This document shows, piece after piece, positions 1 to 42,002 of a stretch of 42,002 nt of DNA; the first letter of the stretch is position 1; each line of letters begins with the position of its first letter. The translations under genes and the position numbers were made by a program. The notes beneath the pieces are model-generated. The model searched no databases and was not told the DNA's origin. It worked only from the letters and a program-made list of their open reading frames with translations. The DNA comes from a virus (taxonomy: Duplodnaviria; Heunggongvirae; Uroviricota; Caudoviricetes): the IMG/VR virus record IMGVR_UViG_2563366918_000005. The stretch is one strand, 5' to 3'.

Positions 1-516
1 ATGAAATTTAAAAAATGTCTTCTGCCTGTGGCAACGTTAGCGTCATTCACTCTGGCAGGATGCCAGTCAAATGCTGATGATCATGCCGCCGATGTTTATC
101 AAACCGATCAACTGAATACCAAACAAGAAACTAAAACCGTTAATATTATTTCCATTCTTCCCGCAAAAGTTGCCGTAGACAACTCCCAAAATAAACGAAA
201 CGCACAAGCCTTCGGCGCGCTTATTGGTGCAGTCGCTGGCGGTGTTATTGGCCACAACGTCGGGTCTGGCAGCAATTCCGGAACGACGGCAGGTGCAGTT
301 GGCGGCGGAGCTGTTGGCGCGGCAGCGGGTTCTATGGTGAATGATAAAACCTTAGTGGAAGGTGTTTCTTTAACGTATAAGGAAGGCACCAAAGTGTATA
401 CCTCCACCCAGGTGGGTAAAGAGTGCCAGTTTACGACAGGTTTAGCCGTTGTTATTACCACGACGTATAACGAAACGCGTATTCAGCCAAATACGAAATG
501 TCCTGAAAAGAGCTAA
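1..516 (+). CDS. yfgH: Outer-membrane lipoprotein with glycine-zipper motif (YfgH-like), host gene
   Basis: Lipobox LAGC after signal peptide MKFKKCLLPVATLASFTLAGC. Gly-zipper GALIGAVAGGVIGHNVGSG. Size (171 aa) and the 179-aa neighbour match the E. coli yfgH-yfgI pair from memory. Confidence 0.55.
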   Translation: MKFKKCLLPVATLASFTLAGCQSNADDHAADVYQTDQLNTKQETKTVNIISILPAKVAVDNSQNKRNAQAFGALIGAVAGGVIGHNVGSGSNSGTTAGAVGGGAVGAAAGSMVNDKTLVEGVSLTYKEGTKVYTSTQVGKECQFTTGLAVVITTTYNETRIQPNTKCPEKS

Positions 517-531
517 TGATCAGGAGGAGTC

Positions 532-1071
532 ATGAAGAAAGTTTTTCTTTGCGCCATCTTAGCCTCCTTAAGCTATCCGGCTATCGCCTCATCATTGCAG
601 GATCAACTCTCTGCTGTCGCAGAAGCGGAACAGCAAGGTAAAAATGAAGAGCAAAGGCAGCATGACGAATGGATCGCGGAGCGCAACAGGGAAATCCAGC
701 AAGAGAAGCAACGTCGCGCAAACGCCCAGGCCGCCGCTAACAAAAGAGCGGCAACGGCAGCGGCAAATAAGAAAGCTCGTCAGGATAAACTGGATGCCGA
801 AGCCACTGCGGACAAAAAACGCGATCAAAGTTATGAAGATGAGCTACGCAGCTTAGAGATTCAGAAACAAAAACTGGCGCTGGCGAAAGAAGAAGCCCGC
901 GTTAAGCGCGAAAACGAATTTATCGATCAGGAACTGAAGCACAAAGCTGCGCAAACCGATGTGGTGCAATCTGAAGCTGACGCAAACAGGAATATGACTG
1001 AGGGCGGTCGCGATCTGATGAAAAGCGTGGGCAAAGCAGAAGAGAACAAATCGGACAGCTGGTTTAACTAA
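532..1071 (+). CDS. yfgI: Secreted Lys/Glu/Ala-rich protein (YfgI-like), host gene
   Basis: SD aggagg 7 nt upstream. Signal peptide MKKVFLCAILASLSYPAIA. 179 aa, low-complexity charged repeats. Followed by an intrinsic terminator. Confidence 0.5.
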   Translation: MKKVFLCAILASLSYPAIASSLQDQLSAVAEAEQQGKNEEQRQHDEWIAERNREIQQEKQRRANAQAAANKRAATAAANKKARQDKLDAEATADKKRDQSYEDELRSLEIQKQKLALAKEEARVKRENEFIDQELKHKAAQTDVVQSEADANRNMTEGGRDLMKSVGKAEENKSDSWFN

Positions 1072-1118
1072 GCGATGTCAGTAACTTCAAGCCTATGATT
1101 CGTGAGTATAATAAATAT

Positions 1119-1142
1119 CCTCCGGCATAGCCGGAGGTTTTT
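1119..1142 (+). terminator. Rho-independent terminator downstream of the yfgI-like gene
   Basis: cctccggc-ata-gccggagg hairpin (8-bp stem) followed by ttttt. Confidence 0.7.
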
Positions 1143-1149
1143 CAAATGC

Positions 1150-1860
1150 GCCTATAAGGCTCTCTTACCAGCCGCGCCCTAACAGGCGCACACGATCTGA
1201 CATTTGCATCCAACTTCGTTACTTACGGCCCGTAAACGGGCTGCCCGGATAGGGAATCGATAACTGCTCTCCCATTTTATCCTCTTCAAGCTGGTGCTTT
1301 ATGTAATCCTGTATCTTCGCCGTGTTCTTACCCACTGTATCGACGTAGTACCCTCTGCACCAGAACTCCCTGTTCCTGTATTTGAATTTCAAATCACCAA
1401 ACTGCTCGTAAAGCATCAGACTGCTTTTCCCTTTCAGATATCCCATAAACCCGGATACGCTCATTTTAGGCGGGATCTCCACAAGCATATGGATATGATC
1501 TGCACAGCATTCAGCTTCCAGAATCCGTACGCTTTTCCACTCACACAGCTTTCTCAAAATACTGCCTATTGCTCTACGCTTCTCTCTGTAGAACACCTGT
1601 CTTCGGTATTTTGGCGCAAAAACTATGTGATATTTACAGTTCCATCGGGTGTGCGCTAAGCTCTTTTCGTTCCCCATTGGGACCCCCTTTTGATTTCTTG
1701 TTTGACACTTGCAGTTGCCAGACCGCAAGGTGTTTTAACAAATCAAAAGGGGTTTTAATAACTGGCTCAAAGCTGAAAGCTTTCCGGAACCCCCAGCCTA
1801 GCTGGGGGTTTTCTGTGCACAAAAAACCCTCTGTAGTAACAGAGGGTTTTGTTCATTCAT
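1150..1860 (-). mobile_element. IS200 (IS200/IS605 family), approximate boundaries
   Basis: The tnpA ORF matches IS200 TnpA almost residue for residue from memory (HTRWNCKYHIVFAPKYRR...HIHMLVEIPPK). Two characteristic left-end hairpins are at 1786-1812 (aacccccagc-ctag-ctgggggtt) and 1822-1850. Ends are placed by the ~707-bp element length, not seen as repeats. Confidence 0.6.
1219..1677 (-). CDS. tnpA: IS200 transposase TnpA (HUH Y1 transposase)
   Basis: 152 aa starting MGNEKSLAHTRWNCKYHIVF. HxH motif HIHMLVEI. Catalytic Y near the C-terminus. Confidence 0.85.
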   Translation of the reverse strand: MGNEKSLAHTRWNCKYHIVFAPKYRRQVFYREKRRAIGSILRKLCEWKSVRILEAECCADHIHMLVEIPPKMSVSGFMGYLKGKSSLMLYEQFGDLKFKYRNREFWCRGYYVDTVGKNTAKIQDYIKHQLEEDKMGEQLSIPYPGSPFTGRK

Positions 1861-1999
1861 AGTGCAGGGTCAAATCATTCCCACTCAATTATTTACGGAT
1901 ACCATAACCAATTGAGTGATAACATTTTTCCAAATCTCAATTTTTACCGTACCGTTTTATATACCGTCACCGGAAATCAGTACCATGAAAAATGCCATG

Positions 2000-2482
2000 C
2001 TATCTGGTCAGGGTGTCGTACTGTTTTTCACAGACTCTTCCGGCTTCGGCTGCCCGGTCAGCATACTCTGCCAGTTGTCTGTTTCTCTCGAGAGATTTAC
2101 TGAGCACGTCGGCAAGCAAAACTCCGGTGTCTGCGGCTGACGTCCCAGCGCCGACAATGGCGTTATACTGCCTGAGCTGCTCACGGATGGCAACGAGCTG
2201 TTGCTGCAACCGGCCAGCGCGAGCGGCAGCATCAAGAGCATCATTGCGCGCCTGGTCGATCCTCTGCTGCGCTTCACGTTCATTGATCGATTTCTCCTGT
2301 TCGTAGTGCTGACGAACTCTCTCATCTTCGGTTTTGCGGTCTTCTTTCGCCTGTGCATACCCGGCGTCGTACTGACGACTACCGTGTACATTCCAGGCAA
2401 CAACCCCTGATATGACCAGAACAGCAAGCACCGCCACGATAAGCAACTGTTTCCAGTATGCTTTTACGAATGCCCAGATCAT
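2000..2482 (-). CDS. i-spanin (Rz-like), N-terminal TM plus coiled coil
   Basis: TM segment [18 protein letters not shown], then a charged coiled-coil region. Lies immediately 3' of the endolysin with the starts overlapping. Contains an embedded lipoprotein ORF. Confidence 0.7.
2008..2244 (-). CDS. o-spanin (Rz1-like lipoprotein) embedded out of frame in the i-spanin gene
   Basis: Internal Met pair at 2244/2241, then [17 protein letters not shown], a lipobox with Cys. Pro-rich 78-aa product. Classic embedded Rz/Rz1 architecture. Confidence 0.6.
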   Translation of the reverse strand: MMLLMLPLALAGCSNSSLPSVSSSGSITPLSALGRQPQTPEFCLPTCSVNLSRETDNWQSMLTGQPKPEESVKNSTTP

Positions 2483-3108
2483 ACCGCCAGCACCTTACTG
2501 GCAGTGATGTACCGCGCTCTCCGGTCGTCGATGCCGTTCCTGCCACCATTGATAATCAAAGTTACACGTGCAATATCGCCGGTATACTTCATGCAACCTT
2601 TGCTGGAGAAGAACCACGCCGCGCTACGAGCCGCATATTCGTCCTGCGCTAACAGTTCAGGATTCTCCAGCAGGTCCACTTTCAGGCCGTTTCCGCAGTC
2701 ACGATAGTTATTCAAACCGGTAATCTGGATAAGTCCACGGCCTCGGTAATTCCAGCCGTCACCAGGGGAATTGTTCCCCATGCGTTTGCTGTACACCAGA
2801 TTGGCGATCGCTCGCTGGCGCTCGAGTGGCAATGGTGGTTCACCAGCACGGCGACCCAGTGCATTAGCCTGCCCCTGAGTGAGACGCCCAGCCCGAACGA
2901 AGTTAGCCAGACCGCTGACACTGTAGTTGAAATTCTCCTGCAATCTGGTGAAGCCCACAGATTCATGCCCGACCTGAGCAATAAACATTGCCAGATCTTC
3001 TGGTTTGCTGATACCAAACTCTTTCATCGCAGAAGTTATATGCGAGAACCAGCGTGCGGCCAGCGCCTCGCTAATACCAGCAGCTCGCTGGAATTGTTTA
3101 ATCTCCAT
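2479..3108 (-). CDS. Endolysin, glycoside hydrolase family 19 (chitinase-like lysozyme)
   Basis: [21 protein letters not shown]...QVGHESVGF...[13 protein letters not shown] is GH19 phage-endolysin-like. Start chosen at the internal Met (3108) rather than the ORF-track 3339, because the region upstream of 3108 is occupied by the holin-like gene. Confidence 0.75.
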
Positions 3109-3406
3109 GTTTAGACCTCGATATTTTGAAAATCTGAACAACGTTACCGCGTGTTTTAATAACCGCGGCAAGCATGACAGCGTTGATAATGACCTCAGAT
3201 AAATCCACAGCCATTGGCGTGCGTAACCAGATTGCATAGACGACACGAACAGGAATACTGGCCGCAGCAACAATAAGGAAATAAGCAAGCCACCCTCCCC
3301 ATCTTCGATGTTGAGAGCCGTTACGCCGGAATGTGACAACGCGAATTGCTATGCCAGTACAAATAACTGCATTGGTGATAAGCAAAAAAAACTCATGCGT
3401 TACCAT
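3098..3406 (-). CDS. Holin/antiholin-like small membrane protein
   Basis: 102 aa with ~3 hydrophobic helices. End overlaps the endolysin start. Confidence 0.45.
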
Positions 3407-3809
3407 CGTCTTTTCTCCCCGGAATTAAATCGCGTGGATTGTCTGAACGGTGGTAGAGCCATATACCAATACGCACAGCGACAATTGCTGACACGAATGC
3501 GCCAGCAGAGAAAACAATACCTTTTTCAAAAGAGTCCTGCGTGATGGTAGGGATCAGGCTGGCTATGCCGATAAGAATTGATGCTGCTGGTTTGTAGAAA
3601 AGAAGTCCGCAGAGAAAGCTGAGCATCGACAAGAGTACGCGACGACGAATTGGATACTCTACCGCAGAGGTAACAAAAATTACCGCGCCAGCAAGAGCAC
3701 CGAGCGCCACCTCTGGCGGAACGCCTACGATAACCGCAGCAAGAGAGCTCACACTAAGCCATTGATTTAAAGACTCAGTTGTTATGTTAACCGACATAGC
3801 ACACACCAT
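3393..3809 (-). CDS. Holin-like membrane protein (start at 3809 or 3797)
   Basis: 3-4 TM segments (LAAVIVGVPPEVALGALAGAVIFV, LLSMLSFLCGLLFY, ILIGIASLIPTI, VFSAGAFVSAIVAVRIGIWLY). First gene of the lysis cassette. Confidence 0.45.
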   Translation of the reverse strand: MVCAMSVNITTESLNQWLSVSSLAAVIVGVPPEVALGALAGAVIFVTSAVEYPIRRRVLLSMLSFLCGLLFYKPAASILIGIASLIPTITQDSFEKGIVFSAGAFVSAIVAVRIGIWLYHRSDNPRDLIPGRKDDGNA

Positions 3810-3972
3810 TTTTTTTGTACATATCGAACCTCTTCACTTACAGATCACCACACACAACAAACCATATATGTTTAACCATCAGATATTCTGAAATAACTAT
3901 CAATTCATTGGTTTTTGATGACAATATTCATAAACAACCATAAATGTAAGGCGGTTTATTAGTTGCCAAAAT

Positions 3973-6579
3973 TTATTTCCTGCAAACTCCAGATGATGTT
4001 AATCCATCAAAAATAACCTGCACTCTGGCAATAACAACATCAACTCCAGAAGTCGTTTCACTTGCATAACCAAGTTTTATTTTAGATACAATATCCTGAG
4101 TAAGTTCAGATATTTCAGTTTCTGCAATGTTACCAGAGGCCATGTGATTATCGTATGCCATAGAATGAATTCCATTATTGACATCGATTGAACTAGTATG
4201 TTTGTGAAAAATAGATGGGTTTACCTGAAACGAATTTGAACCGATAAGATCAGAATATACTCCATTCATCACTGCAGTACAGCGTGGAATATTATTATCG
4301 GTTATTGTCATATGCAGACGGTTACCAGTTAACCCCTCACCAAGTGTGACATAATACGCCAATTCTCCACCTGCATATTGTTTCCCCTCAACAATAACAG
4401 TAATCCCTCTTAATTTCTGATTAGCTAGCAAAAACTTATTACTGTCTATATAGCATTTATTTGCGGAACCAAAAACAGCCCCTTCTAAAATATCTGATGA
4501 ATAGGAATAAATAAGGTCACCTGAAACAAAGGAAAGAATATCAGATACGTTTCCTTTTTTAGATAAGTTAGGAGAATAGCTATTAACTATTTCATATTGT
4601 CCTGTGATAAAATCAAGGTAAACGCCATCAGTTTTCATCTCTTTAAAGAAAATGCTATTAAAGCATCCATCAAGAACCGGTGGATATATTCTAGAGCTTG
4701 CATAAGCTGTTGGGTGATTCTTATTATTACCACTACCAGGCGAATAAACATCTTCGTTAGTCATTGACTTTTTAAGCTTAACAGGAATCATCGGCTGCAT
4801 ATCAATTTTGCAGTTCCCTGAACCACCGATGCGAGGATAAAATAAACCACCAAACCTTACAATATTACTACTGAATAGTATTTCGTTATCGTTAAGTGTT
4901 ATCTCAACGAAGTTTCCAATAAGTTTAAATTCAACTGAAAACAAACCAAGTGGAGCAGATAATTTAACAATATTGCGCATAAAAACACCTACAGTCCCTG
5001 TTGATGCAGTATAGTGTGTGGTTTCAAAGGCAGAGCCTGTATATTTCAAGTTAATGAAATTATTATGGTATGAAGACAATTGAAATTGAATCCCAGAACT
5101 AAGGATTTCAATATCTACAAATTGAATCCTTACGGAGTAAGCATATGATAAATCTTCATATTCATAAGGCAATGTAACATCTTTTGAAATAGTTGCCCTC
5201 ACATAATTACCAGAAACCACATCAATCCCATCACGTACAGCATTAAAGTAACGATTAAAATCAATAAGCCCAGCGCCAACATACTGCGCATATGACCGAG
5301 TCCATCCTGCCATTGCGTTTCGTCCATTCTGAGCTTCTAAACTGCTAAATTCAGAGTCACTTGTGGTACTTGATGGGAGGATATTTGTACAAAAAATAAT
5401 TTCAGGCATTGAAGTAATATCATTCAGTTCAGCCATCAATTTAAAAAAAGTTTTCTGCGGGAAGTTACCAACATCCCAACCATCTCCGTCATTCATGCCA
5501 AAAGCAATAATAACAACATCAGGGTTAATATCACGAATGTAATCAATCCAGCGTCTGTTCGTGTCTGAATACCATGGGTACTGTGAGTTATAAGAAGTAA
5601 TTGCTGGTGTATCTTTTCCAAGGTCATAGTACCTCATTCCACCAATTGCTCTGTTAAATAAAGTAGAACTTGGGAATTTCTCTTGCAAAACTCTCTTAAG
5701 ATGAGCGGCAAAAATGCTTGATCGATCCACTGTGCTTATATTATATGGGGCACTTAAGCTGTCACCAACTAACACTATTTTTGAGTTAGGCCTTGATAAT
5801 CTCTCAAGTGTTTTAGATGTGACTAAACTGCAGGAATTAATGAACTGAGTACTATTTAGCATCTGTTCAAGTGTATCACCAAATCTGGTACCAACGTATG
5901 ATGATCCGTTGACACTTGCTAGCTTAAGGCATAAATCAGCAGTATCTGTAATTGAAAAAATAGGAACAGGACGTCCTAAACTGTCATACCCCTGAATTGA
6001 GTTTGCCCTAGAAGATGCTGATGCCATTTCGCTTACTATCTCAGGGAAGCGGAGTGTTTTAGATATGTTGCTGTTAATAACTCCTTTGATAGATGAGTCT
6101 GTATATTTCTTCGTGGAAGCGTCCTGAGGAAATAATGGATCATCAAGGTTACGAATACGATTGCCGAGTGCATCGTAGTAAGTGGCACTAAATGATGGTT
6201 TACGAAGAGCCAGCCGAGCCATGCTTTTGACTAACTGGATCAGCATCGTTAGCTTATCAAAAGCATCCTCATGCACTTCCGCAAAGAACTTACCCTGATT
6301 GCGCAGATCAGTTTCCTGTGTAACCGGTAGCTCTCGTGATATAGAAATCTTATAGCCATTGGCCAACGCCTTCGACAATATTACATTTCCACCATTGTAT
6401 CCTCCGGCCCCGGTAACTATATAATCAGTATCAAGAGTCAGTACGGTGATATTTTCATGAATATCAACAACCTGCACAATCAAATCAGATTTATTGAAAA
6501 CCCTAAAGGCATACGGAAACGATGTCGTAACGCCGTTACCGGTGTATTCGTTGTGGTCAACTTCGGTTGAGACCGTCAT
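3973..6579 (-). CDS. Tailspike: epsilon15-type N-terminal particle-binding domain, divergent central part with SGNH/GDSL esterase motifs, AT-rich C-terminal domain
   Basis: N-terminus MTVSTEVDHNEYTGNGVTTSFPYAFRVF matches the epsilon15 gp20 tailspike N-terminus from memory. Internal VLVGDSLS (GDS block) and FGMNDGD (GxND block) are typical of SGNH hydrolases. GC content drops markedly after the first ~350 nt. Confidence 0.7.
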   Translation of the reverse strand: MTVSTEVDHNEYTGNGVTTSFPYAFRVFNKSDLIVQVVDIHENITVLTLDTDYIVTGAGGYNGGNVILSKALANGYKISISRELPVTQETDLRNQGKFFAEVHEDAFDKLTMLIQLVKSMARLALRKPSFSATYYDALGNRIRNLDDPLFPQDASTKKYTDSSIKGVINSNISKTLRFPEIVSEMASASSRANSIQGYDSLGRPVPIFSITDTADLCLKLASVNGSSYVGTRFGDTLEQMLNSTQFINSCSLVTSKTLERLSRPNSKIVLVGDSLSAPYNISTVDRSSIFAAHLKRVLQEKFPSSTLFNRAIGGMRYYDLGKDTPAITSYNSQYPWYSDTNRRWIDYIRDINPDVVIIAFGMNDGDGWDVGNFPQKTFFKLMAELNDITSMPEIIFCTNILPSSTTSDSEFSSLEAQNGRNAMAGWTRSYAQYVGAGLIDFNRYFNAVRDGIDVVSGNYVRATISKDVTLPYEYEDLSYAYSVRIQFVDIEILSSGIQFQLSSYHNNFINLKYTGSAFETTHYTASTGTVGVFMRNIVKLSAPLGLFSVEFKLIGNFVEITLNDNEILFSSNIVRFGGLFYPRIGGSGNCKIDMQPMIPVKLKKSMTNEDVYSPGSGNNKNHPTAYASSRIYPPVLDGCFNSIFFKEMKTDGVYLDFITGQYEIVNSYSPNLSKKGNVSDILSFVSGDLIYSYSSDILEGAVFGSANKCYIDSNKFLLANQKLRGITVIVEGKQYAGGELAYYVTLGEGLTGNRLHMTITDNNIPRCTAVMNGVYSDLIGSNSFQVNPSIFHKHTSSIDVNNGIHSMAYDNHMASGNIAETEISELTQDIVSKIKLGYASETTSGVDVVIARVQVIFDGLTSSGVCRK

Positions 6580-6683
6580 GTTAAATCTCCAGATAGTCGC
6601 AGCACCCGTTGCGCCGCATATCTGGTTATTCTATTACCTGAAAAACCATATATGTATAGAAAGACTATAAATACCAATAGATA

Positions 6684-6698
6684 TTACCTTTATGGTAA
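6684..6698. promoter_or_regulatory. Dispersed palindrome copy 1: TTACCTTTATGGTAA (perfect arms; extended ATTACC..GGTAAT)
   Basis: Divergent region between tailspike and the LexA-controlled genes. Confidence 0.6.
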
Positions 6699-6735
6699 TT
6701 TGCAAAACGTGCTGGATAGCAAACAAATTATTTGA

Positions 6736-6755
6736 TACTGTATAAATATACAGTT
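6736..6755. promoter_or_regulatory. LexA (SOS) box TACTGTATAAATATACAGTT overlapping the promoter of the 85-aa gene
   Basis: CTGT-N8-ACAG with an AT-rich centre, near-identical to the TACTGTATATATATACAGTA consensus. Sits 20-40 nt upstream of SD GGAG (6763) and ATG (6775). A TTGATA -35-like hexamer is at 6732. Confidence 0.75.
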
Positions 6756-6774
6756 ATTGCATGGAGAAGATAAG

Positions 6775-7032
6775 ATGCAGCGGTATCACTATCCACTGGA
6801 AGACGGATTTACCGAAAGGATTCACACGCCGGGAGGCGTCAGGTCACTGGTGGAGGGATCGCACTTGATGAAATTACTCCGGGATCTCGATAAGGATGGA
6901 TTTAATGTCGATGGCCCACTTGCCGAACTGACTGCACTGATTAACTACGTCACCAGCTCACAGATGTCTATGCGGGATCTGCAAACACATCTCGACTATT
7001 GTGCCGAACAATTACGAAAACAAACCAGATAA
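6775..7032 (+). CDS. Small protein (85 aa) paralogous to the C-terminal domain of the downstream Bro-N/antirepressor-like protein
   Basis: SD GGAG 8 nt upstream. IHTPGGVRSLVEGSHLMKLLRDLDKDGFNVDGPLAELTALINYV..RDLQTHLDY aligns with IHSPSGVLGLTENSLLMNLLNQLQEDGHDVSGAAAELTTMFCYI..RDIQTHAEY of 7347..8039. Confidence 0.6.
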   Translation: MQRYHYPLEDGFTERIHTPGGVRSLVEGSHLMKLLRDLDKDGFNVDGPLAELTALINYVTSSQMSMRDLQTHLDYCAEQLRKQTR

Positions 7033-7063
7033 GGTTTGCAATTACCAAGTGGAGTGCTTATAT

Positions 7064-7078
7064 TTACCTTTGAGGTAA
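7064..7078. promoter_or_regulatory. Dispersed palindrome copy 2: TTACCTTTGAGGTAA, nested in a larger inverted repeat GGAGTGC(7051-7057)/GCACTCC(7088-7094)
   Basis: Perfect arms. Confidence 0.6.
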
Positions 7079-7106
7079 ATTTACATCGCACTCCTCTTGT
7101 GCCATA

Positions 7107-7192
7107 GTAATCGGGCACTGGCAAAATCCAGTGCCGGGATTGGTCTCCCGGATTACTACAGAGGCACATATGCCGCATAAGCGGTTTTTTTT
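7107..7192 (+). terminator. Multi-hairpin structured element ending in a T-tract (attenuator/terminator between the 85-aa gene and the ant-like gene)
   Basis: Outer stem gtaatc(7107-12)/gattac(7151-56). Inner 8-bp hairpin ggcactgg-caaaat-ccagtgcc (7114-7135). Small hairpin ggga..tccc. Then ccgc-ataa-gcgg plus T8 (7172-7192). Confidence 0.45.
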
Positions 7193-7346
7193 ATGTGTAA
7201 AGCGCACCTATTCTATGGTGGGCTGTGTGGGGGCACCGAAAGGTGCGCCGGGTTCCTTTGTAGCCGGTAAGACCAACTCTGCACAGTTCACCACCATCTG
7301 ATTGGTCTCAGCGGTGGTGATTAACCTAACTACAAAGGTGATCGCC

Positions 7347-8039
7347 ATGAATACCAAACCTTCCATCTTTTCCTTTGAGTCATCCTGCCAGATCCGTATG
7401 TTCATGATTGACGGAGAACCTTGGTTTGTCACCAAAGATGTGTGCAATGCTTTGAATATTGATGTTACACAAGCGAGAAAACTTGATAAAAAAGGCTGGA
7501 ACAAAAAGGGGCTGTATTCAATACAGACCCCTGGTGGAATACAAGAACTATCCATCGTTTCAGAATCAGGTCTCTACATCCTTATTCTGCGTTGCAAAGA
7601 GGCAATGACTGAGGGAACGAGAGCATTCAGATTTCTTGAATGGGTTACAGGCGAGGTTCTTCCTCAGATCCGCCGCACCGGAAGTTACATTAAAAACTCG
7701 CTACCGCAGGAAGAACGCATAAAGATGGTTGCCGACCAGGTAGCCAACGCCACGGCGTCAGCAGTAATGCAGGCGATGAAGATAGAGAACAAAACCTACA
7801 ACGCCCCGCTGAAGCCCGGCTACCGCAGCCTGATTCATTCCCCGTCTGGTGTTCTCGGCCTGACGGAGAACTCACTGCTGATGAATCTGCTGAACCAGTT
7901 ACAGGAAGACGGGCACGACGTATCGGGCGCGGCGGCGGAGCTGACCACCATGTTCTGCTACATCGTCGGTGTGAGCAAATGCCTGCGTGATATCCAGACG
8001 CACGCGGAGTACATCAACGACAAAGCAGGGTTCTTCTGA
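7347..8039 (+). CDS. Bro-N domain antirepressor-like protein (Ant/KilA-N family)
   Basis: SD aaggtga upstream. N-terminus FSFESSCQIRMFMIDGEPWFVTKDVCNALNI is the Bro-N/AntA signature. Its position next to the tailspike mirrors P22 immI (ant). Confidence 0.65.
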   Translation: MNTKPSIFSFESSCQIRMFMIDGEPWFVTKDVCNALNIDVTQARKLDKKGWNKKGLYSIQTPGGIQELSIVSESGLYILILRCKEAMTEGTRAFRFLEWVTGEVLPQIRRTGSYIKNSLPQEERIKMVADQVANATASAVMQAMKIENKTYNAPLKPGYRSLIHSPSGVLGLTENSLLMNLLNQLQEDGHDVSGAAAELTTMFCYIVGVSKCLRDIQTHAEYINDKAGFF

Positions 8040-8104
8040 CGGGCGGCGGCACAGGGATGTGCCTTTAAATAATTCTGTACAGATTGCAGGTGAATAGCTT
8101 ACTA

Positions 8105-8119
8105 TTACCTCACGGGTGA
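8105..8119. promoter_or_regulatory. Dispersed palindrome copy 3: TTACCTCACGGGTGA (1 mismatch)
   Basis: Between ant-like gene and the 179-aa gene. Confidence 0.45.
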
Positions 8120-8156
8120 TCCATAGCGATTAGGCACCGATACAGGAGGAGCCCAC

Positions 8157-8189
8157 ATGAGAAAATTTGACGAGTACGAAGGCGTTTAA
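8157..8189 (+). other. 10-codon upstream ORF (MRKFDEYEGV) with strong SD AGGAGG
   Basis: aggagg at 8145-8150, ATG 8157, stop 8187-8189. Lies ~20 nt before an intrinsic terminator. Confidence 0.3.
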
Positions 8190-8208
8190 CATTCGGATAG
8201 TTTAATGA

Positions 8209-8231
8209 CGGGGCCATTAGGCCCCGTTTTC
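8209..8231 (+). terminator. Strong intrinsic terminator/attenuator 18 nt upstream of the 179-aa gene SD
   Basis: cggggcc-atta-ggccccg 7-bp GC stem followed by tttt. Confidence 0.65.
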
Positions 8232-8248
8232 ATGTCTGGAGACAGTTT

Positions 8249-8788
8249 GTGTTAAGTGAAGAAATGCAATTTGCCATGGCTGTGGCTCAAATCGTAAGTG
8301 CAGTCGCGGTTTCGCTTGGCTTGTTCATAGCTATCGCTACTATTATTTATAATGTAAATACAGCGAGAAAAGTACACACTTCAGTATTCCTTGGTGAAAG
8401 CAGGTTTGATGTAGATTATAAGAAAGGCCTATCTACTATGCGCCGCATTCACGAATCGAACAAATCATTCCGCTCTTATATGTATCCAAGCAATGGGCAG
8501 GCTGATCTTACGGATGAAGAAAAGACAGAGAAGAGAGAAATAATTTACTGTCTAGGTTTCTACGAACGCATGGCTGTGAGCGTGAAGCGGAAAACTTATG
8601 ATGAGACCATGATTAAGGAAGTATTTTACAGCTCCGTTGTAAATAACTATCAGATTGCGCTACCTCTTATACAAGCCATTAGAGAAAAAGAAAACATAAA
8701 CACATATTTTAAAGAATATGAATGGTTGGCCACACGATGGAAGGATTGCCCATTGAAGGATAAATCCCCGTGGTACAAGTTTTGGTAA
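8249..8788 (+). CDS. AT-rich single-pass membrane protein (N-terminal TM, cytoplasmic domain); moron, candidate superinfection-exclusion/abortive-infection factor
   Basis: GTG start with SD ggaga 7 nt upstream (alternative ATG at 8264). TM FAMAVAQIVSAVAVSLGLFIAIATIIY. Markedly lower GC than its neighbours. Sits in a sieA-like position of a P22 immI-like block. Confidence 0.55.
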   Translation: MLSEEMQFAMAVAQIVSAVAVSLGLFIAIATIIYNVNTARKVHTSVFLGESRFDVDYKKGLSTMRRIHESNKSFRSYMYPSNGQADLTDEEKTEKREIIYCLGFYERMAVSVKRKTYDETMIKEVFYSSVVNNYQIALPLIQAIREKENINTYFKEYEWLATRWKDCPLKDKSPWYKFW

Positions 8789-8810
8789 GCCAGCGCTGCG
8801 GGCTTTTTTT
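8789..8810 (+). terminator. Rho-independent terminator after the 179-aa gene
   Basis: gccagc-gct-gcgggc imperfect stem followed by T7. Confidence 0.5.
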
Positions 8811-8882
8811 GTGGACGAAACAAAAGTCAGTGCTACACTCATTGACGCCACATTGAGGTGGCTTATAGATGGAAATTTCACA

Positions 8883-9044
8883 ATGAAAAAAGCATTTGCT
8901 GCACTGTTCGTTTTGTTGTCTCTGGTAGCTTCAACTCAGGCTTTTGCCGGTCGTTGTCAGCACGACAGCGATACTGCCGCTGACGGCTCCCGCTGCGGTG
9001 GGCGTTCTGCGGATTCCCGCCCGGGTGGCGGTGGCATTCGTTAA
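8883..9044 (+). CDS. Possible small secreted Cys-containing peptide (53 aa precursor)
   Basis: Textbook Sec signal MKKAFAALFVLLSLVASTQAFA|G then a 31-aa Gly/Ser/Arg-rich tail with 2 Cys. Weak SD. Ends in the A-tract of the convergent terminator. Confidence 0.25.
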   Translation: MKKAFAALFVLLSLVASTQAFAGRCQHDSDTAADGSRCGGRSADSRPGGGGIR

Positions 9045-9066
9045 AAACAAGGCCGCGAAAGCGGCC
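9043..9066 (-). terminator. Intrinsic terminator of the minus-strand late (ejection/membrane protein) operon
   Basis: ggccgc-gaaa-gcggcc perfect hairpin. T-tract on the minus strand (aaaaacaa on plus, 9043-9049). Confidence 0.65.
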
Positions 9067-9067
9067 T

Positions 9068-9079
9068 GTGACATGTCAC
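9068..9079. repeat. Perfect 12-bp palindrome GTGACATGTCAC (copy at the distal end of the ejection-protein operon)
   Basis: Identical to 30044..30055. Sits beside the terminator hairpin. Confidence 0.5.
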
Positions 9080-9372
9080 GTCCCTTTTCTGAATGATAGC
9101 CATTCGAAAAATGATGACATTCCACCGCAGACAACAGCAAAGATGATCCCACCAAAGAAGAGAATGCCAGCCTGCCACCACTCCCACCGCCATACATCCA
9201 CAGCGCCAACCATACCAACAATCGCTCCAACAAATGGAATATAGCTCACGATGAAAGCAATGGGGGCTGCAATTATCCAGTGCAATCCCCACCATGATTC
9301 AAGCCCAGCCATAATTGCTGCCAACTGAAAAAGACCAACGACGATATAAACAATGAATCCTATAGCTTGCAT
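9076..9372 (-). CDS. Small integral membrane protein (3 TM), last gene of the ejection-protein operon
   Basis: 98 aa, highly hydrophobic with Trp-rich loops. SD aggtga 3 nt before the ATG. Confidence 0.5.
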   Translation of the reverse strand: MQAIGFIVYIVVGLFQLAAIMAGLESWWGLHWIIAAPIAFIVSYIPFVGAIVGMVGAVDVWRWEWWQAGILFFGGIIFAVVCGGMSSFFEWLSFRKGT

Positions 9373-9384
9373 GTAGTCACCTAT

Positions 9385-9558
9385 TTACCCAGTAAAAATC
9401 AGAGGCCTCCCCTCAATAAGGCTTGCAACAAGAACTATTCCCTGCACAACAAAGATGAACCAGCAAATAGCTTGAGTCTGAGGGTTAAGAAAATATTTGT
9501 AGCGGTCAATAAATAACAACCCACCAAAAATTATCACACTCAAAATAATTAAAAACAC
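9385..9558 (-). CDS. Possible 57-aa two-TM membrane protein (below ORF-track cutoff)
   Basis: GTG start 4 nt after SD AGGAAG, which overlaps the stop of the 824-aa gene. MFLIILSVIIFGGLLFIDRYKYFLNPQTQAICWFIFVVQGIVLVASLIEGRPLIFTG. Confidence 0.3.
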   Translation of the reverse strand: MFLIILSVIIFGGLLFIDRYKYFLNPQTQAICWFIFVVQGIVLVASLIEGRPLIFTG

Positions 9559-9567
9559 AACACTTCC

Positions 9568-12042
9568 TTATTGCGGAGTGACATCCTGAGGTCGCCACCA
9601 GTATGTCTGGTTAAACTCTTTCTTCGAACGTTGCTCCATTTTACGCAAATAACCTGGTGAAAAATACTCCTGCATCTGGTTAAAGATCATGTGATCGAGA
9701 GCCGCCTTTAAGTACCAGAGATTCGCACCTGGCATCAGACCTTTCCCCAGCTTGACCAGATCACCACCAGTCTGCTCATTCTTCCCTTCCACAGCATTTA
9801 ACGGTATGCCCTGAGCAATCTTCACTACGTCATCAACCAGACCAGCTACCGGGCCAAGCATCGACGCCAGCGCGCCGCTTCCGTACCTAGTGTGATCTGA
9901 CAATAAAAAGTCACCGTAAAGGCCAAGACCACCACCTTTCAGTAGAGCACCAAGCCAAAATTTAGCAGCATCTTCTCCTGTCATCTCACGAGGATTACGA
10001 CCAGACGCAAGGTCGTTAAGTTGCTGCGACAAAGCGCCAAGAATGGTCGTACTGGCAATAAACGTCGCAATATATGCCGCACGCCCACCAGCAGACGGCA
10101 TACCCATAGCGCGTGACCAGTGACGCATAACCACCGAGATAGGGAACGATTTAAACAGGAAAACACTTCTCGTTAATTCACCTTTCCATGTTCCACGCTG
10201 AATACCAGAACCGGTTATCAGTTGCTCACGTGCTCCCGGTGTAATAACAGCCATATCAACTTCTTCAGTTACGGCACCGAGCAGTTTACGCATTGCCTCA
10301 AATTTCACGCGTTCAGGCTCACCAAGATGTTTAACTGCTGAATCAGGGATACGCATAATGCTTTCCGGTGTCAGCATCGTATTATTACCGTTCCCCCAGT
10401 CCTCCTGTTGCGCCAGCTTCCATACGCTCCAGTCTGTGTCAGTAATTCCTTTGCTTTTCAGGATACGAAAATCAGAGTCATCGAGGCTACGAAGGTCTGG
10501 TGTCCGTGACACTACTTCTCCCAGGCTTCCCATCATGGTTACGCCATAGGCGCGCTTGTGCGCATCTGACCATGCTGTAAGCCCACTGGCACGCATTACC
10601 GCCGTTGCCGCCCAGCGAGACACTGACGGCCCCATATTATCCATCGCCCAGCGGTTAACGCTGCCAAGTAGAGATTCCATCGCCAGACCAGCGCGGCGCG
10701 CCCGCGCAAGTTCTGTACGGTTCGTTGGGTCCATAGCTTCAAGCTGGTTGCGGAATAACTGGTTCATTGGAAGGTTGGTAACCTTCGCAGACAGATACAT
10801 GGTTCCAAGATCAGAGAACGATGACAGCAACGCGGATCCGAGTCTGCTGGCAACCAGCCAGTTGCGGATATTGTCAGACCATCGCGCGATGTGCGGATTT
10901 GCTACAGGCTGTGTCTTTCCGGAAATAAAGTTGTACAGATTCTCTGTGTTGTTCGCCAGCCGCTCGACTTTACCGGTTTTACTCGGGTTAGCTGTTGCCG
11001 TTTCTGCCTTCACCTGATCAAGAAGAGAGCGGAAAACATGATCTGGGTTTGGGCCATATGTTTCCACCAGTGCAATATCTTTACTGATACCTTCCAGGTG
11101 ACCGACCATGATTTCCCATAGAGAGCGATCGCCATAAAGTTGCTGATATTGCAGATAGGAATCTGCATCTTTGAAATGTATCTGTCGTGATGCATTACCA
11201 CGGTTAGCACGTGCGCCGGAAATTCGCATTCCGGTATCAGTAAGCTTATTCAGCCCACCAGTAGCGATCGTGTTATAAGCCTCTCCAAGAAATGCAGACA
11301 ACTCGGCATCGTTCATCAGTTGTCCATCGGCTCGGATATAATATTTGCGATCCAGCTTACCTATAACATCGCTAACCCACTTATCCTTTGATACCGCCCC
11401 AACCTTTTCCATAGAATGATGTTGAGGGATCCCCCAGTTTTCGAGATAGCCAATGTCCCCGCCAGCATCATTAAACCGGCGGCGCAGTAGATCTGTCACT
11501 TCTCTCCACGCCTTAGCACCTTTTCTTGCTTTAGCATTGCCAGTATTTTGTCCTCGCATTTCATATACCAGGTCACGCACGCCAGCTTCATCTTCAAACA
11601 GGCCAAAAAAGCGAGGATCAACTGCTTCAAATGCCTCCTGCAATTGACTCAATGCATAATCACGAGTGGCTTTTGTTCTGGACTCAACAGAGAGGAAATT
11701 CGATTTACCGTCTGCATTAAAAGCAATAGTACGGTTAAGAGCGCCAAGTTTCCCATCAGCCCCTTGATAGCTATTGATAAATTTATCCAATCTCTGACGT
11801 GCGGCTATAGTGAGGGCCACACGACGTTTCTTTAATGCCGCTTCTCGCTGTAATTCTTCAGATGCCAATTGTGCTGCTCGATATAGCCGCTCTGATTCGG
11901 AAAGTTGTCTCCACGACATCGGGTCATCACGAGCAATGGAGCGCATATTTCGATAAATGCGGTCTTCAATGTTCTGTATTTCTCGCGCCGTTAACGTGCG
12001 CTGCGCCGCCTGCTGAACCGCTTGTATACATTCCTGTCTCAT
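9568..12042 (-). CDS. Internal virion/ejection (DNA-injection) protein, 824 aa
   Basis: Large alpha-helical structural protein within the late operon between the tail and the moron block. No catalytic motif recognised. Confidence 0.5.
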   Translation of the reverse strand: MRQECIQAVQQAAQRTLTAREIQNIEDRIYRNMRSIARDDPMSWRQLSESERLYRAAQLASEELQREAALKKRRVALTIAARQRLDKFINSYQGADGKLGALNRTIAFNADGKSNFLSVESRTKATRDYALSQLQEAFEAVDPRFFGLFEDEAGVRDLVYEMRGQNTGNAKARKGAKAWREVTDLLRRRFNDAGGDIGYLENWGIPQHHSMEKVGAVSKDKWVSDVIGKLDRKYYIRADGQLMNDAELSAFLGEAYNTIATGGLNKLTDTGMRISGARANRGNASRQIHFKDADSYLQYQQLYGDRSLWEIMVGHLEGISKDIALVETYGPNPDHVFRSLLDQVKAETATANPSKTGKVERLANNTENLYNFISGKTQPVANPHIARWSDNIRNWLVASRLGSALLSSFSDLGTMYLSAKVTNLPMNQLFRNQLEAMDPTNRTELARARRAGLAMESLLGSVNRWAMDNMGPSVSRWAATAVMRASGLTAWSDAHKRAYGVTMMGSLGEVVSRTPDLRSLDDSDFRILKSKGITDTDWSVWKLAQQEDWGNGNNTMLTPESIMRIPDSAVKHLGEPERVKFEAMRKLLGAVTEEVDMAVITPGAREQLITGSGIQRGTWKGELTRSVFLFKSFPISVVMRHWSRAMGMPSAGGRAAYIATFIASTTILGALSQQLNDLASGRNPREMTGEDAAKFWLGALLKGGGLGLYGDFLLSDHTRYGSGALASMLGPVAGLVDDVVKIAQGIPLNAVEGKNEQTGGDLVKLGKGLMPGANLWYLKAALDHMIFNQMQEYFSPGYLRKMEQRSKKEFNQTYWWRPQDVTPQ

Positions 12043-12047
12043 TTAAT

Positions 12048-13850
12048 TTAACCTCTCAAGAAACACGCCACAGCGACATCAAACAGGCTGGAATCCTGTA
12101 TTGCCTGCTCACTTTCCATGTTCGCTTCATCCAGTACTTCACGCGCACTGCGCGATTGTGGATTACCATCATCATCCAGCACGGTGATTATCATGTCAGG
12201 TGATTCAAGCAGCGAGTCTTCAGCTATGCGCAGATCAATATCTCCTGCCTGATCTGACATCATTTTTTGTTCTGCCTGTTGCAATATTTTATCAGCCTCA
12301 AAAGGAGCTACTTCGTCTGGCGTCCTGACCTCTGCTGTTTTATAGAATGAAACAGCCTGAGCATTAAGTTCACTTTCAGCCTGCTGTCTCCGTGCCAGTT
12401 CTGCTCGAGCTTCAAAAAACTGACCGCCAGGCTCATGCGGTGCCAACACGTTACGGGAAAATTCCAGGCGTTCTTGTGCCTGCCGGATTCGTTGGTCAAT
12501 ATCGCGAAGTCTGGCCTGTTTATCTGATCGAGCACGAGATAAAGCCTTACCGCTACCGGTTGGCTCTTCTGCAAGAATTTGTGCGCGCTGTTCAGTGAGA
12601 TTTTCAATAATTCGTTGGCTATTAGCGATTTCAGACTGGTAAACCTGTCTATCGCCACGCGACAAAAGCTGCGCGGCCTGTTCTTCAAGCAACCGATTTT
12701 CTATAGCGCGCGCCGTTACTCCATCATCTACAGATGACAGAGCCTCATTAACTGCCTGAGACAGCAGACTCTTGCGCCCAGGAATTTCACTGAAAGATGC
12801 AGACTCAACAATGCTGGCAACGTCTACAGGTCTCCCCTGGCTAACATCAGACATGGCTTTTCGCAGAGCCTGAATGTGCGAATTACGCGAAAGCACGTTG
12901 ATCGGAACGCCGGGAGCAATATCAATTTCAGCATGATGAGCGGCATTCGCCGCCAGTGCAGCATCAATATCAACTGGTGAAAAATTTGGTGCGCTTGTAG
13001 ACTCGCCGCGAGAGTTAATAAATCTGCCGACACCACCAAACGCCACCCCAAGAACAGCATCAATAGCAATTGCCTGTCGATCCAACACATCATACTGGTT
13101 AGCCATTTCGCTATAGCCACCATCACGAAGCGTTTTTGCAGTAAGCCCACGCTGTGCCATACCGAACGCAATATTTGTACCTGCGGCATAGGCAATATCT
13201 GGCGTTGCACGTACTGCTGTTGCTGCGGCGCGTCGCACTGAACTTTCACCCGTCCGCGCAAGCTGAGCCGCCACACCTTCCGCCAGCGCACCACCAGCAC
13301 GTAACCCGAGGCTCATAGGGATCAGTGTTCCGGCACCAGCAGTAATACCCTGCACTAATCCCGCTTCCTGCGCCGTCCTGAAATCAACACCCTGTGCTGT
13401 CAGCCGTTCAAACTCAGAAAAACCCTGTAGAGAAGTTACCGCCGCAGCACCTCCGACCGGACCACCGAGCGTTGTACCGACAACAGCCTGCCCGCCCATA
13501 TCGAACAACCCATAAAGGACCTGCCCGGCGGTTCCGGTTGTCGCGGCATCAGGCGTCAGCCGCTTAACCTGCTGCTCTGCTAGTTTTCTCTGCTCAGCAA
13601 TGTATGAAACTGAAGTGTCATTGAGCGAGGTGTTTTCGTTAACAAGCTGAGCAATCGGGGATACGATTTTATCCATCCCTGCCCATAGCAACTGATCTGG
13701 CTTTGCCACCAGCCCGGAGTACAAACCAGACAATGCCGCTCCTACAGCATTGTCGAAAAAACCAACATCGCTGTTAAAGCCAGCTGGATTTGATGCTGCT
13801 TCGTCAAGCTGCTGATTCTGGTTTACTGGATTAAGGCCAAAGTAACTCAT
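12048..13850 (-). CDS. Internal virion/ejection protein, 600 aa (Gly/Ala-rich N-terminal half, coiled-coil C-terminal half)
   Basis: Operon context and composition. Confidence 0.45.
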   Translation of the reverse strand: MSYFGLNPVNQNQQLDEAASNPAGFNSDVGFFDNAVGAALSGLYSGLVAKPDQLLWAGMDKIVSPIAQLVNENTSLNDTSVSYIAEQRKLAEQQVKRLTPDAATTGTAGQVLYGLFDMGGQAVVGTTLGGPVGGAAAVTSLQGFSEFERLTAQGVDFRTAQEAGLVQGITAGAGTLIPMSLGLRAGGALAEGVAAQLARTGESSVRRAAATAVRATPDIAYAAGTNIAFGMAQRGLTAKTLRDGGYSEMANQYDVLDRQAIAIDAVLGVAFGGVGRFINSRGESTSAPNFSPVDIDAALAANAAHHAEIDIAPGVPINVLSRNSHIQALRKAMSDVSQGRPVDVASIVESASFSEIPGRKSLLSQAVNEALSSVDDGVTARAIENRLLEEQAAQLLSRGDRQVYQSEIANSQRIIENLTEQRAQILAEEPTGSGKALSRARSDKQARLRDIDQRIRQAQERLEFSRNVLAPHEPGGQFFEARAELARRQQAESELNAQAVSFYKTAEVRTPDEVAPFEADKILQQAEQKMMSDQAGDIDLRIAEDSLLESPDMIITVLDDDGNPQSRSAREVLDEANMESEQAIQDSSLFDVAVACFLRG

Positions 13851-16360
13851 TGCGGAATATCTCCGGAGAATCTCTGACGCTTCTGTGTCAGATCAAGAAC
13901 AACAGGAGAACCATCATCTTTCAGCAGATAACCAGTACCAAGTTTCACCAGGTACTGACTATCGCCGTAACTTTGCAAACCATACTGACCAGGCGGTGTT
14001 TTTATCCCGGTGCCGACAACTTGTTCATTCCAAGCCTGATTAACCTGCTTATCGAATTGCTCTGCAGACATTCCCCACGGCAAAAGAACATTCCCCATTC
14101 CGTTATAGTCATGCACGCCACCTGTAGCTACGTTAACAGCCTGTTTCCAGATATCATTGTCAATTTCGCCTGATACCACGCCTTTTTTCGCCATCACACC
14201 AGCGTAATAGTCCTTTGCGATCTCGTATGCCATTGATGCCCCCTGAGCATCACCAGCAAATGCATCCTTCACCATGTCAGAAAACTCAAGGCGAAGATCA
14301 GCATCTTTAGGCATCGGAATACCTTTCGCGTCATCAGTACCTTTACGAGCCGCCGCGCCAGCAAGAATTGTCTGCGCAGCGGTTTCAGGAGACACGGAAA
14401 CATCCGGATTAAACCAGTTTTTTTCTGCCAAAATACCACCAGGCTTGTCCATCAGTATCCCGGCAACGGCAGCAGATGGAGCGTTGGCACTGATCTGCTG
14501 TAGTGCTGACATATACACCTGCCCACCACCAGTGCTCTGCCTGATGGTATCGAGATATGCTGCCTGTTGGGAAACGGGCGCATCACGAAAGAAAACACCG
14601 ATCTGATTGGCCTCGTCTTTGGAAAAGAACGTCAGTGGAGTGCCATATGACTTAGCAAGGTCACTGACCTGAGCAGCACGCAAGGCAACGCTCTGTCCAA
14701 AGTTATCCTTATTGCTCATGTCGATAGGCTTTGCCTGTCCGGCGGCAAGAGAGAACTGTACAGGATCAGCCTGTCTCTGCTTTATCACCTGACTTGCAGC
14801 CGACACAACGTTGTCATAAAGAGCGGCTCGTGCCGCATAACCCTCCCCTGTCTCACCAGTATCCGGGCGTAATTGCTCAACATATGCTGTAATGCTGCTT
14901 GTCGGCATGTTGCGGAAAGAGCCTATATACTGTCCGGCGATTTGCGTATTTCTGAACTCGGTATATCGCAGGTTTCCTTCTCTGACTCCATAAGCTGCAA
15001 TAAAATCAGCCTCACCAGGTGGGTTAGGAAATTCAACGCCACGCATATACGCAGCTGTCGCATCGCGAACTTGGCTGTCAATCATCGTTTTATATTCAGC
15101 CTGCTGCTGCCGACGCAGTTGATCCGCCTGTCGCATAAAACTTGCCTGCGCCTCAGGAGATGCCGCATCGAATGCTGCATTACCGGTATAGCGTTTGGTG
15201 TTGGTTGGAATTGTTGATAAACCAAGTGCTGCACTGACACCAGCAGTTAACTGCTGATCACTGTATGGCTGGCTACCGTTCTCATGATGGATAATGGCTG
15301 CACAAAGCGCCTTCAGGGTATCAGGATTAGATGCATCGAGAGGCTCATCAGCAGAAACGCCAAGTTGTTCGCACACTGCTTTGATATACGACATAGTGTC
15401 ATTTTTATCAGTAGGCGGTGCCCAGCGATTAATTATCTCGCTGACGGTATCAATACCCTGCCTCTGATACGACATCAGGTTCCGCCCTAATGCACGAATC
15501 CCGTGTTCAGGTGTTTCGAATTTAGCAAATCGACCATCATCACCGGTCTGGCCTACCCACGGATTGGTTTTGCTGTATTCGAGATTTCCTGGGTTATTGT
15601 TGCGTATGCCACGGGCACGCTCGGAAGAATCACTATCTGCTACAGCACGGCGAGCTCCAGCAGCAGTATCACTTAACTCGCCATTACTTTGGATGAATGC
15701 GGTCGCATTGTTTGCCGACCACTGGGACAATGCTGCATCAGCAACCTTCTCTTTAAACTCGATTTTCTTGGCCTGGATTTGCTCGTCGCTCCAGCCATGC
15801 GCAATGCCGTAATCCTCAATTTGCTGGAAAGTTTGCTTATTAGCCAATACGTATGCGGCGTTGTCGCCATACAATGCTGCGGCATTTTTACCATTGTTCA
15901 GCAGCGTCGCCTGAAACTGGCCTTCTTCGTAGGCATTTATTTGCCATATCTCGTGCCGCCCGGCCTGCGTAGTGAACTGAATGCGCTGCTGCTGCGCCTG
16001 CTGCATGAAAGCATTACGAGCCTGTTCATCCGGCAGCGACATAGCCAGTTGCTCGACCTGGGCATCAAACTGCTGCGTATACTCCTGACCTTTTCCAATA
16101 GCATTTTTCCCTTTCAGGTTAAGCAAACCTGTTTCAGGGTTATTCAGCAGATCGCTGCTTATCTGACTGAGGTTAAGGGATGCCTCCTGTGCCAGAGCGA
16201 TATTGGCACGCTGTTTTGCCTGACCAAAAACATCAATTGCCTCTGTCCCTGCCCGAACAAAAGCATCACCAATACCAGGCTGAGAAAACGTCTGCAAGCC
16301 TGCTGACTGAACGCCACGGCTCTGAACCTGACGGCCGGATACTGTTGGTACGACTGGCAT
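13847..16360 (-). CDS. Internal virion/ejection protein, ~837 aa, with possible cell-wall-hydrolase-like segment (GIRNNNPGNLEY motif)
   Basis: Start set at the Met with strong SD ggagg (ATG 16360, overlapping the upstream stop), not the ORF-track 16435. Enzymatic assignment is tentative. Confidence 0.45.
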   Translation of the reverse strand: MPVVPTVSGRQVQSRGVQSAGLQTFSQPGIGDAFVRAGTEAIDVFGQAKQRANIALAQEASLNLSQISSDLLNNPETGLLNLKGKNAIGKGQEYTQQFDAQVEQLAMSLPDEQARNAFMQQAQQQRIQFTTQAGRHEIWQINAYEEGQFQATLLNNGKNAAALYGDNAAYVLANKQTFQQIEDYGIAHGWSDEQIQAKKIEFKEKVADAALSQWSANNATAFIQSNGELSDTAAGARRAVADSDSSERARGIRNNNPGNLEYSKTNPWVGQTGDDGRFAKFETPEHGIRALGRNLMSYQRQGIDTVSEIINRWAPPTDKNDTMSYIKAVCEQLGVSADEPLDASNPDTLKALCAAIIHHENGSQPYSDQQLTAGVSAALGLSTIPTNTKRYTGNAAFDAASPEAQASFMRQADQLRRQQQAEYKTMIDSQVRDATAAYMRGVEFPNPPGEADFIAAYGVREGNLRYTEFRNTQIAGQYIGSFRNMPTSSITAYVEQLRPDTGETGEGYAARAALYDNVVSAASQVIKQRQADPVQFSLAAGQAKPIDMSNKDNFGQSVALRAAQVSDLAKSYGTPLTFFSKDEANQIGVFFRDAPVSQQAAYLDTIRQSTGGGQVYMSALQQISANAPSAAVAGILMDKPGGILAEKNWFNPDVSVSPETAAQTILAGAAARKGTDDAKGIPMPKDADLRLEFSDMVKDAFAGDAQGASMAYEIAKDYYAGVMAKKGVVSGEIDNDIWKQAVNVATGGVHDYNGMGNVLLPWGMSAEQFDKQVNQAWNEQVVGTGIKTPPGQYGLQSYGDSQYLVKLGTGYLLKDDGSPVVLDLTQKRQRFSGDIPQ

Positions 16361-16905
16361 TATAATCCTCCGGGTAATCTGGTTCCTGCTGCTGCCCCGA
16401 TTGGCGCAGGGGTGCTTTGAGTAAACGGACTCCACGTCCCACCAAACATCTGGTACGCACCGTATGCCTTCAGAGGCGCAGTGAGCAATGTTGTTGCTGC
16501 TCCCACATTCCCCTGTTTACGGGCTGAACTGGCTTCTGCTTTATAGTTGGCAGCCTGAACCTGATAACCGTAAGCCTCGCGTTGCGCGTTATTCGCCGTC
16601 GTCAGAGAATCAAGAGCGCCAAACTGGGCAGTGTCGCCAAATATATCCAGCGCGTTACCTGTAGATAAATCAGCGCCGGTAGCCCCCATTGTCGCCGCCT
16701 GTGTACCAAGCCGCTGTCGGGTCTCTCTGCGCCGTTGCTCAGCTTCAGCGTTACCTCTGTTTATTGCATCATTTGCCTGAGCTGTGGCTATATCTGCGTT
16801 CGCTTCTGCAACCTTCGAGGCATACTTTCCCTGTTGGTACTGGGTGTATGCCTGAATGCCACTCATGGCGAGCATTGCGCCACCAGCAATAACCGGATCG
16901 CACAT
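16360..16905 (-). CDS. Virion-associated protein (181 aa)
   Basis: Translationally coupled within the structural operon. Ala/Gln-rich. Confidence 0.4.
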   Translation of the reverse strand: MCDPVIAGGAMLAMSGIQAYTQYQQGKYASKVAEANADIATAQANDAINRGNAEAEQRRRETRQRLGTQAATMGATGADLSTGNALDIFGDTAQFGALDSLTTANNAQREAYGYQVQAANYKAEASSARKQGNVGAATTLLTAPLKAYGAYQMFGGTWSPFTQSTPAPIGAAAGTRLPGGL

Positions 16906-17369
16906 TATTTTCTCTCCATGTGAAATCTGTGGAAATTAAGACCAAGAGCACCATAAGGCGCGGCTTCTTCAAGCCTGAATCCAAGCCAGTGCAGCCATGC
17001 TTTGGCAACATGGTTTCGCTCGTCGACATAGTTTTCCAGGCGCGGATAAACTGCCAGCATCTGCTGCAATACAGGGCGGCAGTGGCGAAGAAATGTCTTC
17101 TGATATTTTTCGATACGGCTGGTTCCGACCAGCCATGGCGTACCATTGCCACCGATCATTGACGCCGGAGATACGCCAAACATGGTTACCAGTTCTCCGT
17201 TCGCGAACCCTGACCAGGCCATAGTCGCAGTGCGAAGACCAACACGCAGCGCATCTTCGGTAGTCATCAGCGATACCGCATACAGTTCGTCAATATCAGC
17301 CTGACGAACATCCGGCAAAATCATCTGAAGATGCTCTTTGGTGGCGGGAATAATTCGAACATCGATCAT
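16905..17369 (-). CDS. Structural-operon protein, 154 aa, function unknown
   Basis: Overlapping start/stop with its neighbours. Confidence 0.4.
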   Translation of the reverse strand: MIDVRIIPATKEHLQMILPDVRQADIDELYAVSLMTTEDALRVGLRTATMAWSGFANGELVTMFGVSPASMIGGNGTPWLVGTSRIEKYQKTFLRHCRPVLQQMLAVYPRLENYVDERNHVAKAWLHWLGFRLEEAAPYGALGLNFHRFHMERK

Positions 17370-19840
17370 CAGAATCCCCCAACAGTAAGACGAGGAATAA
17401 CGGCAAGAACAGACAGCGGCAACGGATCGAGCTGACGGATTTTTACACGTCCGTTTTTGCCCCAGTTACTGTCCAGTTTCACTTCTACTTTTCCGGTAGC
17501 GTCATCAACAGGATCATCGTAGAACTCGAATTCACGCTGTGGATATTCGTACCATTTACCGCCGGGCGTAGTCGCCCAGATGCCGCGACTGGCATTCACA
17601 ACAAGAGTAACGGACGGGATCACCTGTTTTTTGTCCAGCAGCGTTTCCTGTCCGTTAATGTTGATATCCAGTGTTTCGAATTCAGCAGTTATTGGCAGGC
17701 CGATGTGCACAACAGCCCCAGGTGATTCCAGCGTGACGGCACCTCCGGAAACCACTTTCTGTGGTTCCACGTTCGCATCAGAGAGAATGTTTACGGTCTG
17801 GCCTTCAAGATGAGACAGGCCTCCAAATGTCCGGCGCGCCATCTGCCAGTTCGTGGTAGCCACATTCCTGAGGGATGGCGGGACGTTCCTGTTAGCACGA
17901 ACCACTACAGCGGTATTGCTGGTTACAGAAATGATGTCGCAACGTAATTCTTTTGACACTTCATCGCCAGTATCAGGATCAGTTCCGGTATAAGGGAACT
18001 GTAGTTGAGCACCGGCATCACTACTGGTGAAGTACGCACCACCAGAAACACTGATTGTATATTCCGCGCGGTAATCCCATTCGCCAGAACCACCAGTGAT
18101 GATCATCGTTCTGTCAGACGTATTTCTTCCATCATAGCTAAGGCCAGAATCAACAAAGAAAGCATCTTCATCGCTGGTAAATAAACGGCTGGACAGTCGC
18201 TCGATGTATCTCACTGTTTGCCCGTTAACGGTTCGGTTAACGACGAAATACACCGCATCTTCATTGCCTTCGCTGATACTGCATGTGCTTTCATATTTTC
18301 CGGTACTGGATTGTGGTGCCCATGCAAAAACCTGCTGATCACGCAAATAGGTCATCACCAGTAATTTACCGTCATCACGAATGCAGAATGCGCTGGAGTA
18401 AGGAACAATCGAGAAGCACCAGTCAACAATGCTGTGCTTCTGAAAAAGATGATTGGCAAGGATGGTCAGGTCGTTCCCCTGATAGCCGTCAACATCGAAT
18501 GAGTAGGCCAGATCACGGACAACACTGCCTTTCTCTTGGACGAACAGAGCAATATTCGCTACGGCAATTGGTGGGACATTACTCGAGCCATTTGATCCCT
18601 GAGAGCTGAATGCAAATGATGATGGGGTTAACACTTTGTTCTGGTCGCCGGTGATGACGTACTCACCTCCGGAAGTCAGCGCCACCAGAGAACCAACATC
18701 AATCAGGTGACGGATCTCATTAACCTGACGCCCGGCATAGGTGTAGATAATTCTGTCGTCATCCTGCGTAGGATTGCTTTTGCCAAAATCCTTATAATCC
18801 CCGGTACGGCTGGCCCAGATAGTCTGAGGGAACGCAGTCGATGCGGCGAAGTAAAGACGTTGTTGATAATAAACAACAGTGCCAGGATAACCATTAACAC
18901 TGTTCCAGGCATATTTAGCCCATTTATAGCTGGCATTATCCTCGCCCACGACCTGCGAAGGGATATAGGAAATCACCTCGGCAGTTGCAGTAGTTCCATT
19001 TGCAGCAGTGATACGGGCAATGCCAAAACCACTGTGCAGATATTCCCACTCAATGCCAGTATCATCATCACCGGATCCGCCCCAGCCATCCCATGATGTG
19101 CCTTCTGTATGCGAAGGGCGCAAAGTACCTGTTTTGCCTGCTGTAACGGCGCGATAGTAGTTACTGTCTGCACGGCGAATATCGCCAATCGACGTACTCT
19201 TACTGGTTTCCCATACCGGCACAGAATCCACTGCAGGCTGTTCCAGATAGAACAATTTGCCTGCCTGCTCCGCGCCAAAAATAGAGGCGCTTGCCGTTAA
19301 CGTAATTGTCCCGGTGCTGGCGCTGGCATAAACCGTCACTGACTCATCAATATTGATATCTTCAAATGGCCCGTTCTTCGTTACCACATCAACCAGTTGC
19401 CAGTTGTCATGCGCATAGCGGCGCAGCTCTTTCGGCGGGTATGCCGGGTGAACCAGCGTAAGCACGTCGGCGCTTTGCGTGAATTTAATTCGGAACAGAT
19501 CGGCTTCAGTATATGGCGTGGCAATTTCATAAATAACATTGCTGCTGTTCAGCACCAACGCACCATCTTTGATAACGCGCATGTACTGGTGTCCGAACTC
19601 CAGAGCATAGGTCTGAACCGTCGAGAACTGGAACGGGATCAGGCGGCATTTCCGATTTGGGTATTTGGCGGCACCGACAAAACGCGTACCAGGTCGATTC
19701 TCAACGCCGCCATACTGCCGCACGATAAAGTTATCGCACTTGCGCAATGCCACCTGGTACTTCGCCATGTCGATACGACCGTACAACGACGGTCCAATCT
19801 CACCACCGGCAAAGCTGGGCTGGATCCAACTGATAGCCAT
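17369..19840 (-). CDS. Tail tubular protein B-like / tail hub protein (823 aa)
   Basis: Size and position immediately after a gp11-like tail tubular A homolog, as in T7-like podoviruses. Confidence 0.5.
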   Translation of the reverse strand: MAISWIQPSFAGGEIGPSLYGRIDMAKYQVALRKCDNFIVRQYGGVENRPGTRFVGAAKYPNRKCRLIPFQFSTVQTYALEFGHQYMRVIKDGALVLNSSNVIYEIATPYTEADLFRIKFTQSADVLTLVHPAYPPKELRRYAHDNWQLVDVVTKNGPFEDINIDESVTVYASASTGTITLTASASIFGAEQAGKLFYLEQPAVDSVPVWETSKSTSIGDIRRADSNYYRAVTAGKTGTLRPSHTEGTSWDGWGGSGDDDTGIEWEYLHSGFGIARITAANGTTATAEVISYIPSQVVGEDNASYKWAKYAWNSVNGYPGTVVYYQQRLYFAASTAFPQTIWASRTGDYKDFGKSNPTQDDDRIIYTYAGRQVNEIRHLIDVGSLVALTSGGEYVITGDQNKVLTPSSFAFSSQGSNGSSNVPPIAVANIALFVQEKGSVVRDLAYSFDVDGYQGNDLTILANHLFQKHSIVDWCFSIVPYSSAFCIRDDGKLLVMTYLRDQQVFAWAPQSSTGKYESTCSISEGNEDAVYFVVNRTVNGQTVRYIERLSSRLFTSDEDAFFVDSGLSYDGRNTSDRTMIITGGSGEWDYRAEYTISVSGGAYFTSSDAGAQLQFPYTGTDPDTGDEVSKELRCDIISVTSNTAVVVRANRNVPPSLRNVATTNWQMARRTFGGLSHLEGQTVNILSDANVEPQKVVSGGAVTLESPGAVVHIGLPITAEFETLDININGQETLLDKKQVIPSVTLVVNASRGIWATTPGGKWYEYPQREFEFYDDPVDDATGKVEVKLDSNWGKNGRVKIRQLDPLPLSVLAVIPRLTVGGF

Positions 19841-20448
19841 CAGGACAACCTCGCAATGGTAAACTCGTCAACCGGTGGCTGTGGTTCCTGTGATTCATTC
19901 TGGCTATGCGAGCCAGCACTAAGAATCACGCGATTGTACATATTGAGGGCAAACGTACCGAGGTCTGCATTCCCAGTCAGCGCCATGTTAATAGCTGCCG
20001 CAAGACGCCAGGCCAACGCCTCCATAAAAATGGCATCAAACATGTTCACATCTGAAACGCGAGAGACATACTTGAGCCATGCCTGAGGCTGGTCTGTGTA
20101 GATCAACTTTCCTGTTCCGTTGGTGTCTGCACCAACTTCGTACTGAACGCGCATTGATGCTGTTGGATTGCGTACACCAGGAAGCATAATTTCAGTAATG
20201 CGCAGACAATCTGACGGGTACTGGTACGCATATTCCCAGTCAGGCGGTGGATTGCTCGTATCTGCAAGCGCCACGCGTTTGGTAGCAAAGTTCCAGTCAA
20301 AATCAGAAAGCACAGCATCACGGCAGGCCTCAAAGTGCAGCGAACATTCCCCCGCTTCCTTGCTGGCTTCCGTCAGGCTGTTAATGCTGCGGCTGTTGCC
20401 AATATTGGACAGCGCACGATTGCAGATCTCTACTACAGAGGCCATCAC
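19840..20448 (-). CDS. Tail tubular protein A-like (T7 gp11-like), 202 aa
   Basis: Size and context match. Start overlaps the upstream stop. Confidence 0.5.
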   Translation of the reverse strand: MMASVVEICNRALSNIGNSRSINSLTEASKEAGECSLHFEACRDAVLSDFDWNFATKRVALADTSNPPPDWEYAYQYPSDCLRITEIMLPGVRNPTASMRVQYEVGADTNGTGKLIYTDQPQAWLKYVSRVSDVNMFDAIFMEALAWRLAAAINMALTGNADLGTFALNMYNRVILSAGSHSQNESQEPQPPVDEFTIARLS

Positions 20449-20774
20449 TCACCTCCGTTACCGTACAGAGTTTCAGCCGCTGATTTTTCTACATCCCCGG
20501 AAACAGGAGCGATCGCCATATCAGTGATCTGCAGATCGGCGCTGCGATTAACGCCATCGTCAGTTTCTCTGGCAGACAGGCCTCGAATAACAGCCTTTGC
20601 AGTTATCATCACTTCTGTTCCGACGCCCTGAGGTTGCGCCTTCAGCTTATTCAATGTGTCGTTATTCAGCGTGATGCACAGCCCCCACGGGTATTCATCG
20701 CGAGTTCTGGTTTCTCCGCTCTCATCCTGGTAGCTGTCAGTGCCGGTTTTGAGGTTTACGAGTTCCATATACAC
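20445..20774 (-). CDS. Structural-operon protein (109 aa), possible head-tail adaptor
   Basis: Context only. Confidence 0.35.
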   Translation of the reverse strand: MYMELVNLKTGTDSYQDESGETRTRDEYPWGLCITLNNDTLNKLKAQPQGVGTEVMITAKAVIRGLSARETDDGVNRSADLQITDMAIAPVSGDVEKSAAETLYGNGGE

Positions 20775-20818
20775 TCCTGCAATAAAGGGGCCGAAGCCCC
20801 TTGTCTCATCCGCGAGGC

Positions 20819-21163
20819 TTACACGCCCAGTTCTTTACGCTTATCTGCGATCTTCTCGCGGAGCGTTTCTGCTTTGGCGTTATGGTGTGGCTTCTCGTTA
20901 AAGAGCAATTCGTACTCTTCACGGAGCTTATCCAGTTCACCATCATCTGACACATCGTTGATGATTTTGGTGCTGGTTGCTGCCATAGACACCTTTCCTG
21001 CTACCTTTGCTTTTGCCTGTCTGGCTGCATCGTTAACAGGTTCCAGTGCGCTACCAGGCTCACCTTCGTATTCGATTTCTGCCCCCTCCTGCCACAGTGT
21101 GTTATGGATATGAGAGAGGCGCAGAACGCGGTATCTTGGTTTCTCACCTGACATCGATATCAC
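20819..21163 (-). CDS. Structural-operon protein (114 aa)
   Basis: Context only. Confidence 0.35.
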   Translation of the reverse strand: MISMSGEKPRYRVLRLSHIHNTLWQEGAEIEYEGEPGSALEPVNDAARQAKAKVAGKVSMAATSTKIINDVSDDGELDKLREEYELLFNEKPHHNAKAETLREKIADKRKELGV

Positions 21164-21164
21164 C

Positions 21165-21602
21165 TTAACCAGTTACTTTTGAGCGGATCGGGTACGGTGT
21201 ATTGGCATCAACATCCAGACTGATACCCGCAGTGAATTTGCCGGCCGTTAGTGGGCCAGTTGCGACGGAGTAGTTAACACGCAGATATCGCTGAACACCG
21301 GCAGGCACCTTTGCAGAAACAACTCGTTTACCTGCTTTCAGGGTAGCCTTTGCCAGTTCGCCACTATCATAAATAGTGGACCATGAGCTGTTATTCTCAC
21401 TCGTCTGCAACTGGATGTTTACAGTTGCCTCACCACTTGCCGTGGCGGCTTCGTTAACCAGCGCCCAAAACTCAAGCGGGTAACCCACGCCGATATCGCG
21501 ACGATTTCCATCAATTGGACCGAGATCGATTACGTCAGTAGAAGCCGCGGTATTCGTAACCGCCTGAGCTTCGGAGAACATCAACAGTTTGTCGGTGATC
21601 AT
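21165..21602 (-). CDS. Probable capsid decoration/accessory protein (145 aa)
   Basis: Immediately downstream of the major capsid gene. Beta-rich composition. Confidence 0.35.
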   Translation of the reverse strand: MITDKLLMFSEAQAVTNTAASTDVIDLGPIDGNRRDIGVGYPLEFWALVNEAATASGEATVNIQLQTSENNSSWSTIYDSGELAKATLKAGKRVVSAKVPAGVQRYLRVNYSVATGPLTAGKFTAGISLDVDANTPYPIRSKVTG

Positions 21603-21653
21603 CTTCTTTCTCCATTAGTGGGTCTGTTACGACCAACAGGTTAATAACAGGCG

Positions 21654-22646
21654 TTACACCACGCGGGCTTCTGTTTCCAGAAGCGCATCAGTTTCACGGA
21701 TTGGTACACCACGGAATGAAGTCCACCACTCGCCTTCAGTCTCTTTTACGCTGATAGCCAGAGATGTTTTCTCCAGAGACTGCAGATCAAGAGCCTGGCC
21801 TACAGTGCGGTTCATGTAGAACACCGGGCGGCCCATGCCACGGTTTGGAATGCGATGCAGTGCTTTAACCATCAACTTCGCAATATTTGCGGCAGAGGAA
21901 GGTTCTGAAAGATTGCTGACATCGATGTTTGCAATGCGAACAACATAACGCCAGTCACGCAGAGCAAGTCCGTTGTCCCATTTGTAATGGGTACGGTAGC
22001 CTTCGTACTTGCCGCCATTAACATCTTTCAGTGTCACCTGGCCTTTATCTTCCATCTGGATGCCAGCCTTCTGCCCTTTCGGGAAGATGCCATGCACGGT
22101 GTTTTCGCCCCACACCACTAACCAGATTGAGGTGTTATCTGTACCCGTGCCACCAGCATCAATGATGTTCTGAGCATTACCCGCAGACAGGCTGGAATAG
22201 CGGGAGGACAGTCCCATAAACTGCTGAGGGTTAACGCTGGAATCACCATAAAACAACGTCTGCGCCATCTGCTGATTCATCGCTTCAATAAATGCGCGGT
22301 CTTCAGACAGGCGGAATTCGGCGGTATTACCGTTCAGATCAGCCAGTGACTTATCGACTTCAGCATAGGTTTCCAGCATTCCAACGGAATCGGTGACCTG
22401 CACTGTGGTTGATTTGCTTGGCTGTACGCCATAGTTCAGCAAACGCCAGGTGGCCGAAGGTAAACCAGAACGAATGGTGGTTCGGTGTCCGGTAGGAAGG
22501 TTCCCTTCGACAAAAGGCATATCCTGAAGGATCGGGTTAGTTTGACCGAGAAGCTCGATAATCTTATCGACTTTCCCGTTTGGATCGACGCGCTTACCCC
22601 AGTCAGCCAGCGTTAGCGCAGTTAAGCCTTTAACAGACATTGTCAT
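21654..22646 (-). CDS. Major capsid protein (HK97-fold), 330 aa
   Basis: Size and position between scaffold and decoration genes. The epsilon15 major capsid protein is ~335 aa. Confidence 0.6.
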   Translation of the reverse strand: MTMSVKGLTALTLADWGKRVDPNGKVDKIIELLGQTNPILQDMPFVEGNLPTGHRTTIRSGLPSATWRLLNYGVQPSKSTTVQVTDSVGMLETYAEVDKSLADLNGNTAEFRLSEDRAFIEAMNQQMAQTLFYGDSSVNPQQFMGLSSRYSSLSAGNAQNIIDAGGTGTDNTSIWLVVWGENTVHGIFPKGQKAGIQMEDKGQVTLKDVNGGKYEGYRTHYKWDNGLALRDWRYVVRIANIDVSNLSEPSSAANIAKLMVKALHRIPNRGMGRPVFYMNRTVGQALDLQSLEKTSLAISVKETEGEWWTSFRGVPIRETDALLETEARVV

Positions 22647-22654
22647 TTCCTCTC

Positions 22655-23356
22655 TTATTTGCCATAGAGCACTTCGGCCGCACTACGCTGGCCTTCATTA
22701 CCACCGGTGACCATGCCATCTTCAGACATCGCCTTTCCGATTTTCACGAACGTTTTGACCAGATCAGGGTGATTACCCAGCCCGGTGGTGTTCAGATATT
22801 CTTTGAGCTCAGGTGTCCCGAACTGGTCAAGCGCACGCTGTGCGGCGCTAAGGTTAGAAATCAACTTGTCGCCACCGATTTCTTTGTCAGCTTTTACATC
22901 CGCAGCCCACTGCTCGGTTGTTTTCTGCCAGGCTTCTGCCTGGCGCTGCTGAACACCTGCCAGAATCTTCGGATAAGCATCAACCAGCTTTTGCGCTTGC
23001 TCGTTGGTCAGGTTAAGTTCTCGCGCCACAGGCTCGAATTCCTTCAACGCTTCTGTATCCAGCTCTACGCCTTCGGCAGCCTGAAACTCGTACTTCTCAG
23101 GCGCACCCTCTGGTTTATTGCCGTCCTTTTTTTCATCCTGCTTATCGTTTTCAGGCTTTTTGTCATCAGCAGGTTTATCGCCATCAGCAACAGGTTGTGG
23201 CTTATCACCTTCCTGTTGTGATGGATCACCAACTGGAGCAGGGTTATCACCTGCAGGCGCTGACGGTTCTGACGCAGCCGGAGCTGCTCCACCATCGACT
23301 GGTTGCTCATTGCAAAGACGGCGATACAGCAAACGCTCAAATAAATTCATGATCAC
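22655..23356 (-). CDS. Scaffolding protein (acidic, Pro/Asp/Lys-rich N-terminus, helical C-terminus)
   Basis: Low-complexity acidic composition immediately upstream of the capsid gene. Confidence 0.55.
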   Translation of the reverse strand: MIMNLFERLLYRRLCNEQPVDGGAAPAASEPSAPAGDNPAPVGDPSQQEGDKPQPVADGDKPADDKKPENDKQDEKKDGNKPEGAPEKYEFQAAEGVELDTEALKEFEPVARELNLTNEQAQKLVDAYPKILAGVQQRQAEAWQKTTEQWAADVKADKEIGGDKLISNLSAAQRALDQFGTPELKEYLNTTGLGNHPDLVKTFVKIGKAMSEDGMVTGGNEGQRSAAEVLYGK

Positions 23357-23649
23357 TCCTGTTCACTGGCCTCTTTGGCCATCTTCAAATACTGTTCAGG
23401 GCAATGCGCCATAACGCGCTGAAACAGTTCCAGCGCCAGATTGCGTTGCCCCTCATTAAACGCCATTGCCATAGCGTCCATCGGTGAGATAGCGGAAAAC
23501 ACACGGCCTTTCTCCAGCACCGACCAGACAACGCGACGCCCCTGTTCACTGCTCATGACAAAGCGAATGTCATCAATTTCACGCTGCGCCATGTCACGTT
23601 GCTTACGGGCGTTTTCTTCTTTCAGTTGATCGTCTTCGTAATCTGTCAT
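23353..23649 (-). CDS. Small protein between portal and scaffold (98 aa)
   Basis: Translationally coupled within the structural operon. Confidence 0.35.
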   Translation of the reverse strand: MTDYEDDQLKEENARKQRDMAQREIDDIRFVMSSEQGRRVVWSVLEKGRVFSAISPMDAMAMAFNEGQRNLALELFQRVMAHCPEQYLKMAKEASEQE

Positions 23650-25325
23650 TGTGATTGCCCACCCTGACCACTAACTGCATTCGCCATAGCTGACAACACA
23701 CTCGGATCCGAAGTTTTAGCTTCGCTTAGCGTCTTGGCACCCTGTGCCGCAGCCATCCCCATCGCCATCATTTGTTGCTGCTGTTGCTGCTGTGCCCGTT
23801 GCTGGCGAGCCTGCTCAACCTGTTCCTGCGGAACAATGACGGTTGGAGACACTCCAGACATATCAGCGAATGCATCGATTGCCTGATCAACGTTGAGTTT
23901 GTCGAGAGCTTCTGGTTTCGCTTGCGCAAGTTGACCAATGAAGTTGACCGTAGACGCCAGACTGGACAGGCCGATAGACTTCTGCGCCTGAGCCATGACG
24001 GAAATGTATTCGACCTTCAGGGGCATACCTTCCATCGCGTCAGGCGGGGGCGGCAGCATGTTTTTACGCACCATCATCGAGAAAGAGCGGTCAATGAGAG
24101 GATTAAGACATTCGTCGTTCAGACGCTCCAGAACCGGCCCCAACATCAGAAGTTTTTCTTCTTTCATTTCGATCACCGCTTCAACAGGCATCGAGCGGGT
24201 ATTGATGTTCTGCAACATCATGAACAGATCGACAAAGTAGGCGCTGTTAATGATTTGACGAGTGTCCTGAATGTCTGCCACCAAATCTGCTGTACTGGGG
24301 TTAACCAGATAAGCAGGCCTGAAGCCATCCTGACCAGTAATCTGATCGATATACGTGATGTCGCCAGGAAGAAGGGAGGCGCGCTGATTCTTGAGGGAAG
24401 TCGGAGCAACCATCGGCGGATTGGTGGCTTTATCAATCAACTGCGACTTGCGCTTCTGGAGAAGCTGCAATGCCTTAACAGATCCAAGCGCCAGCATACC
24501 CGGGCATGATGATCCATAAACATCTTCGCCGTTAACTTCCCAGCGCGGAGCCATAATTGGAAACTCATCGAATCCGGACTCACGCAACAACTTGTCGTTA
24601 TCGCCACCAACCTCGTAATAAACCGATTTGAATGGCTTGTTCTTGCTATCCAGCTTCGATGTATCGCGGTCAATGTTCGGGTAAACCGAATGCATCACTT
24701 CAATCCACTTCTCGTAGGTGCCGCTTTCCCACATGCTTTTTACGGATTCGCTGACGTTATTTAGCCCGAACTCCTGAACAAGCTGACGAACAGTCATAGA
24801 GAACTTGCGAAAACAGGTGTCCACACTGCCACGAGGTGAGTTAGCCAGGTAGTAACTGCCTATCGGGAATGGCATTGTGCGAATGATGTCCTCGTCATCC
24901 TCCAGCACTGCCATTGCACCAGTGCTGTATGTGCCGAGGCTTCCGTATAACTGCGGCAGCGACTGATAGAGATTCGACTTATTGAACATATCGTTCATGC
25001 GGTTCTGCACCGCCTCAAGCCACAACTTAACAGGGCCATAATCCATCATTTCAGGATCTGGCGTAGCCAGGCGAAACCACGGACGCGCGGGGCTTGTGAT
25101 GCCTGACATCATGCCGCTGGCGAGAGTGCGCGCCGCCATAGTCCCGGTCGAATCAATAATGCGTGTATTGCGTCGATCGTTACGGTTGACCTCAGAAGTC
25201 AGAAAGCGGGAACCACGTGGGTTGATGTAATCACTCAACTCGCGCCAGTGCGGCTCGAACGACTGACGCTCGCTTTCAAGTTGTGCGAACTGTTTGTTCA
25301 ATCGCTCTTTAGTTGTTTCCGCCAT
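23646..25325 (-). CDS. Portal protein (podovirus head-to-tail connector), 559 aa
   Basis: Size, Gln-rich C-terminal tail, position after terminase. Confidence 0.65.
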   Translation of the reverse strand: MAETTKERLNKQFAQLESERQSFEPHWRELSDYINPRGSRFLTSEVNRNDRRNTRIIDSTGTMAARTLASGMMSGITSPARPWFRLATPDPEMMDYGPVKLWLEAVQNRMNDMFNKSNLYQSLPQLYGSLGTYSTGAMAVLEDDEDIIRTMPFPIGSYYLANSPRGSVDTCFRKFSMTVRQLVQEFGLNNVSESVKSMWESGTYEKWIEVMHSVYPNIDRDTSKLDSKNKPFKSVYYEVGGDNDKLLRESGFDEFPIMAPRWEVNGEDVYGSSCPGMLALGSVKALQLLQKRKSQLIDKATNPPMVAPTSLKNQRASLLPGDITYIDQITGQDGFRPAYLVNPSTADLVADIQDTRQIINSAYFVDLFMMLQNINTRSMPVEAVIEMKEEKLLMLGPVLERLNDECLNPLIDRSFSMMVRKNMLPPPPDAMEGMPLKVEYISVMAQAQKSIGLSSLASTVNFIGQLAQAKPEALDKLNVDQAIDAFADMSGVSPTVIVPQEQVEQARQQRAQQQQQQQMMAMGMAAAQGAKTLSEAKTSDPSVLSAMANAVSGQGGQSQ

Positions 25326-25339
25326 TTCAATGACTCCGG

Positions 25340-25546
25340 TTACTGACCAAGCAGCGTTTTACCGCTGGTATTAGCGGTTGATGTGTCGCCCTGAGAACCG
25401 GTAAGCAGCGTAGAACTACGACCAGCAGCAGCGCGACGGCGACGAGTTTCTTCGTCGCGGGCATCAACAACGGCGGCATCCTGCTCCTGTGGTGCTGCCT
25501 GAACTTCTGGTGTTGCAGGCACTGATGGTGAGCTACCCATGCACAT
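25340..25546 (-). CDS. Small acidic/Arg-rich protein upstream of portal (68 aa)
   Basis: Frame choice between 25340..25546 and 25327..25566 is uncertain. Confidence 0.25.
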   Translation of the reverse strand: MCMGSSPSVPATPEVQAAPQEQDAAVVDARDEETRRRRAAAGRSSTLLTGSQGDTSTANTSGKTLLGQ

Positions 25547-25611
25547 ATCAATGACTCCGTACGCAATTAAATTATTACCAATTTAACCACATATGATTTA
25601 TTTATCGTAGA

Positions 25612-25640
25612 TAGTTGACATTTAACGCACAAATTATTAC
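25612..25640 (+). promoter_or_regulatory. Sigma70-like promoter (TTGACA-17-TATTAC) overlapped by palindrome copy 4
   Basis: -35 at 25612-25617, -10 at 25635-25640. Faces the tRNA. Confidence 0.3.
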
Positions 25641-25651
25641 CTTTCAGGTAA
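25637..25651. promoter_or_regulatory. Dispersed palindrome copy 4: TTACCTTTCAGGTAA
   Basis: Perfect arms. Confidence 0.6.
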
Positions 25652-25973
25652 GCAAAGAGTTCATTCCGGTTATTAACCTGACTGGCTTGTCGTTAAATTG
25701 AACAGGTGGAGTGAGCTTTTATTTTGAGCAGTACGGCGTATGGCACATGCGCCGATAGCGGTCTGGATACGTTTAAGGGGCACCCTCCCTTGCTCGGGCA
25801 AACGAACCAGGTAGCCGGAATGTGCAAGTCGAGCGGTTTTATTCCGCGCACGGGGATTCACCATCCCGGCGATTCGGTGTGACGCCTCGGAAGAGACGAG
25901 GGTACAACGATGAGAGCATTTATGGAGCCGCGACAAAGTGTGGCGCCTTAACAGGCTAAGTGCTCTCAGCGTT

Positions 25974-26050
25974 GTGGCATTAGCTCAGTTGGACAGAGCA
26001 ACCGCCTTCTAAGCGGTTGGTCGCAGGTTCGAATCCTGCATGCCACGCCA
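25974..26050 (+). tRNA. tRNA-Arg (anticodon UCU), phage-borne
   Basis: Hand-folded cloverleaf: acceptor GTGGCAT/ATGCCAC, D stem GCTC/GAGC, anticodon stem ACCGC/GCGGT, loop CTTCTAA (UCU), T arm GCAGG-TTCGAAT-CCTGC, discriminator G, CCA encoded. Confidence 0.8.
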
Positions 26051-26093
26051 GAATCACGCCTAAGGACCGTGATGCCAGAAGTTCCAGGTGCTT

Positions 26094-26138
26094 GGCGGTG
26101 ATAGTTTCCCTTGAAGGACTATCACCGCCCTTTTTACA
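26094..26138 (+). terminator. Strong intrinsic terminator after the tRNA
   Basis: 12-bp stem ggcggtgatagt / actatcaccgcc followed by ctttttac. Confidence 0.7.
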
Positions 26139-26212
26139 GCAGGACGCCATTGCGATGACTTCATGCTGTAAACCCGTGCAGCCACGGAAGGCATAACTCA
26201 TTGCTTCCAGTT

Positions 26213-26236
26213 CGCCCGGTTCGCCGGGCATTTTTT
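26213..26236 (+). terminator. Second intrinsic terminator
   Basis: cccgg-ttcg-ccggg followed by cattttttt. Confidence 0.6.
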
Positions 26237-26253
26237 TGCTTGATGACCGCAAA

Positions 26254-26268
26254 TTACCTTAAAGGTAT
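26254..26268. promoter_or_regulatory. Dispersed palindrome copy 5: TTACCTTAAAGGTAT (1 mismatch), overlapping the SD of the IS1-split gene
   Basis: Directly observed. Confidence 0.45.
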
Positions 26269-26551
26269 AATCATGAAAAACTTCAAGGTAATTAGCATGT
26301 TTGAATCGTTCAAAGAGCTGTTTTTATCTACTGCCAATACTGCCGTGAATCGAGCCAAAAACCCTGTGCTTGGTGCTTTTGTTATGTCCTGGTGCGCCTT
26401 CAACTGGAAATCAATTCTTTATCTATTTTTTAGCAAATCAAACATAATAGATAAAATTTCATATATCTCAGATAACAGCACATGGAAAACTGTTATGTTT
26501 TATCCATGCTTATCTGTAATTGCTATCTGCTGCCTAGGTAATGACTCCAAC

Positions 26552-27055
26552 TTACTGATAGTGTTTTATGTTCAGATAATGCCCGATGACCTTGTCATGC
26601 AGCTCCACCGATTTTGAGAACGACAGTGACTTCCGTCCCAGCCTTGCCAGATGTTGTCTCAGATTCAGGTTATGCCGCTCAATTCGCTGAGTGTAACGCT
26701 TGCTGATTACGTGCAGCTTTCCCTTCAGGCGGGATTCATACAGCGGCCAGCCATCCGTCATCCATACCACGACCTCAAAGGCCGACAGCAGGCTTAGAAG
26801 ACGCTCCAGTGTGGCCAGAGTGCGTTCACCGAATACGTGCGCAACAACCGTCTTCCGGAGCCTGTCATACGCGTAAAACAGCCAGCGCTGGCGCGATTTA
26901 GCCCCGACGTATCCCCACTGTTCGTCCATTTCCGCGCAGACGATGACGTCACTGCCCGGCTGTATGCGCGAGGTTACCGACTGCGGCCTGAGTTTTTTAA
27001 ATGGCGGAAAATCGTGTTGAGGCCAACGCCCATAATGCGGGCGGTTGCCCGGCAT
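26552..27055 (-). CDS. insB: IS1 InsB (expressed as an InsAB' frameshift fusion)
   Basis: ...[25 protein letters not shown]... is typical IS1 InsB. Confidence 0.85.
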
Positions 27056-27249
27056 CCAACGCCATTCATGGCCATATCAATGATTTTCTGGTGCGTACCG
27101 GGTTGAGAAGCGGTGTAAGTGAACTGCAGTTGCCATGTTTTACGGCAGTGAGAGCAGAGATAGCGCTGATGTCCGGCGGTGCTTTTGCCGTTACGCACCA
27201 CCCCGTCAGTAGCTGAACAGGAGGGACAGCTGATAGAAACAGAAGCCAC
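26974..27249 (-). CDS. insA: IS1 InsA
   Basis: [40 protein letters not shown]... Confidence 0.9.
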
Positions 27250-27864
27250 TGGAGCACCTCAAAAACACCATCATACACTAAATCAGTAAGTTGGCAGCAT
27301 CACCTGCTGCCTATTACCATGGGTAAACAATATCATTAACGTATGGCAAGCAAAGCCTCTTGATAATAATGACTCAATCGAAAATCACCTGAAGGCAAGA
27401 AAAATCCAGCGTGAAACAAGACTGCAGAGGTTATTGGCTAAAAAAGATGTTACATACGACAAAGTTAAGACTGGCGCGGAAAAAGACATCCAAGAGATGA
27501 AAGAAGAGATTATTCGATCAAAGAATAGTATGGGGGAATTGACTGCCGAGTTGAAAGCTAAAGATGACGAATTGAGATCCGCCAGTGCTCAGTTAGCAGC
27601 TCTAAATCATTCATTAAAAGAGATATCGGAAACTCTTGGAAGAATGAATGAGGCATATAAGACCCTCCAAAATGATTTCGACGAATACAAACTCAAATAC
27701 CCTGAAAAATCTCAAATAAAAAGCCTTGAACTTGGCAACGGCCAAACAATTAGCAACTTTTTGGAGCAACACAACTTATCCGGATTAAAATCTGGTAAGC
27801 CAAACGTTTTTAATAACTTTGGTGTTCTATCTGGATTATCAGGTTTCGAGGATAAAAATAAAGA

Positions 27865-42002: not shown

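Follow-up and report, generated by a model that had tools for sequence, protein, structure and literature searches.

An epsilon15-like Escherichia coli prophage tailspike with a predicted SGNH O-acetylesterase and lectin-like sandwiches in place of the depolymerase body

The tailspike gene and its prophage

On the minus strand of the window (the whole stretch of 42,002 nucleotides analyzed here, IMG/VR record IMGVR_UViG_2563366918_000005), one intact open reading frame (ORF) with an ATG start spans positions 3973..6579 and encodes 868 amino acids (868 codons plus stop).

3973..6579, minus strand: complete tailspike gene (ORF list; full-length match to phrog_17220; 100% identity in NZ_AP022222.1)
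6587..6590, minus strand: ribosome-binding site GGAG, 8 nt upstream of the tailspike ATG, read from the sequence

The gene belongs to an epsilon15-like prophage that lies between guaA and yfgI in the E. coli chromosome and is flanked by tail and injection genes on one side and by the lysis cassette on the other. The slot adjoining the spike is occupied by BRO-N, DUF4760, and small ORFs, and no receptor-modifying gene is annotated in the prophage. An IS1 has inserted into the window copy away from the tailspike gene, for which reason this copy could fall short of a fully functional phage; an IS200 lies at the prophage border. In NZ_AP022222.1, the 100% identical protein (WP_001546907.1) carries the RefSeq name "SGNH/GDSL hydrolase family protein", assigned by PGAP. 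We consider it likely that the gene encodes the only tailspike of a temperate podophage of the epsilon15-like (Uetakevirus) type, in which the depolymerase body has been replaced by an SGNH O-acetylesterase and lectin-like sandwiches. This mosaic reading is supported by sequence, profile, structure prediction, and fold search, as well as by homology to Possum gp66, a deacetylase proven by NMR.

A conserved N-terminus joined to an imported module

The protein starts with a module typical of its phage group, followed by a short neck.

5878..6579, minus strand: epsilon15-type phage-binding (virion attachment) module, residues 1-234 (67% identity to the VB_ST_E15 tailspike; PHROG and PDB matches)
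5797..5877, minus strand: linker/neck at the junction of conserved and imported modules, residues 235-261 (identity to RBD homologues falls to 4-36%)

A first-pass annotation had recognized an epsilon15-type N-terminus of about 115 residues. The match is confirmed but longer, as 67% identity to the 1070-aa tailspike of Salmonella phage VB_ST_E15 extends across residues 1-234. Many tail PHROGs align to the N-terminus, with spans ranging from residues 1-170 to 1-295 (phrog_1640 covers residues 1-254 with an E-value of 1e-120), and the tailspike N-termini 28lx and 9m4c in the PDB match as well. At the DNA level, similarity to several epsilon15-like phages comprises the first 345-435 nt of the gene. 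The epsilon15 alignment stops at residue 230-234, and no similarity to the VB_ST_E15 tailspike was detected past residue 234.

The imported module has a GC content of 35.9%, compared with 48.7% for the prophage overall and 48-52% for homologues elsewhere, and is therefore regarded as acquired from outside. Low GC as a trait of the family was considered and rejected, given that the homologous modules of phage anhysbys, Kayfunavirus BDX03P1, and Possum lie at 48-52%. The first-pass annotation had described a sharp drop at the junction, marking recent horizontal exchange. A drop is indeed present, but it is graded, from 42.5% in the N-terminal module over 39.1% in the first SGNH part to 33.8% in the insert and 35.0% in the C-terminal domain, with GC3 falling along the gene from 0.40-0.44 to 0.19-0.30. 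Composition argues for exchange but does not show that it was recent, and outside the E. coli cluster the closest relative is 45% identical.

A split SGNH domain with conserved catalytic residues

The imported module begins with an SGNH esterase domain that is encoded in two parts.

5227..5796, minus strand: SGNH esterase domain, first part, residues 262-451 (blocks I-III and strand beta5)
5758..5766, minus strand: block I G272-D273-S274 with the predicted nucleophile Ser274 (Ser in 181/181 aligned family representatives; coordinates checked by translation)
5638..5643, minus strand: block II G313-G314 in NRAIGG, predicted oxyanion-hole glycine (Gly in 170/185 and 160/185 relatives)
5488..5499, minus strand: block III G361-M362-N363-D364 with the predicted oxyanion-hole Asn363 (Asn in 187/187 relatives)
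5221..5235, minus strand: R449-D450-G451-I452-D453, conserved acidic motif directly ahead of the insert (conservation among 187 relatives)
4711..4719, minus strand: N621-H622-P623 in GSGNNKNHPT with the predicted catalytic His622 (His in 132/134 relatives, N621 in 131/134)
4645..4773, minus strand: SGNH domain, second part, residues 603-645, with the block V His and the C-terminal helix (model helices; Pfam after insert excision)

The region adopts a three-layer alpha/beta/alpha flavodoxin-like fold, and its SGNH/GDSL profile score exceeds the curated threshold (PF13472, Lipase_GDSL_2: E 2.4e-9, 38.4 bits at a cut-off of 32.9). The block I Ser, the block II Gly, and the Asn of the block III GxND are all present; the GDS(L) and GxND blocks noticed in the first pass thus correspond to S274 in VLVGDSLS (residues 269-276) and N363 in FGMNDGD (residues 360-366). 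After in silico excision of the insert described below, the PF13472 and PF00657 scores rise to 45.2 and 31.4 bits, respectively, and both matches extend through block V, reaching profile positions 173/178 and 203/208 and covering H622. An AlphaFold2 model of residues 234-868 (monomer) has a mean pLDDT of 90.4 and places helices 375-379 and 392-408 (model numbering) within the second SGNH part. By plain phmmer, no SGNH structure was found in the PDB, such structures being retrieved by fold search only. A Foldseek search of BFVD returned the tail spike of Possum at rank 2 (E 2.5e-32, 580 columns), and the PP99 tail spike is also among the BFVD matches.

With respect to the catalytic triad, the first-pass annotation had looked to a Ser in GDS and an Asp/His pair in a DxxH block. 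Ser274 and His622 are conserved, but the Asp of the DxxH is absent: the His-3 position is N619 here, Gly in 91/133 relatives, and Asp in only 10. The DxxH expectation was too narrow, since the active Possum gp66 has the same arrangement. Acidic residues near the insert are strongly retained, namely D440 in 187/187, D453 in 186/187, and D450 in 173/187 relatives. From this conservation pattern, D453 or D440 is a candidate for the third triad member and acid partner of His622.

Two lectin-like sandwiches

Two β-sandwich domains accompany the SGNH domain, one inserted into it and one following it.

4774..5226, minus strand: all-beta lectin-like (ConA/LamG-type) sandwich in the SGNH block V loop, residues 452-602
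3976..4644, minus strand: C-terminal lectin-like beta-sandwich, residues 646-868 (model strands 419-625, the model comprising residues 234-868)

The insert of about 150 amino acids separates the invariant RDGxD from GGNxxNHP and renders block V non-canonical. This signature, RDGxD-[~150-aa beta-sandwich]-GGNxxNHP, is found here and in 53/53 aligned homologues and is conserved across 187 representatives. The C-terminal domain is common to the close subfamily only (20-36% identity), with distant relatives carrying a replacement; it is aligned through in about 11 of the 150 family representatives listed. Probably, it constitutes the distal receptor-binding module.

According to fold search, both sandwiches fall into the ConA-like lectin/glucanase fold class, and their closest structural matches are binding modules (CBM40, LamG/neurexin, galectin, BoNT Hc, and AbnA domain 4). 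A β-helix depolymerase was detected neither by the Pfam and PDB searches nor in the secondary structure of the model, and the Pfam search of the tailspike yielded no match to glycosidase or lyase families.

Distribution, lysogens, and receptor

The tailspike module occurs in 37 of 5426 complete E. coli genomes, and these belong to just two clonal backgrounds. In none of the 37 is the ORF disrupted, and over the 1908 nt of the receptor-binding part the identity is 99.5-100%. The two tailspike alleles differ by 10 nt and 5 amino acids (five synonymous and five conservative non-synonymous changes). At least 6 of the 37 lysogens carry an O15 and at least 21 an O102 O-antigen cluster, the two clusters being unrelated; with a near-identical tailspike in both backgrounds, the lysogen serotype gives no clear pointer to the receptor. 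The clinically important clone ST405 usually has the serotype O102:H6. No acetyltransferase gene is annotated in the O15 and O102 clusters of the lysogens, and an acetylated substrate in the natural host is presumed. A literature search on O15/O102 acetylation returned nothing, and the text of a review (PMC7685785) contains neither O-unit structure. The strain with the exact match harbors a capsule locus of the group-3 type that includes a gene for an AlgX-related O-acetyltransferase; a capsule as shared receptor was not supported, as region 2 of that locus is present in only 9/37 lysogens and partially in one more.

When O15 and O102 prophages are compared, a block of low divergence (0.4%) comprises the spike and the neighboring BRO genes. 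The lysis genes are mosaic, with about 2-9% divergence per 250-nt bin, and the chromosomal flank differs by 2%. The pattern shows prophage mosaicism but does not show a recent transfer of the spike specifically between these prophages.

Proposed mechanism and alternative explanations

It is supposed that the spike is anchored to the tail through residues 1-234, and that the usual β-helix depolymerase body was swapped for the imported receptor-binding module. The latter would represent an SGNH carbohydrate O-acetylesterase (residues 262-451 and 603-645), with the catalytic-loop region split by the sandwich of residues 452-602 and a second sandwich at residues 646-868. Within the presumably trimeric spike, the sandwich domains may bind the surface polysaccharide. 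Ser274 is predicted to act as nucleophile and His622 as general base, with Gly313/314 and Asn363 forming the putative oxyanion hole. The active site would hydrolyze O-acetyl esters and leave the glycan backbone uncut. By coupling binding to deacetylation, the virion would then become committed to the surface of the cell, a scheme already put forward for G7C, Possum, and PP99.

The substrate might be an O-acetylated surface glycan other than the serotype-specific O-antigen, such as capsule, enterobacterial common antigen (ECA), colanic acid, or a polysaccharide receiving its O-acetyl group from an unlinked acyltransferase; this is possible, though on balance not the expected case. E. coli generally O-acetylates its ECA and colanic acid, and wcaB and wcaF are annotated. 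Conserved "key polysaccharides", which would serve across serotypes, have been proposed for podophages in Letarov's review (PMC10743462). A substrate of this kind is favored by the near-identical allele in O15 and O102 lysogens, by clusters lacking an annotated acetyltransferase gene, and by the AlgX-related gene in the capsule locus of the exact-match strain. On the other hand, capsule region 2 is not common to all lysogens, and the characterized relatives Possum, PP99, and G7C act on O-polysaccharide. Moreover, the present host of a prophage need not display the receptor, and the two lineages could have inherited or picked up the prophage irrespective of their current O/K types. That the gene is a relic of a decaying prophage that has lost its function in infection appears unlikely. 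IS1 and IS200 and the restriction to two clonal backgrounds would fit decay, but the ORF has stayed intact and nearly invariant in all 37 genomes, and the allele differences are synonymous or conservative. Furthermore, the GenBank phage record BP9 contains an attP-spanning junction of a 99% identical prophage, and excised or circular DNA is the only form with such a junction.

It is very unlikely that the SGNH domain is a catalytically dead scaffold and the protein purely a lectin-type adhesin. Such a role would account for the missing DxxH, with Asn or Gly at His-3, and for a block V broken by 150 residues. In the epsilon15 crystal structure, 12 Å separate the catalytic Ser787 from the closest bound ester, and this esterase is reported to be slow and seemingly not required for infection (bioRxiv 10.64898/2026.07.31.742079), which indicates that esterase domains of spikes can be of minor importance. 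Nevertheless, Ser274, Asn363, His622, D440, and D453 are each retained by 98% or more of the roughly 134-187 diverged relatives, which is not expected of a dead site, and Possum gp66 is active with the same arrangement. Least probable is that one of the sandwiches itself cleaves glycans, so that the spike deacetylates and depolymerizes like epsilon15 gp20, which joins esterase and endorhamnosidase activities (bioRxiv 10.64898/2026.07.31.742079). Glucanases and lyases with ConA-like folds do exist, but the top structural matches are binding modules rather than enzymes, Pfam gave no glycosidase or lyase family, and Possum gp66 leaves the polysaccharide backbone intact.

An esterase spike with lectin-like sandwiches stays the preferred reading. 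A further-reaching proposal, regarded as less likely than not, is that the protein stands for a separate subfamily among phage SGNH esterases that has so far not been described (about 280 clusters at 50% identity, hardly any of them annotated) with a lectin domain in the block V loop, a triad of Ser274-His622 and Asp453 or Asp440 formed across the insert, and a serotype-independent acetylated glycan as target. If true, such a target would explain the same spike in O15 and O102 lineages.

Significance

The prophage would be an epsilon15-like phage that dispenses with the endorhamnosidase and relies on an imported module with predicted deacetylase activity. In temperate phages, spikes that carry an esterase alone increasingly turn out to be a common substitute for depolymerases; examples are G7C, Possum, PP99, Klebsiella prophages, and most recently the epsilon15 petal. 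The unannotated phrog_17220 and the RefSeq name "SGNH/GDSL hydrolase family protein" are tied to a tailspike role, and the signature GDS...GMND...RDGxD-[sandwich]-GGNxxNHP would allow annotation of several hundred uncharacterized tail proteins. O102 genomes are among the hosts, and the specificity for the receptor could be of use in phage typing or therapy.

Comparison with known systems

The family comprises 281 clusters at 50% identity matching at E<=1e-10, and homologues are fused to other tail adaptors (PF18668, PF12571, PF03906), as is characteristic of a modular receptor-binding protein (RBP) family. Its closest characterized relative is gp66 of the Pectobacterium phage Possum (Cbunavirus, Schitoviridae), a polysaccharide-deacetylating tail fiber that strips the 2-O-acetyl group of rhamnose from the host O-polysaccharide, as demonstrated by NMR (PMC9569702). 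BLASTP aligns residues 258-648 with gp66 at 27% identity (E 2e-34, 430 columns), and tblastn to Possum gives E 2e-25. The GDS, NRAxGG, FGMND, RDGxD, and GGNxxNHP motifs are aligned (GDSIS, NRAYGG, FGMND, RDGLD, and GGNGINHPS in gp66), a β-sandwich precedes the catalytic His in both, and both are virion receptor-binding proteins lacking a β-helix. The two differ in the N-terminal adaptor, which is of the TSP1/gp66-type with a helical extension in Possum and epsilon15-type here, and in the C-terminal domain. Possum is a lytic N4-like phage, whereas the E. coli prophage is temperate and epsilon15-like; the activity of gp66 is proven, that of the prophage tailspike predicted from homology.

The tailspike gp63.1 of phage G7C deacetylates O-antigen via an SGNH domain. 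Membership of gp63.1 (PDB 4QNL) in the family was rejected, as profile comparison aligned only the TSP1/gp66-type adaptor of other members and revealed no sequence similarity in the SGNH region, the likeness being one of fold only. Its SGNH domain is contiguous with a canonical DTTH block V, in contrast to the split domain lacking DxxH here, and it attaches via gp66 branching rather than an epsilon15-type N-terminus.

Epsilon15 gp20 shares the homologous N-terminal module, the genome position, and the presence of an SGNH esterase domain, a C-terminal "petal" of residues 778-1070 (bioRxiv 10.64898/2026.07.31.742079). However, its GH90 β-helix endorhamnosidase and trimeric β-sandwich body are missing here. 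In the petal, a β-barrel is inserted after the block II Gly813, ahead of block III, and block V is D1035-x-x-H1038, unlike in the prophage tailspike. Descent from this petal was discarded, since hhalign detects no relationship (probability 0.3%, E 0.19).

Klebsiella prophage SGNH RBPs (PMC13123978), Acinetobacter phage Aristophanes gp41, and the PP99 tail spike are likewise SGNH esterases replacing depolymerases, but, as compared by fold search only, belong to other families and architectures (tail fibers with "brush-like" C-termini, or SASA-type domains). Two of the Klebsiella proteins hydrolyze pNP-acetate (PMC13123978). Neisseria Ape1 and Roseburia CEX also combine SGNH acetylesterases with carbohydrate-binding sandwiches, but are cellular enzymes instead of virion proteins and 14-16% identical. 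The tailspike is thus of a kind already familiar among phage receptor-binding proteins, and the current understanding of these proteins stands.

Prophage setting of the tailspike gene

The tailspike gene is part of an epsilon15-like prophage. This prophage occupies a site between guaA and yfgI, and its tyrosine integrase lies at the far end. On one side the gene is bordered by T7-gp14-like core and injection genes, capsid, portal, and terminase, on the other by two holins, a GH19 endolysin, and a DUF2514 spanin. Its ATG is preceded by GGAG 8 nt upstream. The product is named 'SGNH/GDSL hydrolase family protein' in RefSeq (WP_001546907.1), and its full-length PHROGs family, phrog_17220, is labelled 'unknown function'.

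Features of the locus (window positions)
1219-1728 (-): IS200C-family tnpA between the prophage end and yfgI, missing at this locus in the O102 lineage (L011)
3973-6579 (-): tailspike, uninterrupted ORF of 868 codons with ATG start (ORF list)
6757-9044 (+): opposite-strand block wedged between tailspike and injection genes, with a 91-aa ORF, a BRO-N protein (7302-8039), DUF4760 (8249-8788), and a 77-aa ORF
~25974-26050: annotated tRNA-Arg gene inside the prophage (L001 530-606), between the small/large terminase region and the portal gene
26537-27303: IS1 insertion relative to the otherwise 99.996% identical NZ_AP022222.1 prophage; InsA/InsB ORFs 26552-27249 (-)

The IS1 element splits a 272-aa hypothetical 'moron' gene between terminase and tRNA-Arg, the halves being ORFs 26201-26617 and 27434-27868 (+). 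In the opposite-strand block, the 91-aa ORF and the BRO-N protein have similar C-termini, suggestive of partial duplication; the O102-lineage prophage carries a YafO-family toxin and a partner in the DUF4760 slot. Homology to the excised form of the prophage ends near window 1873. The Vequintavirus BP9 record (138 kb, PP488543.1) contains, at 5001-10318 and beside an IS2 InsA gene, a 99% identical prophage fragment matching window 1873-4292 and 39295-42002. It takes in the final 320 nt of the tailspike, continues across the lysis genes, and passes straight into the integrase and early genes, and this is the attP-spanning junction of an excised, circular prophage. Whether it arose as an assembly chimera or by real capture, the fragment implies excision of a sister prophage.

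Attachment module and exchange point

The first-pass annotation had described a mosaic tailspike with an SGNH esterase module. This observation was confirmed and its interpretation was essentially right; what needs correcting is where the module ends, which analogue was chosen, the DxxH criterion, the word 'recent', and the receptor. The conserved epsilon15-type N-terminus is present, but it is about twice as long as the ~115 residues assigned to it: over residues 1-234, identity to the tailspike of VB_ST_E15, an epsilon15-like Salmonella phage, is 67%, and the alignment ends there. The greater length is also indicated by many tail PHROG families matching residues 1-170 up to 1-295, by N-termini of PDB tailspikes that also match this part, and by the E. 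coli genomes. Some part of the gene is matched in 494 of 5426 complete genomes, nearly always the 5' part only (80-90% identity); the 3' 1908 nt occur in only 37. The breakpoint of the exchange maps to about residues 235-261.

GC content of the tailspike gene and the prophage
N-terminal module: 42.5%
SGNH part a: 39.1%
Insert: 33.8%
C-terminal domain: 35.0%
Whole prophage: 48.7%
Structural genes: 50.7%

Across the imported module, GC3 is down to 0.19-0.30. Homologous modules of other phages have 48-52% GC, so low GC is a trait of this module lineage and not of the family. The drop supports import from a low-GC source, but composition gives no date and 'recent' does not follow from it. No close donor was found among the 5.8 billion proteins and 1.84 billion representatives searched.

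Fold of the receptor-binding module

Both motifs quoted earlier were found, VLVGDSLS at residues 269-276 and FGMNDGD at 360-366, and Pfam Lipase_GDSL_2 matches residues 271-447 above the gathering threshold. Besides the E. coli cluster of the protein, which has 143 member sequences, a search of 5.8 billion proteins recovered 55 relatives; identity to the nearest of these is only 45%. Relatives are fused to the tail adaptors PF18668 (TSP1/Gp66 N-terminal domain), PF12571 (tail collar), and PF03906 (T7 fibre). From the alignment of this search, an AlphaFold2 model of residues 234-868 was obtained (pLDDT 90.4, pTM 0.88) in which an all-beta domain is embedded within an alpha/beta domain and a further all-beta domain forms the C-terminus, with no beta-helix. 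Structural matches are the acetyl-mannan esterase CEX (6hfz, 17.9), the peptidoglycan O-acetylesterase Ape1 (8gld, 16.2; 4k3u, 16.0), and G7C gp63.1 (4qnl, 13.8). The beta domains resemble lectin-type sandwiches (CBM40, LamG/neurexin, galectin, BoNT Hc).

Predicted active site and split block V

Conservation was counted in 181-187 aligned family representatives. Ser274 (181/181) and Asn363 (187/187) are invariant, Gly313 and Gly314 are kept in 170 and 160 of 185, and R-D-G-x-D at residues 449-453 is almost invariant (D453 in 186/187). Block V is non-contiguous: RDGxD is followed by a sandwich of ~150 residues (452-602) and only then by GGNxxNHP, whose His622 is kept in 132 of 134 representatives. 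In-silico deletion of 454-603 raised PF13472 from 38.4 to 45.2 bits (profile span then 2-173 of 178) and PF00657 from 23.3 to 31.4 bits (1-203 of 208), both matches now crossing His622, as expected if the loop of block V has received an insertion. A missing DxxH block had been named as refuting the esterase. It is indeed absent, position His-3 being Asn here and, among 133 relatives, Gly in 91 and Asp in only 10; the domain is still predicted to be an esterase, and the DxxH criterion is too narrow, active Possum gp66 having the same arrangement. Candidate acid partners of His622 are D453, D450, or D440.

Distribution of the family

In 50,697 phage genomes, tblastn found only three groups of relatives: full-length homologues in Phapecoctavirus anhysbys (43% identity) and Kayfunavirus BDX03P1 (40%), and partial matches in the Pectobacterium N4-like phages Possum, Horatius, and Arno152. 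When 1.84 billion representatives were scanned exhaustively with HMMER, 281 clusters were recovered at E<=1e-10. Most of these alignments cover SGNH domain, insert, and block V; the C-terminal domain is also aligned in only ~11 of the 150 clusters listed. Identity to close relatives falls from 50-59% in the SGNH core to 27-47% in the insert and 20-36% in the C-terminal domain, a gradient consistent with specificity being carried by the sandwich domains.

The anhysbys homologue (MN850648.1, 5809-7884) is one among several adjacent tail-fibre/spike genes. With 48.3% GC against ~39% in its flanks, it looks like an import as well. The isolation host of anhysbys is O-antigen-less K-12.

Hosts and candidate receptors

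Apart from the IS1 insertion, the window is 99.996% identical over 26.5 kb to strain WP8-S17-ESBL-12, whose O-antigen cluster is O15. The 37 tailspike carriers include at least 6 of type O15 and at least 21 of type O102. The two alleles differ by 10 nt (5 amino-acid-changing), and the two O-antigen clusters are unrelated to each other. The proposal of an O-acetylated polysaccharide receptor needs correction as to the receptor: neither the O15 nor the O102 cluster has an annotated acetyltransferase gene, and the prophage has no annotated glycan-modifying gene. In the exact-match strain, a capsule locus includes a gene for an AlgX-like O-acetyltransferase; only 9 of the 37 carriers share this locus. 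The substrate is thus left to several candidates; it could be an O-antigen with an unlinked O-acetyl group, capsule, ECA, or colanic acid. The O15/O102 distribution may simply reflect clonal inheritance.

The capsule locus (L016, NZ_AP022222.1 813700-837300, outside the window) is of group-3 type, lies at pheV, and comprises kpsD/M/T/E-like genes, glycosyltransferase genes, ugd, rfbBDAC, kpsC/S-like genes, and an 'alginate O-acetyltransferase AlgX-related' gene; its region 2 was found in 46 of the 5426 genomes, and 9 of the 46 also have the tailspike. A comparison of the O15- and O102-lineage (L011) prophages shows a mosaic lysis cassette (window 2250-3999; as many as 22 differences per 250 nt), only ~0.2-0.4% divergence in tailspike and BRO block (window 4000-8000), and 2% in the chromosomal yfgH-yfgI flank.

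Comparison with characterised spikes

G7C gp63.1, suggested earlier as the analogue, remains one in fold and lifestyle. As a family member it was rejected: no profile-level similarity to the tailspike esterase was found, and its SGNH domain is canonical and uninterrupted (GDSITDG, GWNDS, DTTHP), unlike the split block V described here. In epsilon15 gp20, a GH90 beta-helix endorhamnosidase is joined by an SGNH 'petal' at the C-terminus (bioRxiv 10.64898/2026.07.31.742079); this petal has no detectable relation to the tailspike SGNH domain and carries its own insertion at another position. The closest characterised relative is Possum gp66, which aligns over 430 columns (E 2e-34), has all motifs and the insert in common with the tailspike, and is its second-best structural match among viral models. 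Recombinant gp66 without residues 1-196 is a trimer, and the protein takes the 2-O-acetyl group off rhamnose of the host O-polysaccharide, leaving the backbone intact (PMC9569702). Esterase tailspikes are an already known kind, of which this protein is another member; the lectin domain in the catalytic loop and the non-canonical predicted triad, common to Possum gp66, appear to be undescribed.

Follow-up and report, generated by a model that had tools for sequence, protein, structure and literature searches.

A predicted LexA-controlled antirepressor gene beside a predicted RNA-controlled Bro-N antirepressor gene: a probable induction and anti-immunity locus in an epsilon15-like prophage of Escherichia coli

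The block of DNA that adjoins the tailspike gene (3973-6579, minus strand) of the prophage studied here raises the question of how its lysogens would be induced, having in mind that the repressor carries no autocleavage domain, and of what the structured region and the Bro-N gene found further downstream contribute to this. The window, that is, the whole 42,002-nucleotide stretch of the IMG/VR record IMGVR_UViG_2563366918_000005, is an epsilon15-like (Uetakevirus) prophage of E. coli. We read the block at 6684-8039 as the induction and anti-immunity locus of this prophage, in which two known modules stand in tandem, and we give this reading a probability of about three in four. Its description as a close copy of the switch of Salmonella phage SPC32H, followed by a second and larger antirepressor under a known pair of small RNAs, is largely correct, and most of the locus is already understood. 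The support gathered in this analysis is at the sequence level (homologies, RNA family membership, complementarity and covariation, and motif enrichment), and the experimental support comes from other phages: LexA, Ant and Rep in SPC32H, the activation of anrP by IsrK in Gifsy-1, and the push towards lytic growth given by the Bro-N protein of ZX5. To an earlier, sequence-only reading of the same DNA, the analysis adds that the Bro-N protein ends in a second Ant domain, predicted operators for Rep at both promoters of the block, and C4 alleles that differ between sister phages.

Table 1. Features of the locus and of the repressor region, with positions in the window.
Feature	Position	Strand	Sequence and evidence
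IR1, predicted Rep/Cro operator	6684-6698	.	TTACCTTTATGGTAA; perfect TTACC-N5-GGTAA in the divergent tailspike-ant intergenic region
LexA (SOS) box	6736-6755	+	TACTGTATAAATATACAGTT; over the probable ant promoter, 20-39 nt upstream of the ATG at 6775
ant, small antirepressor (85 aa)	6775-7032	+	SPC32H Ant orthologue; GGAG 8 nt upstream of the ATG
IR2, predicted Rep operator	7064-7078	.	TTACCTTTGAGGTAA; abuts the -35 of the isrK promoter
Predicted isrK promoter	7080-7108	+	TTTACA, 17-nt spacer, TG-extended CATAGT; predicted start near 7115 (consensus scan)
isrK-family sRNA	7115-7191	+	RF01394, 74.7 bits against a gathering score of 50
a1, decoy copy of the C4 target in isrK	7140-7146	+	TTGGTCT
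b1, decoy copy of the C4 target in isrK	7156-7164	+	CTACAGAGG
C4 antisense RNA	7211-7298	+	RF01695, 78.6 bits against a gathering score of 45; full length (1-87)
C4 b' loop	7255-7263	+	CCUUUGUAG
C4 a'	7270-7276	+	AGACCAA
a2, C4 target on the ant2 leader	7302-7308	+	TTGGTCT; pairs with a' (AGACCAA)
b2, C4 target on the ant2 leader	7330-7338	+	CTACAAAGG; pairs with b' (CCUUUGUAG); includes the Shine-Dalgarno AAAGG
ant2 (230 aa)	7347-8039	+	N-terminal Bro-N and C-terminal second Ant domain (residues 149-225)
Predicted operator cluster between rep and the divergent cro-like gene	35731-35793	.	sites at 35731, 35762 and 35779
rep, prophage repressor	35849-36433	+	SPC32H Rep orthologue, without S24 domain
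Predicted operator pair	36491-36567	.	62 bp apart, flanking a PL-like promoter (TTGACA-17-AATTAT) downstream of rep

As shown in Table 1, the near-consensus LexA box that had been pointed out upstream of position 6775 is present, with two mismatches to the 20-mer consensus, a perfect CTGT-N8-ACAG core and a spacer made up only of A and T. It was the sole match in the 42 kb at up to three mismatches, and none of 100 shuffles contained one. Scoring of the site with a LexA weight matrix had been proposed as well; with a matrix built from 21 E. coli SOS boxes, it reached 26.4 bits (known sites, 15.1-27.9), this being the top value of the window, followed by a site with 12.8 bits. The position of the box, with its core at -37 from the ATG, is the same in phiV10, TL-2011b, HEMP4 and Tyrion, and the box is aligned in SPC32H. 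In SPC32N, a natural variant of SPC32H, the equivalent box has ACAG changed to AAAG, one of only two differences in the region. For the ant promoter itself the hexamers are weak and the consensus scan called none; our best guess is TAGCAA (6717-6722) as the -35 and TATAAA (6741-6746) as the -10, the latter lying within the LexA box.

The 85-aa protein that had been placed downstream of the box is 87% identical to the product of the gene annotated as ant in SPC32H (tblastn), and its residues 2-84 matched chain E of PDB 5D50, "Anti-repressor protein", with an E value of 3.5e-46. It also matches phrog_450, and no family was found for it in the Pfam and NCBIfam searches. A large protein search with this Ant detected only close enterobacterial relatives of 85-86 aa, all of them without Pfam domains. 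The repressor had been described as a protein with two HTH modules and without an S24 domain, and the Pfam search agrees with this: HTH_3 was placed at residues 106-147, the N-terminal part gave a weaker HTH-like match, and Peptidase_S24 was not found. It could be aligned over its full length with chain A of 5D50, "Repressor" (residues 1-190, E=4e-42), and with 5D4Z_A, which corresponds to the C-terminal domain (E=4e-20).

SPC32H reportedly uses antirepression through LexA, Ant and Rep, the structures being PDB 5D50, which is the complex of both proteins, and 5D4Z. Citing papers describe this Rep/Ant antirepression, and reviews, with reference to Kim and Ryu 2013, state that the repressor of these Salmonella phages is inactivated by an Ant under the control of LexA. 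Together with the Ant and Rep orthologues and the matches to 5D50, they support the core proposal of the sequence-only reading, that is, that induction would proceed through a LexA-derepressed antirepressor and not through self-cleavage of the repressor, as in the experimentally characterized system of the same phage genus. That proposal had left the inducer as one or more antirepressors; its predicted control by LexA stands, and the trigger would be the 85-aa protein rather than, in the first place, the Bro-N protein. Host LexA, sitting on the box in a lysogen, would silence ant, DNA damage would remove LexA and Ant would be made, and then an Ant tetramer would bind the C-terminal domains of the non-cleavable Rep tetramer, by homology to 5D50, pulling Rep off its operators in such a way that lytic growth would begin.

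The Bro-N gene, also recognized before, encodes a protein with a clear PF02498 match (residues 16-106, E=1.6e-13, 51.5 bits against a cut-off of 25.6) and further matches to the PHROG antirepressor families phrog_130 and phrog_1760. Its C-terminal part is a second Ant domain, 43% identical to the 85-aa Ant (E=8e-17) and with 22 invariant residues in common with the small Ants, and the protein matched 5D50_E with an E value of 4.9e-14. The Bro-N-Ant fusion is kept in nine epsilon15-like phages. In phiV10 the Ant2 domain is truncated, so at least one viable phage can do without Ant2. Where it is complete, Ant2 would presumably also inactivate Rep.

The ZX5 study and most annotations treat the Bro-N protein as the working antirepressor, which would leave the 85-aa ORF as an accessory or a non-functional leader gene. 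The database names follow this view, the Bro-N protein being entered in GenBank and RefSeq as "anti-repressor" and the 85-aa one as "hypothetical protein", and overexpression of ORF4 of ZX5 was indeed pro-lytic, with the prophage titer going from 10^9 to 10^6 and rep transcription down by 75% (PMC9782041). However, it is the 85-aa protein that is nearly the crystallized Ant of SPC32H, and it is the small gene that the LexA box directly precedes; moreover, SPC32H and epsilon15 have the small gene only, without a Bro-N gene, and phiV10 keeps its small Ant intact. On these grounds the view is hardly tenable, and we take the 85-aa Ant as the trigger.

Between the two genes, an attenuator-like structure had been proposed. 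The structured region, 7033-7346, is real, but its identity as an attenuator was rejected, having found in it two curated RNA genes, isrK and C4, both above the Rfam gathering thresholds; these matches and the covariation described below point to a small RNA switch acting on the translation of the Bro-N gene. The match to the Rfam model of isrK starts at 7115, the predicted promoter in front of it is conserved in alignments of relatives, and an intrinsic terminator is located at 7172-7191 (7172-7185 plus a T run). The fold of the C4 RNA has a z-score of -3.8. The isrK-C4 tandem is found in all 16 related loci, and also in Gifsy-1 and N15. In Gifsy-1 and in three related loci a further Rfam family, c4-a1b1 (RF03163), lies over isrK; in the window only isrK is reported there, since overlapping members of the clan (CL00128) are collapsed. 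A 28-codon ORF (7215-7301) starts at a conserved AUG inside C4, and in phiV10 and TL-2011b a 2-nt indel alters both the frame and the point where the ORF ends.

A role of the region as the transcription attenuator, or the leader, of one operon running from ant to the Bro-N gene, without trans-acting RNAs, would be in line with the intrinsic terminator that lies between both genes, with the fact that no terminator was found between ant and isrK, and with the strong folding in cis of the read-through RNA, in whose minimum-free-energy structure the a1/b1 of isrK pairs with the a'/b' of C4 (z = -5.1). It is nevertheless very unlikely, because both RNAs belong to curated sRNA families, a conserved promoter is found immediately upstream of isrK, the isrK-C4 unit occurs without an upstream ant gene in Stx, APSE, N15 and Gifsy-1 phages, and IsrK acts in trans in Gifsy-1 (PMC4825925). 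In EC.W1-9 and TL-2011b, ant and isrK stand about 1.1 kb apart owing to an insertion with two opposite-strand genes, so transcriptional coupling of the SPC32H-type and the isrK-C4 modules is not obligatory.

In the small RNA switch, isrK would be driven by its separate promoter (7080-7108) and most of the transcripts would end at the isrK terminator. The RNA that reads through would carry C4. Pairing of the C4 segments a' and b' with a2 and b2, which belong to the same leader, would cover the Shine-Dalgarno of ant2, placed 8 nt before its ATG, and would block translation. The short IsrK, with its a1/b1 decoy, would titrate C4 and allow the synthesis of Ant2. As for the sequences involved, a'/a2/a1 and b'/b2/b1 covary three ways across 17 phage loci, with exact complementarity through nine b' and three a' alleles, and a compensating indel between the window and phiV10 keeps the complementarity between C4 and its target. 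The window, EC.W1-9 and Tyrion carry the a'/b' alleles AGACCAA/CCUUUGUAG, and phiV10, TL-2011b and ZX5 the alleles ACGCCAA/CCUUUUAG.

These alleles bear on what the second module (isrK, C4 and ant2) is for. With odds a little below even, it is mainly a device for anti-immunity or heteroimmunity, as in the immI loci of P1/P7 and P22 and in N15, and not a second stage of SOS induction. The C4 of a resident prophage would silence the ant2 of an incoming phage with the same allele, whereas Ant2 would be made by a phage of another allele, which would then overcome, or induce, a resident prophage with the same Rep. It speaks for this function that close relatives carry different, matched a'/b' alleles, as P1 and P7 are generally known to do, and that the repressors of ZX5, phiV10 and phiv142-3 are identical (PMC9782041). 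In the isrK-C4-ant locus of N15 a LexA box was looked for and none was found, the strong N15 box being elsewhere, and the second module of the epsilon15-like phages has its own predicted promoter and stays whole where the insertion parts it from ant. On the other hand, the homologous locus of Gifsy-1 contributes to induction of the resident prophage (PMC4825925), and a role in heteroimmunity is compatible with a feed-forward role during induction.

Such a feed-forward role would involve the inverted repeat TTACC-N5-GGTAA. At up to one mismatch it occurs 15 times in the window, where 1.55 sites are expected, and SPC32H has 18 sites for an expectation of 1.0, the sites clustering on either side of rep in both phages. 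Around rep the predicted operators overlap PL-like and PR-like promoters, the one at 35731 overlapping a minus-strand promoter-like site. Within the block, IR2 is common to the 10 epsilon15-like loci, all of which keep its half-sites unchanged while its spacer varies, and the isrK genes of APSE, Stx, Hafnia, Yersinia and IdasGreatGrand phages have no such repeat upstream. IR1 is kept upstream of ant in phiV10, EC.W1-9, TL-2011b, Tyrion, HEMP4 and SPC32H; with some 40 nt between it and the LexA box downstream, it may serve the divergent tailspike promoter instead of ant. From enrichment and position we infer Rep operators at both promoters of the block; the protein that binds the repeat could also be a Cro-like protein or another regulator.

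Given the predicted Rep operator at the isrK promoter and the failure to find a terminator between ant and isrK, both the SOS-induced ant transcripts and the loss of Rep would raise IsrK. Ant2 would then act as a reinforcing second stage, and the C4 alleles could add a P1/P7-like specificity against superinfecting relatives. We infer, in this scheme, the binding of Rep to the inverted repeats, the binding of Ant2 to Rep and the feed-forward link itself. Its extension to the epsilon15-like prophages of E. coli, Klebsiella and Enterobacter as a two-stage circuit, in which the LexA-gated Ant would act first and the C4-released Bro-N-Ant2 would then lock induction, with C4 alleles that let Ant2 act across prophages with one Rep, is tentative and on balance doubtful. 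If true, SOS control, repressor feedback and an sRNA sponge would be joined in one 1.4-kb locus.

Sequence matching the locus was found in 542 of 5426 complete E. coli genomes (about 10%), in which the trigger gene is named "hypothetical protein" and the RNA genes are either unannotated or translated as "Ash family protein". The gain is a better annotation and a better forecast of prophage behavior, having in mind that a switch of the SPC32H type predicts SOS-inducible prophages without repressor cleavage, and that a single base change in the LexA box is predicted to be able to render them constitutively lytic, as in SPC32N. The tandem of a LexA-gated Ant and an RNA-gated Bro-N-Ant paralogue could also serve as a compact natural model of the way in which antirepressor dose, antisense-RNA specificity and repressor feedback jointly shape the induction decision and the crosstalk among co-resident or superinfecting relatives. 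Current concepts are extended by these data, not changed.

We compared the locus with known systems. The closest one, that of SPC32H, belongs to the same genus and has in common with the window, besides Ant and the position of the LexA box, a Rep homologous over its full length, the location of ant between the tailspike and virion genes and far from rep, and TTACC-N5-GGTAA repeats both around rep and in the interval from the tailspike gene to ant. By eye, in the 5D50_A alignment, Rep appears more diverged than Ant. SPC32H has ant alone, without isrK, C4, the Bro-N-Ant2 gene and the IR2-controlled promoter, and epsilon15 likewise lacks the second module. In ZX5 (vB_EcoP_ZX5) the locus is the same as that of the window, with a small ant, isrK and C4 preceding the Bro-N-Ant2 gene, and ORF4 is a homologue of the Bro-N-Ant2 protein of the window, 64% identical over the Bro-N part and alike in its Ant-like C-terminus. 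The study of this phage missed the small Ant, the LexA box and the RNAs, and the C4 region was annotated as "ash family protein" (PMC9782041). ZX5 carries the other C4 allele.

The sequence-only reading had also likened the block to immI of P22. The position next to the tailspike gene holds, but membership was rejected, P22_AR_N scoring 17.7 bits, below the cut-off of 30.7, and no small divergent regulator genes of the P22 kind (Arc/Mnt) were found within 6580-8250. With 186 Tum and Gifsy GfoA the likeness drawn here is one of function, that of a LexA-gated small antirepressor.

In Gifsy-1, IsrK activates anrP translation in trans (Hershko-Shalev et al. 2016, PMC4825925). Its isrK-orf45-anrP locus resembles the second module of the window in having an isrK with its own promoter and a leaky terminator, a C4-family element (the orf45/STnc1160 region), an antirepressor-like gene and a/b complementarities, and the "structure A" of that study (PMC4825925) is matched by the cis fold of a1/b1 with a'/b' in the window. 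Unlike the window, the Gifsy-1 locus adjoins the Q gene, away from any LexA-controlled gene, and its mechanism stresses translation of orf45 (PMC4825925), whereas the corresponding ORF of the window (7215-7301) is not conserved in frame. A BLASTP comparison of AnrP with the GfoA candidate (STM2621.1n) and with both window proteins gave no match even at E<=10. The generality of a LexA-gated small antirepressor with a homologous RNA-gated domain was rejected on the lack of similarity between AnrP and the GfoA candidate, and the antirepressor paralogy is therefore specific to the epsilon15-like group.

The RNA switch has its other counterparts in P1/P7 and N15. The window resembles P1/P7 immI, reportedly made up of the c4 antisense RNA, icd and ant, in that a'/b' of C4 pairs with a2/b2 over the ribosome-binding site, an a1/b1 copy lies upstream, an antirepressor gene lies downstream, and specificity is given by allele-specific complementarity. 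The P1 immI operon is also under the primary repressor. By contrast with P1, the window has no clear icd-like gene, its b2 covers the Shine-Dalgarno of ant2 itself, its antirepressor shares with P1 Ant no more than the generic module, and a LexA-gated paralogue lies directly upstream. N15 is like the window in having two routes to repressor inactivation, an isrK/C4-gated antirepressor locus, reportedly the RNA-controlled antA/antB, and a separate LexA-gated one, reportedly AntC. To our knowledge, the antirepressor proteins of these two N15 loci are not paralogues. They are encoded about 11 kb apart, whereas the two antirepressor genes of the window are adjacent and have a homologous effector domain.

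The region 6600-8250 was found to share 91-98% nucleotide identity with temperate podophages of the epsilon15/phiV10 group (genus Uetakevirus), among them EC.W1-9, phiV10, TL-2011b and ZX5. Of 5426 complete E. coli genomes, 542 match it, with at least 80% of the query covered in 139, and several complete E. coli chromosomes hold prophage DNA identical to it. The open reading frames of 85 codons (ant) and of the Bro-N protein (ant2), the repressor gene (rep) and the near-consensus LexA box described in a sequence-only reading were all confirmed at their positions, and are collected in the table with the features found here.

Features of the two antirepressor modules and of the repressor gene
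Feature	Position	Strand	Description
IR1, perfect TTACC-N5-GGTAA site	6684-6698		LexA box lies about 40 nt downstream; kept in every relative, SPC32H included
LexA box, TACTGTATAAATATACAGTT	6736-6755		two mismatches to the 20-mer consensus
ant	6775-7032	+	85 codons; GGAG 8 nt ahead of the ATG
IR2, perfect TTACC-N5-GGTAA site	7064-7078		its end is one base ahead of the isrK promoter -35
isrK promoter-like site	7080-7108	+	TTTACA, 17-nt spacer, TG-extended CATAGT
isrK (RF01394)	7115-7191	+	Rfam, full-length, well above gathering score
isrK intrinsic terminator	7172-7191	+	end of isrK
C4 antisense RNA (RF01695)	7211-7298	+	Rfam, full-length, well above gathering score
ant2 (Bro-N gene)	7347-8039		230 aa
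rep	35849-36433	+	HTH_3 at residues 106-147; weaker HTH-like match at 21-61

The LexA box is the sole site in the window at three mismatches or fewer, and none of 100 shuffles contained any match; just one other CTGT-N8-ACAG occurs in the window, with a G+C-rich spacer. When scored with a weight matrix made from 21 E. coli SOS boxes, whose absolute scores are indicative only, the site reached 26.4 bits, against 15.1-27.9 for the training sites, the runner-up in the window being at 12.8. Three known or expected boxes were recovered with this matrix: upstream of ant in SPC32H (24.9 bits), upstream of dinI-gfoA in Gifsy-1 (25.7 bits) and in N15 (23.8 bits). The window, phiV10, EC.W1-9, TL-2011b and SPC32H can be aligned column by column over the box, the Shine-Dalgarno sequence and the start codon. 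The core of the box lies at -37 from the ant ATG in every relative examined. In 2013 Kim and Ryu reportedly described SPC32N as SPC32H with two nucleotide changes, the one in the LexA box making Ant constitutive. The sequence records agree with this account: they show two differences in the 1055-nt ant region, and one, inside the box, turns ACAG into AAAG and takes the score down from 23.7 to 18.3 bits.

The 85-aa protein is 87% identical to the annotated ant product of the Salmonella phages SPC32H and SPC32N and matches the chain "Anti-repressor protein" of PDB 5D50 (E=3.5e-46), and residues 1-190 of the repressor align to the chain "Repressor" of the same entry (E=4e-42). As summarised in papers citing the SPC32H work, Rep binds palindromic sites as a tetramer, Ant, itself tetrameric, attaches to two Rep dimers and breaks up the Rep tetramer, and the C-terminal domain of Rep serves both tetramerisation and Ant binding. 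A review counts SPC32H with the Salmonella phages whose repressor is inhibited by an antirepressor made as a result of LexA self-cleavage. A domain search found no S24 peptidase domain in the repressor of the window. Since Ant and Rep are a known pair and the box is conserved across relatives, with the SPC32N change pointing the same way, the central proposal of the sequence-only reading, induction through a LexA-derepressed antirepressor, was correct. Such induction is already established experimentally in a congener, SPC32H, whose system is orthologous to LexA box, ant and Rep here (module 1), and from this orthology we are confident that the LexA-Ant-Rep pathway would operate in the window prophage.

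The "attenuator-like structure" placed between the two antirepressor genes was instead found to be two small-RNA genes, isrK and C4. The start predicted from the promoter-like site, around 7115, is the first position of the isrK model. The isrK-C4 tandem was present in all 16 related loci compared (epsilon15-like phages of E. coli, Klebsiella and Enterobacter, and Stx, APSE (aphid symbionts), Hafnia and Yersinia phages), with the RNAs around 20-25 nt apart and a start codon 45-57 nt further on, and also in Gifsy-1 and N15. In one APSE-7 GenBank record, annotations already exist for isrK, C4, the a'/b' regions and the downstream Bro-N gene. Several loci have a match to the Rfam family "c4-a1b1" (RF03163; Weinberg et al. 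2010) that overlaps isrK. Translation of 7131-7301 (plus strand), over the C4 RNA, matches Pfam Phage_ASH (PF10554) with 26.4 bits (cut-off 26), and in the records of ZX5 and Hafnia yong2 the C4 RNA bears a CDS labelled "Ash family protein". As the matching frame differs between the window and phiV10, Phage_ASH may be, at least in part, the translation of an RNA gene.

In C4 the second inner hairpin has the segment b', CCUUUGUAG (7255-7263), as its loop, and b' is exactly complementary to b2, CTACAAAGG (7330-7338), which includes the Shine-Dalgarno AAAGG, 8 nt ahead of the ant2 ATG; the single-stranded a', AGACCAA (7270-7276), is the complement of a2, TTGGTCT (7302-7308). isrK holds copies of both targets: a1 (TTGGTCT, 7140-7146), within the loop of the second isrK hairpin, and, a little further downstream, b1, CTACAGAGG (7156-7164), for which one G-U pair with b' is expected. 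Across 17 loci, nine b' and three a' sequences were found, and with few exceptions the downstream and isrK sites change to match; between the window and phiV10 a compensating 1-2-nt insertion/deletion is part of the change. That the three sites covary is strong comparative evidence for functional pairing of C4 with target and isrK. The immI region of P1 and P7 has the arrangement c4, a1b1, a2b2, the same layout as isrK-C4-ant2. In the predicted minimum-free-energy fold of the window read-through RNA, a1/b1 are paired in cis with a'/b', corresponding to the translationally inactive "structure A" of Gifsy-1 (PMC4825925). In that phage a short IsrK, transcribed from a promoter of its own, turns on translation of the antirepressor-like AnrP by acting in trans on the read-through transcript, and a stable processed RNA, STnc1160, covers the authors' orf45 (PMC4825925), a region that Rfam identifies as a C4-family RNA. 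From the covariation, the P1/P7 and Gifsy-1 arrangement and the cis fold, C4 is read as acting negatively, with IsrK as its decoy. Family membership and covariation make us confident that ant2 translation would be controlled by both RNAs. The outer stem of C4 has a 3' strand, TCACCACC (7288-7295), that is also complementary to GGTGGTGA (7313-7320), between a2 and b2 and invariant in almost all loci, a possible alternative hairpin enclosing a2; its use is beyond the reach of covariation because the sequence never varies.

Residues 149-222 of the Bro-N protein align to Ant residues 2-75 (43% identity, E=8e-17), and residues 149-225 to the crystallised SPC32H Ant (E=4.9e-14), with 22 invariant positions common to three small Ants and seven Bro-N C-termini. 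We are confident in the predicted composition of this protein (Ant2), Bro-N plus a second Ant domain. The fusion was found in nine epsilon15-like phages with the RNA module, being truncated in phiV10, and the proteins encoded after isrK-C4 in the compared loci of Stx, APSE and other phages lack it. No similarity was detected between Gifsy-1 AnrP and the Gifsy LexA-controlled antirepressor candidate, so the paralogy is specific to the epsilon15-like lineage. Overexpression of ORF4 of ZX5, a homologous Bro-N protein, brought the prophage count down from 10^9 to 10^6 and cut transcription of the repressor by 75%, in a study in which the small Ant, the LexA box and the RNAs went unnoticed (PMC9782041). 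Given this effect and the shared domain, it is reasonable that Rep is also a putative target of Ant2.

The repeat TTACC-N5-GGTAA occurs, at one mismatch or fewer, 15 times in the window (1.55 expected) and 18 times in SPC32H (1.0 expected). Window sites are at 3659, 6684, 7064, 8105, 25637, 26254, 29933, 29951, 33410, 33472, 35394, 35731, 35779, 36491 and 36553. In both phages they cluster on either side of rep. Those of the window include a pair that flanks a TTGACA-17-AATTAT promoter just past the rep terminator, with one member overlapping the -10, and a further group whose sites overlap a divergent promoter-like site located between rep and a Cro-like gene. Pairs spaced by 62 bp recur (36491/36553 and 33410/33472 in the window, 33604/33666 and 35972/36034 in SPC32H). 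Position and enrichment fit a predicted operator that Rep would bind, and Cro probably too. The repeat marks most intergenic promoter regions of both phages, beyond the immunity region too, which suggests that one repressor may silence many transcription units, possibly by tetramer bridging. All ten epsilon15-like loci have IR2, its half-sites invariant and its spacer variable, whereas in unrelated phages isrK is preceded by a plain promoter of the TTGAC-17-TATAGT/TATATT type without such a repeat.

There is no terminator between ant and isrK, so SOS-induced ant transcripts should extend into isrK and would enlarge the pool of IsrK (a1/b1), and the isrK promoter should be derepressed once Rep is removed. 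After Ant has acted, each effect would thus promote synthesis of Ant2, as a reinforcing second stage. We are less confident of this cross-talk, and an obligatory link is weighed against by the insert of around 1.1 kb with opposite-strand ORFs between ant and isrK in EC.W1-9 (L002, 1957-2872) and TL-2011b (L004, 3780-4868), by the truncated Ant2 of phiV10 and by SPC32H, without the second module. The main alternative is that Ant2 would serve anti-immunity in superinfection and that, as in P1/P7 and N15, C4 would determine the specificity. In favour of this, sister phages that are reported to have a repressor in common (PMC9782041) carry different matched C4 alleles: E. coli epsilon15-like phages show at least two classes, AGACCAA/CCUUUGUAG in the window (7255-7276) and ACGCCAA/CCUUUUAG in phiV10, TL-2011b and ZX5, with further classes in HEMP4 and Klebsiella phages, a split resembling the P1/P7 heteroimmunity difference. 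This role is compatible with a reinforcing second stage.

Other features of the prophage were also recorded. Directly downstream of the EC.W1-9 and TL-2011b inserts, the operator-like repeat and the isrK promoter are kept. After ant2 comes a DUF4760/phrog_2284 gene of unknown function (8249-8788, plus strand), with a one-mismatch operator-like site, TTACC-N5-GGTGA, upstream (8105-8119); TL-2011b has a YafO-family toxin gene in this position and EC.W1-9 other small genes, so the slot looks like a variable cargo (moron) site. From left to right the window carries lysis genes with an IS200 copy, tailspike, virion genes, terminase, immunity region and integrase. The IS200-like transposase gene (Y1_Tnp; 1219-1728, minus strand) is inserted near the left-end lysis genes, and the STnc490 Hfq-binding RNA of this copy is at 1687-1810 (minus strand, 146 bits). 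The tailspike or tail fibre protein (3973-6579, minus strand) has a GDSL/SGNH esterase domain at residues 271-447, which suggests a deacetylase-type receptor-modifying activity and not an endoglycosidase. A tRNA-Arg gene (anticodon TCT; 25974-26050, plus strand) has a counterpart at the equivalent position in SPC32H.

In the literature searched, we did not find described the tandem placement of the two modules, the Ant domain common to both gene products or a Rep-type operator on the isrK promoter. SPC32H and epsilon15 have the small ant alone. The RNA-gated module (isrK, C4 and ant2) belongs to the C4/isrK family of antirepressor controls of P1, P7, N15 and Gifsy-1, annotated also in APSE. 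N15 (L021) likewise has an RNA-gated locus and a LexA-gated one, but at separate sites: its isrK-C4 tandem (4302-4490, minus strand) is upstream of genes 32-31-30, the antirepressor locus, and its lone strong LexA box (15563-15582) is around 11 kb away, between genes 47 and 48, with no gene annotated immediately downstream. The tandem placement, the shared Ant domain and the predicted Rep operator on the isrK promoter are thus variations on known themes.

Follow-up and report, generated by a model that had tools for sequence, protein, structure and literature searches.

Two Antirepressor Genes with a Shared Effector Domain in an E. coli Prophage of the epsilon15/phiV10 Type: Probable Separate Switches on One Repressor

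Introduction

How does a prophage make use of two neighboring genes whose products share a domain, in one case as a small protein of its own and in the other at the end of a longer protein? The question is posed by positions 6775 to 8039 of a 42,002-nt stretch of viral DNA (hereafter the window), which is an E. coli prophage of the epsilon15/phiV10 type (Uetakevirus). It touches on a wider one, namely how phage "Ant" proteins choose their repressor, many of them combining an uncharacterized C-terminus with an N-terminal domain of the Bro-N, AntA, Rha, ORF6N, or P22_AR_N family.

Results and Discussion

The Small ant Gene and Its Repressor Partner

The elements needed to place the first of the two genes are the following.

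6738..6753, + strand: LexA (SOS) box CTGTATAAATATACAG, a perfect CTGT-N8-ACAG located 22-37 nt before the ATG of small ant
6775..7032, + strand: small ant, a stand-alone (S-type) antirepressor gene of 85 aa with an ATG start, ortholog of SPC32H Ant
35849..36433, + strand: gene of the prophage repressor Rep, on which both antirepressors are presumed to act, assigned by the phmmer match to 5D50_A

Judged by its sequence, the 85-aa product is the Uetakevirus ant, a minimal antirepressor orthologous to the characterized Ant of Salmonella phage SPC32H. Residues 2-84 match chain E of PDB 5D50 with E = 3.5e-46 in phmmer, the gene is 87% identical to SPC32H ant in tblastn and of the same length, and PHROG 450 is matched at 1.2e-47. 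SPC32H Ant is described, with PDB 5D50, as an antirepressor whose complex with the repressor Rep has been solved; it is further described as a tetramer and as an antirepressor in Salmonella phages, and is stated in PMC7380047, citing Kim & Ryu 2013, to be under LexA control. The Rep of the window matches 5D50_A over its full length (E = 4e-42, phmmer). Its sequence recurs with 100% identity as the repressor of phiV10, ZX5, and phiv142-3, while its identity to SPC32H Rep is only about 43%. Of the 36 records of the phage collection with a full-length Rep, all but one have an Ant domain, and these 35 are the only Ant-domain records.

The preliminary description had considered the 85-aa gene to be LexA-controlled, in agreement with the perfect box found at 6738-6753, which is one of only two perfect LexA boxes in the 42 kb window, the other lying at 21624. 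Six relatives, SPC32H included, have a perfect box with the same 37-nt distance between its start and the ant ATG, and the Klebsiella relative that was checked has a box with one mismatch. Small ant is flanked, like its SPC32H counterpart, by the tailspike and injection genes. The SPC32H Ant-Rep system (Kim & Ryu 2013; Kim et al. 2016; PDB 5D50, 5D4Z) accordingly shares with the window the Ant ortholog, the gene position, the offset of the LexA box, a Rep homolog, and an upstream TTACC-N5-GGTAA palindrome, but it has neither a second Ant-domain gene nor an IsrK/C4 cassette (see below), and the two Reps differ as given above.

The identity of the small protein as an SPC32H-type Ant with a Rep partner is thus already known ground. 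In the ZX5 and phiV10 records, the gene carries no annotation beyond "hypothetical protein". We attribute the label "hypothetical" in the E. coli genomes listed to the fact that no Pfam or NCBIfam model covers the Ant domain. Searched for known defense families, PADLOC and NCBIfam returned nothing for small Ant, for the 230-aa protein discussed below, or for the neighboring DUF4760 gene.

The suggestion that the small protein is a minimal antirepressor is supported by the match to 5D50 chain E together with the presence of a Rep homolog in the window. The comparison with Tum that accompanied it stands for function and regulation only. [quoted passage not shown]

A Diverged Copy of the Ant Domain behind Bro-N

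The second gene has two recognizable parts.

7347..8039, + strand: Bro-N::Ant-like (F-type) antirepressor gene, an ORF of 230 aa with an ATG start
7392..7664, + strand: Bro-N domain, aa 16-106 (Pfam PF02498, 51.5 bits vs gathering score 25.6)
7791..8021, + strand: Ant-like domain, aa 149-225, paralog of small Ant (BLASTP, phmmer, PHROG)

The claim that the C-terminal domain of the 230-aa product has a free-standing homolog in the 85-aa product is borne out by the alignment of the two. Residues 2-75 of the former align without gaps with residues 149-222 of the latter, with 32/74 identical (43%) and E = 8e-17 in BLASTP, and the Smith-Waterman score of the two proteins, 167, lies far above those of 2000 shuffles (26.2 +/- 4.3, maximum 61, z = 32.5). 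The fused domain is also recognized by itself, matching 5D50_E over aa 149-225 (E = 4.9e-14, phmmer) and PHROG 450 (3.1e-37). Within the gene, the Ant-like part has a GC content of 57%, vs 45% in the Bro-N part.

The same description took the pair to be the product of a recent duplication or of domain shuffling, and these two proposals fare differently. In the phages of E. coli, Enterobacter, and Klebsiella, the stand-alone (S-type) and fused (F-type) domains form two clean clades that are 34-41% identical to each other. The codon-aligned DNA of the two copies in the window is 48% identical, with only 28% identity at third positions, and blastn finds no match between them. Because the clades are this far apart in every host lineage and the third codon positions are randomized, the duplication cannot be called recent, and the Ant domain of the 230-aa protein is, on the strength of these alignments, an old and diverged paralog of small Ant.

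Domain shuffling, on the other hand, is seen directly, one C-terminal domain of the fused type being joined to five different N-terminal domains (Bro-N, AntA, P22_AR_N, Rha, and ORF6N). A change of the N-terminal partner among Bro-N, AntA, and P22_AR_N leaves the fused domain at 95-100% identity in E. coli phages with Reps that are 98.5-100% identical. These architectures became visible only through an exhaustive profile search, which also shows the family to be narrow, with 64 clusters among 1.84 billion representatives. A word-indexed search gave, for small Ant as the query, only stand-alone forms among the best 120 matches and, for the C-terminal part of the 230-aa protein, 29 proteins. Among the matches listed, the Ant-domain match ends a few residues short of the C-terminus in stand-alone and longer proteins alike. 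Proteins of 95-97 aa that seemed to be stand-alone F-type forms were also considered. In the Klebsiella case that was examined, the homology to the fusion continues upstream of the called start and ends at an AlpA gene, such that the short protein is a truncated remnant of the fusion; for this reason it was dropped as evidence for an F-type domain working alone.

An AlphaFold2 model of the 230-aa protein as a monomer, obtained with a 23-sequence alignment, has a mean pLDDT of 65, moderate in the Bro-N part and poor (42-74) in the C-terminal domain. Foldseek of this low-confidence model against the PDB gave weak matches (E > 0.01) of the KilA-N/APSES and Ski-DHD type at the Bro-N part and did not recover 5D50, a result that has no bearing on the Ant domain.

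The function of the longer protein can be approached through its orthologs in vB_EcoP_ZX5 (ORF4, "anti-repressor") and phiV10 (p23, "putative anti-immunity protein"), which are 78-80% identical to it, with 80% for ZX5 ORF4, and occur with an identical Rep; the phiV10 copy, unlike that of the window, is split by a frameshift into ORFs of 194 and 29 aa. Overexpression of ZX5 ORF4 from a GST-tagged construct lowered the lysogens from 1e9 to 1e6, that is, about 1000-fold, and repressor transcription by 75% (PMC9782041). The terms LexA and SPC32H each have 0 occurrences in that paper. The present analysis joins two literatures that give the name of "antirepressor" in epsilon15-like phages to different genes, the Salmonella work to that of small Ant and the E. 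coli work to that of the Bro-N protein.

It is necessary to consider here a different use of the domain, in which the Bro-N protein would serve as a regulator, DNA-binding or directed at the host, that employs the Ant fold only to oligomerize and is not an antirepressor of Rep. The reported tetrameric state of SPC32H Ant and the hydrophobic character of many of the residues invariant across both clades fit this idea, the conserved residues of the fused domain could serve oligomerization alone, and the function of Bro-N domains is itself unsettled. We nevertheless find it quite improbable. Ant domain and Rep co-occur almost perfectly in the phage collection, the domain remains nearly identical while its N-terminal partner swaps among five antirepressor-typical families, the ZX5 ortholog reduces lysogeny (PMC9782041), and the C4 and IsrK control described in the next section is a hallmark of antirepressor genes. 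Our preferred reading is that the fused domain would bind Rep. The C-terminal 80 residues, homologous to the antirepressor of a solved complex, are near-constant while the N-terminal module changes, which suggests a model in which a generic N-terminal module is combined with a C-terminal domain that confers specificity.

An IsrK-like RNA and a C4 Antisense RNA between the Two Genes

The 314-bp spacer between small ant and the Bro-N gene, overlooked in the preliminary description, codes for two RNAs, one IsrK-like and one a C4 antisense RNA, and contains the following elements.

7080..7108, + strand: promoter of the IsrK-C4-ant cassette, TTTACA, 17 nt, (TG)CATAGT (promoter scan)
7115..7191, + strand: IsrK-like leader RNA (Rfam isrK, 74.7 bits vs gathering score 50)
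7140-7146, + strand: C4 target copy a1, TTGGTCT, perfect 7-mer complement inside the IsrK-like RNA
7156-7164, + strand: C4 target copy b1, CTACAGAGG, with one G-U wobble, inside the IsrK-like RNA
7172-7185 (stem, then T run), + strand: intrinsic terminator of the IsrK-like RNA (terminator scan)
7211..7298, + strand: C4-type antisense RNA (Rfam C4 RF01695, 78.6 bits vs gathering score 45)
7255-7263, + strand: C4 b' loop CCTTTGTAG, from complementarity to the b targets
7270-7276, + strand: C4 a', AGACCAA, from complementarity to the a targets
7302-7308, + strand: C4 target a2, TTGGTCT, perfect 7-mer complement
7330-7338, + strand: C4 target b2, CTACAAAGG, perfect 9-mer complement overlapping the Shine-Dalgarno of the ATG at 7347

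The promoter scan predicts a start near 7115, right at the 5' end of IsrK, and both hexamers of the promoter are kept in 9 loci, with a variable spacer. The C4 match is full length (model positions 1-87), with a predicted fold energy of -43.6 kcal/mol, while the Rfam c4-a1b1 model scores 39.9 bits, under its gathering score of 46.7. Both RNAs are above the Rfam thresholds in the window and in 8/8 relatives with the fused gene, and the Rfam models find neither in SPC32H, which is itself without that gene. Across the 9 loci the C4 loops co-vary with the targets a1/b1 and a2/b2, giving three a-types and four b-types. In the relatives, the start of the fused gene sits at a conserved distance of 45-49 nt from the end of C4. 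The scan of the 42 kb window for perfect LexA boxes found none upstream of the 230-aa gene. With the IsrK/C4 cassette lying between them, the two paralogs are therefore separately regulated.

The arrangement resembles the immI region of phages P1 and P7, where a C4 antisense RNA controls icd-ant (Citron & Schuster 1990, as related in bioRxiv 10.1101/2020.03.17.996009). In both cases C4 is part of the leader that precedes an antirepressor gene, with one set of targets (a1/b1) upstream and a second (a2/b2) covering the downstream ribosome-binding site. As with P1 and P7, phages with one shared repressor differ in C4 specificity type, phiV10 having CCUUUUAG/ACGCCAA and phiv142-3 CCACUUAG/AGACCAA with the same Rep, and a P1/P7-like heteroimmunity by C4 RNA type is predicted among E. 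coli phages with one Rep. In contrast to P1, the repressor is Rep and not C1, and the controlled protein is a fusion of Bro-N with an SPC32H-Ant domain.

The same leader architecture is found in isrK-orf45-anrP of Gifsy-1, where an IsrK-like RNA with a leaky terminator is followed by a C4-like RNA (STnc1160) and then by the gene of the antirepressor AnrP, which induces that prophage (PMC4825925). Gifsy-1 also has a separate small LexA-controlled antirepressor, GfoA (PMC3121763). AnrP gives nothing below E = 3 against the 230-aa protein in BLASTP and has no detectable similarity to the small Gifsy-1 ORFs tested; the Gifsy-1 antirepressors are therefore not detectable paralogs, unlike the pair in the window, which speaks against a general paralogy of a small LexA-controlled antirepressor with the C-terminal domain of an RNA-controlled one.

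A conserved leader ORF of the icd or orf45 kind was looked for and rejected. The ORF overlapping C4 (7170..7301, 43 aa) shifts frame in some relatives and is missing in three. Translational coupling depends on such an ORF in P1 (icd) and in Gifsy-1 (orf45), and the details of the RNA control may therefore differ from those systems.

The separate regulation of the two genes also bears on the alternative raised in the preliminary description, that the small protein is a dominant-negative or titrating partner tuning Ant activity. Put more generally, one paralog would titrate or poison the other, for example through mixed tetramers, and so tune the induction threshold instead of acting as an independent antirepressor. 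Both proteins carry a domain described as tetrameric in SPC32H, and phage 186 offers a precedent in its nested truncated Tum products, annotated as modulating SOS induction. Such a role is left unsupported, and we give it very little credence: the Salmonella relatives examined carry the small gene alone and it is described there as an antirepressor, the clades are merely 34-41% identical, which makes co-assembly uncertain, and each gene has its own regulation.

Pairing with Rep and Proposed Mechanism

We have also considered a division of targets, in which the F-type domain would be cognate to the resident E. coli-type Rep while small Ant would act broadly, or in cross-talk, on other Uetakevirus Reps, or the reverse. 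The identity of the F-type domain (77% for Tyrion, 52% for Klebsiella) parallels that of Rep (78% and 44%), and trans-acting cross-talk of antirepressors is documented for the Gifsy/Fels prophages (PMC3121763). However, E. coli phage PAS61, with a Rep identical to that of the window, and Enterobacter phage BUCT554, with a Rep 75% identical, have small Ant only, and the F-type/Rep correlation, which comes from three or four independent lineages, is anecdotal and confounded with host phylogeny. We therefore regard this division as unlikely. Comparison of E. coli with Salmonella phages gives 84-87% identity for small Ant but 43% for Rep; small Ant does not track the divergence of Rep, an observation that agrees with a division of targets and makes cognate pairing less certain.

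That main reading, which we favor with some reserve, is that the locus holds two antirepressors sharing an effector domain and directed at one Rep, the first triggered by the SOS response and the second gated by an antisense RNA. The present data supply sequence homology, the LexA box, the co-varying RNA elements, and the joint occurrence of Ant domain and Rep; the binding of Ant to Rep in SPC32H and the reduced lysogeny with the ZX5 Bro-N protein come from the work of others. As the Bro-N protein combines a diverged copy of the Ant domain with a P1-type antisense control, the two genes are probably separately wired switches on one repressor.

In the proposed mechanism, LexA would occupy the box at 6738-6753, and its removal upon DNA damage would allow small Ant to be made. 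By homology with SPC32H Ant, the protein would assemble as a tetramer, bind Rep, and split the Rep tetramer into dimers, freeing the operators and leading to prophage induction. The 230-aa protein would be modular, with an exchangeable Bro-N N-terminus and an Ant-domain paralog supplying the specificity for Rep. Its gene would be transcribed from its own promoter at 7080-7108, and the C4-type RNA, processed from its own leader, would pair with the ribosome-binding site at b2 and silence translation.

As to the timing of its expression, we infer that the 230-aa gene acts when C4 is absent or titrated. One possible occasion would be infection or superinfection of a cell without the matching C4 type, an anti-immunity as in P1 vs P7; another would be a rise in the IsrK-like RNA, including read-through from the SOS-induced ant promoter, which is possible because no terminator separates the two units. 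It is also conceivable, while highly doubtful, that the S and F domains co-assemble as mixed tetramers, that the antisense-gated Bro-N fusion thereby gives the Ant made under SOS another stoichiometry, Rep specificity, or tethering to DNA, and that DNA damage and the C4/IsrK RNAs jointly set the induction threshold in place of two independent switches.

Candidate Rep Operators at Both Promoters

Two palindromes, to which no strand is assigned, lie next to the promoters of the two genes.

6684..6698: palindrome TTACCTTTATGGTAA, candidate Rep operator, directly upstream of the TTGCAA -35-like hexamer of small ant
7064..7078: palindrome TTACCTTTGAGGTAA, candidate Rep operator, abutting the -35 of the isrK promoter

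The motif TTACC-N5-GGTAA, with at most one mismatch, occurs 15 times in the window vs 0.73 expected, a number reached by 0/100 shuffles, and clusters in the cro-rep intergenic region in four lineages. The palindromes at both promoters are probably Rep operators, which would give positive feedback. The palindrome of small ant has its counterpart at the corresponding position before SPC32H ant (L003 3410-3424), and most relatives that were examined have the motif ahead of the isrK cassette.

Two Ant Genes Sharing One Domain

A prophage adjoining yfgI in E. coli WP8-S17-ESBL-12 matches the window region at 100% identity. The region is matched by 542 of 5426 complete E. coli genomes, with at least 80% of its length covered in 140. 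Podoviruses of the epsilon15/phiV10 group (Uetakevirus), e.g., phiV10, ZX5, TL-2011b, and EC.W1-9, are 91–98% identical to it. The ant gene pair, whose phiV10 counterparts are p24 (small) and p23 (fused), is flanked by the tailspike gene (3973..6579, minus strand) on one side and the large virion genes (9568.., minus strand) on the other. The features considered here are:

6738-6753: perfect LexA box CTGTATAAATATACAG
6775..7032, plus strand: small ant ORF, 85 aa (S copy of the domain)
7347..8039, plus strand: fused ant ORF, 230 aa, Bro-N followed by the Ant-like domain (F copy, 7791-8021)
35849..36433: Rep, the prophage repressor, full-length homolog of PDB 5D50 chain A (E=4e-42)

Residues 2-75 of the small protein align without gaps to residues 149-222 of the large one, with 43% identity (BLASTP, E=8e-17). 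The Smith-Waterman score of 167 is far above the shuffled controls (26 ± 4.3, maximum 61 in 2000 shuffles, z=32), which confirms the shared domain proposed in the preliminary description. The proposal that the duplication is recent must, however, be abandoned, as the codon-aligned DNA identity is just 48%, with 28% at third positions, and the S and F copies diverge in all lineages. At the DNA level the two are unrelated. The GC content is 48% for the small gene, 57% for the fused Ant domain, and 45% for the stretch of that fused gene encoding Bro-N.

Protein identities among nine phages from E. coli, Enterobacter, Klebsiella, and Salmonella
S copies among themselves: 58–100%
F copies among themselves: 52–100%
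S versus F, every lineage: 34–41%

Since the cross-identity is this low in every lineage compared to the values within each type, the comparison indicates that the duplication is old and that the S/F split came before these phage lineages separated. Among the nine phages, no trace of gene conversion between S and F was seen.

The small Ant matches 5D50 chain E ("Anti-repressor protein") over its whole length (E=3.5e-46), and the ant gene of Salmonella phage SPC32H (SPC32H_020), found at the same genome position, encodes a protein 87% identical to it (tblastn). With a Rep homolog also in the window, the small protein is rightly called a minimal antirepressor. This function is already known, mechanism included: Ant synthesis follows LexA cleavage, and the repressor is inactivated through protein-protein contact, according to a secondary account (PMC7380047). 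The window, SPC32H, and five other relatives all have the LexA box 37 nt 5' of the ant start, while the one Klebsiella relative read has a box with one mismatch. The window holds only one other perfect CTGT-N8-ACAG box, CTGTTACGACCAACAG at 21624-21639, between the minus-strand ORFs 21165..21602 and 21654..22646, both belonging to a long minus-strand gene block; it may be a chance match, because 12 of 100 shuffles yield at least two boxes.

The small protein had also been described as Tum-like, which is correct in terms of function but not of homology (hhalign probability of 0.4% for phage 186 Tum against the domain alignment). The annotation of the 186 tum gene (3083-3523 of that genome) lists four nested in-frame products and describes the shorter ones as "modulating SOS induction". 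The gene thus provides a precedent for a shorter version of the same protein tuning antirepressor activity, although its sequence is unrelated to the Ant domain. The earlier idea of a dominant-negative small protein is conceivable for mixed tetramers but finds no positive support.

In the RefSeq E. coli genomes listed, the small gene is a "hypothetical protein" despite the solved structure, because neither Pfam nor NCBIfam has a model covering the SPC32H-Ant domain (6775-7032, 7791-8021) and PHROG 450 is labeled "unknown function". For lack of such models, the link between the two domains is useful for annotation.

An Antisense-RNA Cassette between the Genes

The 314-bp spacer between the ant genes, overlooked in the preliminary description, contains three Rfam elements (c4-a1b1 targets, IsrK, C4), listed here with the predicted promoter and the terminator:

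7080-7108: predicted promoter TTTACA-17-CATAGT, which would start transcripts at the first base of IsrK
7102-7154: c4-a1b1 targets, 39.9 bits (below the gathering score of 46.7)
7115-7191: IsrK, 74.7 bits (gathering score 50)
7172-7185: stem of the intrinsic IsrK terminator, then a T run
7211-7298: C4 antisense RNA, 78.6 bits (gathering score 45)

The promoter hexamers are kept in nine loci, with a variable spacer between them. The b' loop of C4 (7255-7263, CCUUUGUAG) is the exact complement of CUACAAAGG at 7330-7338, which overlaps the Shine-Dalgarno sequence of the fused-gene ATG at 7347, and the a' segment (7270-7276) can base-pair with UUGGUCU at both 7302-7308 and 7140-7146. IsrK and C4 lie directly 5' of the fused ant in all eight relatives carrying that gene; SPC32H has neither the fused gene nor the two RNAs. 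Moreover, the C4 segments and their targets co-vary.

Co-variation of C4 segments and targets in nine phages (C4/target)
b: CCUUUGUAG/CUACAAAGG; CCUUUUAG/CUAAAAGG; CCACUUAG/CUAAGUGG; CCGUUUAG/CUAAACGG
a: AGACCAA/UUGGUCU; ACGCCAA/UUGGCGU; GUCUCAA/UUGAGAC

Judged from these matches, 7102-7346 constitutes a complete IsrK/C4 cassette with its own promoter, a leaky terminator, and the target pairs a1/b1 and a2/b2. Bro-N antirepressors under RNA control are known from P1, Gifsy-1, and APSE, and Gifsy-1 is a known case of two antirepressors in one prophage. Unlike the window's pair, however, AnrP of Gifsy-1 has no detectable paralog in that prophage. The cassette follows the logic of P1/P7 immI, in which C4 shuts off translation 5' of ant (Citron & Schuster 1990, cited in bioRxiv 10.1101/2020.03.17.996009), and of Gifsy-1 isrK-orf45-anrP, in which IsrK in trans turns on translation of AnrP, which induces the prophage (PMC4825925). 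Both systems rely on a leader ORF for translational coupling, and this ORF is not conserved in the window's group.

The palindrome TTACC-N5-GGTAA, with up to one mismatch, occurs 15 times in the window (3659, 6684, 7064, 8105, 25637, 26254, 29933, 29951, 33410, 33472, 35394, 35731, 35779, 36491, and 36553), compared to 0.7 expected, and most copies appear intergenic. Those at 6684-6698 and 7064-7078 abut the -35 regions of the two ant promoters, another is present 5' of the SPC32H ant, and in four lineages the palindrome clusters between the cro-like gene and rep. It is kept in the SPC32H, Klebsiella, and Enterobacter relatives, although their Reps are only 43–47% identical to that of the window. 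It is probably the operator of Rep and/or Cro. If it is that of Rep, the latter would repress both of its own antagonists, resulting in positive feedback; C1 acts likewise at Op51 of P1 immI.

The Ant Domain as a Probable Rep-Specific Module

Searched exhaustively with a profile (E<=1e-3), 1.84 billion representative proteins yield only 64 clusters with the Ant domain. Among the matches listed, the aligned stretch reaches to a few residues short of the C-terminus, in stand-alone (~82-98 aa) and longer proteins alike. The domain shuffling suggested earlier is borne out, as the same C-terminal domain is joined to at least five N-terminal modules:

Bro-N: window
AntA: phiv142-3, P0270
P22_AR_N: TL-2011b, third copy, opposite strand
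Phage_pRha
ORF6N

Among E. coli phages with Reps that are 98.5–100% identical, the F domain is 95–100% identical whatever N-terminal domain precedes it, and in the phage collection the 35 Ant-domain records coincide with the 36 full-length-Rep records, bar one. Although indirect, this is good evidence for a C-terminal domain that confers Rep specificity and an N-terminal domain that is generic. We have also considered that the shared domain may be conserved for tetramerization alone, but its co-occurrence with Rep, N-terminal partners typical of antirepressors, the C4 control of the fused gene, and the ZX5 phenotype argue against this.

The latter concerns ZX5 ORF4, which is 80% identical to the 230-aa protein, the ZX5 and window Reps being identical. 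When it was overexpressed, lysogens fell from 1e9 to 1e6 PFU/mL and transcription of the repressor dropped by 75% (PMC9782041). Neither LexA nor SPC32H is mentioned in that paper, and the ZX5 record lists the small gene only as a "hypothetical protein". In the literature searched, no statement was found that the small and Bro-N proteins share a domain. What appears to be new is that an RNA-gated modular antirepressor has, as its specificity domain, an old paralog of the SOS-gated Ant of known structure, and that this paralog has recombined with at least five N-terminal modules. Repressor choice by modular Ant proteins thereby becomes a directly testable question.

Proposed Mechanism

Most likely, both antirepressors target a single Rep. 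The small Ant would be freed by SOS via LexA, while the fused antirepressor would be held off post-transcriptionally by C4 and expressed once C4 is missing or titrated. The block could be lifted upon entry into a cell without the matching C4 type, i.e., anti-immunity as in P1/P7, or by a rise in IsrK-like RNA. The E. coli phages have one common Rep and differing C4 types. Since the IsrK terminator is the first one found after the stop codon of the small ant (7032), SOS-driven transcripts should bring a1/b1 decoys into the cell.

Alternatively, each paralog may act on a different Rep. Between E. coli and Salmonella phages, whose Reps are only 43% identical overall (53% in the NTD, 38% in the CTD), the small Ant is 84–87% identical, and the F domain roughly tracks Rep; PAS61 and BUCT554, which get by on the small Ant alone, speak against this alternative. 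Two types of Rep can be told apart, one of E. coli and Enterobacter and the other of Salmonella and Klebsiella, and because this grouping disagrees with the Ant tree, it points to mosaic exchange or a broad-range Ant.

Other Loci

TL-2011b encodes a third Ant-domain protein (7277-8221, minus strand, 314 aa), in which P22_AR_N at the N-terminus is combined with a C-terminal domain 95–96% identical to the F-type copies of E. coli phages, and HEMP4 has three tblastn places for the small Ant. In phiV10 (4746-5425), a frameshift inside the Ant-like domain splits the fused-gene ortholog into p23 (194 aa) and p22 (29 aa), so the domain may be inactive there or the sequence in error. The "95-aa antirepressor" of many Klebsiella genomes (3923-4288 in three chromosomes, L011-L013) is what is left of a truncated Bro-N::Ant fusion, and was rejected as evidence that the F domain works alone. 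Next to it is an AlpA-like gene; a TTACC-N5-GGTAA palindrome and a HicBA pair come after it, a tRNA gene is nearby, and the locus looks like a decayed prophage or satellite-like islet.

Downstream of the fused ant lies a variable cargo region with a DUF4760 protein (179 aa, 8249-8788), which has no match in PADLOC or NCBIfam, and small ORFs called on either strand (8800-9560), of which the one tested, 9076-9369, has no PADLOC match. The gene content of this region varies among the relatives.
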